Shown here: positions 1-64,000 of the stretch, in pieces
How positions within the stretch are numbered: the first letter of the stretch is position 1
Layout of the letters: the number at the start of each line of letters is the position of its first letter
Program-made: the position numbers and the translations under genes
The notes under the pieces: model-generated
Seen by the model: only the letters and a program-made list of their open reading frames with translations
What the model was told of the DNA's origin: nothing
The model's database searches: none
NCBI GenBank assembly: GCA_965216065.1
Contig: CBDCFB010000001.1
Coordinates: 1,554,548 to 1,618,547 of the forward strand
Reading direction: 5' to 3'
DNA from: Dehalococcoidia bacterium
Lineage (GTDB): Bacteria; Chloroflexota; Dehalococcoidia; Lucifugimonadales; UBA3495
DNA length: 64,000 bases

Positions 1-703
1 GGTCACTGTCTCCGCCCCGCACCAGCAGCACCGGCCCGGGGATAAGTCGGGCCAGGTTCCAGGACACCTCCGGGTCGGGACGGCGGCGATCGCTGCGGAC
101 CGCCGGGTCCATCTTCCAAGTGAAGCCGCCTCCGGGGAGGGCCTTGACCGCATGACTGGCAGCGCTCAGCTGCTGGGCGTCGCTCATCGCGCTGAAGCCG
201 ACCCGATTCTCTCGGTGCCAGGCCATTACCTCTTCGATAGTCGCAAAGATGGTGACCGCGTCCCGGGAACTGGAGGCGATGCGGCTGCCTCCTCTCGAGT
301 CGACTTCCGGGCCGATATCGTTCAGGACGGTGCGCTCCACCCGCTCGGGGTATGTGCCGGCGTAGGTCAGGGAAATGCGGCCTCCCATGGAGGTGCCCAC
401 CAGCGAGAAGCGCTCGAATCCGAGGGCCTGCCGCAGCCCTTCCAGGTCGGCAACGTAGGCGTCGTTGGAGTAGTCGCGGTCGGCGGCCCAATCGCTGTCG
501 CCGCGGCCTCGGACGTCAATGGATATGACGTGGTAGCGGGGCAGAAAGTGGGGTGCCAGGTTGTCGAAGGCGTGGGCGTTGCCGGTAAGACCATGCACCA
601 TGACGACCGGCGGCGCCCCGGCTTCGCCCCATTCCTGGTAATGCAGGTCAAGGTTCCCAATTCTTACAATACGGTCCACTGCTTTGGCGGTACCTGTGGT
701 CAT
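1..703 (-). CDS. Alpha/beta fold hydrolase (partial, runs off window start)
   Basis: Not in ORF track (open-ended). ATG at 703 with GGAGG RBS; translates MTTGTAKAVDRIVRIGNLDLHYQEWG..VMVHGLTG..DVRGRGDS..LVGTSMGG (HG oxyanion and GxSxG motifs). Confidence 0.85.
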   Translation of the reverse strand, partial: MTTGTAKAVDRIVRIGNLDLHYQEWGEAGAPPVVMVHGLTGNAHAFDNLAPHFLPRYHVISIDVRGRGDSDWAADRDYSNDAYVADLEGLRQALGFERFSLVGTSMGGRISLTYAGTYPERVERTVLNDIGPEVDSRGGSRIASSSRDAVTIFATIEEVMAWHRENRVGFSAMSDAQQLSAASHAVKALPGGGFTWKMDPAVRSDRRRPDPEVSWNLARLIPGPVLLVRGGDSD

Positions 704-884
704 ATAGCCTCCTGGTCCACTTTCCGGCCCTGGCTGAATCGAGGGGGACTGCAGCGTTCACATGATAAGGCAGACTTCCTCGCAGTCCAACTCCATCGGA
801 AAGAATCGCTTACTCAAAGTCTGGTTCACGGCTCACGACACGGTGTCCTGGCGGCGCAGGATGTAGACTGCTACCTGGGCCTGT

Positions 885-1340
885 TCAGTTCTCTTGGGGC
901 TGGAAGCCTATGTCTCCGTACCATTCGCGGGGGTCTTTCTCGATGAACTCCCGCAGGAGTGCCTTCGCCTCCTCCATGTCCAGGTCCATGACCTCTACTT
1001 GGTGCCGTGTCATCAGCTCGAGTCCGTTTTCCCTGAAGTTGTACGATTCCCCAACGACCACCTTTGAAATGCCGAACTGAACGATGGCACCGGCGCACAT
1101 GTGGCACGGCATGAGTGTGGAGTACATGGTCATGCCACGGAAGCTGTCCACCTTCCCTCCGGCGTTCAGGAGGCAGTTGATCTCGGCGTGCATGACAACT
1201 GCCCGGTCCTGGACCCTCCGGTTCCTGCCGGTTGCTACCAGAAGATCCCTGCCGTCAACCAGCGCGGCGCCGATGGGAATGCCGCCTTCTTCCCTGCCCT
1301 TCCTGGCCTCTTCCATGGCTGCGTTCATAAACTGGTCCAT
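885..1340 (-). CDS. Nucleoside/cytosine deaminase (zinc-dependent)
   Basis: HAE and PCxxC (PCHMC) zinc motifs; GGIPIGA N-terminus typical of small cytosine deaminases. Confidence 0.9.
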   Translation of the reverse strand: MDQFMNAAMEEARKGREEGGIPIGAALVDGRDLLVATGRNRRVQDRAVVMHAEINCLLNAGGKVDSFRGMTMYSTLMPCHMCAGAIVQFGISKVVVGESYNFRENGLELMTRHQVEVMDLDMEEAKALLREFIEKDPREWYGDIGFQPQEN

Positions 1341-1601
1341 GCCGGTCCCCTTACATCTGGTACAGGTTCACCGCCAAGTTGCAGGCGAACGGCTCGAAGT
1401 CGATGATGCGGCCGTGACTGACCTGGAACGGCATCCGCTTCATGTTCATTGTACGTGGAATGGTTTTGGGTGTAATCGGATCCAACACCATTCTGGAGAT
1501 GGCTCTGAGGCAAGGGATTGGCAGGAGGAATCGAACGCGTCAGACTGGACATGGCCGGAAATGATAATTGCAGCCAGGGTGGAACGGGAATAATCGACAC
1601 T

Positions 1602-2804
1602 ATGACCACGCAAACGGCACAAGCAAAGGGTAAGGAGATGAACAAGGCGTTGTTCTACTTCGCGCTTTGTCTAGCTGTTTTTGGCACCATGACCGGGGTA
1701 ATGATGGTCCCGGCGCTCCTTGTGGAGATTGCAAGGGACCTCGATGTTTGGGTTGCGGTGGCAGGGCAGTTGGCCAAGGCAACCTTCGCAGCTTGGGCGG
1801 TCTCCATTGTCGCCGTGGGGCCGCTGGCCGACTCCATCGGGCGCCGGCCACTGGCTCTTGCCGGTGTGTTCCTGGTGGTGGTTTCCCTTCTTGCGTCTGC
1901 TTTCGCACCCAATATAGAAGTGATGATGGCGCTGCGTGTGCTGGCAGGCCTGGGTGGGGGAGCAATTGCGCCCACATCGATCGGGGTGATTTCTGACGTC
2001 ATCTCACATGCCAAACGGGCCCAGGCCATCGGCGGCATTGCCAGCACCATTGTCCTGACCTCGGCAATCAGCATCCCGCTGATGGCCCTGTTCGCGGACT
2101 GGTGGGGCTGGCGTTTCTCCTTTGTCATCGCAGGACTGTTTCTGGCGGCGGCGTGGCTTTTCAACTGGGCTTGGTACCCCAGGGACAGAAAGGAAAATCT
2201 TCGCGGCTTTGTGTTCTTCGCCAGGTATTGGTCCCTGCTTTCCCTGAATTATTTCCGTGTGGCCCTTGTGGTGAATGTCACTCAACGCATGGCTTACTGG
2301 AGTATGCTCAGCTTCTTCGCCGCATATCTGATACAGGCCTACGACGTGAGTGTAGGATTCGTGGCGCTTCCGCTGGTGATTTCCGCATTAGGCCAAGTGG
2401 CGGGGAGCTACACCGCGGGGATCCTGGCAACTAAGAGTTACCGGGTCGCGCTGGTGGCGGCGTCCTCAGCGGTAGGGGGTGTCTGCGGATTCGCGTTATT
2501 TGTTTTCGATTTTGGGCTCTGGCCCGCAGTCGCGATGGCCACGGTGGGTTCGGGCCTGCTGAGCATCACGACTCCTGTGCTGTTGGCCGGCAGCACGGAG
2601 TACTCGGGCGAATCCAAGGCCACCGGCGCCAGCCTGATAGGTTTCAGCAACCAGTCCGGCGGGGTCTTCGGGGCCGGCCTCTCCGGCGTGCTGCTGGCAA
2701 CCGTGGGCTACGACGGGATTGGCTACCTCTGTCTCGCGTTCACCGTCGCCAGTGCAGTGGTGGCCACCGCGTTCGCCCGGCTGCTGCGCGTGGGCACTGG
2801 CTAA
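1602..2804 (+). CDS. MFS transporter (paralog 1)
   Basis: Multiple hydrophobic helices; motif A GPLADSIGRRP; WGWRFSF. Start placed at ATG 1602. Confidence 0.9.
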   Translation: MTTQTAQAKGKEMNKALFYFALCLAVFGTMTGVMMVPALLVEIARDLDVWVAVAGQLAKATFAAWAVSIVAVGPLADSIGRRPLALAGVFLVVVSLLASAFAPNIEVMMALRVLAGLGGGAIAPTSIGVISDVISHAKRAQAIGGIASTIVLTSAISIPLMALFADWWGWRFSFVIAGLFLAAAWLFNWAWYPRDRKENLRGFVFFARYWSLLSLNYFRVALVVNVTQRMAYWSMLSFFAAYLIQAYDVSVGFVALPLVISALGQVAGSYTAGILATKSYRVALVAASSAVGGVCGFALFVFDFGLWPAVAMATVGSGLLSITTPVLLAGSTEYSGESKATGASLIGFSNQSGGVFGAGLSGVLLATVGYDGIGYLCLAFTVASAVVATAFARLLRVGTG

Positions 2805-2860
2805 AGGCTTCGGGCCTGTAGATTTACGGATAGAACCTTGCCGGAACAGGTATCGATCAA

Positions 2861-4063
2861 GTGAGCACACAATCGGAGCAGTCAGAGGGCAAAGAGGTAA
2901 ACAAGGCCTGGTTCTACTTCGTGCTCTCCCTGGCCATTCTCAGCACTCAAACGGCCATCGTGATGGTTCCGGCGCTCCTCGTCGAGATTGCAACGGACCT
3001 CGATGTTTCAGTGGCGGTCTCGGGGCAATTGAACACGGCGTCATTCGCGGCATTGGCGATTTCCATAGTCGCCGTGGGGCCGCTGGCCGATTCCTTCGGC
3101 CGTCGTCCGGTGGCCCTCGCCGGAGTGCTGATGGTCCTGGTCTCAGTGCTGGGGTCGGCTTTCGCGCCGAATATGGAAGTATTCCTCGCCCTCCGAGTGC
3201 TGGGTGGCCTGGGAGGAGGGACCATACCGCCGACGTCGGTGGGGGTGGTGTCCGACATCATCTCCCCGGCCAGGAGAGCCCAGGCCGTCGGCGGCATTAT
3301 GGGAACAGTCGTGTTGACCTCTGCCATCACCGTCCCGCTGGTGGCCCTCTTCGCGGACCTGTGGGGCTGGCGGTTCACCTTCGTGCTGGCGAGTTTGCTG
3401 CTGGCGGCGGCGTTTATTTTGAGCTGGATCTGGTATCCCAGGGACAGCAGGGAGCGGGTTCGCGACCTGGTGTTCTTTGCCAGGTATTGGTCCCTGCTTT
3501 CCATGAGTTTTTTCCGGGTCGCCGTGGCGGTCATTGTGAATCAGCGCCTGGCCTACTGGGGCCTGATCAGCTTCTTCGCCGCCTATTTGATACAGGCCTA
3601 CGATTTGAGCGTGGGGTTCGTGGCCCTGCCCCTGTTGATTGCTGCAGCAGCACAGGTGATAGGAAGCTACGCCGCCGGATTCGTGGCCGCCAAGAGTTAT
3701 CGCGTCTGGCTCATGGGCATTACCACAGCCATCGGGGGAGTCTGCGTGTTCCTCTTCTTCGCGGTCGATTTCGGGCTCTGGACTGCGGTGGCCCTGGCTA
3801 CGTTGGGATCAGGCTTGTTGAGCGTCCTGGCCCCAGTGATGGTCGCCGCCACCACGGAGTATTCGGGAGATTCCAAGGCTACGGGAGCCAGCACTATAGG
3901 TGTCGGCAACTTCGTGGGCGGGATGCTGGGGGCCGGACTCTCCGGCGCCCTTCTGGCTGGCGTGGGCTACGAGGGAATTGGCTACCTGTGTCTTGCCCTC
4001 ACCACGGGCGCCGCGCTGCTAATAGCCGTGTTCGGCAGGCAGTTGCGGGTGAACGCCGGCTGA
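2861..4063 (+). CDS. MFS transporter (paralog 2, tandem duplicate)
   Basis: GPLADSFGRRP; colinear with and highly similar to 1602..2804. Confidence 0.9.
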   Translation: MSTQSEQSEGKEVNKAWFYFVLSLAILSTQTAIVMVPALLVEIATDLDVSVAVSGQLNTASFAALAISIVAVGPLADSFGRRPVALAGVLMVLVSVLGSAFAPNMEVFLALRVLGGLGGGTIPPTSVGVVSDIISPARRAQAVGGIMGTVVLTSAITVPLVALFADLWGWRFTFVLASLLLAAAFILSWIWYPRDSRERVRDLVFFARYWSLLSMSFFRVAVAVIVNQRLAYWGLISFFAAYLIQAYDLSVGFVALPLLIAAAAQVIGSYAAGFVAAKSYRVWLMGITTAIGGVCVFLFFAVDFGLWTAVALATLGSGLLSVLAPVMVAATTEYSGDSKATGASTIGVGNFVGGMLGAGLSGALLAGVGYEGIGYLCLALTTGAALLIAVFGRQLRVNAG

Positions 4064-4206
4064 ACCGCCCGCTTTCTCCCGGAGGCGTCTCCGAACGTTT
4101 CATTCAGAGGGCGCTGATGCCGCCAAACACCTCGAAAACAACAAGAGTCAAGTGCAGCAACACCACCCTCTCCCAATCTGCGGCATCTGCGCCTGTCGTA
4201 CTTCGG

Positions 4207-4390
4207 GTACTCTGAACAAGGCAGTTTTGTTTTCAGTTTTGCTTGACGGGGCGGCGAAGAGGGCGGGAGTCGTCCGGGCGTTGATGTCCTGCAACAGGCC
4301 CCGCCCCACGCTCTGCTGCTCCAGGAGATGCCGAGAGTTCAGGATGGTGGTCTCGTCGAGCAGGGGGCCTGAGAGCTTCAGCCCCACGCG
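4207..4390 (-). pseudogene. IS5-family transposase remnant
   Basis: Minus frame GLKLSGPLLDETTILNSRHLLEQ resembles the IS5 motif GLKLS.PLPDETTILNFRHLLE; adjacent GGTACTCTGAACAAG resembles an IS5-type end. Confidence 0.55.
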
Positions 4391-4399
4391 ATCGCGCCG

Positions 4400-5185
4400 T
4401 CACGCGCTGGCGAAAATCTCGTTGGCAACGTCCATCGCGCCCCGGGCAAAAGGTATGCCAGCGTAGAGCGTCATGTGGCCGAACACTTCGATGATCTGGT
4501 CCTGCGTGAATCCAATATTCAACGCGCCCCGGATGTGGCTCCGCAGGGGCCCCTCGCGGCCCAACGCCGCAAGGCAAGCCATGGTGCAGAGGCAGCGGCT
4601 TGGGAGATCAAGCCCCGGCCGCGTCCAGGTTGCTCCCCAGTAATATTCTCCGGTAGTACGCCCCAACTCCCTCTCAGCCTGGGTGGGCGGAGCCGGCCGC
4701 GCCGCAGAGGTTGTTCCCATGTAGTTCCGCCGGAACTCGTCGCCGCGCTGGAACAGGCTGTCTGGGTCCTCATTGGCATCGTGGATGCGGGCCGGGGTGA
4801 AGTCTATCCCGCGCTCCTCAAAAACCGCTTTGCACAGTGTCAGTGCCTGGATACCCGCTGGCGCTCCGCTGTACCATGTGTCGTGGATGATCAACTCCAC
4901 GATCTGCTCGGGAGTTAATCCCACATTAAGCGCGTTGCTCAAGTGCCGCTTCAGCTGTACCTCGCGGTTCATGACTATGAGACAGGACAGCGTGACCATT
5001 TCTCGCTGCACAGGGGTCAGCGCGGGCCGCTTCCAGATGGTGCCGAATAGCGCCTCACCAAGGATCCTCTCCAGGTCCGGGGCGATGTCCCACGCTCCAG
5101 GGGCTGCCCCCGGCGTGATTTGGCCGCCGCCAAACATCCTCCGCGTTTCTTGCCCTCGTTCGTAGCGATCGTCGAGTTCGCTCAT
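4400..5185 (-). CDS. Carboxymuconolactone decarboxylase family protein, two tandem CMD domains
   Basis: Two repeats of W.RP.L...R...T...L...R...L..H...ALN.G.T..QI.E......Y.G.P; ATG 5185 with AAGGAG RBS. Confidence 0.85.
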   Translation of the reverse strand: MSELDDRYERGQETRRMFGGGQITPGAAPGAWDIAPDLERILGEALFGTIWKRPALTPVQREMVTLSCLIVMNREVQLKRHLSNALNVGLTPEQIVELIIHDTWYSGAPAGIQALTLCKAVFEERGIDFTPARIHDANEDPDSLFQRGDEFRRNYMGTTSAARPAPPTQAERELGRTTGEYYWGATWTRPGLDLPSRCLCTMACLAALGREGPLRSHIRGALNIGFTQDQIIEVFGHMTLYAGIPFARGAMDVANEIFASA

Positions 5186-5544
5186 GCCCGTCTCCTTATA
5201 ATTTGTTCCTGGATTCAAATCTCCGACAGTGTAAGGCGACATCCCAACGGGCACAACGGTTCCTTCCGGCGCCAGCGTGGTTCCCGCAATATTCTCAATT
5301 TCCTGCGGTCGCCCCCTATCGCCAACTCAATGGAGACTCCTTCCCTCCGGGGACAAGGCACGGACGGGTGAGTGAAGAAACCTGGACGAGAATGCTTTCC
5401 ATGCTGAAGCTAACGACGCCTTGATAGGACTGCCAACAGCACTGCTCTTGGCTGACTCAATGCGGATCGTGAGTCCACTATTGAGTCTTGTCCTCCCACG
5501 GCTTGTGGTTGATCGGGCCGGGTAAAGGCTTCCTGCACCCCGGT

Positions 5545-5573
5545 TTGACGACGGCGAGTCGTAGACCTATGCT
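5545..5573 (+). promoter_or_regulatory. Sigma70-type promoter upstream of UGSC gene
   Basis: TTGACG-17 nt-TATGCT, ~105 nt upstream of ATG 5680. Confidence 0.55.
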
Positions 5574-5679
5574 CAGGTCCACCAAGACTTCCCGGGTTGA
5601 CGGTACCGCCGTGGCGGCGCCAACCCGGTACATAAAGCGCCATACAGGTACATAACCTGGTTCTCAGAGGAATTGCGGC

Positions 5680-7410
5680 ATGAAATTGCAGATAATGTCT
5701 CCTGCGGCCGACCGGGTGGACTTCAAGGTACCTCCCGCCCCCAGGCTTACCACCCTGGAAGGCAAGACAATCGGTCTGTACAACAACATGACCGGCGGGG
5801 CCGACGTTGCCGTCGACCGGTTCGCAGAGCAGCTGCAGCGCCGGTATCCCAGCGTCAGGTTCCAGCGTTACGGCGGAGACCTTCGCGAAGGCCGCCCTGC
5901 ACTCAGCCGGGGCGTCCACATCGACGACGAGGAAGCCGCGCGCATTGCCACCGAGGTCGACGCCATGGTGGGAGCGACAGCGCATTGAGGGGGCTGCACG
6001 TCGTGGCTTAGCCACGACATGGTCGCCATGGAAAAGGCCGGCATACCCGCCGTGGCCATTGCGGCCCAGAGCTTTGCCCGGTCCTGGCAGGCCTGCGTGG
6101 ACGGGTGGGGACAGCCCACCACCGCTTTTGTCGTCATTCCCCACGCCACCACCGGGCAGCAACCCGACTTCATCCGCAACATGGTGGACGGGCAGATTGA
6201 CGCCATAATCCAGGGCCTCACCACCTTCCCGGCATCCCGCGGGCCGGTCACCTCCAGGAAGACCAGGAAGACCGGCGGCGCCACCGAGATCTTCACAGTG
6301 GAGATGGACTCATCTCCGGATGGGCTGGACGCGGTGAACCGGTTCTTGGCCGATCGGGACTGGAGCGACGGCATTCCGGTCATTCCACCCACTCCCGAGC
6401 TGGTGGAGAGGATGCTGGTCGGCACCAACAGGAGCCCGCAGGACGTGCTGATGGTGATGGAGCCGGGCTTTGGAGTCGCCACGGTTGAGAAGGTCGCGAT
6501 CAACGCCGTGATGGCCGGCTGCCGACCCGAGCAGTTCCCGGTCCTGCTGGCCGCCATTGACTGCCTGGCCCAGCCGGAGCTGAATCACCGGGATATGCAG
6601 GTGTCGGGCCACACCGAGGCCCCGCTGATCCTGGTCAACGGCCCCATCGCCCAGCGTGCAGGAATCAACTGCGGGACGTCGGCCATGGGTCCCGGCGTGG
6701 TCAACAGCGCCAACACCTCCATCGGACGGGCGCTGCGACTGTGCCTCATCAACATCGGCTACTGCAAGGCCGGGACCGGCGACCCCAACTTCATCGGCCT
6801 GCCCACCAAGTTCGGCATGTGCATTGCCGAGAACGAAGAGCTCAGCCCGTGGCAGCCCTACCACGTCGACCAGGGTTTCCAGCCCCACGAAAGCGCCGTA
6901 ACGCTGGTGACGGTTACCGGCCCCGGCGACATCCTGGACTCGGGTTCAAGGAACCACAAAGACACGCTGAACAACATCGCGTCGATGATGTCCTACCCCG
7001 GCGCCGGCAGCGGCGGGTGGATAAGGGGCTGGGATTCGGCGCAGGTGGGGCATACCAGCCAGCGGGTGTCCTATCCCGGGCCTTACCATCCCGTCGTGCT
7101 CAGTCCATCCCGCGCAGTCATTCTGGCCGAAGCCGGGTACAGCAAGCGCGACGCCCAGGAATGGCTGCACGAACACTGCCGGATGCCGTTGCAGAAGGCC
7201 ATCCGAAACCGCGACGTACCTAGGGACGAGAACGGCAAATGGCTGCATCATCCCGAACAGCAAACACTGGAGAACGACCCGGAAGCCACCATTCCGATGC
7301 TGGAAAGCCCGGAGCAGTACCTGCTGTTCGTGACCGGCGGCACCACCCACTACGCCCACTTCTTCTACGGCACCTACGGCATCGCCACCCGCCCGGTGGA
7401 AGAGATTTAG
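5680..7410 (+). CDS. UGSC-family selenoprotein (Sec at TGA 5986-5988), fused to C-terminal DG(L/I)PVIPPT domain
   Basis: ORFs 5680..5988 and 6019..7410 are in the same frame; the junction reads VGATAH-TGA-GGCTSWLSHDMVAMEKAGIP (UxxC); hairpin follows the UGA. Confidence 0.85.
5997..6021 (+). promoter_or_regulatory. Candidate bacterial SECIS element
   Basis: Perfect stem GTCGTGGC-TTA-GCCACGAC (6000-6018) starting 11 nt after the in-frame TGA; extendable by CA/TG. Confidence 0.6.
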
Positions 7411-7527
7411 CCACTGGTGGGGGTCTGTTGATTCTCCCTCCCCCCTTGAGGGGAAGGCCCTTCGGCAGGCTCAGGAGGGACGGGGCGAATTCCTGAGTTT
7501 CAACGACCTTTCAACCAACGAGGGACG

Positions 7528-7560
7528 CCCTCACCCTAACCCTCTCCCCAAGGGAGAGGG
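7528..7560. repeat. CCCTCACCCTAACCCTCTCCC-N-GGGAGAGGG REP-like palindrome
   Basis: Near-identical copy at 10510-10541 and degenerate copy near 13832-13861. Confidence 0.75.
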
Positions 7561-7658
7561 AACAACTGGAAGACCCCGCACCGGCGAGTGCGCATCGGGC
7601 AATGGCTGCGGATTTGCGTTAGAATCTCAGCTACGTTTACTGCGAGGCAGGAGGAATT

Positions 7659-7997
7659 ATGGCATCGATCAGGTTGTATTCCGGCGACGACGGGGAGTCA
7701 CACATCGAAGTTATAGACCCGTCCTCCCATCCGGCTTGGAACGAGTTGCACAACGCCAAGGGAATCGTTTTCAGGGCCCTGCCCCCGGGATTCTTCAGCG
7801 ATTGGCACATCGCTCCCCGCAGGCAGTATCTGATCACCCTCTCGGGGGAGGCGGAGATCGGCCTCGGCGACGGCACCGTCCACAGGCTTGGCCCCGGAGA
7901 CGTAAACCTGGCCGAGGATCTGACAGGCCGCGGGCACACCACGCGCGTTGTGGGTGATGTTCCCAGGATCGTCGCCACCATCCATCTGGACGACTAA
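7659..7997 (+). CDS. Cupin domain protein
   Basis: DWHIAPRRQY...LSGE.EIG..DG...GPGD..LAEDLTGRGH cupin signature; AGGAGG RBS. Confidence 0.85.
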   Translation: MASIRLYSGDDGESHIEVIDPSSHPAWNELHNAKGIVFRALPPGFFSDWHIAPRRQYLITLSGEAEIGLGDGTVHRLGPGDVNLAEDLTGRGHTTRVVGDVPRIVATIHLDD

Positions 7998-8181
7998 ACA
8001 AATACCAAGGTGGGATGTGCCTTTCAGGGTCTTGAAGACGAGCGAAAAGACTCCACTGCTCCTCATCTGTCCTTTGGGCACCAAATGGGTCGCCACGACA
8101 GGGTGGTCTGCATAAGACCGCCCTTGGCCGCCAGGGCGGATTGTGCCTTGTCCGGCAACCATCAAGCTTAATTTTTGGCCT

Positions 8182-8296
8182 CTGGATTCCCGTCCCTGAT
8201 CAAGTCCGGGATGATGTTCTTTCGCGGGAATGAAAGGGATTCTTCCGGCCCTGCCGGCCCGATTCTTGTGTCGAAAATCAAGACGCGATTGCCCTG
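8182..8296. repeat. Composite REP-like palindrome plus solo ISAs1-like end
   Basis: CTGGATTCCCG-TCCCTGATCAAGTCCGGGATGA-..TTTCGCGGGAATGA similar to 54152-54205; TCAAGACGCGATTGCCCTG at 8278-8296 matches the end of the 49041-49311 element. Confidence 0.65.
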
Positions 8297-8398
8297 GCCG
8301 ACAGGGAAACCGCGGATGACAAGAGGACACCGGAAATCTATAATGCGAACAGATACAGTTAATTCGTAAAGCGCAACTCATCGATGAGGAGGCCAAAC

Positions 8399-8836
8399 AT
8401 GGCTACCCAGACCAAATTTGAGCAGGTGACCAAGCCGCTGGTCAACATCACCGAGATGGACCACATCGTATTGCGGTCTCGGGACGTGGAAGAGTCGCTG
8501 CGTTTCTACACCGAGGTTCTGGGGCTGAAGGCGGAACGCGTGGAGCAATGGCGGGCAGGCGAGGTGCGCTTCCCCTCGGCGCGACTGAACGCCGACACCA
8601 TCATCGACTTCTTCGCCTCCGAGAACATGCCGGAGGACAAGGACGGGCCCCGCAACCAGGACCACTACTGCATGGTCATCGACCACACGGACATGGAAGA
8701 GCTGAAGGCCCACTTCGAGGGCATCGGCGTGGAGATCCAAGCCGGGCCTGGCAAGCGCTGGGGCTCCCACGGCGACGGCATTTCCCTCTACATCTACGAT
8801 CCGGACGACAACGTGGTGGAACTGCGCCACTACTAG
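8399..8836 (+). CDS. VOC/glyoxalase family protein
   Basis: MDHIVL..RDVEESLRFY..VLGL; SLYIYDPDDNVVEL. Confidence 0.9.
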   Translation: MATQTKFEQVTKPLVNITEMDHIVLRSRDVEESLRFYTEVLGLKAERVEQWRAGEVRFPSARLNADTIIDFFASENMPEDKDGPRNQDHYCMVIDHTDMEELKAHFEGIGVEIQAGPGKRWGSHGDGISLYIYDPDDNVVELRHY

Positions 8837-8856
8837 GCCGCGGCGGCTGGAGAGAA

Positions 8857-8889
8857 CAGTAGGGGCGGGTTTCAAACCCGCCCCTACTG
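8857..8889. repeat. GTAG-type REP palindrome between convergent genes (possible terminator)
   Basis: GTAGGGGCGGGTTTCAAACCCGCCCCTAC perfect inverted repeat; related copy at 54859-54886. Confidence 0.75.
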
Positions 8890-8916
8890 CTTTCCGTGGG
8901 CAGAAGAGTCAGGCGG

Positions 8917-10461
8917 CTATCCGGTCTGCTGGATGATCCAGTCGGCCACACGTTCACCGATCATGATGGTGGTGAGATTGGTGTTGGCCCGGATGACGTC
9001 GGGCATCACGGACGCATCGGCAACTCGCAGGTTCTCGATCCCGTGAACGCGGCCGTACTGGTCGACGACCGCCATGGGATCGCCGGAGGGGCCCATCTTG
9101 CAGGTTCCAGAGAGATGCTGCCCGATGTCCACGGTCTCGAGCATCCACTCGTCCAGCGTGTCGTCCGACTTGATCTCCTCAGCGGTGGGAGAAATGGCCT
9201 CCTCGACGATGTCGCTGAAGGACTCGTGCTCCATGAACTGGAAGGACATCCGAATGGCCTCCCGCATTCGCTGGCGGTCGACCTCCTCTTCGAGATGGCG
9301 GCAGTTGATATCCGGATTGTCCCCAGGGGTGGTAGAGCGCAGCTTAATTTCGCCGGAGCTCTTGGCCAGCTCCAGGATGCAGGTAAAGCGGATGCCCTCT
9401 TCGGCAAATGGGTCGCCTCCCAAAGGAGTGGAGAAAGACGACGGCAGAATCTGCATGTCGTTGCGCAGGTCGGAGCCGGATGCCGTGTAGCGGAGCACCG
9501 TCTGGATGCGCGGGGCCTCGGCGTCCAGAGGGAAGCCGGGCTTGGTCTTGACCCGCACTGCGCAGAGGGGATGATCGCGCAGGTTCTGGCCCACACCGGG
9601 GAGATCCTTGACCACTGGCACGCCCATCTCCTGCAAGTGTCCAGCCGGCCCGACGCCCGACAGCATCAGTATTTGCGGAGAAGCCACCGCCCCGGCGCTG
9701 AGAACAATCTGGTCGCTCTCGACGGTGAACGTCTCACCCCCGCTCTCCACCTCGACGCCGCAGGCCCTGACGCCGTCGAACAGGATGCGGCGCACCAGCA
9801 CGTTGCCGCGGATGGTGAAGTTGAGCCGGTGCCGGTTGTCGGTAATGTAAGTCAGGGCCGTACTCATCCGCACGCCGTTCGGGTTGTTCATGGGAAGCGG
9901 CCCGACGCCTGTCGAATCCGGGTGATTGTGGTCGTAGACTTCGGTGTAGCCCCCGGCGATGGAGGAGACGTGGAACGCCTCCTGGAGAGGCAGCCAGGCC
10001 TCGCGCTTGTGGCGGCGGACGGGGACCGGTCCGCTGTTGCCGTGGAAGTCGTCTACGATGTCGGTGTCGGTCTCTAGCTTGCGGAAGTAGGGCAGGCACT
10101 TCACGAATGACCACTCGTCGTTGCCCCATTCGGCCCAGCTGTCGTAGTCCTCGGGCACTCCGCGAAGGAAAACCTGGCCGTTGATGGCGCTGGTGCCGCC
10201 CACCACCCTGCCGCGGGGGACGACGACGTCCTCAGAGCGGACAGCGCTGCCCTTGCCGGTAAACGACCAGTTGTGGGGACCTCCCATCTCGGAAGCCCTT
10301 GGAGCGTAGCCAAACTTGAGGTCGTCGGGGGTCTGCTCGAGATCGACGTAGTCCGGCCCCGCTTCCAGCAGCAACACCGACCGGTTCGGGTCTTCGGCCA
10401 AGCGGCTGGCAAGTGCACCGCCACCGGAACCTGCGCCAATGACGATTACATCGTATTTCAT
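8917..10461 (-). CDS. GMC family oxidoreductase (choline dehydrogenase/MftG-like)
   Basis: GAGSGG FAD motif, GRVVGGTSAING, H-LSGTCKMG, LRVADASVMP..ANTN. Confidence 0.92.
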   Translation of the reverse strand: MKYDVIVIGAGSGGGALASRLAEDPNRSVLLLEAGPDYVDLEQTPDDLKFGYAPRASEMGGPHNWSFTGKGSAVRSEDVVVPRGRVVGGTSAINGQVFLRGVPEDYDSWAEWGNDEWSFVKCLPYFRKLETDTDIVDDFHGNSGPVPVRRHKREAWLPLQEAFHVSSIAGGYTEVYDHNHPDSTGVGPLPMNNPNGVRMSTALTYITDNRHRLNFTIRGNVLVRRILFDGVRACGVEVESGGETFTVESDQIVLSAGAVASPQILMLSGVGPAGHLQEMGVPVVKDLPGVGQNLRDHPLCAVRVKTKPGFPLDAEAPRIQTVLRYTASGSDLRNDMQILPSSFSTPLGGDPFAEEGIRFTCILELAKSSGEIKLRSTTPGDNPDINCRHLEEEVDRQRMREAIRMSFQFMEHESFSDIVEEAISPTAEEIKSDDTLDEWMLETVDIGQHLSGTCKMGPSGDPMAVVDQYGRVHGIENLRVADASVMPDVIRANTNLTTIMIGERVADWIIQQTG

Positions 10462-10509
10462 CCTTCGTGGCCTCCGTTTCCTAATAACTCTATATGTTCA
10501 AGGGATACT

Positions 10510-10541
10510 CCCTCACCCTAACCCTCTCCCGGAGGGAGAGG
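10510..10541. repeat. CCCTCACCC REP-like palindrome
   Basis: CCCTCACCCTAACCCTCTCCCGGAGGGAGAGG; sister of 7528-7560. Confidence 0.75.
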
Positions 10542-10590
10542 AGATTGCCCGGTCCTTCCCCCCAGAGAGGGAGTTGTCGGGGCGAATGGG

Positions 10591-12579
10591 CTAGTCGGCT
10601 ACGGGCTGCGCTTCGGCCAGTGTCCCTGCCATGGCGGCATAGTGCTCGGCGGCCTGCGCGACCAGGGGCGGGAGATCCTCCTCCAGCAGGTAGCCGTCAG
10701 CGACGAGTTGGCGGGCGTTGGCCTCGATGTGATCCAGAAAGGCCTGGCGGGACTCGTATCGCTCCTCGATGGAAGGGCGAGGGTCGCCGGAGGACTCACG
10801 TTCGGCGCGAGTGGCGGCAAAGGGGATGGAGGAGCCGCGCAAAGTGCCCCCCGAGGCGCCGCCGGTGGACAGCGTCTGCCCTTCGCCTCCGATGTCGGCG
10901 TGCCGACGGTTCCAGCCCAGGTGCGATGCCAGGGGCACCGAGACCAGGGGCAGCCGGATCCCCGCCACCTCGTTTCCGTCGGCGTCCACCTGTGACACGA
11001 GGCAGGGAAATTCTCGGCCCACGGTCGCTGGGACCACGGAAGGAACCCCGGGGTCGGGGCCGAAGTCCAGGCGGGTGAACTTCCGCACCGGGCTGGGGAG
11101 CCTCACGCCAGGTACCGCCTCCAGTCCGGGGGCTACCGCAGCGGGTGAGACGGCCGTGCCGTCTGCGATCCTCGGATACTGGCTGGGCGGTGCTGCCTCT
11201 CCGTAGGAAACCCACCGGTCCAGGTTCACCAGGGCCGCCCGCAACAGCGCCCGGTAGTCCAGGCAGTTGAAGGTGTGGGCTCCCCGGTAGCCATCGACCG
11301 GATCGGTGTCGGCGAGGGGAAGGCCACCGAGGGCATGCTGGGTGCCCGCGAAGGCGTACACGCGGACGGCATCGGGAGGCTCGAGATCGTGGGTGCCCTC
11401 AATGTCGGTGTGCACAAGCGCGCCGTGGCCCGCCCAGTACTCGGACGAGGTGTAGGTATTCATCACCTTGGGCAATTCACCCTGGGAAGCCAGCCGGGAC
11501 AGCAACCCGTCCGTCAGGCCGGTGTCAGGGTCGGTCTGCGGGGAGTCGGCAAAGGGGAAAAGGCTGTTGACGCTGCGGGTGGCCTGGCTGGAGGGCTGGG
11601 CGAAGCGCTGGTTGAACTCACCCCGCTTGCCGCCGGCCACATGGGGCATCAAGCCGTCGAAGACGGCACGCCCGGACTCGTCGTAGTTGAGGCCGTGGTA
11701 AAGGAAGGACCGCAGGAACCGGCCGCTCTGGGAGACGCCAAAGGCATAGGCGTGTTCGAGACCACCCTCGGCCTCGAAGCGCAGGTGGGAGGCAATATCG
11801 CGGGTGGCCACGAGTCCAAGCCCGGCCACGGGCGCGCCGGTGGTCGTGTAGATGACCTGGTACACCTTGCCCGGCTGGAATCCGCCCTCCAGATGGACAT
11901 GGCAGGGATCGGGAATCAGGCGGCCGTCCTCCAGTCTCGCGAACCACCACTGCTTCCGGGGTATGACGTGCTCACGGGCGTCCTCGTCGTCCTGGACGGT
12001 CATCACCGACTCCCAGTCCTCCAGCTTGTTGGCCGGATAGGCGCGGTGCAACCGGTCGGAAACGTACTGGACATCGGTCGGCGAGTTGGGCTGGAAGGTG
12101 ACCACGACCCTTCCGGAGACTGGCTTGCCGTCTTCCAGCGCTTCGGGAACCTGGATGCGCAACAGGCCGGGCGTGTCTGGAACGTCGTGCTGCCAGCCGC
12201 ACCATGCGACGGTATAGCCCTGGCGCATCAGGAACCCGTTGCCGGGGTCAAGGGGCGCGTCGGGCGCGACATCGGGCGCGCTGTTGATGTTGCGGAGGGC
12301 CAGCGCCTTACCACGATTCAGGACGTCCAGCAGCAGGCGCCCGTTGCCTTTCGAAGGGTCGTCGGGGCGCAGGATGCGGAAGTCGGACGAGAATTCCACC
12401 AGCCCCTGCCCGTTGCGGGGTGCCAGCGTGATGTCGGCGACGGTCTCGTTGGCCGGGTGCAACGGGTCCACGGCGAAATGGGCCGTACCCTCCACCTGGG
12501 TATAGGTACCGACCGTGCCGAAGGACTGCCCGTCGGCAAAAGGCTTCTGCGAAGTAATTTCGAGCCTGGTTACCGGCAT
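10591..12579 (-). CDS. Alpha/beta hydrolase domain protein (tannase-like/Abhydrolase_10 type)
   Basis: GVSQSGRFLR nucleophile motif, GWQHD, SSEYW, D.DGNE..GIRLP, DPRPSIEERY. Confidence 0.8.
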   Translation of the reverse strand: MPVTRLEITSQKPFADGQSFGTVGTYTQVEGTAHFAVDPLHPANETVADITLAPRNGQGLVEFSSDFRILRPDDPSKGNGRLLLDVLNRGKALALRNINSAPDVAPDAPLDPGNGFLMRQGYTVAWCGWQHDVPDTPGLLRIQVPEALEDGKPVSGRVVVTFQPNSPTDVQYVSDRLHRAYPANKLEDWESVMTVQDDEDAREHVIPRKQWWFARLEDGRLIPDPCHVHLEGGFQPGKVYQVIYTTTGAPVAGLGLVATRDIASHLRFEAEGGLEHAYAFGVSQSGRFLRSFLYHGLNYDESGRAVFDGLMPHVAGGKRGEFNQRFAQPSSQATRSVNSLFPFADSPQTDPDTGLTDGLLSRLASQGELPKVMNTYTSSEYWAGHGALVHTDIEGTHDLEPPDAVRVYAFAGTQHALGGLPLADTDPVDGYRGAHTFNCLDYRALLRAALVNLDRWVSYGEAAPPSQYPRIADGTAVSPAAVAPGLEAVPGVRLPSPVRKFTRLDFGPDPGVPSVVPATVGREFPCLVSQVDADGNEVAGIRLPLVSVPLASHLGWNRRHADIGGEGQTLSTGGASGGTLRGSSIPFAATRAERESSGDPRPSIEERYESRQAFLDHIEANARQLVADGYLLEEDLPPLVAQAAEHYAAMAGTLAEAQPVAD

Positions 12580-12635
12580 GGTTTACTCCTTCGTATCGCT
12601 TGGTATCGGACTCGAGACTAGCATTGGACCCGTAG

Positions 12636-13790
12636 TTACCGGTATTGGCGGAAGAACTCGCGGACTTCGTTGGCCAAGAGCTGCGGCTCTTCGAAAGCGG
12701 CAAAGTGACCGCCACGGGGCATCTCCTGCCAGCGGCCAACGTTGTAGGAACGCTCGGCCCACTCGCGTGGCGGGCGGGCTATCTCCTGAGGGAACATGGC
12801 CATTCCGGCTGGGGCAGGCACCTTCTCGTCCTTGGCCAACTCCCAGACGTGAGTCTGGTTCTCCCTGTACATCCGCACGGAGGAGCCGATGGTCTGCGAG
12901 ACCCAGTAGATCGTCACGATTGTGAGAAGCTCGTCCTTGGTGTAGATGCTCTCCACATCTCCGTTGCAGTCACTCCAGGTGCGCCACTTCTCCACGATCC
13001 AGGCGCAGACTCCGGCAGGCGAATCGTTCAGGCCGTACGACAGGGTCTGGGGCTTGGTACCCTGGATGTGATTGTAGCCGCCTTCATCCTGGAACCACCG
13101 TTCCCGCTGGGCGCTATGGGCTTCCTCGGCGGCCGTCAGCGCCCTCGAGTCCGGCCCCAGGTAGGGCGTGGGTCGGGTGACGGATGTGAGGTGGATTCCG
13201 TGCAGTTTGTCGGCGTGCGAGTAGCCAAGGCGTGAGGTCACGCCCGCGCCGATGTCCCCACCCACGGCCACGAACTTTTCGTACCCCAAGTTCTCCGTCA
13301 TCAGCTTGGCCCAGAGGTCGGCCACCCTGCCAATCTCCATGCCTCGCTCGCTTGAAGCCTGCGAAAATCCGAAGCCCGGCAGGGACGGCGCGACGACGTC
13401 GAAGGCGTCAACCGGGTCGCCGCCGTGGGCCGCAGGGTCGGCGAGCAGGGGTATGATCTTACTCATCTCGAAGAAGGTACTGGGCCACCCGTGGGTGATT
13501 ACCAGGGGGATGGGGTTGGGTCCGTTGCCCTTCTGGTGAATGAAGTGGATGTCGAGCCCGTCAACCACCGACTTGCAGTTATTGAAGGCGTTTAGCTTCT
13601 TTTCCTGCGCACGCCAGTCGAAGCCGGTTCGCCAGTATTCGCACAGTTCCTTGATGTAAGCAAGGTTGCTGCCGTAGTCCCACTCGGAGCCGGGGATTTC
13701 ATCCGGCCAGCGGGTGTCGGCTAGGCGTTGCCGCAGGTCCTCCAATGTGGCGTCGTCCACGGCAATCTCGAAGGGTCTGACTTCAGGCAT
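12636..13790 (-). CDS. Epoxide hydrolase (microsomal type)
   Basis: EHN N-terminus PFEI..DLRQRL..TRWP; HGWP; GGDIG; GGHFAAFEEP. Confidence 0.92.
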   Translation of the reverse strand: MPEVRPFEIAVDDATLEDLRQRLADTRWPDEIPGSEWDYGSNLAYIKELCEYWRTGFDWRAQEKKLNAFNNCKSVVDGLDIHFIHQKGNGPNPIPLVITHGWPSTFFEMSKIIPLLADPAAHGGDPVDAFDVVAPSLPGFGFSQASSERGMEIGRVADLWAKLMTENLGYEKFVAVGGDIGAGVTSRLGYSHADKLHGIHLTSVTRPTPYLGPDSRALTAAEEAHSAQRERWFQDEGGYNHIQGTKPQTLSYGLNDSPAGVCAWIVEKWRTWSDCNGDVESIYTKDELLTIVTIYWVSQTIGSSVRMYRENQTHVWELAKDEKVPAPAGMAMFPQEIARPPREWAERSYNVGRWQEMPRGGHFAAFEEPQLLANEVREFFRQYR

Positions 13791-13894
13791 ATTGCTTGCT
13801 CCTTGTTGGTCGCTGATGTTGGGGACTTAACCCCCAGCCTGACCCTCTTCCGGAGGGGGAGACGGTTGGCAACGGGTCGCTTGAATCTCCTTGG

Positions 13895-14908
13895 TCAGTC
13901 CAGGCGGTAGACGCGGGCGGCGGTATCGTGGAACATGTCGGCCCGCTCGGACGCCGAGTAGCCCGCGGACACTCGTTTGAAGGCATTGAACAGCACGTGG
14001 TATGAGAAGGACACCTTGTCGACCGGGAAGTTGCTTTCGAACATGCACCGTGCCGGGCTGAACTGCTCGATCAGGTAATGCATGATCGGAGCGATGGAGT
14101 CCGCCATCTCTTCCGAGCCCACGGGTGTCTCCCGCTCGTGCCAGTCGAAGCCGATGCGGGGCATGCCGATCCCGCCCAGTTTCATCACTATGTTGGGACA
14201 GGCGGCGACGGCTGCAATGCCCCGACGCCATTCGGCCATTACTTCCTCGTCCCGCCCGGCGTAGGGGCCTATGCGGCAGAAGCCGCCCAGGTGGTTCAAC
14301 ACGATGGTGACCTCGGGCACGGCATTGGCCAAGGAGGCTAGGTCGTCCAGCTGCGGGAAATACAGCGAGTTCTCGAGGACATGGCCCATGTCGGCCAGCA
14401 CGCGGGCGCCGGCCCGGTAGTCGTCGCGCAGAAGACAGCCCTCGACCTCGCGGTTGTCCAGCTCCGGGCTGGGGTCCCAGCCGACTGAGTGCCGAATTCC
14501 CCTGAAGCGGTTGGGGCTGGCCTCCTGCAGGGCTTCCAGCACTGGGCGAACTGCATCCCCCAGCTTCAGGTCGGCGCGGCCAATGATGCCGTGGGCCGGC
14601 TTGCCCGGACCGTACTGGCCAGTGGCACCGGCGTCGGCGATGGCCTGCACGAATTCCACCTCGCCCACCGAGCGCATCTCCTCGGGGCCGTCGGTGCGGT
14701 AGTTGGAGCGGGCCTCCACGAACACCGTCGACCGGACGTTATGCCCGCTGTTGATGTCTGCGGCAAGATGTTCTAGCAGGTATTGCTGGTAGTCCACCGG
14801 CTCTGGCCGCTGGACCCAGAAATGATGATGCGGATCGCAGATGGGTATCCCGGGTTCAAGGATTTCCTCGCTGGTCAATGCCAGCCATTCGTTGCCACTG
14901 GATGCCAT
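13895..14908 (-). CDS. Amidohydrolase family protein (amidohydro_2)
   Basis: DPHHH, FRGIRH, LNHLGG, MFESNFPVDK. Confidence 0.9.
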   Translation of the reverse strand: MASSGNEWLALTSEEILEPGIPICDPHHHFWVQRPEPVDYQQYLLEHLAADINSGHNVRSTVFVEARSNYRTDGPEEMRSVGEVEFVQAIADAGATGQYGPGKPAHGIIGRADLKLGDAVRPVLEALQEASPNRFRGIRHSVGWDPSPELDNREVEGCLLRDDYRAGARVLADMGHVLENSLYFPQLDDLASLANAVPEVTIVLNHLGGFCRIGPYAGRDEEVMAEWRRGIAAVAACPNIVMKLGGIGMPRIGFDWHERETPVGSEEMADSIAPIMHYLIEQFSPARCMFESNFPVDKVSFSYHVLFNAFKRVSAGYSASERADMFHDTAARVYRLD

Positions 14909-15038
14909 AGGTTACCTCTACCGTCGAAAGAATCAGGATAGATGGCGTTTCGGCGAATCATAGCACAAGGGAATGCCGAAATTTTCAACCTGCATGCACC
15001 CTTGTGCAATTGCGACAATCCTTTAAGGTAGAATTGTA

Positions 15039-16160
15039 TTGAGTCCTGCCCTCGGGCGGAAAAAGAGGGGATTTGACCTGAATCTCAGACTGAGTATTCT
15101 CGACCAGAGCCCGGTGCATGAATCGGAGGGCCCAGTCGAGGCCCTGCGTCGCACCATCGAGCTGGCCCAGAAGGCCGAGGAGTGGGGATTCCACCGGTTC
15201 TGGGTGGCGGAGCACCATGGCTCAAACCGCGTCATGGGATCGTCTCCCGAGATACTGGTATCCCACCTGCTGGCCCACACCTCACGAATTCGAGTCGGTT
15301 CCGGCGGCGTAATGCTGCAACATTACAGCCCCTACAAGGTTGCCGAGAACTTCAACGTCCTGGCCTCCCTCGCCCCAGGACGCGTCGACCTCGGCATCGG
15401 CCGGGGACCGGGCGGCCTGCCCCGCTCCACGGCGGCGCTGCGCCGCGGCGTCCTTCGACAGGGTCAGGATGAACGACAAGCTCAGGATGAACGGGAAGGG
15501 GAGTCTCACCACGAACCGGATATGACGCTGACGGAGAAGCTGGGTGAGCTGAAGCGCTTTCTGTTCGACGAACTGGAGGCGGACCATCCCTTGTCCGGGC
15601 TGCAGGCCAGTCCACTCCCGCCACAGCCACCTGACCTGTTCTTGCTTGGGACAACGCGATCCAGCGGTGATATGGCGGCGGAGTTGGCGATGCCCTACGT
15701 CTTCGCCCTGTTCCTGAACAACGACGAGGAAGAGATGGCGGAGGCCGTTCGGCGCTACCAGTCCGGCTTCGCCCTTCGACAAGCTCAGGATGATCAAGTC
15801 CAAGAAGGCGTCCGCCCCTGCACGATGCTGGCCCTGCCCGTAATCGTGGCCGACACCGACGAGGAAGCCGCCGAGTTCGCCTCCAGGATACAGGTCGTGC
15901 GCATCACCCTGGCGAGCGGGCGTACCCTGACAGTAGGCAGTGTCGAGGCTGGTGAGGAGTTCGGCAGGCAGTCCGGCGAACCTTACACGATCACTGTGCG
16001 ACAAGCAGGTGTCGTTCACGGAAATCGCGATTCGGTCAGACGGCAACTGCTGGATGTCCAGCAGAGATACAACGCGGACGAGATAATCGCTGTAACAGCC
16101 ATAGACAATTTCGCGAAACGCCTGCGCTCCTTCGAGTTGCTGGGCGGGTTGATAGAATAG
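15039..16160 (+). CDS. Luciferase-like flavin monooxygenase (MsnO8/CmoO-like) with two in-frame repeat insertions
   Basis: LSILDQSP, RFWVAEHH, RVGSGGVMLQHYSPYKVAENF; true start may be near 15078. Confidence 0.88.
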   Translation: MSPALGRKKRGFDLNLRLSILDQSPVHESEGPVEALRRTIELAQKAEEWGFHRFWVAEHHGSNRVMGSSPEILVSHLLAHTSRIRVGSGGVMLQHYSPYKVAENFNVLASLAPGRVDLGIGRGPGGLPRSTAALRRGVLRQGQDERQAQDEREGESHHEPDMTLTEKLGELKRFLFDELEADHPLSGLQASPLPPQPPDLFLLGTTRSSGDMAAELAMPYVFALFLNNDEEEMAEAVRRYQSGFALRQAQDDQVQEGVRPCTMLALPVIVADTDEEAAEFASRIQVVRITLASGRTLTVGSVEAGEEFGRQSGEPYTITVRQAGVVHGNRDSVRRQLLDVQQRYNADEIIAVTAIDNFAKRLRSFELLGGLIE

Positions 16161-16208
16161 GGGCATTCCTGCTCTCGAACCATCTCCTTCAGGAGGAGGT
16201 CCCGGACA

Positions 16209-17555
16209 ATGGCCAAACGCCAGAAGATGCGCATAGGGGTTTTCCTGGCCGGAACCGGCTCCAACATGGCGTCGTGGCGCCATCCAACCGCCGTCCCCGA
16301 CGCGGCCATCAACCTGGAATACTACCGAGACCTCACGCGAAGGGCCGAAGAGGCCAAGCTGGACTTCGCCTTCTTCGGTGACGGCCTGTACGTCAGCGAG
16401 AAGTCTCACCCCAACTTCCTGAACCGCTTCGAACCGCTGACGCTCCTGGCCGCACTCGCCATGGACACAACCCACATAGGCCTCGCCGCCACGCTCTCCA
16501 CGACCTACAGCGACCCCTTCACCGTGGCGCGGCAGTTCATGTCCATCGACCACATATCCAACGGGCGGGCCGGCTGGAACGTTGTGACCTCGCCGCTGGA
16601 AGGATCGGCCCTGAACTACAGCAGGCCGGAGCATCCGGCCCACGACCTGCGCTACCGGATGGCGGCCGAATACATCGAGATCGCCAAGGGGCTCTGGGAC
16701 TCGTGGGAGGATGACGCCTTCATCCGGGACCAGGCAAGTAACGAGTTCATTGACCCGGACAAGATGCACCGCCTGGACCATGCTGGCGAGTTCTTCTCGG
16801 TGCAGGGGCCGCTGAACATCTCCCGCTCTCCCCAGGGACGACCGGTGCTGATACAGGCCGGGTCCTCTGAGGCGGGACGGGGCTTCGCCGCAACCATAGC
16901 CGACGCAGTGTTCACCGGGCAGGCCACACGAGCCGACGCCGAGGCTTTCAGCAGGGACGTCAAGGGCCGCGCCGCCGCGGCTGGCAGGGACCCCGACGAG
17001 GTCCTGATCCTCCCCGGCTGCTCTCCAATCGTGGGCCGCACCCTCGAGGAAGCCGAGGAGAAGTACCTCGAAATAGCCGGCCTCGTCGACATCAACCAGG
17101 CCCTGAACTACCTGGGCCGCTACTTCAATGACCTGGATTTCACGCAGTACGATCTGGACGCCCCCTTCCCCGAGTTGGGGGACTTCGGCCGCAACGGTTG
17201 GGAAAGCTCCACCGACAGCATCAAGAAGACCGCCCGCGAAAAGGAATTGACCCTGCGCGAGATGGCGCTGCAGCTGACCACGGGGCGTCACCCGTTCATC
17301 GGTACGCCAACGCATGTGGCGGACACGATGCAGGAATGGTTTGAGTCGGGGGCGTGCGACGGATACATGCTGAGCGGCGCCGTCCTTCCTCAAGGCTTCA
17401 ACGACTTCGTTGATTTTGTTCTGCCCATTCTCAAGGAGCGGGACCTGTTCCGGACCGAGTACGAGGCAGACACACTTCGCGGCAACCTCGGACTGCCGAA
17501 GACTGAGAACCGTTACACTGCCGCCCGCAATAAGGGTGCTACAACGAAGGAATAG
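16209..17555 (+). CDS. NtaA/DmoA (MoxC/CmoJ-like) FMN-dependent monooxygenase
   Basis: [51 protein letters not shown]. Confidence 0.92.
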
Positions 17556-17557
17556 CC

Positions 17558-18133
17558 ATGCCCTCAACCCTGCTCGCCATTCACGGTACTGTGACCCGGC
17601 CCGGACGGCTGTACCAGGCCATCAATGCAGCGCTGTCGGGGTTGGAGGGAGAGGCACAGCCGGCGGTCGACCTGCTTCACCTGGGCGACCACCGCGTTTC
17701 GTTCGCCGACGGCCGGCCACTGTCTGACTACGACGATGACACGGAGGCGGTGGTAAATCGAGTGGTGGCTGCCGACATGTACCTGATAGCCACACCCGTT
17801 TTCCGTGCCTCGTTCACCGGGGCGCTCAAGAACCTGCTGGACCATGTGCCGGTCGAGGGGCTGCAGGGCAAAGCCTGCGGCCTGATCGTCATGGGCGCCA
17901 CCGACCACCACTACCTGAGCGTAGACGCCCAGCTAAGGCCGGTGCTGGCATGGTTCGGCGCCCATGTAGTCCCCGGGATGGTGTACCTGCAGTCCCGCCA
18001 CTTCCTGGATGGCCTGCTGAACGATGCGCAGGCCATCGCCGACTTGCAATCGCTGGCCCGTTCGGTCGTGGCGCTCCACAACGCCGCCATCCGGGGCGAC
18101 CTGTCCGGACCCTCTCCCCTGGCCGCCCGCTGA
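17558..18133 (+). CDS. NAD(P)H-dependent FMN reductase (SsuE/MsuE-like)
   Basis: ATPVFRASFTGALKNLLD; cotranscribed with the two monooxygenases. Confidence 0.88.
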   Translation: MPSTLLAIHGTVTRPGRLYQAINAALSGLEGEAQPAVDLLHLGDHRVSFADGRPLSDYDDDTEAVVNRVVAADMYLIATPVFRASFTGALKNLLDHVPVEGLQGKACGLIVMGATDHHYLSVDAQLRPVLAWFGAHVVPGMVYLQSRHFLDGLLNDAQAIADLQSLARSVVALHNAAIRGDLSGPSPLAAR

Positions 18134-18404
18134 CCCACCTCTCGGCCCGGTTGTAAATCTCTCTGGTAAGCCGGGCCTGTCCGCAATACCGCCGGGCCTC
18201 TTGATGGATGGTTAGGGACGGCCTTCTTGTTTACGAATTATATTCACAAATATACAGATTCCAACTATTTGTTACTAAACTCACAATATAATTTTATTAA
18301 ATCAGAGTTGCAGTGGCAAATTGCGTTTGCTGAATTGCCGCGCAATCGGCGCACTTGGTGGGATTCGCCGCCGGTTTGGGGAAATACATTCAGGAGCGTC
18401 ACTC

Positions 18405-19792
18405 ATGAGATACCTGATTCTCTCTGCAGTCTTGGACCCTCTTTATGGCGGTATGCCTAGCCTGCGGTGGTGCAGCCGAGCCCACTGAAGCGCCAGCCCC
18501 GACGGCGGCTCCCGCGGCAACATCCGCCCCGGCGATGTCCGACGCGGACTCTGACCTCCAGGCAGTCGCGGCCGAGTTGGCGGGGGGGCCGGGCGCCATA
18601 TACGCTGGCGACCTGAGCCAACTGGTCGGGCCCGTCCCGGAGCCTATTGCCGACGACATCGGCGACTACGACGGAGTTCCGCACGAGGGACTGGAAGACT
18701 ACCTGTATGTCTTCGACTCCGACTATTACCGGCAGATGATCGAACAGGCCAACCTGACCAATCCCACCCAGGCCACCAGCACCGGGCTGGAATTGACTTA
18801 CCAGTTTGCCTGTATCAACCGCGCTCTCACCCACTGCAAGATCTCGTAGTGGTTCTCGGAGCGGGTTGAGGAACGCACCAATGGCCAGCTGAAAATAGAA
18901 ATCATCGGCTACCCGGAGCTGGGCATAGCTGGCCCGGACGTTCTGGAGCTGTTGGCCAACGGCACGCCGTCCTTCGCCGACCTCCCCGCGGCCCACACGG
19001 CGGGCGGACCTGCCGGCCATGGACATGAAGTATCTCTGGGGCATGTACCCGGACAACGAGACCTTCTACAGGGCCACGGCCGCTTCCATACCGGACCTCG
19101 ACACCGGACCTCAACCGGCTGATCGAGGAGCGCACCGGCGGCGGAGTCACTATCTTCCAGCTCTGGCGCGTGCCCGAGAATGAGATTTTCTTCTTTAGCA
19201 AGGAGCCATCGAAAATCTGGAGGACTTTGAGGGGCTGAAGGTCCGAAGCTTCGGCGGTGCGCTGTCCGACATGATCGACGGCATGGGCTCCGAGGCTCAA
19301 TGGGTGGCCTTCACCGAGGTCTACACCGCACTGGAGAGGGGCATCCTGGACGGTGGTGCCACCGGAGCCAACGCGGCGTACGGCCAGCGTTGGTACGAGG
19401 TAGCCGACTACATCTCAGGCCCCCTGCCCCTCTTCACGGTGGAGAACGCCACTTTCAATTACGACGTGTGGCAGGAAATACCCGCGGACTTCCGCCAGAT
19501 CCTGATAGAGGAAGGGGCAATATGCGAGCTGTAGTTCTTCCGGGTTACTCCTGTACTGTCATCCCCGGGCATTCCCAAACTGCTGGACGAAGGGATGATA
19601 TACACACCCTTCAACGATGAGATCAAGAAACACCTGATCGAGGAAGTGGCCCTGAAATATGTCATCCGCCAATGGGTGAATCGCGTCGGCGGTTACGACG
19701 CCGAGGCGGTGGAACTCTTCAATAAGAACGTCGGCCCGGTTGCTGGCATCCGGATCAATCCCGACGGAACTGCGTCACTGATTGACCACTAG
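18405..19792 (+). pseudogene. TRAP DctP-like solute-binding lipoprotein, degraded copy 1
   Basis: Homologous to 20107..21564 (ACGGAAEPT, AGGPGAIY.GDL, FACINRA, FTEVYTALERGILD) but with a frameshift in the signal peptide, TAG at 18847 and 19532, and further frameshifts. Confidence 0.85.
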
Positions 19793-19814
19793 CGACCCCG
19801 GATAACATCGCTCA

Positions 19815-19846
19815 AAGGGGCCTTGAATTTCAGGGCCCCATTATTT
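19815..19846 (+). terminator. Intrinsic terminator after DctP copy 1
   Basis: GGGGCCTTGAA-T-TTCAGGGCCCC followed by ATTATTTT. Confidence 0.65.
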
Positions 19847-19976
19847 TGCGATATTCTGTCGATCTGTTATTCGTTATTAATAACTATTGGAATATTTATT
19901 AATCATTATTCGTAGAAATTAAAGCGACTATCGCCAGTTAAACATTATTATTATTGACACTGTTACGTATTTTGGC

Positions 19977-20005
19977 TTGCGCGCTAAAATCGGTTTTGGT
20001 ATATT
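19977..20005 (+). promoter_or_regulatory. Sigma70-type promoter of DctP copy 2
   Basis: TTGCGC-17 nt-TATATT in an AT-rich region; same architecture at 21778-21806. Confidence 0.55.
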
Positions 20006-20106
20006 CCGCCGAATCACGCGACGGACTCTGTCCAACCTAAACAATTGTCGAGAGCAGGACCCGGAAGCTGTTGTGTGAAGGGGAAATGACCGAGGAGAGT
20101 GAATTG

Positions 20107-21564
20107 ATGGCGAAACCGATCCTTATAAGTGCAGCATTGATCCTGCTGATGGTGTTCTTCGTGGCCTGCGGTGGCGCCGCGGAGCCCACGGAGGTCCCGG
20201 CAACCGCAACCACAGCTCCACCAACGGTGCCGCCCACCGCGGTACCCACTCCCACCGAAGCTATGATGGAGGAAGAGGAAGGCGGCTCCATGATGGAGGG
20301 GGTCGACCCGGCACTGAAGGCCGTGGCTGACGAACTGGCCGGCGGCCCGGGGTCCATCTATGTAGGGGACCTGTCACAGATGGTAGGGCCTGCCCCCGGT
20401 GTGACTGAGAAAACAGACGAAGATACGGGCGAGACCATAATTGATGATCCCCTCGGAGACGGGGAAGGTTGGGTTCCCCTGGAATACCTGGAAAAGAACA
20501 TCCACATTTTCGAGACCGACTATTACAATTCCCTGTTGGAAAAGGCCAAACTTACCGATCCCACTCCGCTGACTTCCAGCGGAGAAGAATTCAATATCCA
20601 GTACGCCTGCATCAACCGGGCGCTGCTGCCCTGCGTACTGCAAACCGTGTACTTCGCCGAAAATATCAAGGCGCGCACCGACGGGCAGGTGGACTTCGCG
20701 GTGTCCAGCTACCCTGAACTGGGTCTAGCCGGATCCGACATGATCGAGTTGGTGGAACAGGGAACGATTGAGTTCGCCCAGATTCAGCCGGCCTATGTAG
20801 GCGGCACCTGGCCTCTCATAGACATCATTTATGTGTGGGGGCTGTGGAAGGACTTCAAGTCTGAGCACGAGGCGAACACGGGCCTCCTCCCTGCCCTGGA
20901 TGCCGGGGTGCAAGAGGAGACTGGCGGCGGCAAGCTGATCTATCACATCTGGTACGGCGGCAACGACCAGTATTTCTTCTCAACCCGCGGTCCAGAAAGA
21001 GAGGACTTCGATGGACTGAAGACCCGGAGCCACGGCACGACCATGACCGACGCTATCAACGGTCTGGGAGGCGAGGGTCAGTTCATGGCCTTTGCCGAGG
21101 TGTACACCGCCCTGGAGCGCGGCATTCTTGACGCCGGCGTAACCGGCGCCCACGCAGGTCATGGTCAAAGGTGGTACGAGGTGACCGATAATCTCATCGG
21201 TCCGTTCATCTCCATGCCTATGGGATTCGAGACCATGAACGTGGAGACCTGGGGACGCATTCCCGAGGACCTGCAAAACATCATCATCGAAGAGGGCGCC
21301 AAGATGGAGCTGGAAAATCTCCGTCTGGCCGCCGTCTGGAATGAGACCGGTGTCCAGGTTAACGTGGACAAAGGAATGACCTTCATGCCCTGGTCCGACG
21401 AGATGAAGGAATTCGTCTACGAGGAAGTGGCACTGGGCCGCGTACTGCCCAACTGGATCAAGCGGGTCGGACCCGAGGAAGTCGCCCTGTGGAATGACAT
21501 TGTCTCCCCTTGGGCGAAGGTATGGATCGAGGAGGACGGTTCGATAACCCTGCTGGACGAGTAG
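20107..21564 (+). CDS. dctP: TRAP transporter solute-binding lipoprotein DctP-like (intact copy 2)
   Basis: Lipobox FVAC, P/T-rich linker, DFDGLKTRS, FAEVYTALERGILD. Confidence 0.85.
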   Translation: MAKPILISAALILLMVFFVACGGAAEPTEVPATATTAPPTVPPTAVPTPTEAMMEEEEGGSMMEGVDPALKAVADELAGGPGSIYVGDLSQMVGPAPGVTEKTDEDTGETIIDDPLGDGEGWVPLEYLEKNIHIFETDYYNSLLEKAKLTDPTPLTSSGEEFNIQYACINRALLPCVLQTVYFAENIKARTDGQVDFAVSSYPELGLAGSDMIELVEQGTIEFAQIQPAYVGGTWPLIDIIYVWGLWKDFKSEHEANTGLLPALDAGVQEETGGGKLIYHIWYGGNDQYFFSTRGPEREDFDGLKTRSHGTTMTDAINGLGGEGQFMAFAEVYTALERGILDAGVTGAHAGHGQRWYEVTDNLIGPFISMPMGFETMNVETWGRIPEDLQNIIIEEGAKMELENLRLAAVWNETGVQVNVDKGMTFMPWSDEMKEFVYEEVALGRVLPNWIKRVGPEEVALWNDIVSPWAKVWIEEDGSITLLDE

Positions 21565-21630
21565 CTATACTTCTACAGTATCCTCGCGTCGACGCCTCTC
21601 TTGGTTTCGACAGCAACCATCGCGAAGCAG

Positions 21631-21656
21631 AGGCCCCGGGACTTTCCGGGGCCTTT
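21631..21656 (+). terminator. Terminator-like hairpin after DctP copy 2
   Basis: AGGCCCCGGGGACTTTCCGGGGCCTTT. Confidence 0.55.
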
Positions 21657-21777
21657 GCCCTTGCGTCGAAAAGTAATTCCATCGATTTTCAATTTCGGAA
21701 TCATTTTCTGCCTACATATATATACGCACAATTTTCATGCAATTCCGTTATCCGTAAAGTTCTATCAAGGCATCGTA

Positions 21778-21806
21778 TTGCCTAGTCGAATCCTATTGGC
21801 TATATT
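21778..21806 (+). promoter_or_regulatory. Sigma70-type promoter of DctP copy 3
   Basis: TTGCCT-17 nt-TATATT. Confidence 0.55.
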
Positions 21807-21916
21807 GCCGCCCGATACCTGCAGCGCCGATCAGGCCGTGCCCGGTTACCAGAGAATCGCTTATCTAGTTGGCGCGAAGGTCTAAAATCAGCCATGGGTT
21901 CAGGAGAGTTCGTTAG

Positions 21917-23351
21917 ATGACTAAGGCATTCCTGTTAGTTGGTTCCCTGATTCTGATAATGGCGCTGGTACTTGCCTGCGGTGGCGCCGCCGAGCCCACC
22001 GCTGTCCCACCAACCGAGGTGCCGACGGCAACTTCGGCGCCTGCTCCCACGGAGGCTCCCGCCGCCACCGAGGCGATGATGGAGGAAGACGGCGCGATGT
22101 CGGATGTCGACCCCGACCTGCGAGCCGCTGCCGAAGCGCGTGCCGGCGGTCCTGGCGCGTTCTACCTGGGGCGACGGCGACTTCAGCCTCCTGGTAGGTC
22201 CAGCCCCTGCGGAGGGCCTGGGCGATGCCGATGACCAGGTCAACCTGGCCGGCCTGGAGAGCGAAAGCTACCTCTTCGATTCTGATTACTACAGGGGCCT
22301 GGTGGAGAAGGCCAATTTCACCAACCAGACACAGATGACCTACGACGGCGATCCCATCGAGATCCAGTTCGCCTGCATCAACCGCACGGTCGCTCCCTGC
22401 GAGCTGTGGGCCAACTTCTTCAAGCCGCTGGTGGAAGCCCGCACCAACGGAAAGGTGCTGGTGCCAATCACATCCTTCCCAGAGTTGGGCATCGCTGGGC
22501 CGGACTCCCTGGAGCAGGTTACCAACGGGACCCTCTCCTGGGCGGAGATCACCAGCGGCTATGTCTCCGGGCACATGCCGGAAGCCGAGCTGGCCATCAT
22601 GTACGGCGTCTACCCCGACCACGAGGTCGAGTTCAAGGTAACCCAGGCCATCGGCCCGGAGCTGGACCGCCTTTTTGAGGAGAACACCGACGGCGGCATA
22701 GTCCTGACGCACATGTGGGTCTCCGGCGGCGACCAGTTCTTCTTCTGCAAGGAAGGCATCACTCAACTGGCAGACTTCGAAGGCAGGAAAGTGCGCAGTC
22801 ACGGCTCGGCGCTCTCCGACTGGATCAACGGCTTTGGAGCCGATGCCCAGTTCGTGGCCTTCGCCGAGGTCTACACCGCATTGGAGCGCGGCATCCTGGA
22901 CTGCGGAGTTACGGTCGCCTTCGCGGCACACGCCCAGCGCTGGTACGAAGTGACGGAATTCATGGTCGGGCCACTGTCCAGCCAGCTGTTGAACACCGTG
23001 ATAGTAAACAGGGGAGTCTGGGACGAACTTCCCGCCGACATTCAGCAGATACTGCTTGAAGAGGGCGCGCGGCACGAGCTCGAGGCCATGCGGGTCACCC
23101 CTGCCTGGAACGAGGTATGGATCCAGCGCAACATAGATGCAGGCTTGGAATACCAGGAGTTCTCACCCGCGCTTATGGACCATATGAGGAACGTGGTAGC
23201 AACAGATCACGTGGTCCCCGGGTTCATCAGTCGCCAGGACGAGGATAACCGGGACAACATCATCGCTCTGTTCAACGAGAAAATCGCTCCCATCGTGGGC
23301 CTGAAGGTACTGCCCGACGGCACCACTGAGAGAGTGCCCATCACTCAGTAG
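21917..23351 (+). pseudogene. DctP-like lipoprotein copy 3, single +1 frameshift in GGGG at 22168-22171
   Basis: Removing one G joins 21917 (LAC lipobox) to the 22104..23351 frame (FYLGDGDFSLLVGP); may be a sequencing indel. Confidence 0.8.
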
Positions 23352-23379
23352 TACCCCCCAGCGTATAGTTGGATCTTGA

Positions 23380-23411
23380 GAGCCCCGACGCAAGACGTCG
23401 GGGCTCCTTTC
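23380..23411 (+). terminator. Terminator after DctP copy 3
   Basis: GAGCCCCGACG-CAAGA-CGTCGGGGCTC followed by CTTTC. Confidence 0.65.
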
Positions 23412-23429
23412 TTGCCCATACACTCCTTT

Positions 23430-24545
23430 ATGCAGAGAGACGTCGACCCGGCCTTGGCCGCGGCCGCCGCTGATTGGGCCGGCGGGACCGAAGCGTTCTT
23501 CGTCGGAGACCTCAATCAATTGGTGGGCCCGTCGCCCGGCGAAGGCCTGGGCGACGACAACGATACGGTCAACCTGGAGGGTCTGGAACGCGAGCGGTAT
23601 ATCTTCGAACTCCAGCACTACAGGGACCTGGTGGAAAAGGCGAACTTCGACAGCCCCACCGAGATGACCTACGACGGCGATCCCATAGAAATCCAGTTCG
23701 CCTGCATCAACCGCACCGTTGCTCCGTGCGAACGGTTTGACAACTTCTTCGGGAAAAAGCTGGAGGAACGCACCAACGGGAAGGGGCTGATCGGCATCAC
23801 TCCATTCCCGGAGCTGGGCATTGCCGGGCCGGACTCCCTGAACCTGATAGCCAACGGCAGCCTGTCCTTTGCCGAGATCTCCAGCAATTATGTCTCCGGG
23901 GCAATGCCAGAGGCCGAGCTGCAAATCCTGTTCGGCGTGTACGAAAACCATGAGCACTACCTCAAGGTGCAGGAAGCAATAGGACCGCTGGTTGACAGCC
24001 TGTTCGAGGAGAACAGCGATGGGGGCAAGGTTATCTCACACATGTGGATCTCTGGCGCCGACCAGTTCTTTTTCTGCCAGGAACCCATAGAAACGCTGTC
24101 TGACTTTGAGGGACGCAAGGTGCGCAGCCACGGACCGGCTCTTTCCGACTGGATCGAGGGGTTCGGCGCCGCCGCCCAGTTCGTGGCCTTCGCGGAGGTC
24201 TACACAGTCCTGGAGCGCGGAGTGCTGGACTGTGGGGTGACCGTCGCCTTCGCATCAGTCGCTCAGCGCTGGTACGAGGTGACCGAAATCATGGTTGGGC
24301 CGCTGTCCAGCCAGTTTCTCAGCAACGCAATCATCAACAAGGAAGTCTGGGATAAGCTGCCGTCCGACATCCAGCAGATCCTGATCGAGGAGGGCGCGCG
24401 GCCCGAACCGGAGGCCCTGCGCGTGACTCCGGCCTGGAACGAGGTGTGGATCGGGCGGAACGTCGACGCCGGCATGATTGCGCTGTTAAACGAGAAGATT
24501 GGTCCAATCGTGAGGACCACGGTACGACCCAACGGCACTGCGTAG
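23430..24545 (+). pseudogene. DctP-like copy 4, lacking signal peptide and with C-terminal internal deletion
   Basis: Very similar to copy 3 but starts at DVDP; NVDAGM is joined directly to IALLNEKI, missing about 30-35 aa present in copy 3. Confidence 0.7.
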
Positions 24546-24592
24546 AGGGTTCAACAAGCAATAAGCGCGGTAGCCCACTGTCCAGGCAAGGT

Positions 24593-24630
24593 GAAGACCC
24601 CGGCAGTCAATCCTGCCGGGGTCTTCTTTT
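24593..24630. terminator. Terminator between DctP copy 4 and the convergent MFS gene
   Basis: GAAGACCCCGGCAG-TCAATC-CTGCCGGGGTCTTC followed by TTTT. Confidence 0.75.
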
Positions 24631-24660
24631 GTCTCACTGGGAGACGGGAATAACTCTCGG

Positions 24661-25962
24661 CTAGTCATCCCCGGCGGCGGGGGCCGGGCCGCCCAGCGGC
24701 TGTGGCGTTTTGCCGCCGATGGAGAGGACCAGCAGCGCGGAGGCTATCAGCAGCCCTATGTTGGACCAGATAGCCCAGTCGTAGGTGCCGCGAATGTCGA
24801 ACAGTGTGCCACCGAGGGTAGCTCCCAAACCCGATCCAATGGGCATGACGGCAAACATGGTGCCGTATATCTTGCCCATGTGGGCTGTGCCGAAGTTGTC
24901 GGCGGTATAGGCGGCGGTGATTCCGACCACGGCGTTCCAGGACAGCCCAACCAGCAACACCCCCGCTACCAGGGCAACTATCCCAAGCGGTGGGACCCCA
25001 AGGAAAGAAATGCCCATAGACAGCAAAACAACGACGAACCCCAGCGCCCTCAACTGATAGGACACAGCCAGCCATGGGCGGCGGCCGTATTTGTCGGAGA
25101 AATGCCCCAGCCAGAGCGCGCCGATGATGGACGTGGCTCCAATGACGGCGAACATCAGGGCTGCCGTCCTGGGGGTATACCCGAGGTCCTGCACGTAGGT
25201 GACGAAGTGAGCATTCACGAAGCTCATCGAGTACCCTCAAACGAAGTACCCGAATGCCAGCTTCTGGAACATCGAGGTTTTGATGGCCTCGGTAAAGGAA
25301 AAGGTCACGTCCCCGCCCCGGCGCCGTCCCGCTCCCGCAGACAGGTTGTCGCCGGCACCGTAAGGGCTGAGGCCTTTGTCCTCGGGGCGGTTGCGAATGA
25401 ATATGATCCCGATTGGGAGGATCACCAGCAGGAGCAGTATCCCAAGGAAGAGATAGGCCTCCCGCCACGAAAACAAATCAAGGATTTCAGTCGTTGCGGG
25501 CACCAGGATCATGGCGCCGAAAGAGCCCGCCCCTGCTACCAACCCAAGGGTCAGACCACGTTTAACTACAAACCACTGGCTGACGATCTTTGTCAGGATC
25601 GGGCCGGTGCCCAGGGTCACACCCAAGCTCATAACGGCGAACAACGCATACAGCTGCCAAAGCGTTTCGATTCTCGGTATCAGGGCCAGCATCCACCCCA
25701 TTATCAGGACGCCCGACAGGGCAACCCACTTGGGGCTGTAGCGGTCGGCGAGGTATCCAGCAAAGGGGCGCAGCAGGCCCGAAATCACGTAGGTGACGCC
25801 GAAGGCTGCCGAAAGGGTGCCGCGGCTCCACTCAAATTCGTCGGTCATGGGCTTCAGGAATACGCCGAAGGAGAACTGCCCACCGGCGACGCCGAAGACG
25901 ACTAGCGAACAGCCGATGGCCACCCACCATCCGTAGAATATATTCCTGCCAAAGAGCCTCAT
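24661..25962 (-). CDS. MFS transporter (OFA/YcxA-like) with in-frame UGA at 25237-25239; candidate selenoprotein or nonsense pseudogene
   Basis: ORFs 25237..26076 and 24661..25227 are in the same frame: FQKLAFGYFV-TGA-GYSMSFVNAHFV; together they form a full 433-aa MFS starting MRLFGRNIFYGWW. Confidence 0.85.
25203..25229 (-). promoter_or_regulatory. Candidate SECIS hairpin in MFS gene
   Basis: mRNA CGA-UGAGC-UUCGUGAAU-GCUCA-CU-UCG; core stem begins 10 nt after the UGA. Confidence 0.4.
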
Positions 25963-26143
25963 ACACGTCTCCGGCCCTTGCGTCTCACGGTACGCGCATA
26001 CTAATCCCGCTCTGGGGCTTTGTCCACGAACAGGGGAGGATTGGCTTGCCCGCTTTCGGCCAACGGAACCACCCAACGGGAGTCCGATGCGCCAATGATT
26101 GAGGCAGTGTAAAATCAGGTCTACGCTAATGGAGGTCTACCGG

Positions 26144-27358
26144 ATGTTCGACGAGGTTCGCGGCAGGGTCCGGGAAGAGTTGCAGCGTCTCGACGTTGAT
26201 GCCTGCCTGGTAACTACGCCCGCCAACATCTTCTATACGACCGGGTTTTTCAGCCCAGTGGTCAACCTGTCCTTCCGCCTGATGGGCACCGACATGGCGC
26301 TGGTCCCCGCCGACCCGTCTCTGCCTCCGGCACTGATGACCAGCGATTTTGCCGCTCCTGCAGCCAGGGCAGCCACCTCAATTGAGGACATACGCACATA
26401 TCGGATGTGGGTGGAGAACCGCGACCTTGACGTGATTTCCGGGCCGACAGGGAGCGAGGCCAAGATCGCGCGTCCGCCCCAATGGAGCCCCGACGAACTG
26501 GACGAGAACGTTACTGCGATGCTGGAGGAACGGGACCTCTCTGCCGGAACCATCGGCATCGACCTGCGCTATGTGTACGCCGACACGCTTTTCCGGCTGC
26601 AGCAGAACAACCCGGAGTGCCAGTTCGTAGACATCACCGGAATGCTGTACGGACTGAGGGCCATCAAGCATCCCCAGGAGATCGCCCTGCATCGCAGCGC
26701 CGCCAACCTGTTCGAGGCAGGTCTGAGGCGCGCAATCGCTGAAGCGAATGAAGGACAGAGCGCCCAGGCCATCAAGTACAACTATCAGGCGGGCGCATTG
26801 GAAGCCGCGATGGCAGACCCTTCGCTGGGGGAGTTCCAGTCCGCCTTCGGGTTCATCAGCGCGGGGACAGGCAGCAGCTTCGGCGACCGAACCGGGCTGC
26901 ATTCCGGCGACCTGATCAAGTTCGACTGCGGCGTTGCTGTGGGCGGATTCTACAGTGACTGCGGGCGCACATTCGCCTTTGGCCGTGCGTCAGCCGAGCA
27001 GCGCCGGGTGCACGACGCGCTGGCGGAAGCCCACGCCGCCGCCCGCGAGGTGATGCGTCCGGGGACACCCATCTCCGCCGTCTACCGGGCCGCCGATGAA
27101 GTGATGCAGGCCCGCGGATTCCCCGGATACAGCCGAGGACATTACGGCCACTCCATCGGGCTGGACACATTTGTCGAAGAGCCGCCGTTCATCAGCGCCA
27201 ACGAGCACAGTGAATTGCAGCCCGGCATGCTCCTGTGCCTGGAGACTCCCTACTACTCGGCCAGCACCGGCTCCTACCAGATAGAGGATATGATCCTCAT
27301 CACCGAGAACGGGCACGAGAACTTCAACACACTGTCCTACGACTTGGTCGAGTTATAG
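26144..27358 (+). CDS. Xaa-Pro peptidase family (M24) protein
   Basis: KFDCG..GFYSDCGRT, GHYGHSIG, LETP, QIED metal ligands. Confidence 0.9.
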   Translation: MFDEVRGRVREELQRLDVDACLVTTPANIFYTTGFFSPVVNLSFRLMGTDMALVPADPSLPPALMTSDFAAPAARAATSIEDIRTYRMWVENRDLDVISGPTGSEAKIARPPQWSPDELDENVTAMLEERDLSAGTIGIDLRYVYADTLFRLQQNNPECQFVDITGMLYGLRAIKHPQEIALHRSAANLFEAGLRRAIAEANEGQSAQAIKYNYQAGALEAAMADPSLGEFQSAFGFISAGTGSSFGDRTGLHSGDLIKFDCGVAVGGFYSDCGRTFAFGRASAEQRRVHDALAEAHAAAREVMRPGTPISAVYRAADEVMQARGFPGYSRGHYGHSIGLDTFVEEPPFISANEHSELQPGMLLCLETPYYSASTGSYQIEDMILITENGHENFNTLSYDLVEL

Positions 27359-27403
27359 TCATGGGCTGCTGGGACTCGGCGAGTCGGAAATGAGGGAGCT
27401 ACG

Positions 27404-28507
27404 ATGAAGGCATCCTACCTTGGAGCCATGGGCTACGCGCGGCGGCGGGATTTTCCGGCCACCTGGCCAACGCCGCCAGTCTACAACGATCCTGAACTGT
27501 CGGTTCAGAGCTATCAGGACGGCATGGAGGAGTGCGAGTTCGCCGAGGAAATGGGCTTCGAATGGATCAGCTTCTCGGAGCACCACTACTCGGGACGCAT
27601 CGCGACGGGAACTCCGTCAGTCATGGCAGCCGCGGTAGCCGAGCGTTGCAGGAAGGCCAGGATCGCCATGCTTGGGCATCTGTTGCCACTCAACAATCCC
27701 GTGAGAATCGCCGAGGAACTGGCGCTGCTCGACAACCTGACCAACGGGCGGCTCGTCATGGGCTTCCTCCGGGGAACTCCCAACGAGGACCAGACCTACA
27801 ACGTCAATCCCGCCGAAGGCCGGGGCCGGATGCTGGAAAGCATGGACCTCATACTCAGGGCCCTTACGGAACCGCATCCATTCGGCTGGGAGGGTCGCTA
27901 CTACCAGTACCGAACGGTTTCGGTCTGGCCCCGCCCGGTGCAGCAGCCCCTGCCGCCTGCCATCGTTGCCACCCGCAGCGACGACGCCGTCCACTTCGCT
28001 GCCACCCACCAGTTGGGGCTCGGGGTATCGTTCCTGCCGGTGGACGATGTGGGCACCATCACGGACAAGTATTACAAATGGTGCGAAGAGTCGGGGTGGA
28101 CTCCGAAGCACGATGAGGTGGTATTCCGCGGCAGCATGTATCTCGCCGAAACCGACGAGAAGGCCTGGGAGTGGTTCCATCGCCAGGAAGACCAGGGAAG
28201 AGCCAGGGGCATGTCGATGCGATCATCCGTAGCCCAGGTGATCCAGGCCCAGCGCACAGGCCAGGACATAGACTACAGCCATGTGTTCGCCGGCAACGCG
28301 TCGGGCGACATAGTGGGCAGCGCGCCCGCCCTGACTTTCGTCGGAGGGCCGGACTCCATCACCGAACAGATTAAAGCGTACCACGACCGTTCCGGTGTTG
28401 GAGTTATAGATCTGTTCTTCCAGCAGCCCAGCCTCACTCACAGCGATATCATGGCGGAAATTGAGCTGTTCGGGCGGGAAGTCCTGCCGCGAATCAAAGA
28501 GTTCTAG
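27404..28507 (+). CDS. Luciferase-like (LLM) flavin-dependent oxidoreductase
   Basis: FSEHHY, NPVRIAEELALLDNLTNGRL, WPRPVQQP, ELFGREVLP. Confidence 0.9.
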   Translation: MKASYLGAMGYARRRDFPATWPTPPVYNDPELSVQSYQDGMEECEFAEEMGFEWISFSEHHYSGRIATGTPSVMAAAVAERCRKARIAMLGHLLPLNNPVRIAEELALLDNLTNGRLVMGFLRGTPNEDQTYNVNPAEGRGRMLESMDLILRALTEPHPFGWEGRYYQYRTVSVWPRPVQQPLPPAIVATRSDDAVHFAATHQLGLGVSFLPVDDVGTITDKYYKWCEESGWTPKHDEVVFRGSMYLAETDEKAWEWFHRQEDQGRARGMSMRSSVAQVIQAQRTGQDIDYSHVFAGNASGDIVGSAPALTFVGGPDSITEQIKAYHDRSGVGVIDLFFQQPSLTHSDIMAEIELFGREVLPRIKEF

Positions 28508-28511
28508 AGCA

Positions 28512-29246
28512 ATGAGTCCATCCGAAATCAGTCTCAAGTCCAGCGAAGGGGGGCAGGGCGAACCGGTCTTGCTACTGGACTGGACCCCATGGGAGTCTTC
28601 CGTCCTCCTCGACGGCTTGAAGGAGGCGCACCGAGTCATCAGCGTCGACCCGCCAGCGGGCCCTGAGGGATGGGCCTCAGCAAGGGAGGCCGCCGCGGCA
28701 GTCGCCGCAGTTGCCGAGAAATTGGGCCTGGAGTCATGTGCGCTCGTTGGCGCTTCTCTGGGTGCAGACGCTGCATTTCAACTGGCGCTGGAAAATCCCG
28801 AGCTGGCCACTGCCCTGATTCTCGTTTCGCCAACAATTTCTGGGTCGGCAGGCACTCATCAATGGGATACCCCCGAATTGGCCACCACGATGATGCTGGC
28901 CCATCCCGAAGCTGACAGCGCCGGGACGCCGGACCCGTCTCGGACTGCCGCGCTCGCCGCCATGGCGCGGGAGTGGGCGGCAATGGGAAGCGAGGCTGCG
29001 GACTCACTTCCCGGCCTTTCCTGCGCAACCCTGGTGGTGTACGGCCAAGAGGACCGACTGGTCTCGCGGACGGCCGGGCACGCCTGGAAGGAGCGGGCGC
29101 CGAACTGCAGCGTCTCCTATGTTTACGACGCGGGGCACGCCATCGCATTCGACCGGCCCGATGCGCTGCTGAACGTGGTGCTGGACTTCCTAACGCGCCG
29201 GGAGACCTTCATTGTGGAGAGCCGCAGCAGTCTCATCAACCCTTAG
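28512..29246 (+). CDS. Alpha/beta fold hydrolase
   Basis: GASLG, YGQEDRL, DAGH catalytic triad pattern. Confidence 0.75.
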   Translation: MSPSEISLKSSEGGQGEPVLLLDWTPWESSVLLDGLKEAHRVISVDPPAGPEGWASAREAAAAVAAVAEKLGLESCALVGASLGADAAFQLALENPELATALILVSPTISGSAGTHQWDTPELATTMMLAHPEADSAGTPDPSRTAALAAMAREWAAMGSEAADSLPGLSCATLVVYGQEDRLVSRTAGHAWKERAPNCSVSYVYDAGHAIAFDRPDALLNVVLDFLTRRETFIVESRSSLINP

Positions 29247-30687
29247 CAGGCTGCTGAACAAGGGTCTTCACGTTTGGAATCGACGGGTCAAGTCGTTGGA
29301 GCTTGGGTCCTGTTGGAGGAAATTGTGCCGTTCACACGGGACTTTCAGCCCCTTCGGCTTCGCGGACCGGCCCTCTTGGGGGCACCGGGCATAGCCAGCC
29401 CCAGCTAGCCCATTGTCAGGTCATGCCATCCGGGCTTCCGGAGTTGTCGGCGCCTGCCCCAGCAGCTTGGACATCCGAACCAGGTTGTAGGCCGTGGCCA
29501 CCAAGTTCCCCGCCAGACCAGTCCGGTCCAATCCCCGGTAACGGGTCCGCCGGAATCCGCCCACGGTCTTCATCCACCCGAAGATCATCCACCCGAAGAT
29601 CTCCTCAACCCGTTTCCGTATCCGCTGGCTGACCGCGTACCCAGGATGCCGGGTGGTCCGGCCATCAATGGCGCTGGATCGCCCCATTTTGTTCTGCGCG
29701 ATGTGCGGCGTAACCCCGCGCCGGCGCAGGTCCGCCACGCAGTCCCGGGTGTCGTAGCCTTTGTCTCCGCCCAGCGTTCCGGGATGAAAGCCCCGTCCCC
29801 GGGCTTGCTCCAACAGTTCTGGCACTATATCCCGCTCCGCCGTACTCGTCGCTCGGGTGGTCTGAAAGTCCACCAGCATTCCATACCGGTTTTCCATCAG
29901 GGCGTGGGCCATGAACATCAACCTGGCCTCCTTGCCTTTACGCCTTTACCCTTGCGCAGCAACCGGGCCTCCGGGTCCATGGTGCTCTGATGGGTGGCAT
30001 TGCTGCGCCGTTCCCCATGGAAGTCAACCGAGGGGAAGTCAACCGAGGGGAAGTCAACCGAGGGGTTGCCCGGGTCAGCATCGGTTGTTCTGGGCGGGTC
30101 GCCGTCCTTGGGTTTGAAGCTCTTCAGGCTGGCTGCCGCCTCAATCAGGGTCCTATCCACCGTGAAGTGCCCGGAAGTGCTCGTCCGACAGCAGGCCCTG
30201 CCGGTCCGCCTCCAGCACCACCTCGCCGAACAATGCCTGGCCCACTCCGTGCCTGAGCAGCCGCTCCCGGTTCTTGGTGAAGGTGGTGGCATCGAAGCTG
30301 GCCTCAATCAGGTTCATATCCAGAAACCACCGGAAGAGGAGGTTGTAGTCCAACTGTTCGCAGAATGTCCGTTCACTGCACACCGAGTACAGGGCAATCA
30401 GCAATGACGACTTCAGCAGCCGCTCCGACGGGATCGAAGGATGGCCCACATTGGCGTACATCCGGTCCAGGTCCGGGGACAGCGCCTTCAGGGCTTGGTC
30501 CGCCAGCCTCTTGATAACACGCAGGGGATGGTCCGATGGCACTCGCGTTTCCAGGTCAATGAATGCCAGCATAGTCGCCTGTGAATCATATCTCCCGCGC
30601 ATCGGCTCAACCTCCGTCCAGGGTGGCGTCCTATTTTAACCAGTTCCCTCTGGACTGCCGGGCCACGCCGGGTTTTTCATCAGCCTG
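29247..30687 (-). mobile_element. IS5-family element with frameshifted transposase (30602 to 29421)
   Basis: TIRs CAGGCTGCTGAACAA / TTTTTCATCAGCCTG; motifs RVP.DHPLR, DKGYD, RKRVEEIFGW.K; several frameshifts. Confidence 0.88.
30019..30063. repeat. 15-bp tandem triplication inside IS5 transposase
   Basis: GGAAGTCAACCGAGG x3 (PSVDF x3). Confidence 0.9.
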
Positions 30688-30688
30688 C

Positions 30689-32078
30689 TAGTAGTCCATC
30701 AGTGTTGTATTGGTGGGTAGAGGGACTTGAGCTTGATGCGGGCATCCTCGGTGGTGAAGCGCCAGTCCACCCGTATTGCGTCCCGGTTGCGCTGTTGCTG
30801 CCACGCTCCCACCTCCCGCCGCAGAGCGCTTTGGTCGGGAATACGGCGGTTCAGGCATTGCCGGGCCATCACCCCGATTTCGATCTCCGCCATCCCTTCG
30901 GCAAGCTCAGGACAGGATCCAGCCAACTGCCATGCTTGGGAGTGTAATGGACCTCCAACCGTTCGGCGATGCGCCGCGCTTCGGCAGGCTCAAAGGCTTC
31001 ATACAATGAGGCTGGGTGGTGGGTGTTCAAGTTGTCCATCACCAGCACAATACGGTCCTTGTGCGGGTAGTCCTCGTCCACCAGTTGCTTGAGCACCCGG
31101 GCCCAATCGGCTTTCGTGCGCCGGTCCGTCACTTCCACCCGGCGCCACCCTTCCAGCGGAGCGAACAACATGAAGAGGTTGCTTACCCCGTTGCGCTCGT
31201 ATTCATAATCGTAGGAGCCCGCCGCCCCAGGCCGGGCCGGACGCGGCCGGCGCGTCTCTTTCACCTGTTGCTTGCTGGTCTCGTCCAGACAGACCAGAAC
31301 TTCGTTGTCCCCATACTGGCGCTGATAGACTTCCAGCACGTCTTCCATCGCACAGACGAACTCGGCGCTGCCTTGCGGCGGGATGCACCAGCACTCTTTC
31401 AGCCAAGGCTTGAGTTCGTTTTTTTGAGCGTCTGGCGCACCGTTTCAGTGCTGATGCTCTCCACTACCTCGCATTCGACCAGCCGGTCGGCCAATAGTTT
31501 CAGTGTCCAACTCGCCCGGCCCTCCGGCGGTTCTCCGCAGGCCAAGGCAATCAGGTGGGCTTCCCCTTGACCGTCCAACCGCTTCGGACGCCGGTTAACC
31601 TGCCGCTTTCGTCCCAGCGCCGCCTCAATCCCTTCCTCTACGCAGCGCCGGCGCACCCGTTCCACCGTCGCACGGCCAATCTGGAGAACCCGGGCAATGT
31701 CTTCATCCTTCATGGCCCCGTCCACTTGGGCCTCATCACTCAGCAGCAGGACGCGCCCGTGGGTCTGCTTGTAAGCCGCCCCCCGGCCACGGGACACCAA
31801 TGTCTTCAGTTCCTGCCGCTCCTCCGCACTCAGCTTGACCCGGTATCTCTTCATCGCCATCCCCTCCTCACACGTCCCAATCCTCTTCGCCCTATGCTTG
31901 GTACAATACACTCGCTCAGTACTCATTTCAAAGATGAATGACGCTTTCACAATTTGGGCGGTTTTTGGTCGGTTACCGCCTCGCGGAAGGCAAGTCGACA
32001 AAGCTGTCAAGCGCGTGGGAAAGTCGCCATAAGGTGGTGCTCAAGGTCCCTTCCTGGCGAAGCGTCGTTGTAATACTA
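30689..32078 (-). mobile_element. IS630-family element (transposase 31860 to 30699, frameshift at A7 31419-31425), disrupted by a 23-nt insertion
   Basis: HTH ORF ending LKKTNSSLG; DDE motifs CLDE, MDNLNTH, TPKHGSWL..AEIE; ends TAGTAGTCCATC / TAGTATTACAAC at CTAG sites. Confidence 0.88.
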
Positions 32079-32900
32079 GGTTCTGTTGCAACAGCAAGGA
32101 GTCGCCGCCGTTCAGCAGGAACCGGGTGGCATAGGTGTGCCGCATCAGGTGCGGATGCAGTCTGGGAATCCCGGCGGTCTTGGAAAGCCGCTCCGTGAGG
32201 GACCGCAGGGCCTCGGCGCCCATGGGGAGACCGTCGATGCACAGGAAGAAGGTTTCTGCTCGCTGCTCCTGATTTTCAAGACGGTAGTGTTCCAAGTAGT
32301 TGAACAGTGCCTCTTGGCGGTTGGCGCCGAAATCGACGATTCGCTCCTTGTCTCCTTTCCCAGCACCTTGACGTACCGGCTGCCGAAGTGGACATCCTTG
32401 TATTTCAGGGTGACGACCTCAGAGAGCCTGAGGCCGGTGTCCAGCATGAGGCTGAATATGGCGGTGTTTCTTGCCCCCAAGGTCGAGTTGGGGTTGATGC
32501 TGGAGAAAATCTTCTCGACCTCATCGTTGGTCAGGATGTCTATCTCCTTCTCCCTTGGCTTCGGCGGCTTCACCTTCTCGAGCCGGTGGCACTCGGTGTA
32601 ATCTTCCTCGTACAGCCAGTTAAAGAATGACCGCAGCGCCCTGACCCGGTTGTTGACTGTGTGGCTGGAGGCAGGGCTCCGCAGACCAGGTGTGGTCTTG
32701 AGACAAAGGATAAGGAGCCTCACCTCCTCCTTTCCGATATCATCCAGGCAGGCGGAGATGTCCTCTTCTGCCAGCCAGGTCTGGAATAGTCCCAAGGCCT
32801 GCTGGTACCACTCCACCGTCTTCTCTGAGAAGCCCTCTGACGCCTCGTAGACCATGAACTTCTCAACTAAACTGCTGAGTTCCAGCTTTCCCCGCTTCAT
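32076..32900 (-). pseudogene. Tyrosine recombinase/integrase, frameshifted (~32358) and truncated by IS630
   Basis: LDTGLRLSE, V.GKG.KER, HLMRHTYAT, LLQQNL then IS630 end where GH..Y is expected. Confidence 0.85.
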
Positions 32901-33044
32901 TTTCCTGCTCCGCCGTCTGGTTCCTGCTCTCATCATGACTACTTGCCTCAATTCGAGTAATGGACTGTCAGGCAAGCAAGATGGTCGTGAACCGGAACTC
33001 GTTCGTGACGGCAGGCAGCGTGTCGGATGTGTCCTTGGGCAACG

Positions 33045-33068
33045 AAAAAGCCGCCCGGTCGGGCGGCT
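33045..33068 (-). terminator. Intrinsic terminator downstream of tRNA-Arg
   Basis: Minus strand AGCCGCCC-GACC-GGGCGGCT-TTTT. Confidence 0.7.
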
Positions 33069-33127
33069 CTCTGCCCTCGGCTTCACCCCTGAAAAGGGGT
33101 GAAGCCAAGCTGAGTCATAGCTAATTG

Positions 33128-33203
33128 TGGCGTCCCAGGCAGGATTCGAACCCGCGACCCGCTGCTTAGAAGGCAGCCGCTCTATCCCCTGAGCTACTGG
33201 GAC
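33128..33203 (-). tRNA. tRNA-Arg (anticodon UCU)
   Basis: Full cloverleaf GTCCCAG-TA-GCTC..GAGC-G-GCTGC-CTTCTAA-GCAGC..GCGGG-TTCGAAT-CCTGC-CTGGGAC-GCCA, 76 nt. Confidence 0.97.
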
Positions 33204-33249
33204 TCCTTTCATGGGCGATGGCCAGGGGACCGTCTCGCCCTCTGCATTT

Positions 33250-33280
33250 ATCTTACAGGAAGAGTATTTTGCCTTGTCAA
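33250..33280 (-). promoter_or_regulatory. Probable tRNA promoter
   Basis: TTGACA-19 nt-TAAGAT on minus strand; spacer is long. Confidence 0.4.
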
Positions 33281-33671
33281 CTTTCGCGGGACGACATTTC
33301 TCTGTCTATCTTCTCCCATTATGCAGATCTGATTGGCTCCTCATAGACTCGGTGGGTTCGTAGACGAGCCATTGGTGCAGTCCCGGTGGAAACTTTGCCA
33401 AGATTCCCGGACGACCTCCGGCAGCCTTCCGTTTAAAGTGAACTTGTCTTGCGCCGGGCCACCATTGAGTCGGGGCAGGGTCTCTCAGGATTCTGCAAAA
33501 ACCGGACTCTCCTGAGCGCATCTCGGCATCTCGATACGACAGAGTGTCGATTCAGGAGTTTTGGATTCTAGGAACTTAGGCTCCAGTTGCTTTTTAATTC
33601 CCTCACCCGTGAGTGAAAGGGGTAGGGTAAGAGCCTTGAATTTCACTGTCGGCTCCCAGTCAGGGCCGCCT

Positions 33672-35533
33672 AGAAATCTGGCCGGAAAGTGGCGTCGGCC
33701 GGCCAGCGGCTATACTCGGGGTCATCAAGCGTAGCGGGGGCTGAGAATGCTGGGAGAGCGTTCAGACCAGAGGGGTCTCTGGGAAGCGGACCGGCTGTAT
33801 CTGGACCACGTGGGGAAAGACACCTTCTACGGTCTGCTGGCTTCCCTGCGGGGCAGGTTGTTCCGGGACTCTGATTTCGCCGAGTTCTACTGCGCCGATA
33901 ATGGCCGGGACAGCGTGCCGCCCAGCCTGCTGGCGACGGCCCTCCTGCTCCAGTCCCACGACAAGGTGAGCGACGCCGAGGCCAAGGCCCGGGCCGACTT
34001 CGACATACGCTGGAAAGTTGCTCTGGGCATTGAGGTGGAGGACAGGCCCTTCGCCAAGAGCACATTGCAGGTGTTCCGAGCCCAGCTGATCCTGCACGAC
34101 AAGGTGCGGGAGGTGTTCGAGTCCAGCCTGCGGCTGGCCGGGGAATCGGGCTACCTGAAGAGGCGCAGCATGAAGGTGGCGCTGGACACGACCAACATCC
34201 TGGGCCGGGGCGCGGTTAGGGACACCTACAACCTGTTGGCCGACGGGACCGTCAAGCTGCTGCGGGCGTTGGCGCAGGTTGAGGGAATCAGCGTCGGGAA
34301 ATGGGCCAAGGCCCAGGGATACGGGCGGTACCTTGCCTCCAGCATCAAGGGCGAGGCGGCCATCGACTGGTCGGACAAGCGGGCGCGCACGGCCCTGCTG
34401 GCCGGGATTGTGAGAGACGCTGACCGGCTGCTGGAATTGTCGCGGCAGGCGCAGGGGGAGTTGCCCGAGGATAGCGCCGAGCGTCAGCAGATAGTGGCGG
34501 CGGCGGAGTTGCTGGGGCAGTTGCTGCTCCAGGACGTGGAGCGAACGGAAGGCGGAGTGAGCCTCAAGGACGGGGTGAGCCGGGACCGGATGATGTCGGT
34601 GCATGACCCGGAGATGCGCCATGGGCACAAGAGCAGCAGCAGACGCTTCGACGGACACAAGGCGGCCATCGTCGTGGATACCGATTCCCAGCTGATCACC
34701 GCCGTTGAGGTACTGCCGGGCAACGCTCCGGACAACTCGGGGTCGCTGGAACTGGTGGAGGCGAGCGAGTCCAACACCGGTGTGCCGGTGGAGGAAGCCA
34801 TGGGCGATGCCGCCTACGGAGACGGCTATACCAGGCAGGCCTTCGCCGATGCAGGCCGCACCCTGATTGCCAGGGTGCCGGGCCGCCCCAACCGGTCTCA
34901 CTTTCCGAAAGAGGACTTCCATATCGACCTGTCCGGCGGGCACCTGCACCTGTCCGGCGGGGAACGTTACCCAGAGAATCCGGCCCTCAGGTACTCGCAC
35001 CACAGCAACAGGCCGGACTCACCAACTGAAGGCCTTCCAGTTCTATGGAGCGGTCTGCGGGGTGTGCCCGCTGCGGACCCAGTGCGTGGCCGCGGCACCG
35101 GGCACAGGACGGACGGTGCAACTGCACCCGCAGGAGGCTTTATTGCAGCAGGCCCGGGCCCTGCAGCAGAGCGAGGCCTTTGGCGAGTACCGCCAGCGCC
35201 GGGTGGTAGTGGAGCACCGTCTGGCGCGGCTGGTCCAACTGGGAATCCGCCAGGCGCGCTACTTCGGGCGCGCCAAGACGACATTCCAGCTGTACCTGGC
35301 GGCCACGGTGGCCAACCTGACCTTGGTCGCCGCCAAACTCGGACGGTCGGGCCGGGCCAGTGGCTGCCCAACAGGCCACAGCATCGTCCTGAATATTCTC
35401 CCCTCTGTTGTCGCCAATGCTACCGCCAGTTTCTCCGCAGTCCGCCTCGGACTGCTGTGGCCCGTGATTCTGCTCACGCCGGCTTTACTGCCCAAATATC
35501 TCTACCCAACGAGAACTTTCCGGCCACATTTCT
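33672..35533 (+). mobile_element. IS1182-family element with frameshifted transposase (from 33747; shift near 34935)
   Basis: 19-bp TIRs AGAAATCTGGCCGGAAAGT / ACTTTCCGGCCACATTTCT; DTT, GDAAYG, CTCPAG, C..CPLR..C, Y..R..VEH motifs split across two frames. Confidence 0.88.
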
Positions 35534-36203
35534 GGGACGAAACGCCGCCCGGCGAAACCGGTCCATAGACGCCTTCCCATATCCTCCGGTAAACGTGGTG
35601 ACTAGCGGAAGGTTTCCTTTGCCGTCTTCCTTCCCGGCTCCCTCTCGGGACCACCTTTCTCGGACGTTGGCCAGAAATTTTGCAGCACGCCGGAATACTA
35701 AGACGTGAGACCGTCGGGGCCGTTTGGCGCGCCCGGCTCGTGGCTCAAAACCGGACCGGAAGAAAGGAATTGTCCTACGCCAGTCGTGCCCAAACCTGCT
35801 CAAGAGCCCACATACTCACAGCGAAAGGCCTCCATCCTGGCCCCATCTTGCCATTTTACCAGCTTACGAGTGGTTGAAAATGGGCGTTTTGGGCGAAGGA
35901 AATTACCCAACTCCTCACCCAGATATCAGATAACTCTATTTGAGGAAGAGAGGGAATATCTTTGGGCCGCACCAGGACGCTATGCCTCGATGGTATCGTC
36001 TCCTCGCTGGTGCCAGCCCACGGAGCATGACACTGGCATGCCGAGAGGGCGGGGTTCCCCAGTGGCTCCGCAGATGTTGCGTCCCGTGAAGGTGAACGTG
36101 CCGCAAGCACCGGCCAAATTTGCGCTGTAGCGGGCCGTCTGGCAGAATGACATCAATTGATTCCGGCTAGAAGACGCCCGTTTGGCGAAAGGAGTGTTGG
36201 CCG

Positions 36204-37154
36204 ATGGCTGACGAGCTGCTGGACCTGCAGTCCATCCCCGACGCACGTTACCTGATCGCTGGCTGGCGTCGCCAGTGGTCCGACGGCGGCGAGATCTCCA
36301 GCGGTCTGCCCCGTTACCTGATCGAAAAACTCCAGGCCCGTCGTGTCGGTTCGATGGGGCCCGAAATCGCCAGGCTTTGCTACCCATTCCAGGTGCCGGG
36401 CACCCATGACACCTATCGCCCGCGCGTGGCATATCGGGATGGCCTGCCCGACACCAACATGCGACGCGACAACAACTTCTTCGACGCTGGCAATGGGTTG
36501 GTTATCTTCCTAGGGGAAGAGCCGTGGTTTCGGCTGGATGTGTACGCCGACGCATTCTTTCAAGCTGTAAAGCAGCTGGGCGTATCGCAGACTGTGGCCG
36601 TCGAAGGCTACAACGGGGCTGCGCCACCCGAGATGGAGCGCAGCGTGAGTTGCATCTACAGCCAGGCCAGCATGAAGCCTGAAATGGACAAGCTGGGGGT
36701 CCGGTATTCAAACTACGGGTCCAATGGCAGGAACGGACCGACGATAGGCATGGCTCTTATCACCGTGGCACACTTCCAGCACCCGGAAGTGGAGATGTTC
36801 CGTCTTGGGGCCATGGCGCCTATGTATCCGTTCCTGACCTCCAACAATGACCCCGTGGGTATCAGCCGGGACCACCGCTCGTTCTACGACATAATGAGGC
36901 GGATCAATTCCAAATTCAAATTGGATTTCGATCTGTCGGAGCTCCTGTCGCTGGGTGAAGCCGAGTCCCAGGAGTTGGGGGACACGCTTGAAAAGATCGG
37001 CGGTACCAACCCAACGGCGAAGGAGCTCATCGATCGCGCCCGAACCGATTTTAATTACACTCCTTTCGAGCCGACTGTGGAGCTCGACCCGGCGCTGGAC
37101 AACATGCTGGAAGACATCCTGCGCAACGCATCCAGCGGAGACGCCGGGACCTAG
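36204..37154 (+). CDS. PAC2 family (proteasome assembly chaperone-like) protein
   Basis: IAGW..WSDGG, RP.V...DG, IFLGEEP, FDLSEL; AAGGAG RBS. Confidence 0.75.
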   Translation: MADELLDLQSIPDARYLIAGWRRQWSDGGEISSGLPRYLIEKLQARRVGSMGPEIARLCYPFQVPGTHDTYRPRVAYRDGLPDTNMRRDNNFFDAGNGLVIFLGEEPWFRLDVYADAFFQAVKQLGVSQTVAVEGYNGAAPPEMERSVSCIYSQASMKPEMDKLGVRYSNYGSNGRNGPTIGMALITVAHFQHPEVEMFRLGAMAPMYPFLTSNNDPVGISRDHRSFYDIMRRINSKFKLDFDLSELLSLGEAESQELGDTLEKIGGTNPTAKELIDRARTDFNYTPFEPTVELDPALDNMLEDILRNASSGDAGT

Positions 37155-37942
37155 ACCAGCCCTTCACTAACCGCTGCAGCCTCGATCAACTCCCACCCCG
37201 TGTCGATGCCCGGCACAAAGCTGCTGCAGGCTTCGCCCTTCAGCACTGCCTCCTCGACTTGGTCGGTGCCAGTCACCGAGAGGAAAGCCTGTTCGATTTC
37301 ATGGGCGAGGGTTGGCTCCAAGCCTTTCTGCGCCGTGAAGCAGCAATGGCTGTACGGAGGACTGGAGTAAAAGATGCGCACGCTTTCGCGAAGCAGGCTG
37401 CCGTCCTCGGCCATCGATTCCATGGTCCGCTGGCTGACCGACCCGGCGTCGAACTCGCCGGAGGCCACACGTTCGACGACATCGCGCTCGTCTGAGCGAG
37501 TCGCCGACTTACGTTCCTCGAAAAAGCTGGCCACGGCAAGATCACTGCCGGGATTGATGCCGGCCTGCTTCAGCAAGTAGTAGGGGACCAGCCCCGCCTG
37601 TTCCGAGGCCCGCCGACCGAATGCGAACCGGCGGTCTTTCAGGTCTTCCACCGTTTCAATGCCGGAACCGGTCCGGGCAATGAAATGAGTGGTGAAACCA
37701 ATATCCACGTCGCGCATGGCAATAACCTGGCAAGGCTCGTCAAGGAGTCTCTTGATCTTGACGTAGCCCAGTGGCCCGTTCCACGCCAGATCAATGTCTC
37801 CTGCAACGAAAGCGTCCACCATGACGTCGTAGTCAGAGTACAGCACCCAGTCCATCTCGATGCCCCGCCGACGGAACAGCGTCTCCAGACCTTGGAACAC
37901 CTCCAAGTGGGCGATTGTAGCCGTGCCGCCTAGCCTGACCAT
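37151..37942 (-). CDS. PhnD/SsuA-type periplasmic-binding-fold protein, no signal peptide
   Basis: GDIDLAWNGPLGYV, DLKDRRFAFG..S..AGL.P; ATG 37942 with GAGGAGG RBS. Confidence 0.8.
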   Translation of the reverse strand: MVRLGGTATIAHLEVFQGLETLFRRRGIEMDWVLYSDYDVMVDAFVAGDIDLAWNGPLGYVKIKRLLDEPCQVIAMRDVDIGFTTHFIARTGSGIETVEDLKDRRFAFGRRASEQAGLVPYYLLKQAGINPGSDLAVASFFEERKSATRSDERDVVERVASGEFDAGSVSQRTMESMAEDGSLLRESVRIFYSSPPYSHCCFTAQKGLEPTLAHEIEQAFLSVTGTDQVEEAVLKGEACSSFVPGIDTGWELIEAAAVSEGLV

Positions 37943-38111
37943 GTCGGGCCTCCTCGAATGACCTGATTGCGACAATAATAGCAGTCATCGGGCATCTTTC
38001 GAGTAATTCTTCCCTCTTGCTAAGGAATTTCAGGAAGGTTCTACTACATCGCCAACGCGATTCCTGATAATATGAGCGTGGGCGGAGCTATTCTCGGGTA
38101 AGGAGGGAACT

Positions 38112-38600
38112 ATGGGCTATAAGCCGAGACAGTTGGGGCACATCAATATCTACGTCCGGAACTCGGAGCGATCCCGCCAGTGGTATGAGGACCTGTTGGG
38201 TCTGCACACCTACGGCGTGAGGTCTGGCCGGGCTGCCTTCATGACGTCCGACCTTGGTAATTCCCACGAGATCGCCTTGGTCGAAGTGGGCGAGGACGCT
38301 CCAGGCCCCCAGAAGGGGCAGGTGGGCCTGAACCACATGGCCTGGTACATGGACTCTCTTGACGATCTGAAGGAACTCTACCACCGCATCAAGGAGAGGG
38401 ACATCGCCATCGAGTCGGTGTCCGACCACGGACACGCCGTTGGCATATACATCCGCGACCCCGACGGCAACGGAATCGAGGTCTCCTACGAGATGCCCGC
38501 CGATGAATGGGGGCATGACGAAGGCCAGTACATGATTGGCGCCACGGCCAAGGGCCGCCTCCCCGGCCCATGGGACGAGGAACCAACCAGAGTTCGCTGA
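38112..38600 (+). CDS. VOC family protein
   Basis: LGHINIYV, GLNHMAW, DHG..GIYIRDPDGNGIE. Confidence 0.9.
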   Translation: MGYKPRQLGHINIYVRNSERSRQWYEDLLGLHTYGVRSGRAAFMTSDLGNSHEIALVEVGEDAPGPQKGQVGLNHMAWYMDSLDDLKELYHRIKERDIAIESVSDHGHAVGIYIRDPDGNGIEVSYEMPADEWGHDEGQYMIGATAKGRLPGPWDEEPTRVR

Positions 38601-38718
38601 CGGACTACAGCGGTGATTACAGACCGGAACGCCCTCCCAAAAATGGGAGGGCGTCGGCATTTTTGCGCCCGGGCAATAGTGTAGGATCCAATTTCTGCCT
38701 CTACAGGGCGGTCAGCTC

Positions 38719-40026
38719 TCACCCGACCACGCTGGCTATCGCCCCATCCAGAATCTCGGCCGCCTCGTCCAACTGCGCTTCGGTAGTGGTGAATGGGGGA
38801 ACGAAGCGAAAGACTGATCCGCCTCGCCGCACGCTCAAAATCAGCCCGCTCTCCAGGCAACGGCGGCCGATCTCCCGACCCTGCGCATAGGCCGGCTCGC
38901 GGGTCTCCCGGTCCGTTACCAGCTCGATGCCTTGCAGCAGTCCCCGTCCCCTGATGTCGCCGATAATCTCGTGGCGCGACTCTAACCGCTCAAGATGTTC
39001 GCGCCAGTATTCACCAATGCGCCGAGACACGTCTGTCAACATCTCCTCCAGGATGATGTCGATGCTGGCGATGGCGGCGTGGCAGGGCAAGGGGTCGTTG
39101 GAATGCGAGTGGCCAACCACAAGTCCTGTCTCTGACGCCTTCTCTTCAATTTCGTCAGTCGTAATGGCAGCGCTTATGGCGATCCCGCCCCCAAAGTGCT
39201 TGGAGATCGTAAAGATGTCAGGTACGACTCCTTCCTGCTCGAAGGCCCACATGGTTCCCAGCTTCGCGAGCCCTGTCTGGGCCTCGTCCACGATGAGCAG
39301 CGCGCCCCGGGCTTCGCAGCGGCGCTTCAGTTCTGCCAGCCAGCCGGGGGGGAGGTCAATCACCCCACCGGCACTGAACAGCGGCTCAGTGATCACCCCG
39401 GCCAGCGGCCCGTCGGCCTGCGCGTCCAGCAACTCGAAGCTGGTGTCGAGGCAGGAGTAGTCGCACGCAGCCCGGTCCTGGCAGAACCGGCACCGGTATC
39501 GGTACGGGGCGATAATCGGGTAATTGCCGGGAGCATAGGGACCGTAGCCTTCGTGCCAGCCTGAAAATGTAACAGCACGGGTGGAGTCGTTCATTCCGTG
39601 GAAGCTGACGGCAGGACTGGCGATTTCATAGCCGCCGGTGTAACGCTTGGCGATGGCCATCGCCGCCTCGTTGGAGTCACTGCCGGAGGTCAGGAACATG
39701 GAGCGATTCATGCCCTCGGGGGAGATTTCCGCCAACCGGGCCGCCAGGATGATTTCCTGGTCGTTGAACATGCTCATGTGGCTGTGGATCAGCGTCTCGC
39801 CGCTCTCGTGCAGGGCCTGTACGATGCGCGGGTGGTTATGGCCCAGAGCGGCGCACATCTGCCCGGAGTTGAAGTCCAGGTACTCCTTTCCGTTGACGTC
39901 CCGCACCACCGAGCCGCGCCCCCACACCATGATTGGGCCGGTAACCACGTTCTTGTCGATGCGGCTGCGAAAGCTGAATTTCCGGGCTAGCTCCAAAAGC
40001 TCGGCTTCGGTCAACTGCTGCGTCAT
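38719..40026 (-). CDS. Class III PLP aminotransferase, 2,2-dialkylglycine decarboxylase-like
   Basis: LDFNSGQMCAALGHNHP, DEAQTG, SKHFGGG, HSNDPLP closely follow the DgdA pattern. Confidence 0.85.
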   Translation of the reverse strand: MTQQLTEAELLELARKFSFRSRIDKNVVTGPIMVWGRGSVVRDVNGKEYLDFNSGQMCAALGHNHPRIVQALHESGETLIHSHMSMFNDQEIILAARLAEISPEGMNRSMFLTSGSDSNEAAMAIAKRYTGGYEIASPAVSFHGMNDSTRAVTFSGWHEGYGPYAPGNYPIIAPYRYRCRFCQDRAACDYSCLDTSFELLDAQADGPLAGVITEPLFSAGGVIDLPPGWLAELKRRCEARGALLIVDEAQTGLAKLGTMWAFEQEGVVPDIFTISKHFGGGIAISAAITTDEIEEKASETGLVVGHSHSNDPLPCHAAIASIDIILEEMLTDVSRRIGEYWREHLERLESRHEIIGDIRGRGLLQGIELVTDRETREPAYAQGREIGRRCLESGLILSVRRGGSVFRFVPPFTTTEAQLDEAAEILDGAIASVVG

Positions 40027-40052
40027 CCCTGTGCCTCCCGTGATTCAGTTAG

Positions 40053-40114
40053 ACGCCGAGGACGCGGAGTTTCTATAAAGACCCGAGTCTCGGCGAACTC
40101 CGCGTCCTCGGCGT
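40053..40114. repeat. Perfect 19-bp inverted repeat between LLM and aminotransferase genes
   Basis: ACGCCGAGGACGCGGAGTT ... AACTCCGCGTCCTCGGCGT. Confidence 0.85.
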
Positions 40115-40118
40115 GGAA

Positions 40119-41294
40119 TCAACTGGCCTGCGCCTTGAACCTGGGCATCACATCCTTTCCAAAAGCATCCAGCTGTTCCAGGATCACGTTCTGGGGAGTG
40201 CCAATGACCGAGCCAACATTGATCTGGTCGAGGCCGGGGTACTGGTCCTGGATGGCCTCCAGCTTTTCGGTAATCAGTTCGGGCGGCCCACAGAGCCAAG
40301 AGCCCGCCCTGACTCCGTCCTCCAGCGTGGGCAGGCCGGCCTCGCGGGCCCGGCGTGGGTCCTCCATCGACCGGATCTGGTTTTCGGACAGGCCGCGGAC
40401 AAAACCAAGGGGAGCGAACATTTTCATGTTCTCTTCGAAGAAGCCGCGGGCCTCCTGAACAGCCTTCTCCTCGGTCTCGGCAATGTGGATGGTGTAGCCA
40501 ATGGCAAGGTCTTCGCCCAGCTCGGTCTCCCTGCCATGGGCAGCCAGCGTATCCCGCCATTGCCGCATCACGCCCTCGGTCGCGCCGCCGGCCGCCGCCC
40601 CACCGCCTATGATGCCCTTGATGCTGTGCTTGGCCATGAAGTCCATTGCTCTCTGGCTGGCGCTTACCATAGGCTGCCAGGTTTCCACAGGAATGGTGCG
40701 CGGCCGCGGTACCAGGGTGAGCTCCTTCAGTGTGTAACCGCGGTAGGGAACTTCCGGCGGGATCTTGTAGAATTTGCCTTCAAACGAGAACGACTCCTCG
40801 TTGAAGGCCTTCATTATGATCTCGACTTGCTCCTCGAACATTTCGCGGTTGGCCTCATTGTCGCTGAGGGTGCTTGGCACACCGAAGGTGTCCACCTCCC
40901 TTGAGTGATACCCGCGTCCGACGCCGAAAATCACCCGCCCGCCGGTGAGTATGTCGGCCGTCGCATAGTCTTCTGCCAACCGGAGTGGATGCCACATCGG
41001 GTTGATGTTGAAGCCGCAGCCAAACTTGATGTTCTTGGTCATGTGGGCCAGGTGAACATAGATCAAAAGTAGGTTGGGAATGCACTCATAGCCTTCCCTC
41101 TGGAAATGGTGTTCTGCAGACCAGAAGGTGTCGTATCCCAAATCCTCCATCTTCAGCACGATAGCTTCGGTCTTGTCGAATACGCCTGCCAACTCTTCAT
41201 CGGGCAGCCATCGATCATTGACCGGAGTCCCGTCAAGACCAATGTTTTCCAGGTCTACGTGCCCAGCGAACAAGCTTCCGAATTTAGTTATCAT
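40119..41294 (-). CDS. LLM flavin-dependent oxidoreductase
   Basis: AEHHFQ.EGYE, WHPLRLAEDYA..DILTGGR..FGVGRGY. Confidence 0.9.
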   Translation of the reverse strand: MITKFGSLFAGHVDLENIGLDGTPVNDRWLPDEELAGVFDKTEAIVLKMEDLGYDTFWSAEHHFQREGYECIPNLLLIYVHLAHMTKNIKFGCGFNINPMWHPLRLAEDYATADILTGGRVIFGVGRGYHSREVDTFGVPSTLSDNEANREMFEEQVEIIMKAFNEESFSFEGKFYKIPPEVPYRGYTLKELTLVPRPRTIPVETWQPMVSASQRAMDFMAKHSIKGIIGGGAAAGGATEGVMRQWRDTLAAHGRETELGEDLAIGYTIHIAETEEKAVQEARGFFEENMKMFAPLGFVRGLSENQIRSMEDPRRAREAGLPTLEDGVRAGSWLCGPPELITEKLEAIQDQYPGLDQINVGSVIGTPQNVILEQLDAFGKDVMPRFKAQAS

Positions 41295-41591
41295 GGTCTA
41301 CCTCCAGTGGGATTAGTTCATATTCTTCGATCGGACCCACCTTGGACATCATCATCTTCCCCGAAGAATCATGCTGGACCATCCCAAAAGGATATCCGGA
41401 TTCAGAGGGTAGAACCCACGTGGCCGGCTGGTGGGGAGTGCGCTGCCGGGGACACGATGCCGCGGGGCCAATTGTACGGACGAAGAAAGCCTTGTCAACC
41501 AGCAATAAACATGTCCCTTCGTCCCAGAGCCTGCGGTCTCCTTACTTTGGTACAATGCAAAGTCAGGGTGGTCCAATTCAGGACTGGAATT

Positions 41592-42383
41592 ATGGTAGCA
41601 AGACGGCCTTCTCACAGAATTCTGATCGTGGACGACGAAGCCGAGTCGTCGATAATGCGCGTTATGCGTCAACGCATGGAGGAAGAGGGTTGGCGGACTC
41701 TCGTCGTACAACCTGAACCAGTTGTCGGCTCTATGAGCGAAGAGTACCAAGCGACTGCGTTGTGGGATATAGAAGAACACCGTCCTGACGCAGTGCTGCT
41801 CGATGTCAGGTTCGGCGACCATGCCGACGACCGTTTCAAGGGGCTGGATATCCTGGTGCAGATCGTGAATCGATGGCCTCGCCTTCCGGTATTGATGTTC
41901 ACCCAGTACACCCAGGGGCCTGAACGTGAACTGGCAGCCCGCAACGCCCTCAAGTGGGACGCGCCGGTGGACTTCATCGACAAGTTGGCAGGTACGGATG
42001 AGGTTGTTCTTCGCTTGCGACGGCTGATGGGCGTTTCCCCTGAACGAATTGCAGTCGGCGGCGGAATAGTCTTGGACACGGTCGCTCAACTGGTCCTGGT
42101 GGAGGAAGACGCTGCCAGCCGCCCTATCAACGATATCCAGGGCATGAAGTTCGAGATATTCAGAGAGCTGGCCACTGCCTGGTACCGCAGCCCCGGGGAG
42201 CTTGTGCCTTTCTCCCGGCTGGAGCGGTTCTCGGAAGGTGAAGACCCGAGGGCGTCCCTGAGGGTAAGAATACGAGAGATCAAGGACTCCCTGGGGCGGG
42301 CCCTTGGCACGAAATTTGGCCCGGACCAGTTGATCCTCAACGTGCGCGACCGTGGTTATCGCTTGTCTCCACCCAGGGGCTGA
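41592..42383 (+). CDS. Response regulator with C-terminal winged-helix (OmpR-like) domain
   Basis: ILIVDDE, PDAVLLD, FT, IDK; LRVRIREIK..ILNVRDRGYRL. Confidence 0.85.
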   Translation: MVARRPSHRILIVDDEAESSIMRVMRQRMEEEGWRTLVVQPEPVVGSMSEEYQATALWDIEEHRPDAVLLDVRFGDHADDRFKGLDILVQIVNRWPRLPVLMFTQYTQGPERELAARNALKWDAPVDFIDKLAGTDEVVLRLRRLMGVSPERIAVGGGIVLDTVAQLVLVEEDAASRPINDIQGMKFEIFRELATAWYRSPGELVPFSRLERFSEGEDPRASLRVRIREIKDSLGRALGTKFGPDQLILNVRDRGYRLSPPRG

Positions 42384-42417
42384 CGCCGATAAAGAGCGAT
42401 AAAGAGAGGGATCTGGC

Positions 42418-43431
42418 ATGGCGTTGGGGATAGTAAGGCGTCCTGCATCGCCCCTGTGGAAGCATTCCCGCCTTCTCCTTGCACTTTGTGCCACCAGCCT
42501 GTTTGTGGCATTCGCAGGTCTCGTTTGCCTATTTCTCGCCCCCATTGTCGGCCCGGTGGTCTTCGACAGTCTTTGGGGCGTGGAGCCATTGAGCTATATC
42601 GGAGCCCTGCTTCTCATCGCGGGGTTGGCCGCGACGGGCCTCGGGATGGGCGCGGTTGTATTGAAGGGAAGCATCCGGGACGGGGGTGAATGGACTCCGG
42701 AAGAGCAGAACAATCACTGGAGAGAGACCACCGAGCAGTTTTTCAGGCTGTTTGACCACGACTTGGGACGGCCGCTGCGGCGCATCGCCGGGAAGCAGCG
42801 AGAGGTGCAGGCTGCCCTGGAAGCTTCCGGCGAGCTGTTCAATCCAACGGTCCAGGAACTGATGGACGAGATCGCCCGGCAGACGCCGAACTTCCGGCTC
42901 ATGCTTTCCAACATTGAAGTGCTGGTCCAGCTTGAGGCACCAGGGGACCCGCCCTTTTCCTCACCGGTGGAACCCTCTCAGATAGTAAGGCGTATAGCAG
43001 ACCGGTACACCCCGGTCGCTGCTGAATTGAACAAGGAGATCACCTGGTGGGCGGAACCATCAGAGTTTGGGATGGCGTCCTCGGACCCCCACGCTATCGA
43101 GCACATAGTCACCAACCTCGTCGACAACGCGGTGGCCCACGCCGATTCACGCGTTGATGTGACTCTTACCCGGGACGATTCCAGCTTCCATATAGGGGTG
43201 TGGGACGACGGGCCGGGCATCGCGGCCCAATACCTTGAACACATCTTCGACAGGGGCTGGACGCCCGAAGTAGGACAGAGGGAAGAAAAGACCAGTTCGG
43301 GCCTCGGCCTGTTTATAGCTCGAACGCTTGCCCGCCGTTGCGGCGGCGAAGTTACGGTGGAGTCAGCGTCCGCACCGCAGGTAGACCACCATACCGGTTT
43401 CCTCTTGTCCCTGCCTCTGAATGGCCGGTGA
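42418..43431 (+). CDS. Membrane sensor histidine kinase
   Basis: Two TM helices, H-box HDLGRPL, NLVDNA, DDGPGI, GLGL. Confidence 0.9.
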   Translation: MALGIVRRPASPLWKHSRLLLALCATSLFVAFAGLVCLFLAPIVGPVVFDSLWGVEPLSYIGALLLIAGLAATGLGMGAVVLKGSIRDGGEWTPEEQNNHWRETTEQFFRLFDHDLGRPLRRIAGKQREVQAALEASGELFNPTVQELMDEIARQTPNFRLMLSNIEVLVQLEAPGDPPFSSPVEPSQIVRRIADRYTPVAAELNKEITWWAEPSEFGMASSDPHAIEHIVTNLVDNAVAHADSRVDVTLTRDDSSFHIGVWDDGPGIAAQYLEHIFDRGWTPEVGQREEKTSSGLGLFIARTLARRCGGEVTVESASAPQVDHHTGFLLSLPLNGR

Positions 43432-44282
43432 ACATCGAATTGGTGAACGAGGGATTCGCGCTGCCACCCTCACGCCGGTCCCGCCCATGGGTGTTCCTTG
43501 TAGCTGCAGTGTTGGTGCCCGCAATCCTGGCCACAGGCCTGTTGGGTTGCGTGACCGCGCTTCCACGCCCAGATGAGTCCCCCGGTCCGGGTCTCGTTAC
43601 GGAAGTTCCGACACGTCCTGCGCCAACAGAGGAGCCCACTCCCGTTATACCTCCTACACTGGGGCCCACTGCGACGAGACAGGCAACCTCAACCTCGCCG
43701 CCCGCACCAACATCGGAACTCTCCGCCACCGGAATGCCTCCCACCCCCACGCGCCCCGGGACCGGTCTGTCCGACAGACCGCTCCTCCAGGTATTCGCCC
43801 CGGAAGACGGAGCCACGGTTCCCGGCAATACAGTGGCTGTCTACGGACAGACAGGCCCGGGAGGCAGCGTTGAGGTCGCTGGTGTCGAAACCGAGGCGGA
43901 CAGGCAGGGCGGGTTCAGGGCGCAGGTGCCACTGGACCCGGGTGAGAACACAATCTCTGTGGTGGCGACCAGCGACGACGGAGTAACCGTCCAGGTTTCC
44001 CGCAAGGTGATTTCCCTCGCTCTGCCCTTCCTCCTTTTGCTTACGGCACCGGAAAATGAAAGCGTCGTATCCAGTTCCACCGTACCTCTGGCTGGACGCA
44101 CCGGTCCCAATGCCATCGTCAGCATCAACGGCAGGTCCGTCCCTGTTAACCGGTTCGGCTACTTTTCATCAACCATGTTCCTGGAGGAGGGGCCGAACTT
44201 GATAGACGTGGTTGCCACCAACGACGACGGTCAGACCCTGAGCACGGTGATTGCAGTGATCTATCGGCCTCCGGATGGTTAG
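43428..44282 (+). CDS. Lipoprotein with P/T linker and two Ig-like (glucodextranase-B type) domains
   Basis: LLGC lipobox, P/T-rich stretch, repeated L..G.N.I.VVAT..DG; GTG overlaps HK stop. Confidence 0.7.
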   Translation: MNIELVNEGFALPPSRRSRPWVFLVAAVLVPAILATGLLGCVTALPRPDESPGPGLVTEVPTRPAPTEEPTPVIPPTLGPTATRQATSTSPPAPTSELSATGMPPTPTRPGTGLSDRPLLQVFAPEDGATVPGNTVAVYGQTGPGGSVEVAGVETEADRQGGFRAQVPLDPGENTISVVATSDDGVTVQVSRKVISLALPFLLLLTAPENESVVSSSTVPLAGRTGPNAIVSINGRSVPVNRFGYFSSTMFLEEGPNLIDVVATNDDGQTLSTVIAVIYRPPDG

Positions 44283-44285
44283 GCC

Positions 44286-47200
44286 ATGACGCGCGGCCCA
44301 GGCGGATGTAACACAGCGGTAACCCCCTGGGCGATTAGGTGTATTCGGGGCGTATATCGCCCTCAATCTATTGTGAGAATTTCTTTGAATCCCTTCGCAG
44401 GATTGCTCACCCGGGTGCATGCTCGTGCCCTAAGGCCGGCGGGGCTCCTAGCTGTCCTGCTGGCTGTTTTTCTCGCTGTTTCGAGCGGGGGCACGGCCTC
44501 TGCCCAGACTGACCCGGAATGGACCGTAACACTGGGGGGAGACGGAGACGACTTCGCGCACGCCGTTGCCCTCACCGCAGACGGCGGATATGTGATTGCC
44601 GGCGAAACACGCACATCCGGTGCAGGGGCTAGAGACGGATGGCTGGTCAAGCTGGACTCTCAAGGAGCCGAGGTCTGGTCCCGAACTTACGGTGGAGCGA
44701 AAAACGACATCCTGTTCGACGTTCAATCGACTGCCGACGGGGGATTCGTGCTGGCTGGTGAAACCGGCTCCCAGGGTAGTGCTGCTTCTGCGGATAGCAA
44801 CTTCTGGCTGATTAAAGTTGATTCGGAAGGATATGAGGAGTGGCAGCGAAACTACGGAAATTCGGAAGACGTGCTTTCTACTGTTGCATCAACGTCCGAC
44901 TCGGCGAGGGCGGTGCGGCCGACCAGTGATGGAGGGTACATCCTCGCCGGCAGGTCCACAGGCATCTCCGGTGACGCCATCTGGGTCCTCAAGACTGACT
45001 CAGCTGGCACCGCCCAATGGGACAGTGACCTGGCGGCATCGGCCGGGGGGGTGGCCTATGACGTGATCGAGAATTCCTCCGGGAGTTTTGTCGTCGCAGG
45101 GAATTCGAACAGCGATGAAACCGGCAGTGATGCCCTGCTGATAGAGGTGGGCTCCGGAGGCGAAACGATCTGGAGCCGGTCCATCGGTGGCAGCTACAAC
45201 GATGAAGCTCGCTCCCTGGACCTTACTGACGATGGCGGCTACGCCTTGGGAGGCTTCACATGGTCCCGCGGCGCGGGGTTGTCAGACTTCTGGCTGGTGA
45301 AGACCAACAGGCAAGGAGAGCTGGAGTGGCAGCGATCATTCGGCGGGGTGCCTCGAGATGCGGCCCACTCGGTGATGCAAACAGGTGATGGTGGTTTTGC
45401 CCTCGCGGGCTGGTCCGAATCCTTCAGCCAGGGAGACCGTTTCTGGGTTGTCAAAACCGACCCATCAGGCCAGTTGCTGTGGAGTGGCGCTTTCCCTGGC
45501 GCCTCCAAGCCTGCGGGTTCCGGTACGTTCTCTGCGGGCGCCAGAGCGATTGGGCAGGTCGAAGATGGCGGATTTATCGTCGCCGGATGGACTGGGGACA
45601 TTCGGGGCGTCCGCGACATTATGGTGGTGAAAACTGCTCCTATTGAATCCGGGCTTGAGTCCGGGCCTGAATTTGGGCCCCCTGCGCAAACCGGGGCCAC
45701 CGTGGTGCTGCAGAATACCGGGGCCATCAACATCACGGCTGCAGCGGTCGGCTTCGATACGGTGTTTTTCGGTAAGCCCATACGCTTCTGGTACAACGGG
45801 AGGTTGATCGACCAGGACAACCCCTTGCCAAGCGGCGAAATTGCCTGCACGCAGCCTGCCCCGGCGTTGGTTTCCGGTTCCAGCCTGACAATGGACCAAA
45901 TTGGCTCCTACGAGTTCGTCTACCTCGACCCCTTGGTCGAAAGCGGTGAGGCTGGTGCCATCGACATTGATGGCGGTGGCTTTCAATATGACCTGGACGG
46001 ACTCTTGGCAACCCTGAAGGTGGTTTCAGATTCCCCCTGTGAGACCAGCAACCGGCAATTGTCGGAGGGTCCACGGGCCCCGCTTGGCCTGAGTGGGACC
46101 GCTTCTGATACCCGTCCTGATTCGGTGACCCTGGAGTGGGCCGACAACCCCGAGGCTGACATATTCGGCTATTCCGTCTACTTGAGCCGCAGGAGCTCCG
46201 GACCCTTTGTCCGCCGAGCGTGGCTGCTTTCGGATTCCAGTTACGCAGATCCAGGATCTACCGATGGGGCCAGCTACTACTATGCTGTGGGAGCAATAAA
46301 TTCGTGGGGGCTTGAATCCCCGAAGTCCACCGTGGTCCGGGTCCCCACAACTGACTTCACGCCCCCCGCGCCCCCGACAGGCGTGAAGTTGACTGCCTCG
46401 GACCGCCAGGCCGGGGCTGCGGGGCTTGAGTGGTCCGCGAGCCCGGACGCAGACTTGAGCGGCTACCGGGTTTATCGGCAGGACGGGGAAGGACCCCGGA
46501 CCCCGGTCACTGCCCTGTTGTCAGGTACCGGGTTCGAGGACTTGACCCTGCCCCCCGAAGGCACTTTCTCTTATTCGGTAACTGCCATAGACCTTTCCGG
46601 CAACGAGTCCGACTGGTCGAATATTGCTCCGGCCCAACTGGACTTTTTTGGGACCGTGCTCCAGATCCGCCGCAACTTCATCGACGAAGGAACGCTGGCG
46701 GTCAACACCAACCGCGGGCGGGTGGACATGGAAGTCGTCTCCGACACGCACATAAGCGTTCCGGGGCGGGAGAGCGCGGGGCTTGGAGAATTGGCCGTCG
46801 GCGACCATGTAGCCGTTTCGCTGGGGAAAAATACCGAAGGGTCAGTAGCAAGGCAGGTATACCTCGTGCCAGCCAGGACCCGCAACCGCCACTTTGTGGG
46901 GACGGTCAGTGCCCTTACTCCGGACAGCATCGAAATACAGCCTCCGGATGGCAACAGCGTGGCGGTAACCTTTGGTCTTTCCGGATCAGTCGGGATCAAG
47001 TTTCACCAGGGAGGGGTTGAACTGGGTGTTGGCGACTATGTTGTCGCGTCATACGTCTCGTCGGATGGTCAGACGGGGCCTTCACTCACTGAAATCAATG
47101 TGATTTCAGGTCCCGAGCCCGAGTTGATCTCGAACCCGGTAGCTGATCCTGCCAATGTGGCCCTCGTCCGCGGAATATTCCAGGGAATCAACCCCGAAAA

Positions 47201-48878
47201 CGCAAACTTGATACTGTCTGCAACCGAGGTCGGTCTGGACGCCAACACAGTGATGACCGCCGGTATGTCCGTAGGCGACGCCGTGCTGGTCGAGGCCGAG
47301 CTGCTGCCCGACGGTTCCCTGCTGGCCCGTAGAATCGAGCATGACGAGGGAACGGGACAGGTTGCCGTTCGCACGATCCTGCACGGTATCTTTCAGGGCC
47401 GCGATCCGGAAACCGGCCTATGGACGGTTAGCTCCGCGCACTTTGAGGTCGACCGCCACACCTACACGGACGGTCTGCCCAATCCCGGACAGGCAGTCAG
47501 GGTTTCGGCCATCGTCAGGGACGATGGGTCGCTATACGCCCGGGAGATCGAGAACCTTCGTGAATCCGCAGGGGGTGCGGTCTGGATAGAGGGAATTTTC
47601 AGAGAAATCTCAACCCAGGGCGCATGGAATGTCGGCGGCGTACCCGTCAGTGTCGATGCAAATACAGTGCTGTCAGGCCGCCCGTCGGTGGGCCGGCGTG
47701 TTGCGGTTACCGCTACCGGTGGCAGGGGAGATCTGCTGGCAACCGAAGTCTCTGCGATATCTTCCGAACAGGACCGTTTGGTGCGCGCTGTAAGCATCCG
47801 GGGCACCCTGGACCGGTGGCTTGAGGGTCAGTCGCTGGCGGTGGATGGTGTCACCATCCTTCTGAGCGACCTGACGAAGATTGTCGGAGATGTGTCGGTC
47901 GGGTCGACGGTACGGGTGAGGGCGGAACTGCAGGGTAATGGAGACCTGCTGGCACGGGAGGTTGCCCTTTCGGTCGCCTACGACGAGACCGGCGAAACAC
48001 AGGCTAACCCGGTGGACATAGAGGGCCGCATCGAACTGGTCGAAGCCGACGGCACCCTGGTGGTCAATGGAATCCCCGTAGTCACCACTGCGCTCACCTC
48101 GATCGACGCCTCTCTGCAGGTGGGTTCTCCGGTACAGGTCCGCGGAATTCTGCAAAGAGACGGATCGGTGCTGGCGCGGGAAATCCTGGGATACGGGCCA
48201 GGCATCACCGGCGGTACTGAGGCCAGTGTCTCCGGAGTTGTGGAGAGCGTTACCACCCGGAACGACGGCACGGTTACAGGCTTCGTTGTCCATGGAATTT
48301 CAGTGGCCGTGGACGCTTTGACCAGGGTGGAGATGGAGTTGACCCCGGGCATTGCGGTGGTTGTACAGGCCGTAGTTGTGAGCGGAGATATTCTGGCAGT
48401 GACCGTGGAGCCCAGCCCAGCGGGCAGCGTGGGTGTTCTCCCTACTGTGCAGATGCAGGGAATTGTCGCACGCCGATTTGCATCCCCATCCCCGTTCCCG
48501 GTTGATATCGTGGTCAACGGCATCACGGTCCGAATATCCAGTGATACCGAGATAGTGGGCGCAATATCAGGCGGCACAGTCGTTAGGGTTAGCGGCGCAA
48601 TATCAGGCGGCATCTTTGTTGCCAGGAAGATCGAGAGCGTACGCTCACTGCAAACCGCTGCGGAAGAGAGAGTGCATCGGTTCATCCTCAGGGGAGACGT
48701 GCAGGAGGTGAGGCATGACGATGAGGGTCGGATCGAAGCGATTCTATTGGCCGGAAACCTTATCACCATTGTTCCTCTGACAATTCTTCAGGATGAAGTT
48801 TCAGTCGGGAACTCGATCATTGCCCAGGGCATAGTCAGAGATGGTGTTTTGCTGGCCGCCTTGGTCAGACTTCAGTAG
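44286..48878 (+). CDS. Large secreted multidomain protein: beta-propeller repeats, two FN3 domains, multiple DUF5666-like repeats
   Basis: ASA signal cleavage; T.DGG(Y/F)..AG repeats; W....D..GY.VY FN3; repeated G..V.V.....DG.L.A.EI. Start may lie downstream. Confidence 0.8.
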   Translation: MTRGPGGCNTAVTPWAIRCIRGVYRPQSIVRISLNPFAGLLTRVHARALRPAGLLAVLLAVFLAVSSGGTASAQTDPEWTVTLGGDGDDFAHAVALTADGGYVIAGETRTSGAGARDGWLVKLDSQGAEVWSRTYGGAKNDILFDVQSTADGGFVLAGETGSQGSAASADSNFWLIKVDSEGYEEWQRNYGNSEDVLSTVASTSDSARAVRPTSDGGYILAGRSTGISGDAIWVLKTDSAGTAQWDSDLAASAGGVAYDVIENSSGSFVVAGNSNSDETGSDALLIEVGSGGETIWSRSIGGSYNDEARSLDLTDDGGYALGGFTWSRGAGLSDFWLVKTNRQGELEWQRSFGGVPRDAAHSVMQTGDGGFALAGWSESFSQGDRFWVVKTDPSGQLLWSGAFPGASKPAGSGTFSAGARAIGQVEDGGFIVAGWTGDIRGVRDIMVVKTAPIESGLESGPEFGPPAQTGATVVLQNTGAINITAAAVGFDTVFFGKPIRFWYNGRLIDQDNPLPSGEIACTQPAPALVSGSSLTMDQIGSYEFVYLDPLVESGEAGAIDIDGGGFQYDLDGLLATLKVVSDSPCETSNRQLSEGPRAPLGLSGTASDTRPDSVTLEWADNPEADIFGYSVYLSRRSSGPFVRRAWLLSDSSYADPGSTDGASYYYAVGAINSWGLESPKSTVVRVPTTDFTPPAPPTGVKLTASDRQAGAAGLEWSASPDADLSGYRVYRQDGEGPRTPVTALLSGTGFEDLTLPPEGTFSYSVTAIDLSGNESDWSNIAPAQLDFFGTVLQIRRNFIDEGTLAVNTNRGRVDMEVVSDTHISVPGRESAGLGELAVGDHVAVSLGKNTEGSVARQVYLVPARTRNRHFVGTVSALTPDSIEIQPPDGNSVAVTFGLSGSVGIKFHQGGVELGVGDYVVASYVSSDGQTGPSLTEINVISGPEPELISNPVADPANVALVRGIFQGINPENANLILSATEVGLDANTVMTAGMSVGDAVLVEAELLPDGSLLARRIEHDEGTGQVAVRTILHGIFQGRDPETGLWTVSSAHFEVDRHTYTDGLPNPGQAVRVSAIVRDDGSLYAREIENLRESAGGAVWIEGIFREISTQGAWNVGGVPVSVDANTVLSGRPSVGRRVAVTATGGRGDLLATEVSAISSEQDRLVRAVSIRGTLDRWLEGQSLAVDGVTILLSDLTKIVGDVSVGSTVRVRAELQGNGDLLAREVALSVAYDETGETQANPVDIEGRIELVEADGTLVVNGIPVVTTALTSIDASLQVGSPVQVRGILQRDGSVLAREILGYGPGITGGTEASVSGVVESVTTRNDGTVTGFVVHGISVAVDALTRVEMELTPGIAVVVQAVVVSGDILAVTVEPSPAGSVGVLPTVQMQGIVARRFASPSPFPVDIVVNGITVRISSDTEIVGAISGGTVVRVSGAISGGIFVARKIESVRSLQTAAEERVHRFILRGDVQEVRHDDEGRIEAILLAGNLITIVPLTILQDEVSVGNSIIAQGIVRDGVLLAALVRLQ

Positions 48879-48954
48879 GCAACATTGCTGATGGTCCACG
48901 GGGCGGACGGTGCCCAGGTAGCGTTCCCATTCAGGTGATCTGCGTGCCCACAAT

Positions 48955-49022
48955 CCGTCGTTCCCACGAAAGCGGGTATGACGGAAACTTTGTTATTCGT
49001 ATCGGAAAACTAAAAGACCCTG
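48955..49022. repeat. Partial copy (right end) of the 54064-54245 MITE
   Basis: GGG.ATGACGGAAAC..TGTTATTCGTA.CG.AAAACTAAAAGAC.CTG shared with 54197-54245. Confidence 0.75.
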
Positions 49023-49040
49023 CCCTCGGGTCCCTCGTTT

Positions 49041-49311
49041 CAGGGCAATCGCGTCTTGAAGGCTGGGATCTCATTTTGCTGTCATTTGCTCCTTGCCAAG
49101 CCTGGCGCCCCTTATCTAACATTAGTTCTATGGTTATAACGGATGGCAGACAGAACCCGACTGACATCCCTGTAGGTCTCTTGAACCAGCGGCCAGCCCG
49201 AAATGTCCAGAAATGACCGGGAAAACGAAAAAATCAGCCCCTGCAAACCGGCAATGTCGGCTCATCCGCCCCAACCTGCTGAGTTGCTGAATTCAAGACG
49301 CGATTGCCCTG
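49041..49311. mobile_element. Non-autonomous MITE with ISAs1-like 20-bp TIRs
   Basis: CAGGGCAATCGCGTCTTGAA / TTCAAGACGCGATTGCCCTG perfect inverted pair; flanks CTCGTTT / CCCGTTT. Confidence 0.75.
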
Positions 49312-49436
49312 CCCGTTTGAAGAAAAGTGGAGCGTCAGAGGGCGAGAAGGTAGAATGTTTGATGGCCGTGCGCAAACAACTCGAGCGGATCCCGCGCGCC
49401 TCAGGCAAATGTCCGAATCTCGCATCGGCGGTGTAA

Positions 49437-50582
49437 ATGCTGGAACCCGAAATCTTGAAACAAGGCGACGACTCCGGAAACAGGATGGTGGTCAGGTACT
49501 CCGCGCCGAACGGAGCGGTGGTATCGGCCTTGGGAATCCCCCAAGCTTGGGAGACGCCCCTGGGGCCAACTTGGTGCTACGTGGTCGAAGGGGACTACCT
49601 GACGGTAATCGACCCTGGCTGCCACGGTTCGGAGCACCTTCTGGCCGAGGGACTCGAGTACCTGGGGTACTCGATGGCTGCGGTTCAACGTATCGTGGTG
49701 ACCCACGGCCACATGGACCACGACGGGGGCTGCCTGAGCGTGGTGCAGGAAAGCGGCGCCGAGCTGTGGGCCCATGAGATCTACGGCAGCCTTCTGCTCG
49801 AAGACCGCTGGGAAAGGGAGACGAGCTGGCGTCGGGAGGTCACTGGTTTCGAGGCTTTCGAAAACTCCGAGACGGTCGAGAGGGTAAAGAGGCATCACCA
49901 GCGGGCCCTCCAGCTGGACCTTGATTGCTCAGTTACCGACGGCTTGCGGTCCGATGGTCTGACCTACCTGTACACGCCCGGCCACTCGCCGGACGAGCTG
50001 TGCATTCTCTTCGACGGGATCATGTTCACCGGCGACCATGTCCTGCCGCAGATCACGCCCCATCCGTCCGTCAGCCGGAGCCACTCCAGCTATCGCTCCG
50101 TGCTCCCTGAGGCCTACCGGGCCGACAACCAGATCTATGGCCTCAAGGCCCTGCTGCGTTCGCTGCTACGGGTTGCCGCCATTGGAGACACGAGTCCCGA
50201 TGGCATCGCCGTCCTGCCTGCACATCGCGCTTACCATCGTGGCCAGTTCAACCTCGTGGGTCTGGAACGCGCAGCAGAGATCGTCGAACATCACGTCAGT
50301 CGCTGCCATGACCTCGTTGATATTCTGAAAGGCGGTCCTCGGGACCTGGCATCGCTGACTCGGGACCATTTTTCACACCGGGAACTTGACGACAACAACT
50401 TTTTCCTCGCTCTGACCGAGGTGATCAGCCACGTGGAGCTGCTCGTTGAGACTGGCGATGTGTCCATTGAGGGCGGCCCGGCAGTGGGCGAGTTTGGTGG
50501 AACGGTGCGCTGGAACGGAAAGGAATCGTTTCCGGAGTTCATAGAGGCACTGGGATCGGACTTCGCCCTTGTCCCCGACTAG
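49437..50582 (+). CDS. MBL-fold metallo-hydrolase
   Basis: THGHMDH, TPGHS, FTGDH, LPAH. Confidence 0.9.
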   Translation: MLEPEILKQGDDSGNRMVVRYSAPNGAVVSALGIPQAWETPLGPTWCYVVEGDYLTVIDPGCHGSEHLLAEGLEYLGYSMAAVQRIVVTHGHMDHDGGCLSVVQESGAELWAHEIYGSLLLEDRWERETSWRREVTGFEAFENSETVERVKRHHQRALQLDLDCSVTDGLRSDGLTYLYTPGHSPDELCILFDGIMFTGDHVLPQITPHPSVSRSHSSYRSVLPEAYRADNQIYGLKALLRSLLRVAAIGDTSPDGIAVLPAHRAYHRGQFNLVGLERAAEIVEHHVSRCHDLVDILKGGPRDLASLTRDHFSHRELDDNNFFLALTEVISHVELLVETGDVSIEGGPAVGEFGGTVRWNGKESFPEFIEALGSDFALVPD

Positions 50583-50698
50583 CTCGAATTGACAGGTGTT
50601 AGGCCCCGGATATAATGATTCGACTGTCTGCGGCGGGACTGGTATCACGGGCGAATGCAGGATTGGCGTGGCAGATTCCATCGAGGAGGCTGTTTCTC

Positions 50699-51085
50699 AT
50701 GCCTGGAAAGGAAATCATTTCGACCGACAGGATCACGGCTGGTAACGCGCCGCTATCGCAGGCGGTGAGACACGGCAATCTCGTCTTCGTGCAGGGTTGC
50801 ACGGGCCGGCATCCGACAGACAACTCTGTGGGAAAGGACATCAAGGAGCAGACACGACACGCCCTCGAACGCATTTCGATCATCCTGGAGGCTTCGGGTT
50901 CCTCCATGGACCAGGTCCTGACCAACACCTGCTATGTGACCAACAGGGAGGACCTGCCGGGATTCAACGAGGTTTATGCCGAATTCTTCCCGGCTGACCG
51001 GCCAGCTCGCACTACCGTCATAGTCAACTTCGGGGCGCCCGACAATCTGGTGGAAGTCACCAGCACCGCCGCGATCCCCGACTAG
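50699..51085 (+). CDS. RidA/YjgF family protein
   Basis: PLSQAV, FNEVYAEFF..RPARTT, LVE; GAGGAGG RBS. Confidence 0.9.
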   Translation: MPGKEIISTDRITAGNAPLSQAVRHGNLVFVQGCTGRHPTDNSVGKDIKEQTRHALERISIILEASGSSMDQVLTNTCYVTNREDLPGFNEVYAEFFPADRPARTTVIVNFGAPDNLVEVTSTAAIPD

Positions 51086-51144
51086 CCGCACTTCGCAGGC
51101 TTGGCATAATTACCCTTCAGAGCCGCCTGTAAGGGACAACTCCG

Positions 51145-51375
51145 ATGGCAGCAAGAGCGTACATACTGATAGAGACCCGCGTGGGGGCAGCCATAGATGC
51201 GCTTGCGGCCCTTAGAAACATGGACAATGTTTCCGAGGCCGACATTATCACAGGCACCTACGACCTGATCGCTCTCGCGGAAGCCGACGACATGGTGGCC
51301 TTGGTTGAGCTGGTTACCGCCGGGGTCCAAGGCATCGAAGGCGTGGAGCGAACTATCACCTGCGTCGCTACCTAG
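51145..51375 (+). CDS. Stand-alone Lrp/AsnC ligand-binding domain protein
   Basis: AYILI, ITGTYDLIA, I.GVERTITC. Confidence 0.85.
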   Translation: MAARAYILIETRVGAAIDALAALRNMDNVSEADIITGTYDLIALAEADDMVALVELVTAGVQGIEGVERTITCVAT

Positions 51376-51419
51376 ATCGGATATTACCTAAACCGGGAAC
51401 CACAAATTAGGAGGACGGC

Positions 51420-51731
51420 ATGCTTTATCAACTGCGTACTTACACCATCAATCGTGGCATGATGGACGCTTGGGTTGAACTGTTCAACGACCAGCTGGTG
51501 GGAATCCAGAAGAAATATGGCATCACCGTAGATGGGATGTGGGTCAACGCGGACAATAACCAGTTTATCTGGATCAGGTCATTCCCGAGCGCCGATGAGG
51601 TGGCCTCCAGGGAGGAAGCCTTCTATTCGTCTCCTGAGTGGCAGGCCGTCATGGACCACGCCCGAAGCCACATCGCCCGCCTCGAGGTGCAGGCCATGAC
51701 CTCGGTGATGAAGGTCCCCGCCGCCGCCTAG
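51420..51731 (+). CDS. NIPSNAP family protein
   Basis: YQLRTYTI..G.M, FIWIRSF, FY.SPEW. Confidence 0.85.
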   Translation: MLYQLRTYTINRGMMDAWVELFNDQLVGIQKKYGITVDGMWVNADNNQFIWIRSFPSADEVASREEAFYSSPEWQAVMDHARSHIARLEVQAMTSVMKVPAAA

Positions 51732-51749
51732 TCCACAACCTGCTGGGAA

Positions 51750-53908
51750 TCACTCTTCGAAGTCCGGCACGAACACCGTGTCGGACTTGCCGTTGATGGC
51801 CAGGTTCTGGATTCGCCTGTCCTCCAGCGGGCCTGTATCAGGATGGTCGTACGGGTTGTCTGAATGGAACCGGGCCAGGTACTCCGCCAGCGCGTCCTGC
51901 TCCGTACCTGGAGCGGCAAAGTCCGAAAGGCCAGGGTCGACCGCGATCGCGCTGTCTATGACCCCGTTCCCGTTGGTGTCGGGAAAGTTCGTATCTGGCG
52001 CATTGAACTGCCCGGCCTCTCCTGCCAGGTCCACCCGGCCCGCGTGTGGCAGCGGGAAGGAAAATCCCCCTCCTTGGTTGGCCAGGTAGTTGAGCGTAAC
52101 CACTTTGATGAGCCGCTGTGGATCCCCCGCGAGGCTCCCCGCCAAAACCACCCGATCAGTGACGGCGCCGTCGTCATCCACGATGGCCAGTGACCGTACC
52201 CGCCGGCCTGAGGGCGCAGAGGGGTCGAAGCTGAACCTCATGCCGCCCACCTGTGGGAAATTACCCGCTGGAACCTCACCGACGCCGTCGAAGCCGACCG
52301 AGTGTTCCAGGATATCGACCAGTCCCTGAGCGGTCACCAGGACTATCACCAGCCCGTTGTTAAATCGCAGGGCACCTTCGATGTCCAGCTGGGACACTTC
52401 TCCAAATTCTTTCCCTGCGACGGGGTTAGCCGCAGGCGGCAGGCGCTCGGCGTCATCAGCTGAAACGGTGCCGGGCGGCTGGACCACCCGGCCAATATGG
52501 TCCCGGATGCCGCCGCTGTTCTTGAAAGACACTTGGGTTTCCGGATCGTACAGGCGGGCCGTCCAGAGGTTGGCGTCTGCGGTCAGGTTCCCCAGGTTCG
52601 TTTCCTGCGTGCGAACGTCGCCACGCCTTCCTGCCAGGTAGACAACGGTACGGCCGAGGATGTTCCCGTCCTTCTCCCGCAACACCTCGCGCAGGGTGCC
52701 CACGATGTGCCTTACCTCCGGGATAGGCTCCCCGGCGAAGAGCTGCCCGCCCTGCCGGTCGGTAGCATAGACACCGCTAACGTAGGGACTGACGGAACTG
52801 GGAATAATTTCCCCATCCTGATCGAATTCTACTACCAGTCGACCGAGATACCTGTAGTCGGCATCAGTGTTGACCAGCAGCACCGGTTCCCCTGCGGCGG
52901 ATTCGTACTGTAACGGGTAGGAGTCGGCCGCTGCGTCCCCAGGACGCAGCCGGTCGGTCTGGTCCGCCAGCAGCGTGTTGGACCCACCGGCCACGATGAT
53001 GTCTACCCCGGTGAGCTTTTCGGCCAGCGCTTTCTCGATGTCGATGCGCTGCATGTGTGCCAGCAGGATGACCTTGTTTACACCCTGCGGGATAAGTTGG
53101 TTGACCGAAGACTGGATGATGGCTGCCAGTCCGTCCAGGCTGTATTCCTCCGGCTCTATGGTGATGCCCCCGGTCGCGGTAATAGACGCGCGAGGGAAGG
53201 CGTGGTCGCACCTACTATACCGACCCGCTGGCCGCCCACCGTGATCACTGCGCTGCGGGCCAGGCCTGCGCCAATCAGCATGGCCTCCTGGCCGTCGGCG
53301 ACCACCAACTCCCTCACCTCTTCGTCGTCCGCAAAGACCAGGTTGCTGGACAGGTAGGGGAACAGGGCGCCGGGGAAAGTCCTATCGCCGTCCCTGTCAG
53401 AGCCTATGATGGATGCAAACTCCACCGTTCCCCGGTCCAGCTCATGGTTGCCCACCGCTGAAGCCTGGAAACCCATGGCATTGAGCAGGGCAATATCTCC
53501 GCGACCGTTACCGGGAATTCCCAGCGTGGCCTCGTTGTCCGAGTCCGCAGCAGCGTAATAGCGCGGCCCTGGAATGAAGTTATCCCCGGAACTCAGTACC
53601 AGGGTGTTCGATGGATATTGGTCCCGGAAGGCGTCCAAAATCGCAGAGAAATTCTCGGCGTTTTCCAATGCCCCCGTGCTCCCATCCATGTCGGAAGCAT
53701 GGAGAAGCTGAAGAGTGAAGCGGGACTCCGTATCTTCTGTGGAAGTCCGTTCCGGAATTTCAAACCCTGCCCTCAACTCTCCTACTTCCAGGCGTAGGGC
53801 ATCCACTGCCGCCGACAATTCCGACAGCAATCCTGGCCTTCCGGCATGGCAAGATATCGTTGTAACCAGGACGAGGCAGGCAACAATAAATAGAACGCGG
53901 ATTGTCAT
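51750..53908 (-). pseudogene. 5'-nucleotidase/metallophosphatase lipoprotein, split by a +2 frameshift near 53187-53192
   Basis: LLHASD, SSGDNF, GNHE in the 5' frame; GGSN, RTQETNLGNLTADA, NSGGIR, FPQVGG in the 3' frame; deleting one CG joins them. May be a sequencing error. Confidence 0.8.
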
Positions 53909-54063
53909 CGGCGGGAGCAATATAATGTCATCGATAGGAGACCGGTCGTCCCCATTGTGCAGCAGGGACCGCAGGCGGCGCAATCATCCGAGACCCAACA
54001 CAGCCACTCTAAGTTTCGGTATCAGGGCTACTCTCTGCTTGCCCGTCTTCCCCCGTTTGCGAC

Positions 54064-54245
54064 CAGGGTCTTTTAGTTTTCACCCGTCACTCCCGCGAAA
54101 GCGGGAATCCAGAGGTCCAACTGCTTACAACACGACCACAGGTAGCCGGGCACTGGATTCCCGTCCCGGATCAAGTCTGGGATGACGTTCTCTCGTGGGA
54201 ATGACGGAAACAGTGTTATTCGTACCGTAAAACTAAAAGACTCTG
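54064..54245. mobile_element. 182-bp MITE carrying REP-like palindromes
   Basis: 17-bp TIRs CAGGGTCTTTTAGTTTT / AAAACTAAAAGACTCTG; 10-bp flanking direct repeat CGTTTGCGAC / CGCTTGCGAC. Confidence 0.8.
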
Positions 54246-54271
54246 CGCTTGCGACACGCAAATCGTACTGG

Positions 54272-54820
54272 CTAGTAGGTCAGCGCCGACTCGGTGCCCT
54301 CCGGCAGCTCCACATCCAGGGCCTGCAGGCAGTGGGCCAGCGTGTGGTAGTAGCCGCTGACCACCAGCACGTCCACCACGCCGGCGTTGCCGACCAGCGC
54401 CCGCATAGATTCGAAGGTCGTATCAGAGATCCGGTGCTGCCGAAGCAACTCCAACACGAACTGCACCACCGTAGCGTCGTCGGCTTCCAACCCGGCGGGC
54501 GCCCGGTATTCCAGTATGGCGGCGATTATTTCGTCGGAGATTCCCGCCTCTCTTGCGGGACGCTGGTTGACTGTCCAGACGTACTTGCCACAAGCCTCGC
54601 GGGCCGCGGTGAGAACGGCCAGCGCCTTGATACGAGCAGGTAGCGGGGTCTCGTAACGAGCGTAGCCGCCCAGTCCTGCCATCGCCCCTGCGGCCTGCGG
54701 ATTGTTCAGCAGCGCGGCGTAATTGCGCGCTACCCCTCCCCGCGAGGTCTCAATATCGTCCCAGATGGCCTGACCGGCGGCATCCATGGCTTCCCGAGTT
54801 GCAAATGGCACTCTGGTCAT
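54272..54820 (-). CDS. Carboxymuconolactone decarboxylase/AhpD-like family protein
   Basis: ALLNNP, LAVLTAARE...YVW, AR.AGIS, V.GYY. Confidence 0.8.
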   Translation of the reverse strand: MTRVPFATREAMDAAGQAIWDDIETSRGGVARNYAALLNNPQAAGAMAGLGGYARYETPLPARIKALAVLTAAREACGKYVWTVNQRPAREAGISDEIIAAILEYRAPAGLEADDATVVQFVLELLRQHRISDTTFESMRALVGNAGVVDVLVVSGYYHTLAHCLQALDVELPEGTESALTY

Positions 54821-54858
54821 TGCTTTTCTCCTGCGACAATTCGATTCCGGATAATACC

Positions 54859-54886
54859 GTAGGGGCGCACAACCGTGCGCCCCTAC
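54859..54886. repeat. GTAG-type REP palindrome
   Basis: GTAGGGGCGCAC-AACC-GTGCGCCCCTAC. Confidence 0.8.
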
Positions 54887-54922
54887 ATGATCTCCAGGAC
54901 TGCCTGTATCAGGCCCCTGTGG

Positions 54923-57184
54923 CTAGGCTGCTTGCGTCAGACCTGCCGGCTCGCCGTCCTTGGCCCACAGGTTCTCAAGGATGGCATCCGGGGACATGGG
55001 CAGCTGGTTCATGCGCACGCCGACCGCGTGGTAGATGGCGTTGGCGATGGCAGCCATGGGAGGCACAATCGGCACCTCACCGACGCCACGGACGCCGTAG
55101 GGATGACCAGGGTTGGCTATCTCGACGATCACCGTGCCAATCATAGGGAGGTCCAGGCTGGTGGGCATCCGGTAGTCGAGGAAGGAGGAGTTCTCCATCC
55201 GGCCGTCGGGGTTGAAGCGGTATTCCTCATTCAGCGCCCAGCCGATTCCCTGCACGACGCCGCCCTGAATCTGGCCCTCCACATAGCTGGGGTGGATGGC
55301 CTTGCCGACATCCTGGATCGCGGTGTAGTCCAGAATGGTGACCTTACCGGTGTCTGGGTCAACTTCCACATCCACGATGTGGGTGGCGAAGGCGCCGCCC
55401 GCGCCGCGGGGGTCAACACTCACCTGTGCCGAGATGGGCCCACCGGTGCGGTTCAACTGTCCCGCCAACTCCTTGAAGCTCAGTTTGAGCTCCTGGTCGG
55501 AGGTGTGCTGGAAAACGCCGTCCACCAGGTCAACATCGGCAACATCGACGTCCCAGATGCCGGCGGCGCGATCTATCATCTTCTGCTTGATTTCCTGGGC
55601 GCATTCGTAGGCGGCCCACCCAGTGGCGAATGTAGTGCGGCTGCCGCCGGTGAGGAAGGTGTATCCCACGGAGTCGGTATCCCCCACGCTGGGGTCCACG
55701 TCCTCGGCAGGAATGCCCAAGACCTCTGCGGCCTGCATGGCGATGGAGGCGCGGGTGCCTCCGATATCGGTGGAGCCTTCCACCAGCGAAATGGTCCCGT
55801 CAGCCAGCACGCTGATGGCGGCGCTGGACTGGAGCCCGATGTTGAACCAGAATCCGGAGGCCACACCGCGACCGCGATTGGGGCCTTCCAGTGGGCGCTG
55901 GTACTGCTCGGAATCCCTGGCGGCTTCCAACTGCTCGACATTGCCTACCTTGGGGAAGACCGGGCCATCAACGCGGCGCGTGCCTTCCTTGGAGGCGTTC
56001 CGCACGCGGAACTCGATGGGGTCCATGTCCAGCTTTTCCGCCAGTTCATCCACCACCGTCTCGGCGGCAAAGGCAGCGATGGGAGCGCCGGGGGCACGGT
56101 ATGCCGCGACCGGCGGCTTGTTGGCCACCACGTCGTAGCCATCGACGCGACAGTTCTCGATTTCATAGCAGGCGAACATGCACTGTGCGCCCGCAGTTAC
56201 CGGAGAGCCGGGGAAGGCGCCTGCGTCAAAGGCCAGCATCCCCTCAGCGGCGACTATCTTGCCGTCGCTTGTGGCCCCCATCTTGACATGCATGTAGGAG
56301 CCGGAGGTGGGCCCGGTGGCCTCGAATACTTCGGCGCGGCTCATCGCGGACTTAACCGGCGCGGCGGCTTTCCTGGACAGCAGTGCAGTCAGCGGCTCCA
56401 GGTAGATGGGAATCTTCCCTCCGAACCCGCCGCCAATCTCCATGGGCACCACCTTTACCTTGGAGACGGGCAAGTCCAGCACACCGGCCAGCGCGTCCCG
56501 GGTGGTGAACGCGCCCTGCGTGCTGACCCAGATGGTCAGTTCGCCGTTGGCGTTCCAGAATGCGGCGCCGTTCTGGGGCTCGATGTAACCCTGGTGCACC
56601 GTGGCCGTGGAGTATTCCTTCTCGACTACGATGTCGGCTGCGGCGAAGCCTTGGTCAAGGTCGCCCTGCTCATAGCGGAAGTGAGTGGCTATGTTGCTGT
56701 GCTTGTCGGTGGCTTCGCCCATCTCCGTGGTGGTCTGGTCTTCGTGGAGGAGTTCGGCGTCCTCGGCCATCGCCTGCCGGACCTCGGTGGCCGCCTTCAG
56801 CACTTCGTACTCCACCTCGATCAGGGCCAGGGCCTGCTCGGCGTCGTGGGCGCTGGTTGCTGCCACGGCTGCCACCGGGTGGCCCTTGTAGAGGACCTTG
56901 TCCTTCGCCATCACCTTGCGGGCAGCGGCGCTGTCGGTCGGTATGTCTGCGCCCGTGATGACGGCGCGGACTCCCCTTGCGGCCTCGGCCTTGCTGGTGT
57001 CGATGGACTTGATGCGGGCGTGAGCGTGGGGGCTCCGCAGCACTTTTGCAAAGAGGACGCCGGAGGCCTCAAAGTCGGCTCCGTACTTGGCGCGGCCGGT
57101 CACCTTGTCGGTGCCGTCGTGCCGTACCGGCCGGGTTCCGACGACCTTGTAGTCGGTATTGGACAGTACGATATTGGATGCCAT
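54923..57184 (-). CDS. Xanthine dehydrogenase family molybdopterin-binding large subunit
   Basis: KVTGRAKY, RSPHAHA, GGGFGGK, AYRAPG, GGSR, EGQIQGG, GVGE. Confidence 0.92.
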   Translation of the reverse strand: MASNIVLSNTDYKVVGTRPVRHDGTDKVTGRAKYGADFEASGVLFAKVLRSPHAHARIKSIDTSKAEAARGVRAVITGADIPTDSAAARKVMAKDKVLYKGHPVAAVAATSAHDAEQALALIEVEYEVLKAATEVRQAMAEDAELLHEDQTTTEMGEATDKHSNIATHFRYEQGDLDQGFAAADIVVEKEYSTATVHQGYIEPQNGAAFWNANGELTIWVSTQGAFTTRDALAGVLDLPVSKVKVVPMEIGGGFGGKIPIYLEPLTALLSRKAAAPVKSAMSRAEVFEATGPTSGSYMHVKMGATSDGKIVAAEGMLAFDAGAFPGSPVTAGAQCMFACYEIENCRVDGYDVVANKPPVAAYRAPGAPIAAFAAETVVDELAEKLDMDPIEFRVRNASKEGTRRVDGPVFPKVGNVEQLEAARDSEQYQRPLEGPNRGRGVASGFWFNIGLQSSAAISVLADGTISLVEGSTDIGGTRASIAMQAAEVLGIPAEDVDPSVGDTDSVGYTFLTGGSRTTFATGWAAYECAQEIKQKMIDRAAGIWDVDVADVDLVDGVFQHTSDQELKLSFKELAGQLNRTGGPISAQVSVDPRGAGGAFATHIVDVEVDPDTGKVTILDYTAIQDVGKAIHPSYVEGQIQGGVVQGIGWALNEEYRFNPDGRMENSSFLDYRMPTSLDLPMIGTVIVEIANPGHPYGVRGVGEVPIVPPMAAIANAIYHAVGVRMNQLPMSPDAILENLWAKDGEPAGLTQAA

Positions 57185-57335
57185 TAGAATCCACCTCGCG
57201 CGGAGTTTGGATACCCAAGATTAGACAGTGAATAGGCGGAATGCCGGATGCCCGGCAAACCAACCGGATTGTACCACAAGCATTTCTGAGGGGTGTTAAA
57301 ATATCACAACACGATTTCCTGGTGGAGGGGAAGAG

Positions 57336-58277
57336 ATGATGGACTTCAGCGAACTCAGAGACATAGATATCAGAGAGGCCTGGGAGAGCGAAAACGAAGA
57401 TTTTACCCCCTGGCTTTCTGACAACCTGCAGCGGCTGTCCAGGGTGCTGGGCGTCGCGATCGACCCCGACGAATTCGAAGTGGCCGTTGACGGTTTCAGC
57501 GCCGACATCCTGGCCAGTTTCCCTGCCAACGGAAGTCGTGTCGTAATTGAAAACCAGCTGGACAACACTGACCACAATCACCTGGGCCAGATCATGAGCC
57601 ACTTGGCCCGGTTCGAGGCGCAGTCCGCCATCTGGGTGGCCCGGGAGTTCCATCCCGATCACCTGGCCGCCATCCGCTGGCTGAATATGAACACCCCGGG
57701 GGATTTCTCATTCTTCGCCGTTCGCGTCCGGGCGGTACGCATTGGCGACTTTCCTGCCCCCATAGCCCCCGTGTTCGAGGTGTTGGAAAAGCCTCACGAT
57801 TGGGACCGGCGTGTCCAAGTGCTCAATCGTATGTCTCCGGGGGAGGGCGCACGGAACACCCGGCTGAATCGCCTCCGCCGCATACGCAACGACTTCTGGC
57901 ATTCCTATGCAGACCACTATCCCGGAGATGTGCGGATCAACGCTGACCACAACCACAGCAACATATATCACGAGACGGGCGGTGTTCTGGTTTCCCAGTA
58001 CCTCGCGCAGGGCAGGGTTGGCATTTTCCTGGTGGAGCAGAGCCGCAGATACGACGATGAAGCCAGGAAGCTGGTTTCCATTTACCGCGAGGGCCTGCAG
58101 CTGAACCTGGGAACCTCTGCCGAGTCCTTGCGGATCGACACCAACAACCGGGACAACTGGCCGGATATGATCGACTGGCTGCACGAGAAGCTTGGTGAAT
58201 TCCGCCGAGTTATCGAACGATACTCCTCTGGAGCCGTGGACGAAGAGCCCGAACTAGAACCGGCGGAATTCGAGTAG
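57336..58277 (+). CDS. PD-(D/E)XK-like nuclease domain protein (DUF4268-like)
   Basis: IREAW..E..DFTPWL, ADILA, VIENQL..TDH.HLGQ. Confidence 0.7.
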   Translation: MMDFSELRDIDIREAWESENEDFTPWLSDNLQRLSRVLGVAIDPDEFEVAVDGFSADILASFPANGSRVVIENQLDNTDHNHLGQIMSHLARFEAQSAIWVAREFHPDHLAAIRWLNMNTPGDFSFFAVRVRAVRIGDFPAPIAPVFEVLEKPHDWDRRVQVLNRMSPGEGARNTRLNRLRRIRNDFWHSYADHYPGDVRINADHNHSNIYHETGGVLVSQYLAQGRVGIFLVEQSRRYDDEARKLVSIYREGLQLNLGTSAESLRIDTNNRDNWPDMIDWLHEKLGEFRRVIERYSSGAVDEEPELEPAEFE

Positions 58278-58287
58278 GGAGAAAACC

Positions 58288-59517
58288 ATGCAGCCATTGG
58301 CCGGCATTCGCGTCTTGGCCGTAACTGTGTACCTGGCAGGGCCGTTCGCATCCATGAGCCTCGCCCGGTTGGGCGCCGAGGTCATCAAGGTGGAAATTCC
58401 AGGCCGCGGCGACCCGGTGAGGGGCAACGGCCCTTTTGCCGGTCCCGAGGGTACCCACCCCAGTCGAAACTCCGATGAGGACATTTCCACCCGGTTCCTC
58501 AAGCGCACCCAGGGCGTGAAGAGCGTCACCCTTGACCTCAAGACCGAAAGGGGCAGGGAGCTGTTCCTCGAACTGGCCAAGCAGAGCGATGTGGTCCTGG
58601 AGAACCTTGCACCCGGCTCGCTGCGCCGCGCCGGATTGGGTTACGAGGAGGTCGCGGCCGTAAACCCCGGCATCGTCTACGCCTCCATATCGGGCTACGG
58701 CCAGACTGGCCCATACAAGGACAAGCCGGCCCACGACCCCCAGATCCAGGGGATGAGCGGCCTCATGGACATCAACGGGGAGGAGGGCCGTCCGCCCGTA
58801 AAAGTTGGCTTTTACATCGGCGACCTGGTGACACCGATGTTCGCCTGCTACTCGATTCTGGCCGCCCTACGCGAGAAGGACCGCACCGGAAAGGGACAAT
58901 ACCTCGACGTCTCCATGATGGACACCCTCGTTTCCCTGATGTTCATGGAGAACCTGGAGGAGGGCATCGAGGCAGGTATTCCCCTGCGCACCGGGAACAT
59001 CAGCCGCAGCGGCCCCACCGGCCTGTACAGCGCTGTCGGCGGCGATATCTCCATCACCGTGACCAGCGACGACCAGTGGCGCCGCATGTGCGACGCTCTG
59101 GAGACTCCCGAGTTGCTGGACGATCCCCGCTTTGACACCTACGTGAAACGCACAGACAACGTGGAAGAAGCCCGCCGGGAAATCCAGGGCCACATCGGGA
59201 AAATGACCCTCGACGACGCCATTGAGTGCCTGGAGAAACACGACGTTCCATGCGCCCCCGTCCGCACCGCCGAGCAGGTGATGAACGACCGCCACTTCTG
59301 GGACCGGGGAAGCCTGGTGCCCATGAACCACGGCGCCATGAATGAGCCGGTCGGAGGTGCAGTTGGGGCCGGTTTCCCGGTCCGTTTCTCCGGCGGAGAA
59401 CTACCGACCCTGCCCGGCGCTCCGACTTTGGGGATGCACAACGAGGAAGTCTTCAGGAGCATTCTGGGCCTCAGCGAAGCGCAACTCGCTGACCTCAAAG
59501 CGCAGGGCGTGGTATAG
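58288..59517 (+). CDS. Family III CoA-transferase (CaiB/BaiF), catalytic Asp present
   Basis: LAGP, LGAEVIKVE, ISGYGQTGP, IGD. Confidence 0.9.
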   Translation: MQPLAGIRVLAVTVYLAGPFASMSLARLGAEVIKVEIPGRGDPVRGNGPFAGPEGTHPSRNSDEDISTRFLKRTQGVKSVTLDLKTERGRELFLELAKQSDVVLENLAPGSLRRAGLGYEEVAAVNPGIVYASISGYGQTGPYKDKPAHDPQIQGMSGLMDINGEEGRPPVKVGFYIGDLVTPMFACYSILAALREKDRTGKGQYLDVSMMDTLVSLMFMENLEEGIEAGIPLRTGNISRSGPTGLYSAVGGDISITVTSDDQWRRMCDALETPELLDDPRFDTYVKRTDNVEEARREIQGHIGKMTLDDAIECLEKHDVPCAPVRTAEQVMNDRHFWDRGSLVPMNHGAMNEPVGGAVGAGFPVRFSGGELPTLPGAPTLGMHNEEVFRSILGLSEAQLADLKAQGVV

Positions 59518-59641
59518 CGCAAGGGTTCAGATGAACTGACAAAGGGACGCACAACCAGTAACCACAGCCGTGCGCTTCACGTGTCCTGAATTAGGCACAT
59601 CCGAGTTTGTTCGGTAAAAGCAGACATGCTGGGGGATTTCT

Positions 59642-60559
59642 TTGACAACAAACAACGGCAGATTCAAGGCCAGGCCCATACGGACTGAGCTTTTCGTTCC
59701 GGGAAACAAGGAAGACTGGATGCGCAGGGCCCCGCGCTTCAAAGCCGACGCATATATTCTGGACCTGGAGGACTCGGTCCCGCCCGACGAGAAGCCAGCG
59801 GCCCGCGAGTCCGTCGCTGCCATGGTGCAGGAGCTCGGCGAGGCGGGCCAGACCATCGTGGTGCGGGTAAACCGGCTGGAGACCGGGCTGACCGGTGGCG
59901 ATCTCGAGGCAATTGTAGGCCCCCACCTCTACTGTGTCCTGCTGCCCAAGGTCGAAGGCCCGGCCGACGTTGTCGAAGTCGATAACCTGTTACGGCACTT
60001 CGAGCGAGAGAAGGGTCTGGAGACAGGCAGGATCTTCATTGACCCCTCCCTGGAAACCGCATCCGGAATTCGGCAATCGTGGGAAATAGCAATTTCTTCG
60101 CCCCGGATAGCCCACATGGGTGCCGCCGGCGGCAAGGGCGGAGACACCGCCCGCTCCATCGGCTTCCAGTGGACTCCTGAGGGCATGGAAACGCTGTTCC
60201 TGCGTTCCAAGGTTCTGGTGGATGTTCGCGCCGCCGGCATTCCCTATCCAATGAGCGGCGGCTGGATGGACATTCATGACCTGGACGGTCTGCGTAGGTC
60301 GGCGCAGCAAGCCAAGCAGCTGGGCTACACCGGCATGCACCTTATCCACCCCTCGCACGTGCCGGTGGTCAACGAGGTCTTCACGCCTTCGGAAGAGGAG
60401 GTGGCCCACTACAGGGGCTTGATCGAGGCAATGGAAGCGACGCGTGCCCAGGGAGGCGCGGCGGTCACCTTCGGCGGCGACATGGTGGACATCGCCCACG
60501 AAGAAACGGCCCGCGCCATGCTGGAAATCGCAAGGGAAATGGGAGTGTCGGGAGCGTGA
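59642..60559 (+). CDS. CitE-like acyl-CoA lyase (HpcH/HpaI family)
   Basis: LFVPG, LDLEDSV, VRVN, LPKVE, IHPSHV, GDMVD. Confidence 0.9.
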   Translation: MTTNNGRFKARPIRTELFVPGNKEDWMRRAPRFKADAYILDLEDSVPPDEKPAARESVAAMVQELGEAGQTIVVRVNRLETGLTGGDLEAIVGPHLYCVLLPKVEGPADVVEVDNLLRHFEREKGLETGRIFIDPSLETASGIRQSWEIAISSPRIAHMGAAGGKGGDTARSIGFQWTPEGMETLFLRSKVLVDVRAAGIPYPMSGGWMDIHDLDGLRRSAQQAKQLGYTGMHLIHPSHVPVVNEVFTPSEEEVAHYRGLIEAMEATRAQGGAAVTFGGDMVDIAHEETARAMLEIAREMGVSGA

Positions 60560-61302
60560 GCGACGAAAGTAACTCGCGGTGGCTGCCCATGCAGGGCTGC
60601 GTCAATTTCCGCGATCTCGGCGGCTACGGGAATGAAAAGGGAGAGACCGTCCGCTGGCGTCGGCTTTTCCGCAGCGACGCACTTCAGGAGATGACAACCG
60701 CCGATTCCACGCTGGCTGCCCAACAGCTGAACATCGGACTGGTTGTGGATCTTCGCAACACCAATGAAGCCAACCGGGACGGCTTGGGACCTCTGCCGGG
60801 CCTCGGTGCGGAATACCGGCACTTTCCGTTCCTCGACGCAAGGGGAGAAATTCCTCCTTTCACCGGTGGGGATATAGCGGAACGGCTTGCCGCCACATAT
60901 CTGTGGATGCTGCAGAACTCCGGGGAAGGAATAGCCGCAGCTGTCAATTCCATAGCAGAGTCACTGGATCACGGAAAAGGGGTGGTCTTCCACTGCAGCG
61001 CCGGTAAGGACCGCACGGGGCTACTTGCCGCCCTGATCCTCGAGATCCTGGAAGTGGACGCAGAGACCATCAAAGCCGACTACATGCTGACCGGGGAAGC
61101 GGTGGAAGGGATCGTGCGCCGCATCAAGGCGATGGAGCATAACCCGAACCCAACCGCGCAGACTCTGGCGCCCCAGCCATTGGCCTTTGGCAGGTTTTCT
61201 GACACTCTGCACAGGGAGTACGGGGGTGCGGAAGTCTACCTGCGAAGCCACGGGGTCACCGTAGATACCCTTGAGAGTCTGCGGAGCAACCTGCTGCAAT
61301 AG
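60556..61302 (+). CDS. Tyrosine-protein phosphatase family protein
   Basis: NFRDLGGY, FHCSAGKDRTG P-loop. Confidence 0.92.
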   Translation: MSDESNSRWLPMQGCVNFRDLGGYGNEKGETVRWRRLFRSDALQEMTTADSTLAAQQLNIGLVVDLRNTNEANRDGLGPLPGLGAEYRHFPFLDARGEIPPFTGGDIAERLAATYLWMLQNSGEGIAAAVNSIAESLDHGKGVVFHCSAGKDRTGLLAALILEILEVDAETIKADYMLTGEAVEGIVRRIKAMEHNPNPTAQTLAPQPLAFGRFSDTLHREYGGAEVYLRSHGVTVDTLESLRSNLLQ

Positions 61303-61314
61303 GCGCCTGGCCTC

Positions 61315-61362
61315 AGTAGCTACCTAGTCCCTCTTGAAAGTAGCTACCCAGTCCCTCTTGAA
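61315..61362. repeat. 24-bp tandem duplication in intergenic region
   Basis: AGTAGCTACC(T/C)AGTCCCTCTTGAA x2. Confidence 0.9.
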
Positions 61363-61380
61363 AGAGGAAGGAGCGGGGAT

Positions 61381-62151
61381 ATGGCCAACTTTGTCCTTGT
61401 GCATGGCTCAGCCCACGGCTCTTGGTGCTGGGAACGCGTGGTCCCGCTCCTTGAGCAGCATGGGCACAAAGTGATCGCCGTCGACCTCCCCGGCAATGGC
61501 CACGACGACACCCGGTTGTCCGACATAACGCTGGATACCTACGCTGATCACCTGTGCCGCGTCCTTGACACCCTGGATGGCCCTGCGGTCCTCGTGGGAC
61601 ACAGCCTGGGAGGGATATCCATCAGCCGCGCCGCTGAACTGCGGTCTGACCGGGTTGCCGTCCTCGTTTATCTGACCGCCGTCCTTCTGCAGGATGGATC
61701 GACCTTCATGCAGGCGGCATGGCAGGCCGCTTCCCATGAGCCGTATGACGAAGCCAATGCCCTCGAGAGCCGGCCCAGCTGGGATTTAGCCGCCGACCGC
61801 TCTCACGTCGTCTACAAGCCGGAGCTGGCGAAACACCGCTTCTACAACGATTGCTCACAGGAAGATGTGGAGCGAGCCAAGTCGATGCTGGTACCCCAAC
61901 CCGTGGGCCCATTGGTCTCGCCCATGCGGGTCTCCGAAGAGAACTATGGCCGGGTTCTCCGAATATTCATCGAGTGTGCCCTGGACAACGCCGTATCCCC
62001 CGAATGGGCCCGTGAGATGTACACCCAGCTGCCCTGCGCTGAGGTCATCACCATGCAGACCGGTCACTCCCCCTTCCTCTCCGCGCCGAAGGAACTGGCC
62101 GGGCACCTGCACACCTTGGCGCGCTACGCGGCAGCAGGCCAAACGGCATGA
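61381..62151 (+). CDS. Alpha/beta hydrolase (methylesterase/SABP2-like)
   Basis: FVLVHGS.HG.WCW, GHSLGG, GHSPFLS. Confidence 0.9.
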   Translation: MANFVLVHGSAHGSWCWERVVPLLEQHGHKVIAVDLPGNGHDDTRLSDITLDTYADHLCRVLDTLDGPAVLVGHSLGGISISRAAELRSDRVAVLVYLTAVLLQDGSTFMQAAWQAASHEPYDEANALESRPSWDLAADRSHVVYKPELAKHRFYNDCSQEDVERAKSMLVPQPVGPLVSPMRVSEENYGRVLRIFIECALDNAVSPEWAREMYTQLPCAEVITMQTGHSPFLSAPKELAGHLHTLARYAAAGQTA

Positions 62152-63371
62152 CCTACGGTCTGCTCAACGGCCTGCGAGTCCTTGAGTTCGGGGAATTCAT
62201 CTCTGCTCCGTATTGTGGCAAGCTGCTGGCCGACATGGGCGCCGAGGTGGTCAAGATCGAGCGTTCCCGCGTTGGCGACTGGGCCCGCGACTACGGCCCC
62301 TGGCCCGATGGCCTGCCACACCGCGAGCGCAGCGGCCTCTTCTTCTACCTGAACGCCAACAAGCGGGGCATCACCCTCAATCTGGACACCCCAACCGGCC
62401 GGGAAATACTCGCCGGACTCATTTCTCGCTTCGACGTCCTGGTCCATAACCTTCACCCCACTGAGATGGACCGGGTAAAAATGGAGTACGAGTCCCTGCG
62501 GGTGCACAACGACGGTCTCGTGATGGCCACAATCACTCCGTTCGGCCTGACCGGTCCGTACCGCAATTGGAAGGCCTACGACATCAATCTGGCAGCTGGC
62601 GGTGGCATCTGCGAAGGCCTGGGAAGCCCAGACCGCGAGCCGCTGACGTTCGGTACTCCGGAGGTGGGCTACTTCGCCGGAGCAGCTGCGGCGTCGTCGG
62701 TCGTCATGGCCTTGCTCGCGAGGGGAGACGATGGCCCTCCGGCGGGCTCAGGAGGGCAGCATATCGACATCGCCGAAATCGAGTCGATGGCTGGCCTGTA
62801 CAACGGCTCCGAGGCGCTGATGGCGGTCTACCAGTGGCGCGTCACCCGCCGCACCGGGCACCACGCCCTGGACTTTCCCTACCCGAACTGCATCCTGCGC
62901 TGCAAGGATGGTTACATATTCGTTGGCTCGCCCGAGGGGCGCCAGTGGCGTCGGCTACTGGAACTGATGGGAACACCCGAATGGTCGCAGGAGCCGCGCT
63001 TTCGAAACCGCACCGTTATGAACAACGAATACGCTGACGAGGTGGACAGTTACGTCGAAGAGTGGCTGCTGCTGCACACCAAGGCCGAACTGCTGGATAT
63101 GGCCCTGGAGCACCGAGTACCCCTGGCACCGGTGCGCGGCTTTGATGAGGTGCGGCAGGACCCCAGCTTGTCCTCCATGTTCTCCGCAGTGGAGCGGGCC
63201 GACACCGGGTCTATCGCCTTGCCGGGCCCTCCCTACGAATTTTCGGCCGCCACCTCCAGTCAGTCTGCGCCCTGTCCCACCTTGGGCCAGCACAATAGCG
63301 AAATTTACTGCGGAGAGCTGGGATTTTCTCCGGAGGAAGTGGCCCAGTTGTACCGGACCGGGATCATATAA
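62148..63371 (+). CDS. Family III CoA-transferase lacking the canonical catalytic Asp
   Basis: MGAEVVKIE, NANKRGITL, ITPFGLTGP; EVGYFAG at the position of IGDL in the upstream paralog. Confidence 0.88.
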   Translation: MTYGLLNGLRVLEFGEFISAPYCGKLLADMGAEVVKIERSRVGDWARDYGPWPDGLPHRERSGLFFYLNANKRGITLNLDTPTGREILAGLISRFDVLVHNLHPTEMDRVKMEYESLRVHNDGLVMATITPFGLTGPYRNWKAYDINLAAGGGICEGLGSPDREPLTFGTPEVGYFAGAAAASSVVMALLARGDDGPPAGSGGQHIDIAEIESMAGLYNGSEALMAVYQWRVTRRTGHHALDFPYPNCILRCKDGYIFVGSPEGRQWRRLLELMGTPEWSQEPRFRNRTVMNNEYADEVDSYVEEWLLLHTKAELLDMALEHRVPLAPVRGFDEVRQDPSLSSMFSAVERADTGSIALPGPPYEFSAATSSQSAPCPTLGQHNSEIYCGELGFSPEEVAQLYRTGII

Positions 63372-63494
63372 CGGGATTCCGCAAAGGACTCTGGGGTATA
63401 CTCAAGCCCCTTCTCCGAACAATCCAGCGGCTAACCGCAAGGCTCCCGCAGGGCGTGGTCCGGCGTTACCCCATCCGGCTATGGAGGTTTTCAA

Positions 63495-64000
63495 ATGGCT
63501 GGATACAGCTCCTACCCGGTAGAACTGGTCGGGGAGTACGACGAACGGGTCAACCGCGTCCTGTGGCTGATAAAGTGGTTGCTGCTGATTCCGCATATCG
63601 TTGTGCTGAGCCTTCTCCAATTGCCGACAATTTTCACGGTACCGTTGTCGTGGGTTATTGTCATCATAATTGGCCGCAACCCCGAGTTCCTGTGGACCTA
63701 CCACTCAGGGCTGCTGCGATGGAGTTGGCGCGTCAACTATTACTCATACGGTGTTGGCAACACGGACCGCTACCCACCCTTCTCGTTCGGTTCGAAGGAC
63801 GACTACCCGGCGGACCTGCTGATCGAATATCCTGAAACATCTTCGCGTTTGACCACGCTCTTTCGCTGGCTCCTGATCATTCCCCATTGGGTCATCGTCT
63901 CTTTCCTCGGCATGATCACCGGTCTCCTGGTGCTGGTGGCCCTCGTGCTCGTGCTGATTACCGGCCGCTATTCCGAGTCGCTATTCGACATCATCATGCG
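63495..64000 (+). CDS. DUF4389 membrane protein (partial, runs off window end)
   Basis: Not in ORF track; ATG 63495 with GGAGG; MAGYSSYP...WLIKWLLLIPH...RWSWRV..Y....TDRYPPFS. Confidence 0.85.
   Translation, partial: MAGYSSYPVELVGEYDERVNRVLWLIKWLLLIPHIVVLSLLQLPTIFTVPLSWVIVIIIGRNPEFLWTYHSGLLRWSWRVNYYSYGVGNTDRYPPFSFGSKDDYPADLLIEYPETSSRLTTLFRWLLIIPHWVIVSFLGMITGLLVLVALVLVLITGRYSESLFDIIM

Follow-up and report, generated by a model that had tools for sequence, protein, structure and literature searches.

Gene organization and reading frame

The window analysed here is a 64,000-nucleotide stretch of DNA from a Dehalococcoidia bacterium (GCA_965216065.1, CBDCFB010000001.1:1554548-1618547), and all coordinates are counted from its first letter. 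A gene caller would report two neighbouring ORFs on the forward strand of this region, 5680..5988 (102 aa) and 6019..7410 (463 aa). A preliminary description of the locus had proposed that the two form one frame joined by TGA-GGG-GGC-TGC, with a perfect 8-bp stem beginning 11 nt after the UGA, and both points are borne out exactly by the sequence: the frame opens with an ATG at 5680, reaches the TGA at 5986–5988 and continues through GGG GGC TGC (5989–5997), and the stem lies at 6000–6007/6011–6018. When TGA is translated as selenocysteine (U), 5680–7410 encodes 576 residues with one non-standard step, U103, followed by a TAG stop at 7408–7410. The putative selenoprotein gene (5680..7410, + strand; 576 codons including Sec103, plus TAG) is delimited by this read-through translation, by a self-match over residues 1–576 that contains one TGA, and by an AlphaFold2 model of the whole chain. 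Its candidate selenocysteine codon (5986..5988, +) is recognized from the translation and from the alternation of TGA and Cys in homologs. The U-G-G-C that it begins (5986..5997, +), a presumed redox motif, is placed by the translation and the AlphaFold2 model at the start of a helix spanning residues 104–119.

A Shine-Dalgarno-like GAGG read from the sequence (5667..5670, +) is positioned 9 nt before the ATG. The gene stands alone, with a divergent CMD/AhpD-like gene (4400–5254) upstream and genes on both strands downstream. The 425 bp gap to the divergent gene holds a weak sigma-70-like promoter match, TTGACG-17-TATGCT (5545..5573, +), which agrees with 9 of 12 consensus positions; one such site was found compared with 0.5 expected in shuffled sequences, and we regard it as a consensus match only.

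Domains and family assignment

The read-through protein matches the Pfam UGSC family (PF24696) with 107.3 bits (gathering cut-off 25), residues 5–181 (5692..6222, +) corresponding to profile positions 2–171 of 172. Because the profile is covered on both sides of the TGA, one domain continues across it. The NCBIfam equivalog NF041046 (UGSC family (seleno)protein) is also matched, at residues 27–180 (E 9.4e-24), but with 84.1 bits against a curated cut-off of 125, and for that reason no equivalog status is claimed here; we regard the fused subfamily as a diverged relative. Together with VIA-align, the two profiles indicate a UGSC domain with a Rossmann/flavodoxin-like alpha/beta fold.

A linker of lower model confidence (residues 182–203, 6223..6288, +; pLDDT 77 for residues 181–190 and 68 for 191–200) leads to the C-terminal domain (residues 204–576, 6289..7407, +), within which searches with the read-through protein gave no Pfam or NCBIfam match. 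We assign this domain to 'Unknown_1' from its match to the alignment in Fig. S1A of Zhang and Gladyshev (2008, PLoS Genet, PMC2398784), whose rows (AVNGVMAGCRPEYMPIL...) correspond, when compared by eye, to residues 273–290 (AINAVMAGCRPEQFPVLL). The same paper counts the UGSC-containing protein among the major selenoprotein families of GOS, describes a 'UGSC/Unknown_1 fusion', and highlights the equivalent of Cys281 in its Unknown_1 alignment. The gene resembles this family and fusion in its domain match across the Sec codon, its UxxC motif, its Sec/Cys alternation, and the A-[VI]-N-[AG]-V-M-A-G-C-[RK]-P-E block of Fig. S1A. It differs from the family in having U-G-G-C in place of U-G-S-C, in scoring below the NF041046 equivalog cut-off, and in a hairpin loop of UUA in place of the common GUG or GUA.

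UGSC proteins had been characterized in the preliminary description as a recognized family of unknown function whose members are commonly adjacent or joined to DG(L/I)P(V/I)IPPT proteins. The first statement agrees with what papers from 2007 and 2008 and reviews from 2022 and 2026 say where they deal with the family: the 2007 paper and the 2022 review give no function there, and in the 2026 review (PMC13188914) it is still listed as uncharacterized. The partner motif, D-G-I-P-V-I-P-P-T, is present at D230–T238 (6367..6393, +), as seen in the translation and from conservation among homologs, across which it is kept (D230 in 131/135, G231 in 134/135, P237 in 132/135 and T238 in 123/135; D230, G231, P233, P237 and T238 each in 123–134 of 135). 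Two cysteines also stand out in this domain: Cys281 (6520..6522, +), within A-V-M-A-G-C-R-P-E, is Cys in 123/135 homologs, and Cys381 (6820..6822, +), often conserved and located just before A-E-N-E, is Cys in 98/134. E384 of A-E-N-E is found in 133/134 homologs, and the most conserved residues of the domain are D230, G231, P237, T238, N275, C281, G321, N345, R350, C381, E384, W391, G399 and G553. In the UGSC domain, the Sec/Cys column (with Sec written as C) and C106 are both invariant among 19 aligned domains.

Homologs and the selenocysteine column

The best 120 protein matches in a large database are all about 460 aa long (441–475) and cover 68–80% of the query, and they thus lack everything that precedes the TGA; the named members of the closest cluster are annotated as 'hypothetical protein [Chloroflexota bacterium]'. 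Of the 34 other genomes of the genus, 15 gave a full-length six-frame match containing one TGA and no more, and full-length matches with one TGA occur also in other families of the order, at 36–49% identity; the G007 ortholog is broken in two. Among 22 related loci that were extracted, TGA is at the same column in all 22, where it begins U-G-G-C in the genus and in one additional genome (G045), U-G-T-C in four more distant fused proteins, and U-G-S-C in two unfused ones. With codons placed by tblastn coordinates, differences in codons 1–102 relative to 14 orthologs are mostly synonymous (synonymous:non-synonymous counts are, for example, 22:6, 35:6 and 43:23). The same is true of codons 104–190 in the 10 closest orthologs, and in the four most distant ones (L032, L043, L044 and L045) the two classes are about equal. 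By these counts, purifying selection acts in a single frame before and after the TGA.

In a sample of the phylum, 35 of 301 genomes (a tally that includes two unpublished genomes, G096 and G285) contain a UGSC match, and every listed match across the Sec column, except two, has one TGA. The first of these two is a fused Cys form with C-S-T-C, in a genome that also encodes a U-S-T-C paralog; the second is a paralog with T-R-S-G at the Sec column and no Cys. An exhaustive search of a representative library returned 4,926 relatives at E <= 0.001, and by hand count 47 of 150 listed relatives start (at their own residue 1–7) opposite query residues 108–126, just past the Sec position. Among 28 aligned homologs that are fused, full-length and devoid of TGA, 21 have Cys at the Sec column, mostly as C-G-S-C and once as C-G-G-C, the other seven having a different residue. 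These seven, together with the T-R-S-G paralog, suggest that some family members work or persist without the redox centre. Counting all non-Sec ORFs that cover the column, Cys is present in 30 of 43.

The same alternation extends across phyla. Seventy-six loci from named genome records yielded 71 UGSC domains, with TGA at the Sec column in 66 and TGC in 5; the records come from Dehalococcoidia, several classes of Proteobacteria, Actinomycetota, a Bacillota isolate, Methylomirabilota/Rokubacteria, Acidobacteriota, Binatia and the haloarchaeon Natrialba asiatica. In at least 36 of these 71, a domain bearing DGxPxxxP[TAS] follows as a fusion within the same open frame.

A conserved hairpin downstream of the UGA

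The candidate SECIS-type hairpin (6000..6018, +), identified from the sequence and by comparison, has an 8-bp stem and a UUA loop: GTCGTGGC (6000–6007) is a perfect reverse complement of GCCACGAC (6011–6018), TTA at 6008–6010 forms the loop, and 11 nt (5989–5999) separate the TGA from the stem. Support for this element comes from sequence comparison and not from folding energy. In this G+C-rich DNA a 61-nt stretch folds with z = -1.12, with 31 of 200 shuffles folding at least as well, and an Rfam search of the whole window at gathering thresholds detected a single tRNA, with no match at the hairpin. In an alignment of 21 sequences (17 distinct), 94.9% of the cells of the 8-bp helix are paired, a level reached by none of 500 shuffles, and sliding the partner strand by 1–3 columns drops pairing to 15–54%. 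The hairpin is conserved with compensatory changes, as at pair 18–30 (G-C in 11 sequences, G-U in 5, A-U in 1) and pair 22–26 (C-G in 8, A-U in 4, G-U in 1, unpaired in 4). The stem is built from Thr-Ser-Trp and His-Asp codons in a phase that sets third positions on one strand against third positions on the other, and a series such as TCG/CAC to TCG/CAT to TCA/CAT is thus synonymous on both sides.

Across phyla, at least 7 of the 8 pairs form in this register in 53 of 66 Sec forms (35 with all 8) and in one of five Cys forms, a comparison involving n=5 Cys forms and related sequences that are not independent. The His is replaced in four of the five Cys forms. This pattern suggests, in a small sample of Cys forms (n=5), that part of the conservation of 'S-W..H-D' is an RNA constraint. 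Sec and Cys forms are separated by the register-specific pair count only; the mean MFE of the 39 nt following the codon, -12.3 kcal/mol for Sec and -12.2 kcal/mol for Cys forms, does not separate them. In all six UGSC paralogs of the genome the TGA is present and a stem occupies the corresponding position.

We used the features of the bacterial SECIS of the E. coli fdhF type as a yardstick for the hairpin. The two are alike in that the hairpin is within the coding sequence and starts 11 nt after the UGA, and most UGSC family members begin the apical loop with G-U (among the 53 well-paired Sec forms, the loop triplet is GTG in 21, GTA in 13 and TTA in 2). They differ in that the loop in this gene and its genus is UUA (CUUAG if the top pair opens), with no leading G.

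Selenocysteine machinery

The source genome (3.9 Mb in 2 contigs, 90.6% complete) contains the components for Sec decoding. Profile searches identified selA (536 bits), selB (340 bits) and selD (381 bits), all above curated cut-offs, and selD itself has one in-frame TGA. A tRNA-Sec scores 66 bits, likewise above its cut-off, and is reported by ARAGORN as tRNA-SeC with anticodon TCA. This machinery, together with the conserved in-frame TGA, supports the preliminary suggestion that the organism decodes Sec. That description took Sec decoding to strengthen its MFS case, but beyond the TGA at the end of the MFS ORF (2861–4063) the frame meets three further TGAs within about 100 codons.

Predicted structure

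AlphaFold2 models the whole chain (136 sequences) with pLDDT 93.2 and pTM 0.94, values that fit two domains packed against each other in a defined way. Residues 24–187 are modelled as a regular beta-alpha-beta domain, with U103 between a strand (95–101) and the helix 104–119. The best Foldseek matches of the UGSC domain are flavodoxin-like reductases (E ~1e-4), and VIA-align gives residues 24–187 Z scores of 8–11 to Rossmann-like, CheY-like and flavodoxin-like chains; no thioredoxin-fold entry is present among the structural matches listed for these residues. In what it says of the UGSC protein, the 2008 paper (PMC2398784) expected a Trx-like fold, and the predicted Rossmann/flavodoxin-like fold is added by the present analysis.

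The C-terminal domain is modelled confidently on its own (pLDDT 92.7), and as predicted has no clear relative of solved structure, a further addition of the present analysis. At best, Foldseek gives E 4.6e-3 with a probability of 0.38 (class I fumarate hydratases, with cyclic amide hydrolases also found), the best Z in a wide VIA-align search is 3.8 with none of 48,161 chains reaching Z 5, and a search of PDB sequences with the family profile gave no match at E <= 1. An ESM Atlas search with the plain table-11 ORF found unnamed clusters only. We considered whether the domain might be an Fe-S hydro-lyase, a reading that is unsupported because just two Cys residues are conserved.

Relation to GrdB/PrdB and thioredoxin-fold selenoproteins

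The genome also carries a gene of the GRDB family (PF07355). In all 12 GRDB loci examined, an in-frame TGA lies no more than two codons from the end of the Pfam match, and in 10 the match ends at the TGA itself; the TGA is then followed by P-x-C or G-T-S and a helix. We compared a UGSC profile (A6, 19 domains) with a profile of read-through GRDB-like sequences (A5, 10) using hhalign, and the two align over 75 columns with a probability of 93.2% and E 2.9e-7, Sec column on Sec column. This alignment of the UGSC Sec centre with that of GrdB/PrdB is added by the present analysis. For the read-through protein, PF24696 is the only Pfam match at E <= 0.1, and neither GRDB (PF07355) nor Gly_reductase (PF09338) is matched. 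Since no Pfam GRDB match accompanies the hhalign result, we read the likeness as shared ancestry or design of the Sec centre and not as family membership. PF09338 was not found in the genome, which is 90.6% complete, and control genomes were silent as well.

The resemblance to GrdB/PrdB lies in the local order of the Sec centre (strand, U-x-x-C, helix, E-x-x-G-I-P, strand) and in both being Sec enzymes that would need a separate or fused substrate-binding partner. The differences are that similarity to UGSC is confined to about 75 columns, and that the partner of UGSC is Unknown_1, the protein showing no PF09338 match as expected of a pyruvoyl proprotein of the GrdE/PrdA type. With the Trx-like and Prx-like UxxC selenoproteins in Table 2 of PMC2398784, the protein shares a UxxC where a helix begins and, presumably, thiol/selenol redox chemistry. 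Its predicted topology departs from that of thioredoxin-fold selenoproteins: strands and helices of the UGSC model follow one another in regular alternation, in the manner of Rossmann-like folds. Nor did a Pfam scan of the read-through protein find a Trx, Grx or Prx domain.

A probable fused selenoprotein and its proposed mechanism

We consider it highly probable that 5680–7410 is one gene for a 576-residue selenoprotein, a UGSC-Unknown_1 fusion, and this best explanation includes a selenol/thiol mechanism that is graded separately below. The UGA at 5986–5988 would be decoded as U103 with the aid of the hairpin at 6000–6018 and SelA, SelB, SelD and tRNA-Sec. The preliminary description had arrived at a 576-aa selenoprotein with a UGGC variant, and this assignment gains support from the PF24696 match across the TGA, the Sec/Cys column, the hairpin and the machinery. 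It had also named two outcomes that would speak against it, homologs consistently encoded as two genes with no Cys at this column or a lack of Sec machinery; fused single-gene Cys homologs exist, and the machinery is present. The gene thus described is probably a real, mis-annotated selenoprotein of an already described, abundant aquatic family and no new kind of system. It illustrates a systematic mis-annotation of the family, in which orthologs are recorded as truncated 460-aa hypothetical proteins.

For the chemistry, our tentative preference, held at somewhat less than even confidence, is that the UxxC acts as a redox centre on a substrate of the C-terminal domain and is reduced by thiols afterwards. 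The UxxC pair would constitute a selenol/thiol centre of the GrdB/PrdB type. With substrate held by the C-terminal domain, the centre might serve as the nucleophile in a reductive bond cleavage, or as the reducer of Cys281/Cys381. U103 and C106 would end up joined by a selenenyl-sulfide, and its re-reduction could then fall to a thiol system of the cell, thioredoxin for example. The hhalign match between UGSC and GRDB-like profiles, the location of U103 at a helix N-terminus after a strand, and the conservation of Cys281 and Cys381 are in favour of this mechanism, as are the neighbours of one Cys-form fused homolog (L053), which has a thioredoxin-reductase-like gene on one side and a glutaredoxin-domain gene on the other. 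Against it, loss of the Cys at the Sec column and loss of Cys281 are not coupled in the alignment of fused non-TGA homologs (A2).

It is also possible, if somewhat less likely, that the UGSC domain is an electron-carrier module only, a thioredoxin-like tether that reduces a catalytic Cys281/Cys381 and does not touch the substrate. In D-proline reductase the Sec of PrdB attacks the substrate, and the closest profile match of the UGSC domain being to this type of Sec centre argues against a mere carrier, as do the Rossmann/flavodoxin-like model with no thioredoxin-fold entry among the listed structural matches and the failure of Cys281 loss to track loss of the Sec-column Cys. A carrier would nonetheless fit a UxxC as a motif of general redox type, the two conserved Cys residues in the partner domain, and the persistence of members that have no Cys at the Sec column (7 of 28), as expected of an accessory module, and a thiol-redox role is proposed for the family in the part of PMC2398784 concerned with it.

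Turning from the chemistry to the decoding of the UGA as Sec, we see very little prospect that the TGA is an ordinary stop between two genes, one encoding the 102-aa product and the other a separately initiated 463-aa product. There is an ATG at 6019, and gene callers do annotate orthologs as 460-aa 'hypothetical protein [Chloroflexota bacterium]', but inspection of the sequence ahead of 6019 found no Shine-Dalgarno-like motif comparable to that at the upstream ATG. Such an arrangement would also cut the single PF24696 domain in two, and it is at odds with a TGA conserved at the column that holds Cys in non-TGA homologs, with the hairpin and Sec machinery, and with the one-frame purifying selection seen before and after the TGA.

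That a nonsense mutation has made the gene a pseudogene, or that the TGA arose by assembly error, is extremely improbable: nothing specific favours either, apart from the G007 ortholog being in two pieces, and this TGA recurs in each of the 22 related loci, which come from independent genomes, and in 66 of 71 domains from many phyla, with substitutions that are mostly synonymous. Genome-wide reassignment of TGA to a standard amino acid can be dismissed with similar assurance, given a dedicated tRNA-Sec with selA, selB and selD, the use of TGA as a terminator in other frames (the L025 and L044 orthologs end at TGA), and an MFS ORF (2861–4063) in which read-through of the terminal TGA meets a run of three further TGAs within about 100 codons.

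Paralogous systems and gene neighbourhoods

Elsewhere in the genome are five further Unknown_1 genes of about 350 aa, and no more than about 3 kb from each is a UGSC gene that stands alone and contains a TGA. There are therefore six UGSC/Unknown_1 systems in this genome, a count that is added by the present analysis, and the genomes of the genus have 6–14 matches each. The fused selenoprotein is a joined form of two partners that are elsewhere encoded side by side, and the presence of six paralogous systems suggests that the family has diversified over several substrates. A bolder proposal, which we think unlikely at present, is that these are single-chain relatives of the two-subunit GrdB/PrdB reductases, in which a PrdB-like Sec centre is joined to a substrate-binding domain with a fold unseen in the PDB, and that they cleave carbon-heteroatom bonds reductively. 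If true, the six systems per genome in this Dehalococcoidia-related Chloroflexota genus would amount to a selenium-dependent toolkit for degrading several organic compounds. A literature search pairing SAR202 with selenoprotein found no paper.

The gene offers a convenient single-chain form that holds both partners together, and the confident model, the GrdB/PrdB-like Sec centre and the natural Cys variants (C-G-G-C) are handles for expression and for a substrate search. No conserved operon partners were found in the neighbourhoods compared. MFS transporters, glyoxalase, GMC oxidoreductase, Abhydrolase_10, gamma-glutamyltranspeptidase, PNPOx and CMD/AhpD-like genes recur, loosely and inconsistently. 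A thioredoxin fused to the partner domain was not seen in the proteins scanned.

UGSC systems within the genome and beyond

The genome that carries the fused selenoprotein gene (window 5680..7410, + strand; 576 aa, with a U-G-G-C motif) contains five more pairs of genes for the UGSC domain (PF24696) and its partner domain, Unknown_1, which together with the fused gene amounts to six systems in its 3.9 Mb. In all five the UGSC gene stands alone and contains an in-frame TGA, and its neighbour, of the Unknown_1 type, encodes about 350 aa. The motif of these stand-alone UGSC genes is U-G-S-C, with U-G-G-C in one. By locus, the pairs are L061:6137-6646 with 9539-10606 and L064:6680-7735 with 7865-8335 (all + strand), and L062:6894-7403 with 7496-8563, L063:6260-6769 with about 7057-7842, and L065:6945-7445 with about 7815-8495 (all - strand).

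Other genomes hold further arrangements. A locus (L054) from another genome of the phylum carries two fused paralogs, about 2.4 kb apart (6036-7622 and 1989-3608, both + strand), one with U-G-S-C. The other lacks any Cys there, reading T-R-S-G at the corresponding position, and has thus lost its redox centre. The ortholog in one genome from the window's own genus (G007:C1:2089151-2090798, minus strand) is recovered as two separate matches, to residues 1-404 and 420-575, a split that could be due to a frameshift or an assembly error. The UGSC/partner system also crosses the boundary between bacteria and archaea, since in the haloarchaeon Natrialba asiatica (L161) a Cys-form UGSC domain (C-G-S-C) adjoins the partner domain.

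Sequences flanking the fused gene

No terminator-like site was found in the non-coding stretch that follows the selenoprotein gene; a 14-nt inverted repeat with 79% complementarity lies there, its arms 111 nt apart (window 7426-7439 and 7551-7564). Upstream is a divergent gene with two CMD/AhpD-like domains (window 4400-5254, - strand), and a CMD gene is likewise found beside an unfused pair, at L063:8600-9688. Farther upstream, MFS transporters are encoded by two ORFs in tandem, at window 1518-2804 and 2861-4063 (both + strand). The TGA ending the second looks like a true stop, because read-through translation meets three further TGAs in about 100 codons and yields no recognisable sequence beyond it.

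Other genes of the genome with an in-frame TGA

A GrdB/PrdB-like (PF07355) selenoprotein gene with the motif U-P-L-C is present at L066:1138-1929 (- strand). The match to the PF07355 model stops no more than two codons from the in-frame TGA in all 12 loci examined, and exactly at it in 10. A search of the genome for a GrdE/PrdA-type partner (PF09338) found none, and the control of the same search was silent. The selD gene (G000:C2:657046-657966, minus strand) contains one in-frame TGA, and its product is therefore probably a Sec-containing selenophosphate synthetase.

Follow-up and report, generated by a model that had tools for sequence, protein, structure and literature searches.

Two short segments within the gene of an MsnO8-family luciferase-like flavin-dependent oxidoreductase (LLM) of a Dehalococcoidia bacterium are very probably copies of the repeat unit of a dispersed REP/BIME-like family, here called family A. 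This estimate refers to the identity of the segments only, i.e. that a REP-like repeat unit was inserted in frame. The initial annotation of this DNA (a stretch of 64,000 nucleotides, hereafter the window) had described the segments as a selfish element of about 22 nt, inserted twice in one gene and recurring at three other places. The motif sequences were found where they had been reported, and the observation as a whole is real. The proposed interpretation holds as far as insertion and dispersal are concerned, but instead of an ultra-short stand-alone element we find a REP/BIME-like family which also occurs in Proteobacteria. The element is short and dispersed, as had been claimed, however it is not a free, structureless 22-mer but a unit of about 25-27 nt that forms a small hairpin, the stem of which covaries. 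The relevant features of the window are the following:

15039..16160, plus strand: LLM host gene (from the ORF list), MsnO8-family luciferase-like flavin-dependent oxidoreductase, frame intact
15449..15475, plus strand: family-A unit 1 at LLM site 1, GTCC-TTCGACAGGGTCA-GGAT-GAACGA, read VLRQGQDER
15474..15494, plus strand: partial family-A unit 2 at LLM site 1, read QAQDER, in tandem with unit 1 at a distance of 18 nt
15495..15518, plus strand: possible third degenerate unit, 'CCAC' variant (…GAGTCTCACCACGAACCG), read EGESHHEP; weak
15771..15793, plus strand: family-A unit at LLM site 2, read ALRQAQDD, 13-nt core perfect (TTCGACAAGCTCA)
7456..7485, plus strand: intergenic family-A unit (nhmmer), no coding ORF over the unit
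30891..30916, plus strand: family-A unit in an IS630-family transposase gene (minus strand), 23 nt net, frameshift
62733..62756, plus strand: degenerate family-A unit in a family-III CoA-transferase gene, read PPAGSGG, in a different frame

The product of the LLM gene scores above the curated TIGR03558 cut-off (330.7 bits vs 166.95, residues 18-368 covered), and among homologs of solved structure PDB 4us5 is the best (E 8.8e-42). The true start of the gene may lie downstream of 15039. The translation passes through both segments (...RRGVLRQGQDERQAQDEREGESHHEP... and ...SGFALRQAQDDQVQEG...) without a stop, and the tandem arrangement noted earlier at 15452-15494 was borne out by Tandem Repeats Finder (15456-15493, period 18, 2.1 copies, 90% matches). 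Assignment of 15495..15518 as a third unit is tentative: it resembles the tails of a variant class (CCACGAACGG) in our alignment of family-A units (A2), and nhmmer detects 15505-15518 only at E 4.7. In the alignment with 4us5 there are gaps of 14 and 2+5 residues at the places of the inserts, both of which are internal indel positions in the family alignment, too. We infer that the insert sites are surface loops.

When up to two mismatches were allowed, the motif CCTTCGRCARGCTCAGGA had five matches in the window, all on the plus strand (7459, 15452, 15773, 30895 and 62736), as compared with 0.01 expected, and five or more were found in none of 100 shuffles; the motif is thus commoner than chance, as the initial annotation required. 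The strand bias of the five copies is not significant, and family-A copies in other loci occur on both strands. A profile made from 42 family-A copies, all from other genomes and none from the window, recovered with nhmmer the units in the LLM gene (15771-15793, E 2.8e-5; 15449-15475, E 6.9e-5; 15474-15494, E 1.7e-4) and two outside it (7459-7483, E 0.005; 30895-30913, E 0.018). These two and the match at 62736 are the recurrences of the core that had been reported to begin at 7456, 30894 and 62733. The copy at 62736, which has two mismatches, is degenerate; it was missed by the profile from other genomes and obtained only 8.6 bits with the covariance model R1. A further weak match, 43245-43268 (nhmmer E 4), was rejected as a family-A copy, as was the 13-mer match at 30980-30992, which encodes FEPAEARR, a sequence present in intact IS630 homologs as well. 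An Rfam search over the window at the gathering score yielded a single tRNA only. As a side finding, an MFS gene has a conserved TGA that may be subject to read-through, possibly as selenocysteine.

The copies outside the LLM gene lie in three different contexts. The intergenic unit adjoins a BoxC-type motif at 7529-7559. In the IS630-family gene, the pieces of which match Pfam DDE_3 and HTH_32, three-frame translation places the shift after ...HYTPKHGSWL, and the C-terminal part (MAEIEIGVMARQC...) is read in another frame at 30702-30893; in three intact homologs HGSWLN[MI]AEIE is unbroken. The copy in the CoA-transferase gene amounts to a net gain of 15 nt, i.e. 5 residues, and the gap falls exactly there in comparison with a paralog in the window and with PDB 4ed9. 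The orthologs of this enzyme vary in length between 402 and 514, 402 being the commonest, and the commonest forms are short at the place of the insert; 10 of the 120 listed orthologs, the window's own included, have GVSSASSAG, GASTSSGG, GASTGSRG, GPAAGSGG or GPPAGSGG there. We accepted this copy because the five-residue indel is seen against the paralog, the solved homolog and the orthologs alike.

The LLM enzyme has more than 100 orthologs with 65-88% identity. Element states, defined by simple patterns, were mapped on a tree of 92 orthologs, 28 of 120 proteins having been dropped because they lacked an anchor motif. The insert at site 1 is absent in 56 and that at site 2 in 77 of the 92, leaving 36 and 15 filled alleles, respectively, and the outgroups (L008, L031 and L010) have the empty length. 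Judged by this comparison, both segments are derived in-frame insertions, in agreement with the initial proposal. At the DNA level the unit at site 2 adds 24 nt net to the empty alleles, while the number of tandem units at site 1 varies from 0 to about 6. Family A is not alone in this gene: BoxC-type repeats occupy site 2 in 30 of the 92 orthologs, repeats of the CGTC type (family C) are found in frame at another position, site 0, in 35, and in other orthologs BoxC or an unrelated 21-nt tandem repeat takes the place of the family-A segments. Further family-A loci were found in unrelated genes and in intergenic DNA, among them an amidohydrolase gene of a neighbour (L001), where one of nine orthologs has the insert and gains 6 residues. 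The in-frame readings differ accordingly: LRQAQDE in the LLM, PxAGSGG in the CoA-transferase and, with the unit reversed, PVLSxSKG in the amidohydrolase.

Presence and absence of the elements change fast. LLM cores that are 97-99% identical differ in element content (the median pair is 88% identical), and the minimum numbers of changes on the tree were 19, 10, 26 and 10, which decreased to 13, 8, 17 and 9 when branches below 80 SH-aLRT were collapsed, and to 6, 4, 8 and 3 at 90. These counts are compatible alike with recurrent insertion, loss or recombination. Because all filled alleles share the same left junctions (RRG|VLRQ and GF|ALRQ) and the same element alleles recur on different core backgrounds, much of the homoplasy, which amounts to at least 13 and 8 changes once weak branches are collapsed, could go back to one old insertion that was spread by recombination. 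Allele exchange could account for much of the presence/absence pattern. The net sizes of the insertions were 15, 15, 18, 23 and 24 nt, and no target-site duplication was seen at the few junctions inspected, which included single units and pairs. Clean cut-and-paste transposition fits poorly with the variable net sizes, the apparent replacement of target bases and the lack of visible target-site duplication.

The family-A unit consists of a stem of 4-5 bp, the sequence of which varies, a 13-nt loop (TTCGACARGCTCA) and the tail GARCGG; the loop is invariant while the stem covaries. Among the 46 aligned units of A2 the five-pair stem around the loop was paired in 76% of the cells vs 60% after shuffling. 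CG and GC replace each other at pairs 7-23 (CG 19, GC 19) and 8-22 (GC 20, CG 19). The covariation score of 0.444 compares with 0.223 in shuffles, was reached by none of 500 of them, and slid partners gave at most 0.19. It must be noted that this covariation represents few independent events, namely two main classes and about three variants. Three inverted pairs fold well (z = -3.2 to -3.5); for the copies within genes the folding was not significant (z +0.99 and +0.03). There is no invariant flanking tetranucleotide in A2; CGTC occurs in some units only, as part of the stem. Family A is thus a short imperfect palindrome of the stem-loop kind, within the 20-40 nt typical of REP and BIME repeats.

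In Dehalococcoidia genomes family A occurs in many copies, as single units, inverted pairs, clusters and tandem arrays. The inverted pairs span 55-90 nt, can be head-to-head or tail-to-tail and fold into long hairpins. The distribution is limited to particular lineages: with at most one mismatch the 13-mer was found 48 times in 893 kb (the window and 45 non-Firmicutes loci, all but two of them named Dehalococcoidia, Chloroflexota or SAR202) vs twice in 694 kb of Firmicutes loci that carry the same gene family. The 48 core matches in these sampled regions are mostly intergenic or at ORF edges, and the inverted dimers and mosaic clusters found there are likewise as described for REP and BIME repeats. 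Model R1 had 46 hits at E <= 1, many of which are its own training rows, and none in 35 Firmicutes loci. One orthologous convergent spacer is 80 to 531 nt long across genomes, and contains differing mixes of family A, BoxC, CGTC-type and GTAG units in 8 of 12 genomes. The loop core is common to Chloroflexi and Alpha-, Beta- and Gammaproteobacteria: family A is present on 25 proteobacterial plasmid records (Moraxella, Comamonas, Sphingobium, Novosphingobium, Phyllobacterium, Nitratireductor and Methylobacterium). It had no match in 5,426 E. coli genomes, and in a phage collection a match was found in one metagenomic record only. The consensus of Rfam RF02901 contains the core, and family-A pairs reach only 21-27 bits against it (gathering score 97). 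When the translated 36-nt tandem array of L024 was used in a protein search, none of 3,092 candidates was significant. Neither the core nor its peptides are described in the running text of the open-access literature searched. A search on in-frame REPs in Chloroflexi gave no description of family A, either, and the SAR202 papers listed do not, by their titles and the beginnings of their abstracts, deal with such repeats. Family A seems not to have been described previously.

It is instructive to compare family A with known systems. The analogy to Rickettsia palindromic elements (RPEs) drawn in the initial annotation is right in kind, but in-frame REP-type insertions have, according to PMC3733652, already been published for several bacteria besides Rickettsia. 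According to PMC10969869, RPEs are about 150 bp long, form ten families and add tens of residues to proteins; they are found in intergenic DNA and in frame in genes, their peptides are tolerated, and no dedicated transposase is known for them (PMC10969869, PMC3733652). Similarly to RPEs, family A is intergenic and also in frame in unrelated genes (the LLM gene at two sites, the CoA-transferase and the L001 amidohydrolase). Unlike RPEs, with which we compared it by description only, the inserted unit is 23-27 nt, is often tandem-expanded and adds 5-8 residues net; its net gain of 15-24 nt is outside the RPE size of about 100-150 bp and tens of residues. Moreover, it resides in free-living or sponge-associated Dehalococcoidia and extends to Proteobacteria.

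The resemblance to REPs is closer. According to PMC3733652, REPs are stem-loops of 20-40 nt, mostly located between convergent genes, forming dimers or clusters, and sometimes lying within ORFs; family A shares with REP, BIME and REPIN repeats the stem-loop units, the convergent-gene intergenic sites, both dimer orientations, the clusters and the copies in ORFs. Unlike REPs it has no unpaired GTAG or CGTC tag, and it is the loop that is conserved and the stem that is variable. No RAYT was found near family A among 53 selected ORFs of the window and 109 ORFs near 18 sites. CGTC-type REPs (CGTC-1, dRS3 of Neisseria and RPE-6) are known to have intragenic copies and no associated transposase gene (PMC3733652); it is family C of the window (ATTCCC...GGGAAT), not family A, that conforms to the printed description of CGTC-1, whereas the family-A stem is 4-5 rather than 8-9 bp and its loop 13 rather than 4-5 nt. 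BoxC, the intrastrand-triplex motif also called PIT or TMECO, is, according to PMC4666352, conserved across distant bacteria, linked to locally variable DNA and always intergenic in E. coli K-12. Family B of the window fits the printed BoxC consensus, matches 4,970 of the 5,426 E. coli genomes, and is read in frame at LLM site 2; family A differs from this triplex-type mirror repeat in sequence and structure. The enterobacterial RU-1/2/3 and ERIC repeats are small intergenic repeats that can also be intragenic and contribute peptide (PMC2759123), but they are MITE-like and 103-168 bp long, about five times the size of family-A units. A MITE-like arrangement with inverted arms was seen in L087, but there was no flanking duplication at the few junctions inspected, and no IS with family-A ends was seen.

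Taken as a whole, the explanation that we find best, and on balance probable, is that a REP-like unit, inserted in frame, has been spread as single units by an enzyme acting in trans. In the LLM gene, single units would have inserted at two positions that tolerate changes in length. Part of the site 1 unit would then have been duplicated in tandem with an 18-nt period, and in orthologs the array would have grown to several units, most simply via replication slippage. In working genes only copies with a net length that is a multiple of three and a stop-free frame would survive, whereas in a dispensable gene, that of the IS630 transposase, a 23-nt copy shifts the frame. Most probably the peptides gained in this way are neutral decorations, and family A itself would be selfish and mobile. 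The enzyme might be encoded elsewhere, e.g. a REP-linked Y1/HUH transposase; taken by itself, this enzyme-driven single-unit mode of spread is a tentative proposal to which we give somewhat less than an even chance. That no mobilising enzyme is visible had already been stated in the initial annotation: no Y1/HUH family member was detected at E <= 1e-5 among the 53 scanned ORFs of the window, the transposases of which are all of DDE types, one of them being broken by the family-A unit, and no Y1/HUH or other mobilising enzyme was found among the 109 ORFs within 2.5 kb of the 18 family-A sites.

An enzyme-free origin, in which units are copied by template switching or ectopic gene conversion seeded by microhomology and the patches replace target bases, is rather unlikely, even though several junctions speak for it. 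The empty LLM site 1 (...GGC GAT GGC GAA CCG) is similar to the 3' end of the unit itself (…GGATGAACGG); in the filled allele of L005 a whole unit overlaps this unit-like stretch, with a net gain of 15 nt. Where the consensus has CTGT, the amidohydrolase copy of L001 has CAGT, as do the empty alleles. Some site 2 alleles gain 3 residues only, because about 4 residues are replaced, and the variable net sizes, the absence of visible target-site duplication and the failure to find an enzyme point in the same direction. However, the apparent microhomology stems from few junctions, the IS630 copy is near full unit length (23 nt), as whole-unit insertion predicts, and a 13-nt loop that is invariant across phyla suggests that it is recognised by a protein and not copied passively. 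Less likely still is that the mobile unit is the inverted pair, a REPIN- or MITE-like element of 55-90 nt, of which the single in-gene units are deletion remnants. Inverted pairs are common and fold strongly, and on a Nitratireductor plasmid (L087) perfect 24-nt inverted arms enclose about 60 nt, which resembles a MITE. In Pseudomonas, as mentioned in PMC3733652, replication is ascribed to the REP doublet and not to the singlet. But by eye the peptide of an inverted partner was seen in none of the 36 site 1 and none of the 15 site 2 alleles of the LLM, the copies in the amidohydrolase and IS630 genes likewise consist of one unit each, and the pairs inspected had no flanking target-site duplication.

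That the segments are functional peptide motifs under selection, with their likeness to a DNA motif being secondary, is highly improbable. It is true that the reading LRQAQ(D/G)E is retained in many orthologs at both sites. The same DNA, however, is found in intergenic regions, is translated in three further frames where it lies in other genes, and breaks a transposase; the segments are absent from most orthologs, proteins as similar as 97-99% differ in having them, and BoxC or the 21-nt tandem repeat fills the same site elsewhere. As to chance similarity, low complexity or an assembly artefact, the two weak matches that turned out to be non-copies (30980-30992, native coding sequence, and 43245, E 4) would agree with it, but we regard it as practically negligible and already refuted by the motif count (5 vs 0.01), the ortholog DNA, the independent profile and the identical LLM protein (P0002, 100%) encoded on another contig. 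Moreover, related MAGs with complete, long chromosomes carry these insertions, too.

The addition of peptide segments by hairpin repeats is a known kind of event, and family A as its carrier seems to be new. Hairpin repeats that colonise genes in frame, best known from Rickettsia, are herewith documented for abundant marine or sponge-associated Dehalococcoidia as well, and for units as small as 5-8 codons. The BoxC triplex motif and REPs of the CGTC type, too, are shown to be readable as protein. In practice, units of this kind add to the variation in gene length, give rise to spurious small ORFs and, in the annotation of metagenomes, can be mistaken for functional motifs. With more than 100 orthologs of two enzymes, three or four repeat families, and filled and empty sites at the same positions, these genes are a favourable data set on REP-like movement. 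It is conceivable, although improbable, that the hairpin unit itself is the substrate of a widespread single-strand DNA (or RNA-templated) machinery which pastes single units into coding DNA. If this were true, family A would be the shortest autonomous mobile DNA unit known, from which new and rapidly evolving protein loops would steadily arise in Dehalococcoidia.

The LLM gene (15039-16160, plus strand) is an open frame throughout, and its product is an MsnO8-family luciferase-like (LLM) oxidoreductase (TIGR03558, 330.7 bits against a cut-off of 166.95). When the sequence was read back, the segments pointed out in the initial annotation were found where it had placed them, translated as RRGVLRQGQDERQAQDEREGESHHEP after AALRRG (site 1) and as SGFALRQAQDDQVQEG after RRYQSGF (site 2); site 0 denotes a place near the N-terminus. 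The motif is more frequent than chance would give: the 18-mer core had five matches in the window at up to two mismatches, all on the plus strand, against 0.01 expected, and five were reached in 0 of 100 shuffles. Tandem Repeats Finder described 15456-15493 as a tandem of 2.1 copies with an 18-nt period. We call this repeat family A. An independent profile, made from 42 copies from other genomes only and containing no window sequence, recovered the units listed here and missed the window copy at 62736.

Family-A units recovered in the window by the independent profile
15771-15793, plus strand, unit at LLM site 2, E 2.8e-5
15449-15475, plus strand, unit at LLM site 1, E 6.9e-5
15474-15494, plus strand, second unit at LLM site 1, E 1.7e-4
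7459-7483, plus strand, unit, E 0.005
30895-30913, plus strand, unit in an IS630-family transposase, E 0.018

The closest solved homolog (PDB 4us5) shows a 14-residue gap at site 1 and, at site 2, two gaps of 2 and 5 residues. The ortholog search returned more than 100 proteins (65-88% identity, lengths 284 to 457), and in an alignment of 28 of them the length varied at three internal places. We then surveyed 120 proteins, with states called by simple patterns; 92 were parsed at all three sites, and those excluded were an identical protein and 28 that lack an anchor motif. Family A was present at site 1 in 36 and at site 2 in 15 of the 92, a BoxC-type repeat (family B), read in frame as TPSPQPSPGGRG (+42 nt), at site 2 in 30, and an 18-nt CGTC-type copy, in frame as RLRGND or REGGND, at site 0 in 35, while 25 had none of these repeats. 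The DNA of empty alleles at site 1 is CGC GGC GAT GGC GAA CCG, and the shortest filled allele (locus L005) holds one whole family-A unit for a net gain of 15 nt; at site 2 the window allele is 24 nt longer than the empty ones. Because L008, L031 and L010, which are orthologs at a greater distance, have the empty length, the filled state is derived, and with empty alleles in many orthologs the segments are insertions, as had been proposed. That reading stands, since orthologs lack the segments and the motif exceeds chance. In the ortholog at L062 (10001-11065) site 2 is filled by an unrelated 21-nt tandem repeat (PDPLVNS, four times), thus this site takes inserts of several kinds.

Family-A copies were gathered from 80 loci around LLM-gene orthologs and from plasmids. 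Their conserved part is the 13-mer TTCGACARGCTCA, flanked on each side by 4-5 mutually pairing bases and then GARCGG. The flanks covary, with ..TCC before and GGA.. after the loop in one main class, ..TGG and CCA.. in the other, and GGGC/GCCC and CCC/GGG as rarer variants. Among 46 aligned units the split between CG and GC was 19/19 at pair 7-23 and 20/19 at pair 8-22. The covariation score was 0.444 against 0.223 in shuffled alignments (matched in 0 of 500 shuffles; at most 0.19 with slid partners); it must be noted that its cells count sequences rather than events, and that behind them stand few independent compensatory events, from the two main classes and some three variants. Because the 13-mer is constant while the pairing flanks covary, the aligned copies describe the unit as a small hairpin in which the loop, not the stem, is conserved. 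Units occur singly, as head-to-head and tail-to-tail pairs, in clusters and in one tandem array, that of locus L024 (5818-6106), where eight units in head-to-tail order repeat every 36-37 nt without unique spacers, a pure tandem repeat of the hairpin unit. Folding of three inverted pairs gave long hairpins (z -3.2 to -3.5); for the two in-gene window copies the fold was not significant (z +0.99 and +0.03).

With one mismatch allowed, the 13-mer had 48 matches in 893 kb (the window and 45 non-Firmicutes loci, nearly all from Dehalococcoidia or other Chloroflexota) and 2 in 694 kb of Firmicutes (35 loci with the same gene family). Across the 80 loci, a covariance model of the 46 units gave 46 matches at E <= 1, many of them its own training rows, and none in the 35 Firmicutes loci. 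An inverted pair of 71 nt, taken from one of the Dehalococcoidia loci, matched 25 plasmid records, from Moraxella (9), Phyllobacterium (6), Nitratireductor (3), Comamonas, Sphingobium and Novosphingobium (2 each) and Methylobacterium (1). Four plasmids were read in detail: the AT-rich Moraxella plasmid carries an intergenic tail-to-tail pair, that of Comamonas a cluster, that of Nitratireductor a perfect 24-nt inverted pair flanking about 60 nt, and that of Sphingobium a tail-to-tail pair. These pairs scored 21-27 bits against Rfam RF02901 (Aggregatibacter sRNA), below its gathering score of 97, and the core is also present in the printed consensus of that family. Family A was absent from the 5,426 E. 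coli genomes searched.

Other genes also carry family A. The CoA-transferase copy at 62736 is degenerate, is read in another frame as PPAGSGG, and coincides with a 5-residue gap relative to a window paralog and to PDB 4ed9. Among 120 orthologs (commonest length 402), ten, the window's included, have GVSSASSAG, GASTSSGG, GASTGSRG, GPAAGSGG or GPPAGSGG at this place, and at other sites there are segments of BoxC type (LTLTLSQGERG) and of reverse family A (EPVEG). The amidohydrolase adjoining the LLM gene at locus L001 contains a reverse unit (PVLSQSKG, +18 nt) missing in the other eight of nine orthologs compared; this gene (8729-9781) has a second 18-nt insertion (GPSPAS). Further in-frame copies lie in a TRAP binding protein linker, a DDE transposase and another ORF. 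By direct reading, four of the six frames of the consensus unit are open, and the frames used by working genes fall among these four.

The unit at 30895 lies in reverse orientation within the IS630-family transposase, whose frame runs ...HYTPKHGSWLDPVLSLPKGWRRSKSG-stop and resumes as MAEIEIGVMARQC... in another frame; since three intact homologs read HGSWLN[MI]AEIE unbroken, the frame was shifted by a net 23-nt insertion. This gene belongs to a transposase-rich patch (29421-35708).

Features of the transposase-rich patch
29421-29921 and 30153-30602, DDE_Tnp_1 and DUF772 fragments
30702-32010, broken IS630
33128-33203, tRNA-Arg(tct)
33747-35708, 653-residue DUF772 + DDE ORF

At locus L018 a DDE_Tnp_1_4 transposase ORF (454-1458) covers only profile positions 3-312 of 435; a family-A cluster (60-166) lies upstream and a unit (1279-1313) within its 3' portion. 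Here family A may have disrupted a second transposase, or an IS may have landed in a family-A cluster.

The variable loops of the LLM protein turn over much faster than the remaining protein. A quick tree of the core was built by maximum likelihood after the three variable stretches had been cut out. On it, the minimum numbers of state changes for family A at sites 1 and 2, for BoxC and for the CGTC-type repeat were, in that order, 19, 10, 26 and 10; they were 13, 8, 17 and 9 when branches below 80 SH-aLRT were collapsed, and 6, 4, 8 and 3 below 90. The median pair is 88% identical in the core, and pairs differ with and without BoxC at 99.3% identity, with family A or BoxC at site 2 at 98.2%, and with and without family A at site 1 at 97.2%. 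Because left junctions are constant and identical element alleles recur on differing core backgrounds, these data do not distinguish allele exchange by recombination from repeated gain or from precise loss. Between a glyoxalase-family gene and a convergent GMC oxidoreductase gene, the orthologous spacer is 80 to 531 nt long and holds differing mixes of A, BoxC, CGTC-type and GTAG units in 8 of 12 genomes compared, a BIME-like picture.

In the best-supported scenario single family-A units would enter length-tolerant places in genes, part of the unit would then be duplicated in tandem at LLM site 1, and selection would retain only copies that keep the frame and are free of stops. Clean cut-and-paste entry is argued against by net insertion sizes that vary, target bases that seem replaced, hints of microhomology at the junctions and no target-site duplication at those read, and these same features make spread by a templated patch or gene conversion a serious rival. 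Spread of the inverted pair as the mobile unit, with doublets coming first, is weaker, because no LLM allele shows a partner arm. The loop, invariant across phyla, suggests that family A may be recognised by a protein. Neither a Y1/HUH enzyme nor another candidate was found among the 109 ORFs lying up to 2.5 kb from 18 family-A sites, or among the 53 window ORFs scanned, in agreement with the annotation's remark that no mobilising enzyme is visible in the window.

Several other repeats accompany family A. Family B (7529-7559, 10511-10541 and, weaker, 13828-13862; at LLM site 2 in loci L004, L005, L040 and L001) agrees with the consensus printed for the BoxC/PIT/TMECO intrastrand-triplex motif (PMC4666352); it matched 595 plasmid records and 4,970 of 5,426 E. 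coli genomes (median 9 places per genome). According to that source BoxC is always intergenic in E. coli K-12, whereas in LLM and CoA-transferase orthologs it is read in frame. The ATTCCC...GGGAAT hairpins at 8186-8231 and 54157-54202 match the printed CGTC-1 REP description (dRS3 / RPE-6 type), and the CGTC-type repeat stands at LLM site 0 in L001 and L007. Hairpins of the classical GTAG-REP form (GTAG...CTAC) lie in convergent spacers at 8859-8887 and 54859-54886, and the orthologous spacers at other loci contain relatives of both. Two intergenic repeats, 87-88% alike between copies, of 57 nt (8177-8233 and 54148-54204) and 53 nt (48974-49026 and 54197-54249), abut at 54148-54249; together they resemble a composite element some 100 nt long, parts of which recur elsewhere.

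Apart from the repeats, an MFS transporter gene (24661-26076, minus strand) has an in-frame TGA at 25237-25239 (FGYFV*GYSMSFVNAH). TGA, never TAA or TAG, occupies this position in seven orthologous loci (64-80% identity), and in a distant paralog the residue is Cys. The 31 nt 3' of the TGA are near-invariant, synonymous sites included, and a conserved 5-bp hairpin begins 11 nt downstream; the TGA is a candidate codon for selenocysteine, accompanied by a candidate SECIS of the bacterial type. The 64-kb window contains no Sec machinery, and the term 'major facilitator superfamily' was absent among the literature matches listed.

It remains to place family A among known repeats. Palindromic repeats inserted in frame are described from Rickettsia, where RPEs of about 150 bp form ten families and account for 44 insertions in R. 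conorii (as summarised in PMC10969869), and GTAG and CGTC REPs do the same in a number of species (PMC3733652). The proposed likeness to RPEs holds for in-frame insertion, and family A is far shorter, as had also been said. It shares the structural and distributional features of REPs but lacks their terminal tag, and no RAYT was seen near the sites scanned. Its core and typical peptides were not found in the main text of the open-access literature searched. We file family A, itself apparently unpublished, as a member of the known class of intragenic hairpin repeats.

Follow-up and report, generated by a model that had tools for sequence, protein, structure and literature searches.

Is the transporter gene at this locus broken by its in-frame TGA, split there into two proteins, or translated across it as a selenoprotein? 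The window analysed is a 64,000-nt stretch of DNA from a Dehalococcoidia bacterium, and the gene lies on its minus strand, where translation with table 11 divides the frame into two ORFs (25237..26076 and 24661..25227). The sequence-only reading had joined the two parts into one frame with a single TGA between AFGYFV and GYSMSFVNAH, and this was borne out: the minus-strand frame runs from an ATG at 25962..25960 to a terminal TAG at 24663..24661, with 433 sense codons and one internal TGA, and the peptide around codon 242 reads KLAFGYFV-U-GYSMSFVNAHF (U, selenocysteine, Sec). We kept the ATG of that reading as the start codon of the CDS, and orthologues align from residues 1–7. An in-frame TTG at 26076, upstream of the ATG, is a possible alternative start.

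24661..25962, minus strand: CDS of the predicted MFS selenoprotein, 433 aa with Sec as residue 242, a single frame with one TGA
25239..25237, minus strand: UGA codon 242, probably read as Sec (TGA column, Cys homologues, Sec machinery)

From the comparisons set out below, we consider it very probable that this is an intact 433-residue MFS gene, belonging to the branch of oxalate/formate antiporters and bacterial monocarboxylate transporters, with UGA 242 decoded as selenocysteine. When TGA was tabulated against TGY at this codon, TGA stood in the identical column in 70 of 70 orthologues and TGY in none (six families of one Dehalococcoidia order, 43–90% identity). Within the genus, 31 of 34 other species carry an orthologue with exactly one TGA; at the family level, such an orthologue was seen in one of 24 other families sampled; and an order-wide sample yielded a match at E<=1e-90 in 42 of 401 genomes, all 42 with exactly one TGA, from six families and down to 43% identity. 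One member of the genus (G015) carries a decayed fragment, in which three TGA and one TAA occur. The same TGA is thus present in independent assemblies of related genomes, and also in metagenome contigs, where no variant letter was seen at codon 242 in three runs from three studies (one contig spans at least 31 letters on each side of the codon, and the rest end inside the conserved block described below). No RNA run containing the stretch was found among the listed sequencing runs.

Relatives without selenium commonly have a cysteine at the UGA site. Of the 40 best full-length homologues, 34 have Cys in the column of residue 242 (72 of 137 overall), within the motif F-[FY]-[VA]-C-G-[FY], which agrees with the Cys motif F(F/Y)(I/V)CG(F/Y) given in the sequence-only reading. 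The best paralogue in the same genome has Cys in this column as well, and the orthologues of the nearest Cys paralogue have it without exception (21 of 21, as TGC in 17 and TGT in 4). In a tree of the family the 70 Sec rows form a single clade, with support of 99, sister to a Cys form (P0122); on this tree, replacement of Cys by Sec is a single event at the base of the clade.

Median dN/dS was equally low before and after the UGA (0.132 for codons 1–241 and 0.119 for codons 243–433; 33 orthologues, dS 1.1–1.4), and none of the 33 has an additional stop or frameshift in the gene. The short interval between the UGA and the next methionine codon was also compared:

25228..25236, minus strand: codons 243–245, Gly-Tyr-Ser, from the UGA to the invariant ATG 246, with third-position variation

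Among the 70 sequences, codon 243 is GGN and always Gly (47/15/4/4), codon 244 is TAY and always Tyr (66/4), codon 245 is TCN or ACN and thus Ser or Thr (55/15), and codon 246 is ATG in all 70. That codons 243–245 vary at their third positions indicates that they are translated, and hence that the UGA must be read through.

The stretch that follows the UGA can be folded into a small hairpin, and both lie in an unusually conserved part of the gene:

25208..25226, minus strand: core of a putative bacterial SECIS, UGAGC / UUCGUGAAU / GCUCA, five conserved pairs
25203..25229, minus strand: the hairpin with a possible lower stem CGA/UCG, 25229..25227 pairing with 25205..25203, and a 2-nt bulge
25189..25245, minus strand: 57-nt block of high conservation around the UGA, 27 invariant columns in 70 sequences (alignment A2)

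The UGA is followed by 10 nt, GGGUACUCGA, then by UGAGC (25226..25222), the loop UUCGUGAAU (25221..25213) and GCUCA (25212..25208), so that the hairpin expected 10 nt after the UGA was indeed found, at 25226..25208. Two upper pairs, both U-A, would form within UUCGUGAAU; CGUG would then remain as the apical loop, with one U bulged out. The core is conserved: its five pairs are standard pairs in 61–64 of 64 distinct rows, pairing cells amount to 91.6% (34–51% when the partner is slid as a control), and three of the 70 sequences are exceptions to the common form (L080 lacks one pair, L081 and L090 need a shifted register). The proposed extension by CGA/UCG held in part, since these letters can pair at 25229..25227 and 25205..25203 but need the 2-nt bulge and find partial support in the alignment: among the 64 rows the outer pairs are C-G (56 rows) and A-U (63 rows), while the middle pair is G-C in 21, A-U in 10, G-U in 9 and unpaired in 24. 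As the hairpin is nearly invariant, true covariation comes down to one core pair, 22-36, altered on both sides in four rows (from A-U to G-C, U-A or U-G), together with the partly supported lower pair. The hairpin is short and weak, at -5 to -8 kcal/mol, and its folding energy is no better than chance when compared with shuffled sequence (z of 0.12 and 0.73); its significance lies in its conservation, not in its stability. A search of Rfam returned only a chance-level match on the opposite strand (18.9 bits versus 49.4). In its position, its size and the G-U of its apical loop the hairpin agrees with the usual description of bacterial SECIS elements, and a short, near-invariant, CGUG-topped hairpin of this kind would be a useful minimal example of a bacterial SECIS for Chloroflexota.

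Conservation here is seen at the level of synonymous positions as well. In 33 orthologues synonymous entropy reaches its minimum for the gene in the nine codons 241–249 (0.148; mean 0.672, sd 0.093), codons GTT241, TAC244, TTC248, GTG249 and GCT251 being invariant in 33 of 33 and AGC247 in 32 of 33, whereas the nearest Cys paralogue, taken as a control with 21 orthologues, shows no dip in the same codons (0.755 versus a mean of 0.652). At the same time, some of the nucleotide conservation reflects constraint on the protein, as the peptide SMSFVNAH does not vary. Metagenome contigs of three runs show depth spikes and breaks at 25189-25276, which is what a stretch shared among co-occurring relatives would produce.

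These observations bear on the possibility that the gene is split, with translation stopping at the UGA and restarting at ATG246 by way of the GAGG in UGAGGG, the two six-helix halves then assembling. Such an arrangement has some appeal, in that ATG246 is found in 70 of 70 sequences with GAGG 7 nt upstream, gene prediction does give C-terminal halves that begin at M246 (P0130 and P0152), and complementation between separate halves is known for MFS proteins such as LacY. We nevertheless hold it very improbable: the cut would divide TM7 (residues 230–259) at mid-helix, with loss of U-G-Y-S, the unsplit homologues have Cys followed by G-[FY]-[ST] at the UGA column, codons 243–245 vary in the 70 sequences only at third positions or between Ser and Thr, as translated codons do, and a restart needs no conserved hairpin over the 3' side of its start codon.

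A reading of the UGA as Sec requires a host equipped for it, and the machinery is complete. The host genome has a tRNA-Sec (66.3 bits; called tRNA-SeC(tca) by ARAGORN) and profile matches above the cut-offs for SelB (339.8 bits; C1:1085293-1087149), SelA (536.2 bits) and SelD (380.8 bits), the SelD gene itself having one TGA and being Sec-containing; SelA was also above its cut-off in five of five carriers tested from four other families. An alternative genetic code was considered and rejected: TGA terminates 839 of 2003 long frames in the host genome and is therefore an ordinary, common stop there. A blind listing of frames bridged across a TGA gave too much noise to be of use in the GC-rich DNA of the window. 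The FdhA family has no TGA-containing member in the host genome and so provides no second SECIS for comparison. The window does hold another gene of interest in this respect, a UGSC-family gene, which the sequence-only reading had described as sharing the UGA-GGG context and the spacing; an exact search of the 64-kb window for the motif U-G-S-C gave no match, and the gene was located through NCBIfam instead, its motif reading U-G-G-C.

5656-7407, plus strand: UGSC-family gene, TGA at 5986-5988 (NF041046, 84 bits, below the cut-off of 125)

The resemblance does extend to the UGA-GGG and to a hairpin that starts some 10 nt downstream of it, both in the same organism. On the other hand, the UGSC-family protein is soluble and belongs to a known selenoprotein family, and its hairpin is longer and more stable than that of the transporter gene, with 8 bp, a UUA loop and -23 kcal/mol (63-nt stretch). 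One SelB presumably serves both genes.

Read-through could in principle proceed without selenium, by a near-cognate Cys-, Trp- or Arg-tRNA and with the downstream element acting as a general stimulator. The assignment of Sec does rest on comparison, and many textbook SECIS elements are more stable than this hairpin; still, we regard this explanation as very unlikely, given the complete Sec machinery here and the SelA of all five tested carriers from other families, the Cys of the homologues, which makes a classic Sec/Cys pairing, a hairpin whose position, size and apical G-U fit the bacterial SECIS as it is usually described, and the UGSC-family gene with the same UGA-GGG context and spacing. 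The fallback of the sequence-only reading, a Cys-to-stop pseudogene, is excluded by the comparative data and, like an assembly error at the TGA, has practically no chance of being correct: table 11 does break the frame, the best 120 public gene calls listed do stop at the TGA, and the G015 fragment is degraded (three TGA, one TAA), but the same TGA recurs in 70 independent assemblies at 43–90% identity, dN/dS downstream of it is 0.119 at dS >1 with no other stop or frameshift, and contigs of three runs show only TGA at the codon.

With the UGA read as Sec, SelB carrying Sec-tRNA would bind the CGUG-topped hairpin of the mRNA while the ribosome stands on the UGA, and Sec would be inserted, a step that we take over from what is established for bacterial Sec insertion. 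Under selenium shortage, translation would stop there and yield a useless half protein.

The protein itself is clearly an MFS transporter, matching Pfam MFS_1 (PF07690) with an E of 1.4e-44 and 152.8 bits (cut-off 33.4). An AlphaFold2 model from a 134-row alignment has a pLDDT of 92, a pTM of 0.90 and 12 TM helices; a single-sequence AlphaFold model (pLDDT 47.6) was discarded in its favour. Foldseek returned 478 PDB matches at E<=0.001, and all 47 matches listed are MFS transporters, led by SfMCT (E 4.8e-15) and with OxlT at TM-scores of 0.79/0.87. The model puts residue 242 about half-way along TM7 (residues 230–259), in agreement with the earlier proposal that the UGA residue lies inside a transmembrane helix of a secondary transporter.

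By sequence, too, SfMCT is the solved structure that matches best (E 2e-20); it is the L-lactate/H+ symporter of Syntrophobacter fumaroxidans and a homologue of SLC16 (6G9X/6HCL). It shares about 22% identity with our transporter and has no selenium, although its C239 adjoins the position aligned with residue 242, and the NCBIfam family of SfMCT-type L-lactate transporters (NF049980) scores 154.7 bits, below its equivalog cut-off of 320. The alignment to 6g9x picks out two residues of TM7:

25186..25209, minus strand: codons of His252 (25209..25207) and Asp259 (25188..25186) in TM7, from alignment to 6g9x

His252 is present in 70 of 70 Sec orthologues and Asp259 in 69 of 70, and they align with H250 and D257 of SfMCT, which form its proton site according to PMC6573034. 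We infer that His252/Asp259 are a candidate proton site. R280 and N276 of SfMCT (TM8) bind the carboxylate substrate, and these are replaced here: R280 by A282 (A 46, T 14, S 6, G 3 in the 70 sequences) and N276 by S278 (A 52, S 16, G 2). The fold is shared with the oxalate:formate antiporter OxlT (8HPK/8HPJ) too, and OFA is the second-best NCBIfam family (TIGR00890, 103.8 bits versus a cut-off of 374.85), with OxlT's own TIGR04259 at 95.4 bits versus 335. R272 and K355 of OxlT, which we take to bind oxalate, align with A282 and M373 of our transporter, and M373 is found in 70 of 70 sequences. Among the 70 sequences of the Sec clade, no second Cys is conserved; C18 is kept in only 43.

What selenium does in such a carrier can be approached from the position of the residue. 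In the model, Sec242 would sit half-way through TM7, among the helices around the central cavity, and ten residues closer to the cytoplasm than His252/Asp259, the counterparts of the SfMCT proton-binding site. With the Arg of SfMCT and OxlT and the Lys of OxlT missing, and no second conserved Cys, our best guess gives the selenol(ate) a direct part in the translocation pathway, where it would serve the proton or the substrate as an ionisable group or a soft ligand. A redox switch, or the redox gating first thought of, appears less likely, being weakened by the lack of a second conserved Cys in the Sec clade. The pKa of a selenolate is about 5 and that of Cys about 8.5. A more specific version, that Sec242 is an ionisable coupling site rather than a redox one and carries a proton or a cationic/thiophilic substrate below the entry at His252/Asp259, we put forward as tentative and rather doubtful. 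If true, selenium would here serve transport coupling for the first time in the major facilitator superfamily, and this would explain why Sec is retained across the order without reversion to Cys. To our knowledge, soluble redox enzymes make up nearly all of the selenoproteins described so far. A single Sec in a predicted cavity helix of an MFS carrier, kept throughout 70 genomes of six families, points to another job for selenium, for example in binding or proton coupling, and a Sec-to-Cys exchange would give a clean handle on its role in the transporter.

No MFS selenoprotein was found in the literature searched, so that the earlier remark that no characterised example was known holds for the MFS in that literature but has to be qualified by published predictions of Sec transporters in other superfamilies. 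The closest is SaoP, a predicted ABC-transporter permease selenoprotein which, as described in 10.1101/2022.07.06.499078, resembles our transporter in having Sec in the membrane part and the translocation pathway, in that most of its database entries are truncated at the UGA and in that Cys stands in a few, or in more distant, relatives. SaoP differs, in the same source, in being a primary ABC importer, a homodimer that unites two Sec, and part of a conserved organometallic-chemistry locus of anaerobes; the MFS transporter would be a single-chain secondary carrier with one Sec and no conserved partner Cys or locus. A 2026 review (PMC13188914) names further predicted Sec transporters, namely YeeE/YedE, the SO_0444 Cu/Zn efflux family, a MerT-like protein and an E1-E2 cation ATPase, which likewise show replacement of Cys by Sec and are known from comparative genomics only. 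They belong to other superfamilies, are for the most part tied, by the review's account, to the handling of metals or metalloids, and in several cases have CxU/UxC pairs, in contrast to the lone Sec and the lack of metal-related context here.

Synteny was examined as a clue to the substrate and rejected, as the neighbourhood is not conserved beyond the genus. Within the genus, 25 of 32 other loci have a divergently transcribed M24/creatinase-like hydrolase gene beside that of the transporter, with DctP-type binding proteins on the opposite side; in the six loci from other families neither the M24/creatinase-like nor the DctP neighbours are kept (0 of 6), and the neighbours found instead differ among themselves. 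In family f14, lutABC follows the transporter gene in only one of ten loci.

All of the best 120 public gene calls listed are half proteins of 239–312 residues, and since these calls end at the TGA, a transporter that is widespread in marine and other Dehalococcoidia is very probably mis-annotated systematically. By the same token, selenoproteome counts for Dehalococcoidia, already a selenoprotein-rich class, would be too low.

Selenocysteine (Sec) insertion at codon 242 of the MFS transporter gene on the minus strand (25962..24661, hereafter Sec-MFS) appears highly probable from comparison of its orthologues, which supports the overall claim of the sequence-only reading and indicates that the finding is real. 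As had been described, the frame is a single full-length one, with 433 sense codons, a TAG end and TGA 25239..25237 (codon 242) as its sole internal stop, in the peptide KLAFGYFV-U-GYSMSFVNAHF; translation table 11 breaks it into two ORFs. Pfam assigns the read-through protein to MFS_1 (E 1.4e-44). Searching NCBIfam with this protein gave no model at or above cut-off: the top match was the L-lactate transporter type of SfMCT, the Syntrophobacter fumaroxidans L-lactate/H+ symporter (154.7 bits, far under the cut-off of 320), and the oxalate/formate antiporter family scored 103.8 bits, far under its cut-off of 374.85.

When 59 genomes were sampled (own, 34 of the same genus and 24 for as many other families of the order), 31 of the 34 congeners had an orthologue of 59-90% identity with exactly one TGA, and so did one of the other families. 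The match in genome G010 spans an extra TAA, which lies among the last four codons of the alignment and so is that gene's own stop. Among the 34 congeners, G009 and G032 gave paralogue-level matches only and lack the gene, while genome G015 retains a decayed fragment (C2:1489905-1490387, locus L055; residues 1-161, with three TGA and one TAA); within the genus, the gene is lost rather than turned into a Cys form. An order-wide sample of 401 genomes, drawn evenly and including our own (E<=1e-90), yielded matches in 42, every one with exactly one TGA, at identities down to 43-44% and representing 17 of 145 genera in six families. Widening the search to 401 genomes from across the phylum, again with our own among them (E<=1e-60), brought no further TGA form and, in ten genomes, only stop-free homologues at 35-39% identity; one of the ten, G285, is an unpublished genome and is not used for any conclusion. 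Across all 70 distinct orthologues extracted, the TGA occupies one column, within G-[YF]-F-[VI]-U-G-[YF], and is never replaced. In public databases the carriers are labelled Dehalococcoidia or Chloroflexi MAGs.

A search of 1.84 billion representatives (E<=0.001) returned 20,416 homologues. Among the best 150, which we examined, the closest full-length homologues reach only 41-33% identity, and the UGA column is Cys in 34 of the 40 best and in 72 of 137 overall, with the motif F-[FY]-[VA]-C-G-[FY]-[TS]; the proposal that the UGA sits on a Cys column is thus confirmed. Cys also stands at this column in the top paralogue of the own genome, and three database representatives (P0123, P0160 and P0195; 241-248 residues, 43-61% identity) terminate exactly at column 241. 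In a FastTree phylogeny of 70 Sec forms and 71 full-length representatives, the Sec forms make up a single clade (SH-like support 99) whose sister is a Cys form, P0122. These data fit one Cys-to-Sec replacement, after which the gene would have been kept or lost without reversion. Sec-MFS appears to have arisen once from a Cys form and to have been kept across one Dehalococcoidia order, and we regard it as a predicted new selenoprotein family inside the MFS.

When 33 orthologues were aligned by codon, the TGA was their sole internal stop, and median pairwise dN/dS (at dS 1.1-1.4) came to 0.132 before it (codons 1-241) and 0.119 after it (codons 243-433), that is, the same purifying selection on either side of the UGA. 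The lowest normalised synonymous entropy of the gene falls in the 9-codon window 241-249 (0.148; gene mean 0.672, window sd 0.093), and the windows ranked second to fifth lowest all overlap it. GTT241, TAC244, TTC248, GTG249 and GCT251 are invariant (33/33) and AGC247 nearly so (32/33), with free variation at four-fold sites elsewhere. The nearest paralogue with Cys served as a control: in 21 same-genus orthologues of it (66-84% identity), the Cys codon is TGC in 17 and TGT in 4, and the equivalent window scored 0.755, higher than that gene's mean of 0.652. With no dip in the control, the constraint belongs to the UGA form, which points to selection on the RNA 3' of the UGA beyond that on the protein.

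A hairpin in this RNA was found where the sequence-only reading had placed it:

25226..25208, minus strand: putative SECIS hairpin (UGAGC, loop UUCGUGAAU, GCUCA), starting 10 nt after the UGA

In the alignment of the 70 orthologues its core consists of five pairs (U-A, G-C, A-U, G-C, C-G), and the upper part adds two U-A pairs, has one bulged base and is capped by a CGUG apical loop. Each core pair is standard in 61-64 of 64 distinct rows, and 91.6% of hairpin cells pair, as against 34-51% with the 3' partner slid 1-3 columns. Covariation is scant because the hairpin is near-invariant, one core pair being altered on both sides in 4 rows. Orthologues L077 and L078 change A-U to G-C through AGC to GGC plus GCT to GCC, L081 and L090 now have TCG as the Ser codon and retain the helix in a shifted register, and L080 has lost one pair. 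The proposed CGA/UCG lower extension has partial support: its outer pairs are kept in 56/64 and 63/64 rows, and the middle one is mixed (G-C 21, A-U 10, G-U 9, unpaired 24). The hairpin is conserved but not unusually stable: its energy is weak (only -5 to -8 kcal/mol), and shuffled sequences fold just as well as the region does (z 0.12 and 0.73). An Rfam search of the region gave no match. The putative SECIS would be of an ordinary-looking yet minimal bacterial type. An alternative small hairpin that includes the UGA, UUGAG/CUCRA, is also predicted.

Two other selenoprotein genes were compared:

5656-7407, plus strand: UGSC-family selenoprotein gene (TGA 5986-5988, motif U-G-G-C)
G000:C2:657046-657966 of the own genome (locus L018), minus strand: SelD selenoprotein gene (…SHCAG-U-AAKLS…)

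The UGSC-family gene has an 8-bp hairpin, GUCGUGGC-UUA-GCCACGAC, starting ~10 nt after UGA-GGG, and it does share this context and spacing with Sec-MFS. Its N-terminal domain matches NF041046 at 84 bits, under the cut-off of 125, and its C-terminal part of ~400 residues, fused in frame, had no match in an NCBIfam search. The SelD hairpin, GGACCUG-GUA-CAGGUCC, has a GUA loop and lies ~20 nt after the UGA.

The own genome (3.9 Mb) holds the Sec machinery: tRNA-Sec (66.3 bits; assigned by ARAGORN as tRNA-SeC, anticodon tca), SelA (536.2 bits), SelB (339.8) and SelD (380.8, with one TGA within its gene), each protein over its cut-off. SelA is over cut-off in all five Sec-MFS carriers from four other families. 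Of 2003 stop-to-stop frames of at least 350 codons, 839 end in TGA, and therefore genome-wide reassignment of TGA is absent. A second match to the tRNA-Sec model (G000:C1:1375145-1375230, plus strand, locus L002; 47.4 bits against a gathering score of 47) is probably an ordinary long-arm tRNA.

Since this machinery is present and the UGA column is a Cys column, reading of the UGA without selenium is unlikely. Gene callers start a separate C-terminal ORF at ATG246, and a natural split with translation restarting there would suit both the invariance of that ATG (70/70) and the Shine-Dalgarno-like GAGG held 7 nt before it by UGAGGG (25228-25239, minus strand); we nevertheless give it very little credence, as the break would land mid-helix, unsplit homologues have C-G-[FY]-[ST] at that place, and codons 243-245 differ among the 70 sequences only at third positions or by Ser/Thr (GGN 47/15/4/4, TAY 66/4, TCN/ACN 55/15) and so are translated. 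A pseudogene or assembly error at the TGA, the former raised earlier as a Cys-to-stop lesion, is excluded by the conservation of the UGA, equal purifying selection on both halves, and independent contigs from runs of three studies with no differing letter at codon 242, one contig bridging it by >31 letters each side. In three metagenome runs, depth over the UGA/hairpin block (25189-25276) rises 3- to 50-fold and contigs tend to end there, within 25202-25254, a pattern expected of several co-occurring relatives that evidently have the stretch in common letter for letter.

As for what Sec at codon 242 might do, an AlphaFold2 model built with a 134-row alignment (pLDDT 92, pTM 0.90) has twelve membrane helices, with residue 242 close to the middle of TM7 (230-251 plus 253-259). 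In structure the model comes closest to SfMCT (E 4.8e-15) and to the oxalate:formate antiporter OxlT (TM-score 0.79/0.87). According to PMC6573034, the central cavity of SfMCT is surrounded by helices that include TM7; D257 and H250, the latter at the periplasmic end of TM7, make up the proton site, and the carboxylate is bound by R280 and N276 of TM8. Sec-MFS H252 and D259 align with the proton site and are kept in 70/70 and 69/70, whereas SfMCT R280 and N276 are replaced by A282 and S278, and OxlT R272 and K355 by A282 and M373. U242 aligns with SfMCT G240, the neighbour of C239, and the Sec clade has just one further Cys, C18 (43/70). Our best guess is a non-redox role, in which the selenium may serve proton or substrate coupling, or soft-ligand binding, within the translocation pathway.

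Full-text literature searches found no Sec-containing MFS transporter, and supplementary tables may list the family. A 2026 review (PMC13188914), which describes its selenoprotein table as the most comprehensive inventory, names MerT-like, E1-E2 ATPase, YeeE/YedE, SaoX/SaoB/SaoP and SO_0444 as Sec transporters, and 'MFS', 'major facilitator' and 'PF07690' do not occur in its main text; nor does the MFS term occur in the accessible text of the BSepDB paper, the deep-Sep paper, the Haft preprint or the Actinomarina preprint. BSepDB gives Dehalococcoidia with 46-49 selenoproteins, so this class was already known as selenoprotein-rich. The 120 top-listed proteins in a 5.8-billion-cluster collection (62-100% identity) are all N-terminal halves of 239-312 residues, under the names 'MFS transporter', 'sugar phosphate permease' and 'hypothetical'.

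Sec-MFS is flanked on one side by DctP-type genes, with no TRAP membrane subunits in between, and on the other by a divergent M24/creatinase-like hydrolase gene, beyond which lie a luciferase-like monooxygenase and an alpha/beta hydrolase. Mobile-type genes lie a few kb away. The DctP-type and the mobile-type genes are placed as follows:

20071-24545, plus strand: three tandem DctP-type (TRAP) solute-binding protein genes (PF03480; paralogue identity ~65%)
29421-29921, minus strand: DDE transposase fragment
32145-33212, minus strand: phage-type integrase

Of 32 other flanked loci, only one of them from outside the genus, 25 have the hydrolase gene as a neighbour too; the six loci compared from other families all lack it there, and their neighbours differ. 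In one of the ten loci of another family, f14 (genome G710, locus L111, 7978-11076, plus strand), lutA-, lutB- and lutC-like lactate-utilisation genes follow Sec-MFS on the same strand; the nine others examined do not have them. Neighbours are not shared across families, and therefore the context gives no substrate. The transposase fragment and integrase suggest a rearranged or mobile neighbourhood near the locus.

Follow-up and report, generated by a model that had tools for sequence, protein, structure and literature searches.

The DNA analysed here (the window) is a stretch of 64,000 nt from a sponge-associated bacterium of the class Dehalococcoidia, and the genome has a G+C content of 62%. 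An IS630-family insertion sequence (IS) is located on the minus strand at 30688..31936. This copy retains 1249 bp, and its left terminal repeat is missing. The right terminal inverted repeat (11 nt, CTAGTAGTCCA on the plus strand) occupies 30688..30698, and the same sequence is found inverted at left ends of the IS. The first reading frame (31399..31860) encodes the helix-turn-helix (HTH) DNA-binding part and ends with TGA after a run of seven A residues (A7, 31419..31425). Its putative start codon (MAMKRY) was chosen by eye. According to the profile search, this frame matches HTH_32 (1.1e-16), HTH_29 and HTH_23. A −1 shift at A7 would join the HTH frame to the DDE frame (..LKK NELKPW..). The first part of the DDE_3 domain, with two D residues assigned by homology, corresponds to 30917..31418 and ends with ...HYTPKHGSWLD. 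The A7 run is present in 45 of the 59 related copies having the motif. As this is the majority state, the run is considered to belong to the way in which this IS is normally expressed, rather than to be damage. The run is predicted to be a −1 shift site, either ribosomal or transcriptional, and the IS would thus already rely on recoding.

The genome contains six copies of this IS with 99–100% identity. Four of the other five copies start with CTAGTAGTCCAA, the inverted match to the right end, ahead of CATCTTTG.... The fifth retains only the last 9 nt of the left repeat (GTAGTCCAA), and the window copy has no CTAGTAGTCCAA left end. CTAG is present at the junctions of the IS copies. The HTH and DDE_3 domains and the short terminal inverted repeats with CTAG are those of the IS630 family, and the uninterrupted D, D and E in one frame are absent from the window copy. 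Contigs of the DNA runs X1 and X9 join 30693 to 31937 with TTAC between them; therefore, part of the population is without the IS at this locus. Relative to this IS-less allele, the window copy lacks 18 nt, namely the left terminal repeat and 6 nt of flank. The final 114 nt before the IS are found elsewhere in the genome with 75–89% identity. A second transposase gene (DUF772 and DDE_Tnp_1, IS5/IS1182-like) lies directly downstream at 29421-30602 on the minus strand, split into three frames, and contains a 15-nt tandem repeat (three units) encoding PSVDF three times. On the other side, the IS630 copy abuts the end of a tyrosine integrase gene (32041-33212, minus strand, split into two frames), which lies beside a tRNA (33131-33203). 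This tRNA is the only Rfam match in the window.

The DDE frame of the transposase is interrupted by 23 nt. On the minus strand, the order is ...GGCAGTTGGCTGGAT, CCTGTCCTGAGCTTGCCGAAGGG and ATGGCGGAGATCGAA..., and the 23-nt insert CCTGTCCTGAGCTTGCCGAAGGG runs from 30916 to 30894 (longer upstream flank, ...CACGGCAGTTGGCTGGAT). The insert is located between the ...GSWLD and MAEIEIG codons. The upstream frame (ORF 30869..31348) reads ...HYTPKHGSWLD-PVLSLPKG-WRRSKSG* and stops at a premature TGA (30869..30871), 20 nt past the insert. The downstream frame (ORF 30699..30926) reads ...SCPELAEG MAEIEIGVMARQ... and is open for 96 nt ahead of the ATG. The two frames rejoin via a −1 or +2 shift, and the −1 shift has to fall inside the insert if ...GSWL(D/N) is retained. 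As a result, the last 64 transposase codons (MAEIEIG...PPIQH*, 30699..30893) are out of frame. The window copy matches DDE_3 (PF13358) at 5.6e-23 with profile positions 2-122 of 146, and the match of the empty homologue L041 is complete (2-146 of 146). The frame break is two codons ahead of the E of MAEIE, which we take to be the third catalytic residue by homology with the LNPIE motif of Tc1/mariner. A search for solved structural relatives that could pin this residue gave none at E values up to 10. The initial annotation, in which these 23 nt interrupt a conserved motif and shift the frame, agrees with the ORFs.

The ends of the insert are CCT and AGG, as had been described, and no further terminal repeats are present. 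It had also been described as flanked by GAT, which is misleading. The empty copies read CTGGAT|ATGGCG and the insert is exactly 23 nt. Thus, no target duplication was formed, and the GAT...GAT arrangement is a coincidence. The remaining families have AAT or AAC, not GAT, to the left of the insert. Within the window the 23-mer occurs once at up to three mismatches (expected 0 from 100 shuffles). The IS also contains TGAGCCTGCCGAAG (30980-30993, minus strand, within the ..FEPAEA.. codons) 64 nt upstream of the insert, and this is a 14-nt exact match to a one-base variant of the 23-mer. A local duplication of the native TGAGCCTGCCGAAG was considered as the source and rejected, since it is unique to this IS family and absent from the other filled families.

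Empty sites are abundant in related genomes. In a comparison set of 80 loci from other Dehalococcoidia genomes, with the same transposase at 80–98% identity, WL(D/N)(M/I)AEIE is unbroken in 78 (75 by pattern, and L047, L079 and L087 by a variant codon). Of the other two, L097 has a deletion, and L089 has the 23-nt insert with one base different. Ten relatives, which are genomes of the same order, were searched with a site pattern allowing 0-30 nt. Among the 131 IS630 sites detected, 108 are empty (0 nt) and 23 are filled (23 nt), and no other length was observed. Filled sites are found in G006 (8 of 19), G017 (10 of 38), G003 (3 of 6) and G007 (2 of 24), and none in G014 (0 of 26), G019 (0 of 11), G012 (0 of 6) and G008 (0 of 1). 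G031 and G034 are without such a site. In 400 further genomes of the class, a sample that held one other genome of the family, no filled junction was detected. Empty-form contig ends are also present in the two DNA runs X1 and X9. Contigs of the RNA runs X15 and X16 show empty forms from variant IS copies, and empty forms occur as DNA in the same communities.

These results indicate that the 23-mer is an insertion and that the polarity is from empty to filled. The reading as an ancestral feature, in which the segment was lost by precise deletion from the other copies, is rejected, as the empty form prevails in every clade outside this genome. The search for empty sites had been proposed in the initial annotation, and its expectations were borne out by the 78 of 80 loci, the 108 of 131 sites and the two DNA runs. 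WL(N/D)MAEIE is contiguous in most related copies; the insertion is derived and has clean boundaries; and a small element entered the IS after the IS itself had formed and breaks it, with the DDE_3 match cut at 122 of 146.

The insertion is not confined to the window copy. According to tblastn with the parts before and after the insert, the genome contains 18 IS630-type copies of several families, which are 48–57% identical in protein to the window copy. All 18 carry the 23-nt gap at the same bond, and a 19th copy is truncated with its downstream part missing. In a pattern search of this genome, 16 of 16 sites were filled. Of the 18 inserts, 10 are identical to the 23-mer, 6 differ from it by one base, and the 2 found in decayed copies are themselves decayed (3–4 mismatches). 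As decayed IS copies carry decayed 23-mers, the hits are both old and new. The window copy had been regarded as the target of a recent insertion; this claim is not supported, as 6 of 6 copies of the IS and 18 of 18 IS630-type copies are filled at the same bond. The insertion is a recurrent, site-specific event rather than one recent hit on the window copy.

A maximum-likelihood tree, built from 111 copies after the insert had been taken out, was used to estimate the number of events. It requires 7 gains or losses, and well-supported branches force at least 6 of these. Branches of 0.65 and 0.14 substitutions per site separate two deep IS630 clades, and the bases directly beside the insert differ between families. 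Since these flanks differ by family, long conversion tracts between families are unlikely. From these flanks and the distance between the deep clades, it is secure that this bond was hit independently at least twice. Recombination could move the insert inside the clade of 80–98% identity; about two IS630 events, one per deep clade, are a safe count. The 23-nt junction is present in six other genomes of the genus, including G003, G006, G007, G017 and the one that contains L089. Five near-identical filled copies of G006 have a single empty copy nested among them. Three of these six copies (L132, L135 and L133) carry a second small insert of the same family, with or without the 23-mer. The second insert, CCCTTCGACAAGCTCAGGA, replaces GAT (19 nt for 3, net +16 nt) and is located in the opposite orientation ~250 nt upstream of the 23-mer site in the same IS630 gene.

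Outside IS630 genes the 23-mer is also frequent. In the whole genome, 23 exact copies and 82 copies at up to three mismatches were detected. The initial annotation had placed the same short element elsewhere in the DNA, and most of the non-IS630 copies are indeed found at one place in repeats that resemble miniature inverted-repeat transposable elements (MITEs), ~150-170 bp long with the terminal repeat CAGGGTCTTTTAAT. The site is between GGGAGAGGGTTAGG and GTGAGGG. At this site, 189 copies are empty (0 nt) and 42 hold 23 nt, which is the present element in 41 cases; a single copy holds 46 nt, a tandem pair. Thus ~41 of ~230 identical MITE-like sites are filled by the 23-mer. These repeats have the terminal inverted repeat CAGGGTCTTTTAAT...ATTAAAAGACCCTG (e.g. 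G000 C1:1308814, C2:865718 and C2:2139624), and one subfamily has five filled and two empty copies. An IS630 origin of the carrier repeats is rejected, as the terminal repeats differ. Two empty targets of this type are present in the window on the minus strand, GGGAGAGGGTTAGG|GTGAGGG at 7535..7548, which was compared with filled copies, and a second at 10517..10530. Two related short elements are also located on the minus strand of the window: TCCCTCCTGAGCCTGCCGAAGGG (7458..7480, 4 mismatches) beside a MITE-like hairpin, and ATCATCCTGAGCTTGTCGAAGGG (15772..15794, 5 mismatches).

A search of 40 genomes of the order, the present one among them, detected the 23-mer at up to two mismatches in 26. 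Its surroundings differ in other genera, and in one case it occupies the loop of an unrelated hairpin. The 23-mer belongs to a wider family that is defined by the core CTGAGCYTGYCGAAGG and has 122 copies (0 for the reversed control). The folding energy of the 23-mer alone is −0.3 kcal/mol, and those of long-stem relatives are −11.6 and −15.7 kcal/mol. Some members of the wider family are strong hairpins; those at G000 C2:660366-660422 and C2:901683-901739 share the 11-nt loop GAGCTTGTCGA, although their 10-13 bp stems are unrelated. The conserved loop on different stems suggests insertion into hairpin tips or a bound factor. At the IS630 target, no hairpin of note was found. Against Rfam, five carrier and hairpin loci gave sub-threshold chance matches, the best being whalefall-1 (19.2 bits, cut-off 37). 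The right flanks of the three main targets (ATGGCGG, GTGAGGG and GCGCCGG) share the loose motif R-Y-G-N-S-G-G. Some members of the wider family lie inside unbroken frames of 500-780 codons, e.g. at C1 ~1570331 (window 15772-15794) and C1 ~864648, so that their translation may form part of ordinary proteins.

A second transposase family with DDE_3, more distant and carrying the motif ..NLPGYSPDFNADEAIWGW.., is present at G000 C1:285607-286008 and nine other places. These 10 copies have frames of 396-406 codons, and none of them is interrupted at the equivalent site. Several intact copies are located within 1 kb of filled IS630 copies. Two decayed copies of this family, near C1:239200 and C2:1527468, contain a related short element in the opposite orientation at an identical position. 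The site is WDNAPA^HRGE, next to the second catalytic D.

We consider that the 23-mer is probably a very small, non-autonomous, site-specific dispersed repeat. The 23 nt would be a copy of a non-coding repeat that enters in one orientation, with exact ends and without target duplication, at a few preferred sites. In this genus the two main targets are the WL(N/D)^MAEIE codon bond of IS630-type transposase genes and the GGGTTAGG^GTGAGGG bond of the small MITE-like repeats. In a transposase gene, the added 23 nt lie two codons before the DDE glutamate assigned by homology, and the normal frame stops 20 nt on. The 23-mer probably disables the transposase by separating the catalytic E from the two D residues, as judged from the reading frames and from homology. 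Neither an in-frame X XXY YYZ heptamer nor a homopolymer run is present in the insert, and it offers no take-off codon with a matching landing codon by which MAEIE would be kept. A hop between the two GAT triplets has the wrong landing frame and is absent in the AAT families. Since no slippery heptamer, homopolymer run or matched codons are available in the insert, loss of activity is the most likely outcome. Filled copies most likely yield no active enzyme and would persist as passive copies. Within a family, the insert may spread when the carrier is copied or when near-identical copies undergo gene conversion, and selection may favour cells that have only broken copies.

The uniformity of the filled families counts against this reading and has to be explained. 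Within each of them (6, 5 and 4 copies) the members are near-identical, and the genome holds no intact member that could supply the enzyme. The near-identity suggests recent copying. Each family has one variant of the 23-mer (TTG in 6 of 6, CTG in 5 of 5 and TTG in 4 of 4), and the pool in the MITE-like repeats is mixed. A single variant per family fits inheritance after the insertion better than independent hits. Between filled copies of one family, the differences downstream of the insert fall mostly on third codon positions (3, 0 and 7 by codon position in one pair; small numbers). Copies within one genome are not independent, and polishing of repeats in long-read assemblies could inflate their likeness. 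Conversion with selection for cells in which all copies are dead, efficient repeated hits, or residual activity by recoding may account for the uniform, all-filled families.

The last of these leads to an alternative that we regard as quite unlikely, in which the insert is tolerated and full-length transposase is produced at a low rate by a −1 shift in the insert or by a CCT-to-CCT hop. For example, tRNA-Gly would slip from GGA to GGG in AAG GGA TGG, and the product would be WL(D/N)-PVLSLPKG-MAEIE. This is the only plausible slip that we found in the insert. The 23-mer would then be a second brake on an IS already in need of the A7 shift, and that shift is an existing reliance on recoding. Such tolerance would explain why 18 of 18 copies are filled and yet the families look recently copied. 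The family-specific variants, the bias to third codon positions among filled copies, which extends downstream of the insert (few sites), and the two frames open across the insert, the downstream one for the 96 nt before the ATG, are also consistent with it. However, canonical slippery heptamers, homopolymers and matched take-off and landing codons are absent, and eight residues would be added two residues from the catalytic E. In addition, most copies in other genomes are without the 23-mer, and the 23-mer is also present in the non-coding MITE-like repeats, so that its conservation needs no coding role. The family-specific variants are also expected if there were only one or two true insertions, followed by recombination or conversion and by transfer between strains, aided by selection for dead transposases and with no hot spot. 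This history is unlikely in our judgement. It agrees with G006, where all but one combination of the two insert states are present (by recombination or recurrence), and the copies of the large clade, at 80–98% identity, are alike enough to recombine. It does not readily account for the same bond being hit in deep clades 0.65 and 0.14 substitutions per site apart with differing flanks. Nor does it account for the same element at unrelated MITE-like sites and, in other genera, in other contexts, or for the related element at one site of the second transposase family in two decayed copies.

The same bond in diverged families may instead suggest that guided machinery, encoded by the host or by an element, recognises the transposase gene, either as targeted silencing of IS630 or as a homing-type cut with repair from a filled copy. 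Repair templated by a filled sister copy would yield family-specific variants. The filling of all 16 pattern sites in this genome, compared with 23 of the 131 sites of the relatives, and the shared loose right-flank motif R-Y-G-N-S-G-G at the three targets also point in this direction. On the other hand, the search, which was made for PF01797, gave no candidate gene, and the motif is short for a genome of 62% G+C. Moreover, G014 has 32 copies of the element family (up to two mismatches) but none of its 26 IS630 sites is filled. We therefore give guided machinery a slim chance. More broadly, it is doubtful that a sequence-directed, possibly guided process writes a fixed 23-nt cassette beside the catalytic glutamate codon of IS630 transposases. 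If this were true, the cassette would be a dedicated off-switch of the transposon, or a throttle through a second recoding step. It would also be a mobile element of very small size that is truly specific for its target and yet lacks its own enzyme, and the process would have reached every copy in this genome. Finally, repeated IS copies are generally prone to homogenisation of the consensus in long-read assemblies, and an artefact of assembly or polishing might be suspected. The same junction is found in other genomes of the genus, always with 23 nt, and the element is also present at dozens of MITE sites with unique flanks. An artefact is thus scarcely credible. The preferred reading remains a small dispersed repeat inserted recurrently at a few preferred sites.

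To our knowledge, there are few documented examples of ~20-nt DNA that is mobile or is inserted repeatedly, the small dispersed repeats of Nostoc being the main case. The 23-mer provides a clean system with exact ends, hundreds of filled and empty sites, and one bond of a conserved motif in diverged transposase families. With one genome in which every copy has been hit, the insertion process and its effect on transposon activity are directly testable. For annotation, such transposases will be called as split genes or pseudogenes, and translations of the element (PVLSLPKG, LRQAQ and similar) will enter predicted proteins.

Several known systems were compared with the 23-mer. Programmed −1 frameshifting and transcriptional slippage are known in IS630-family transposase genes, e.g. 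in Roseiflexus IS630 elements. The A7 run (31419..31425), the majority state in the relatives, fits this device, whereas the 23-nt insert, which lies 500 nt downstream and has no slippery run, is a derived lesion distinct from it. Translational bypass inserts are known from phage T4 gene 60 (50 nt) and as the 'byp' elements of Magnusiomyces mitochondria. Like these, the 23-mer is short, is not a multiple of three, and recurs across many genes or copies, where it interrupts the frame of a gene that is otherwise intact. Unlike these, it has no matched take-off and landing codons and no take-off stop, and the relatives are mostly empty. In common with MITEs and nested insertions, it is a non-autonomous passenger inside other mobile DNA, but it lacks terminal inverted repeats and target duplication and is 5-10 times smaller than known MITEs. 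According to an excerpt of PMC3116915, REP and REPIN elements are moved by RAYT transposases (Y1, IS200-like). As far as that excerpt describes them, they resemble the 23-mer in being short, dispersed, linked to hairpins and without target duplication, and hairpins with the loop GAGCTTGTCGA occur in the wider family. By the same description they are intergenic, whereas the 23-mer has no stable hairpin of its own and is found in reading frames and MITE-like repeats. A search of 40 genomes detected no Y1/RAYT transposase (PF01797), with matches in 6 of 14 controls, and thus a REP/RAYT identity is rejected. In each of the comparisons with REP/REPIN, MITEs and bypass elements, the 23-mer lacks a defining feature.

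The literature search returned nothing on IS630 in Dehalococcoidia or on SDR5 in Nostoc punctiforme, and for the string GAGCTTGTCGAA the sole match was unrelated work on yeast. The closest parallel appears to be the cyanobacterial small dispersed repeats (SDRs). Elhai and colleagues are said to have described in 2008 (Genome Res 18:1484) SDR4, SDR5 and SDR6 of Nostoc and its relatives, with lengths of 21-27 nt. The 23-mer falls in this length class, is non-coding and has many dispersed copies (23 exact and 82 near-exact). As in the SDRs, its presence or absence has exact ends in otherwise alike sequences, and it is often nested in repeats or in hairpin-forming sequence. An excerpt of PMC5861425 reports no SDR-like repeat outside Nostocaceae among the HIP1-enriched cyanobacterial genomes examined there. 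The present element belongs to Dehalococcoidia of the Chloroflexota, and is likened to the SDRs by description, not by sequence. It also differs from them in that it recurrently enters and breaks one bond of a transposase reading frame.
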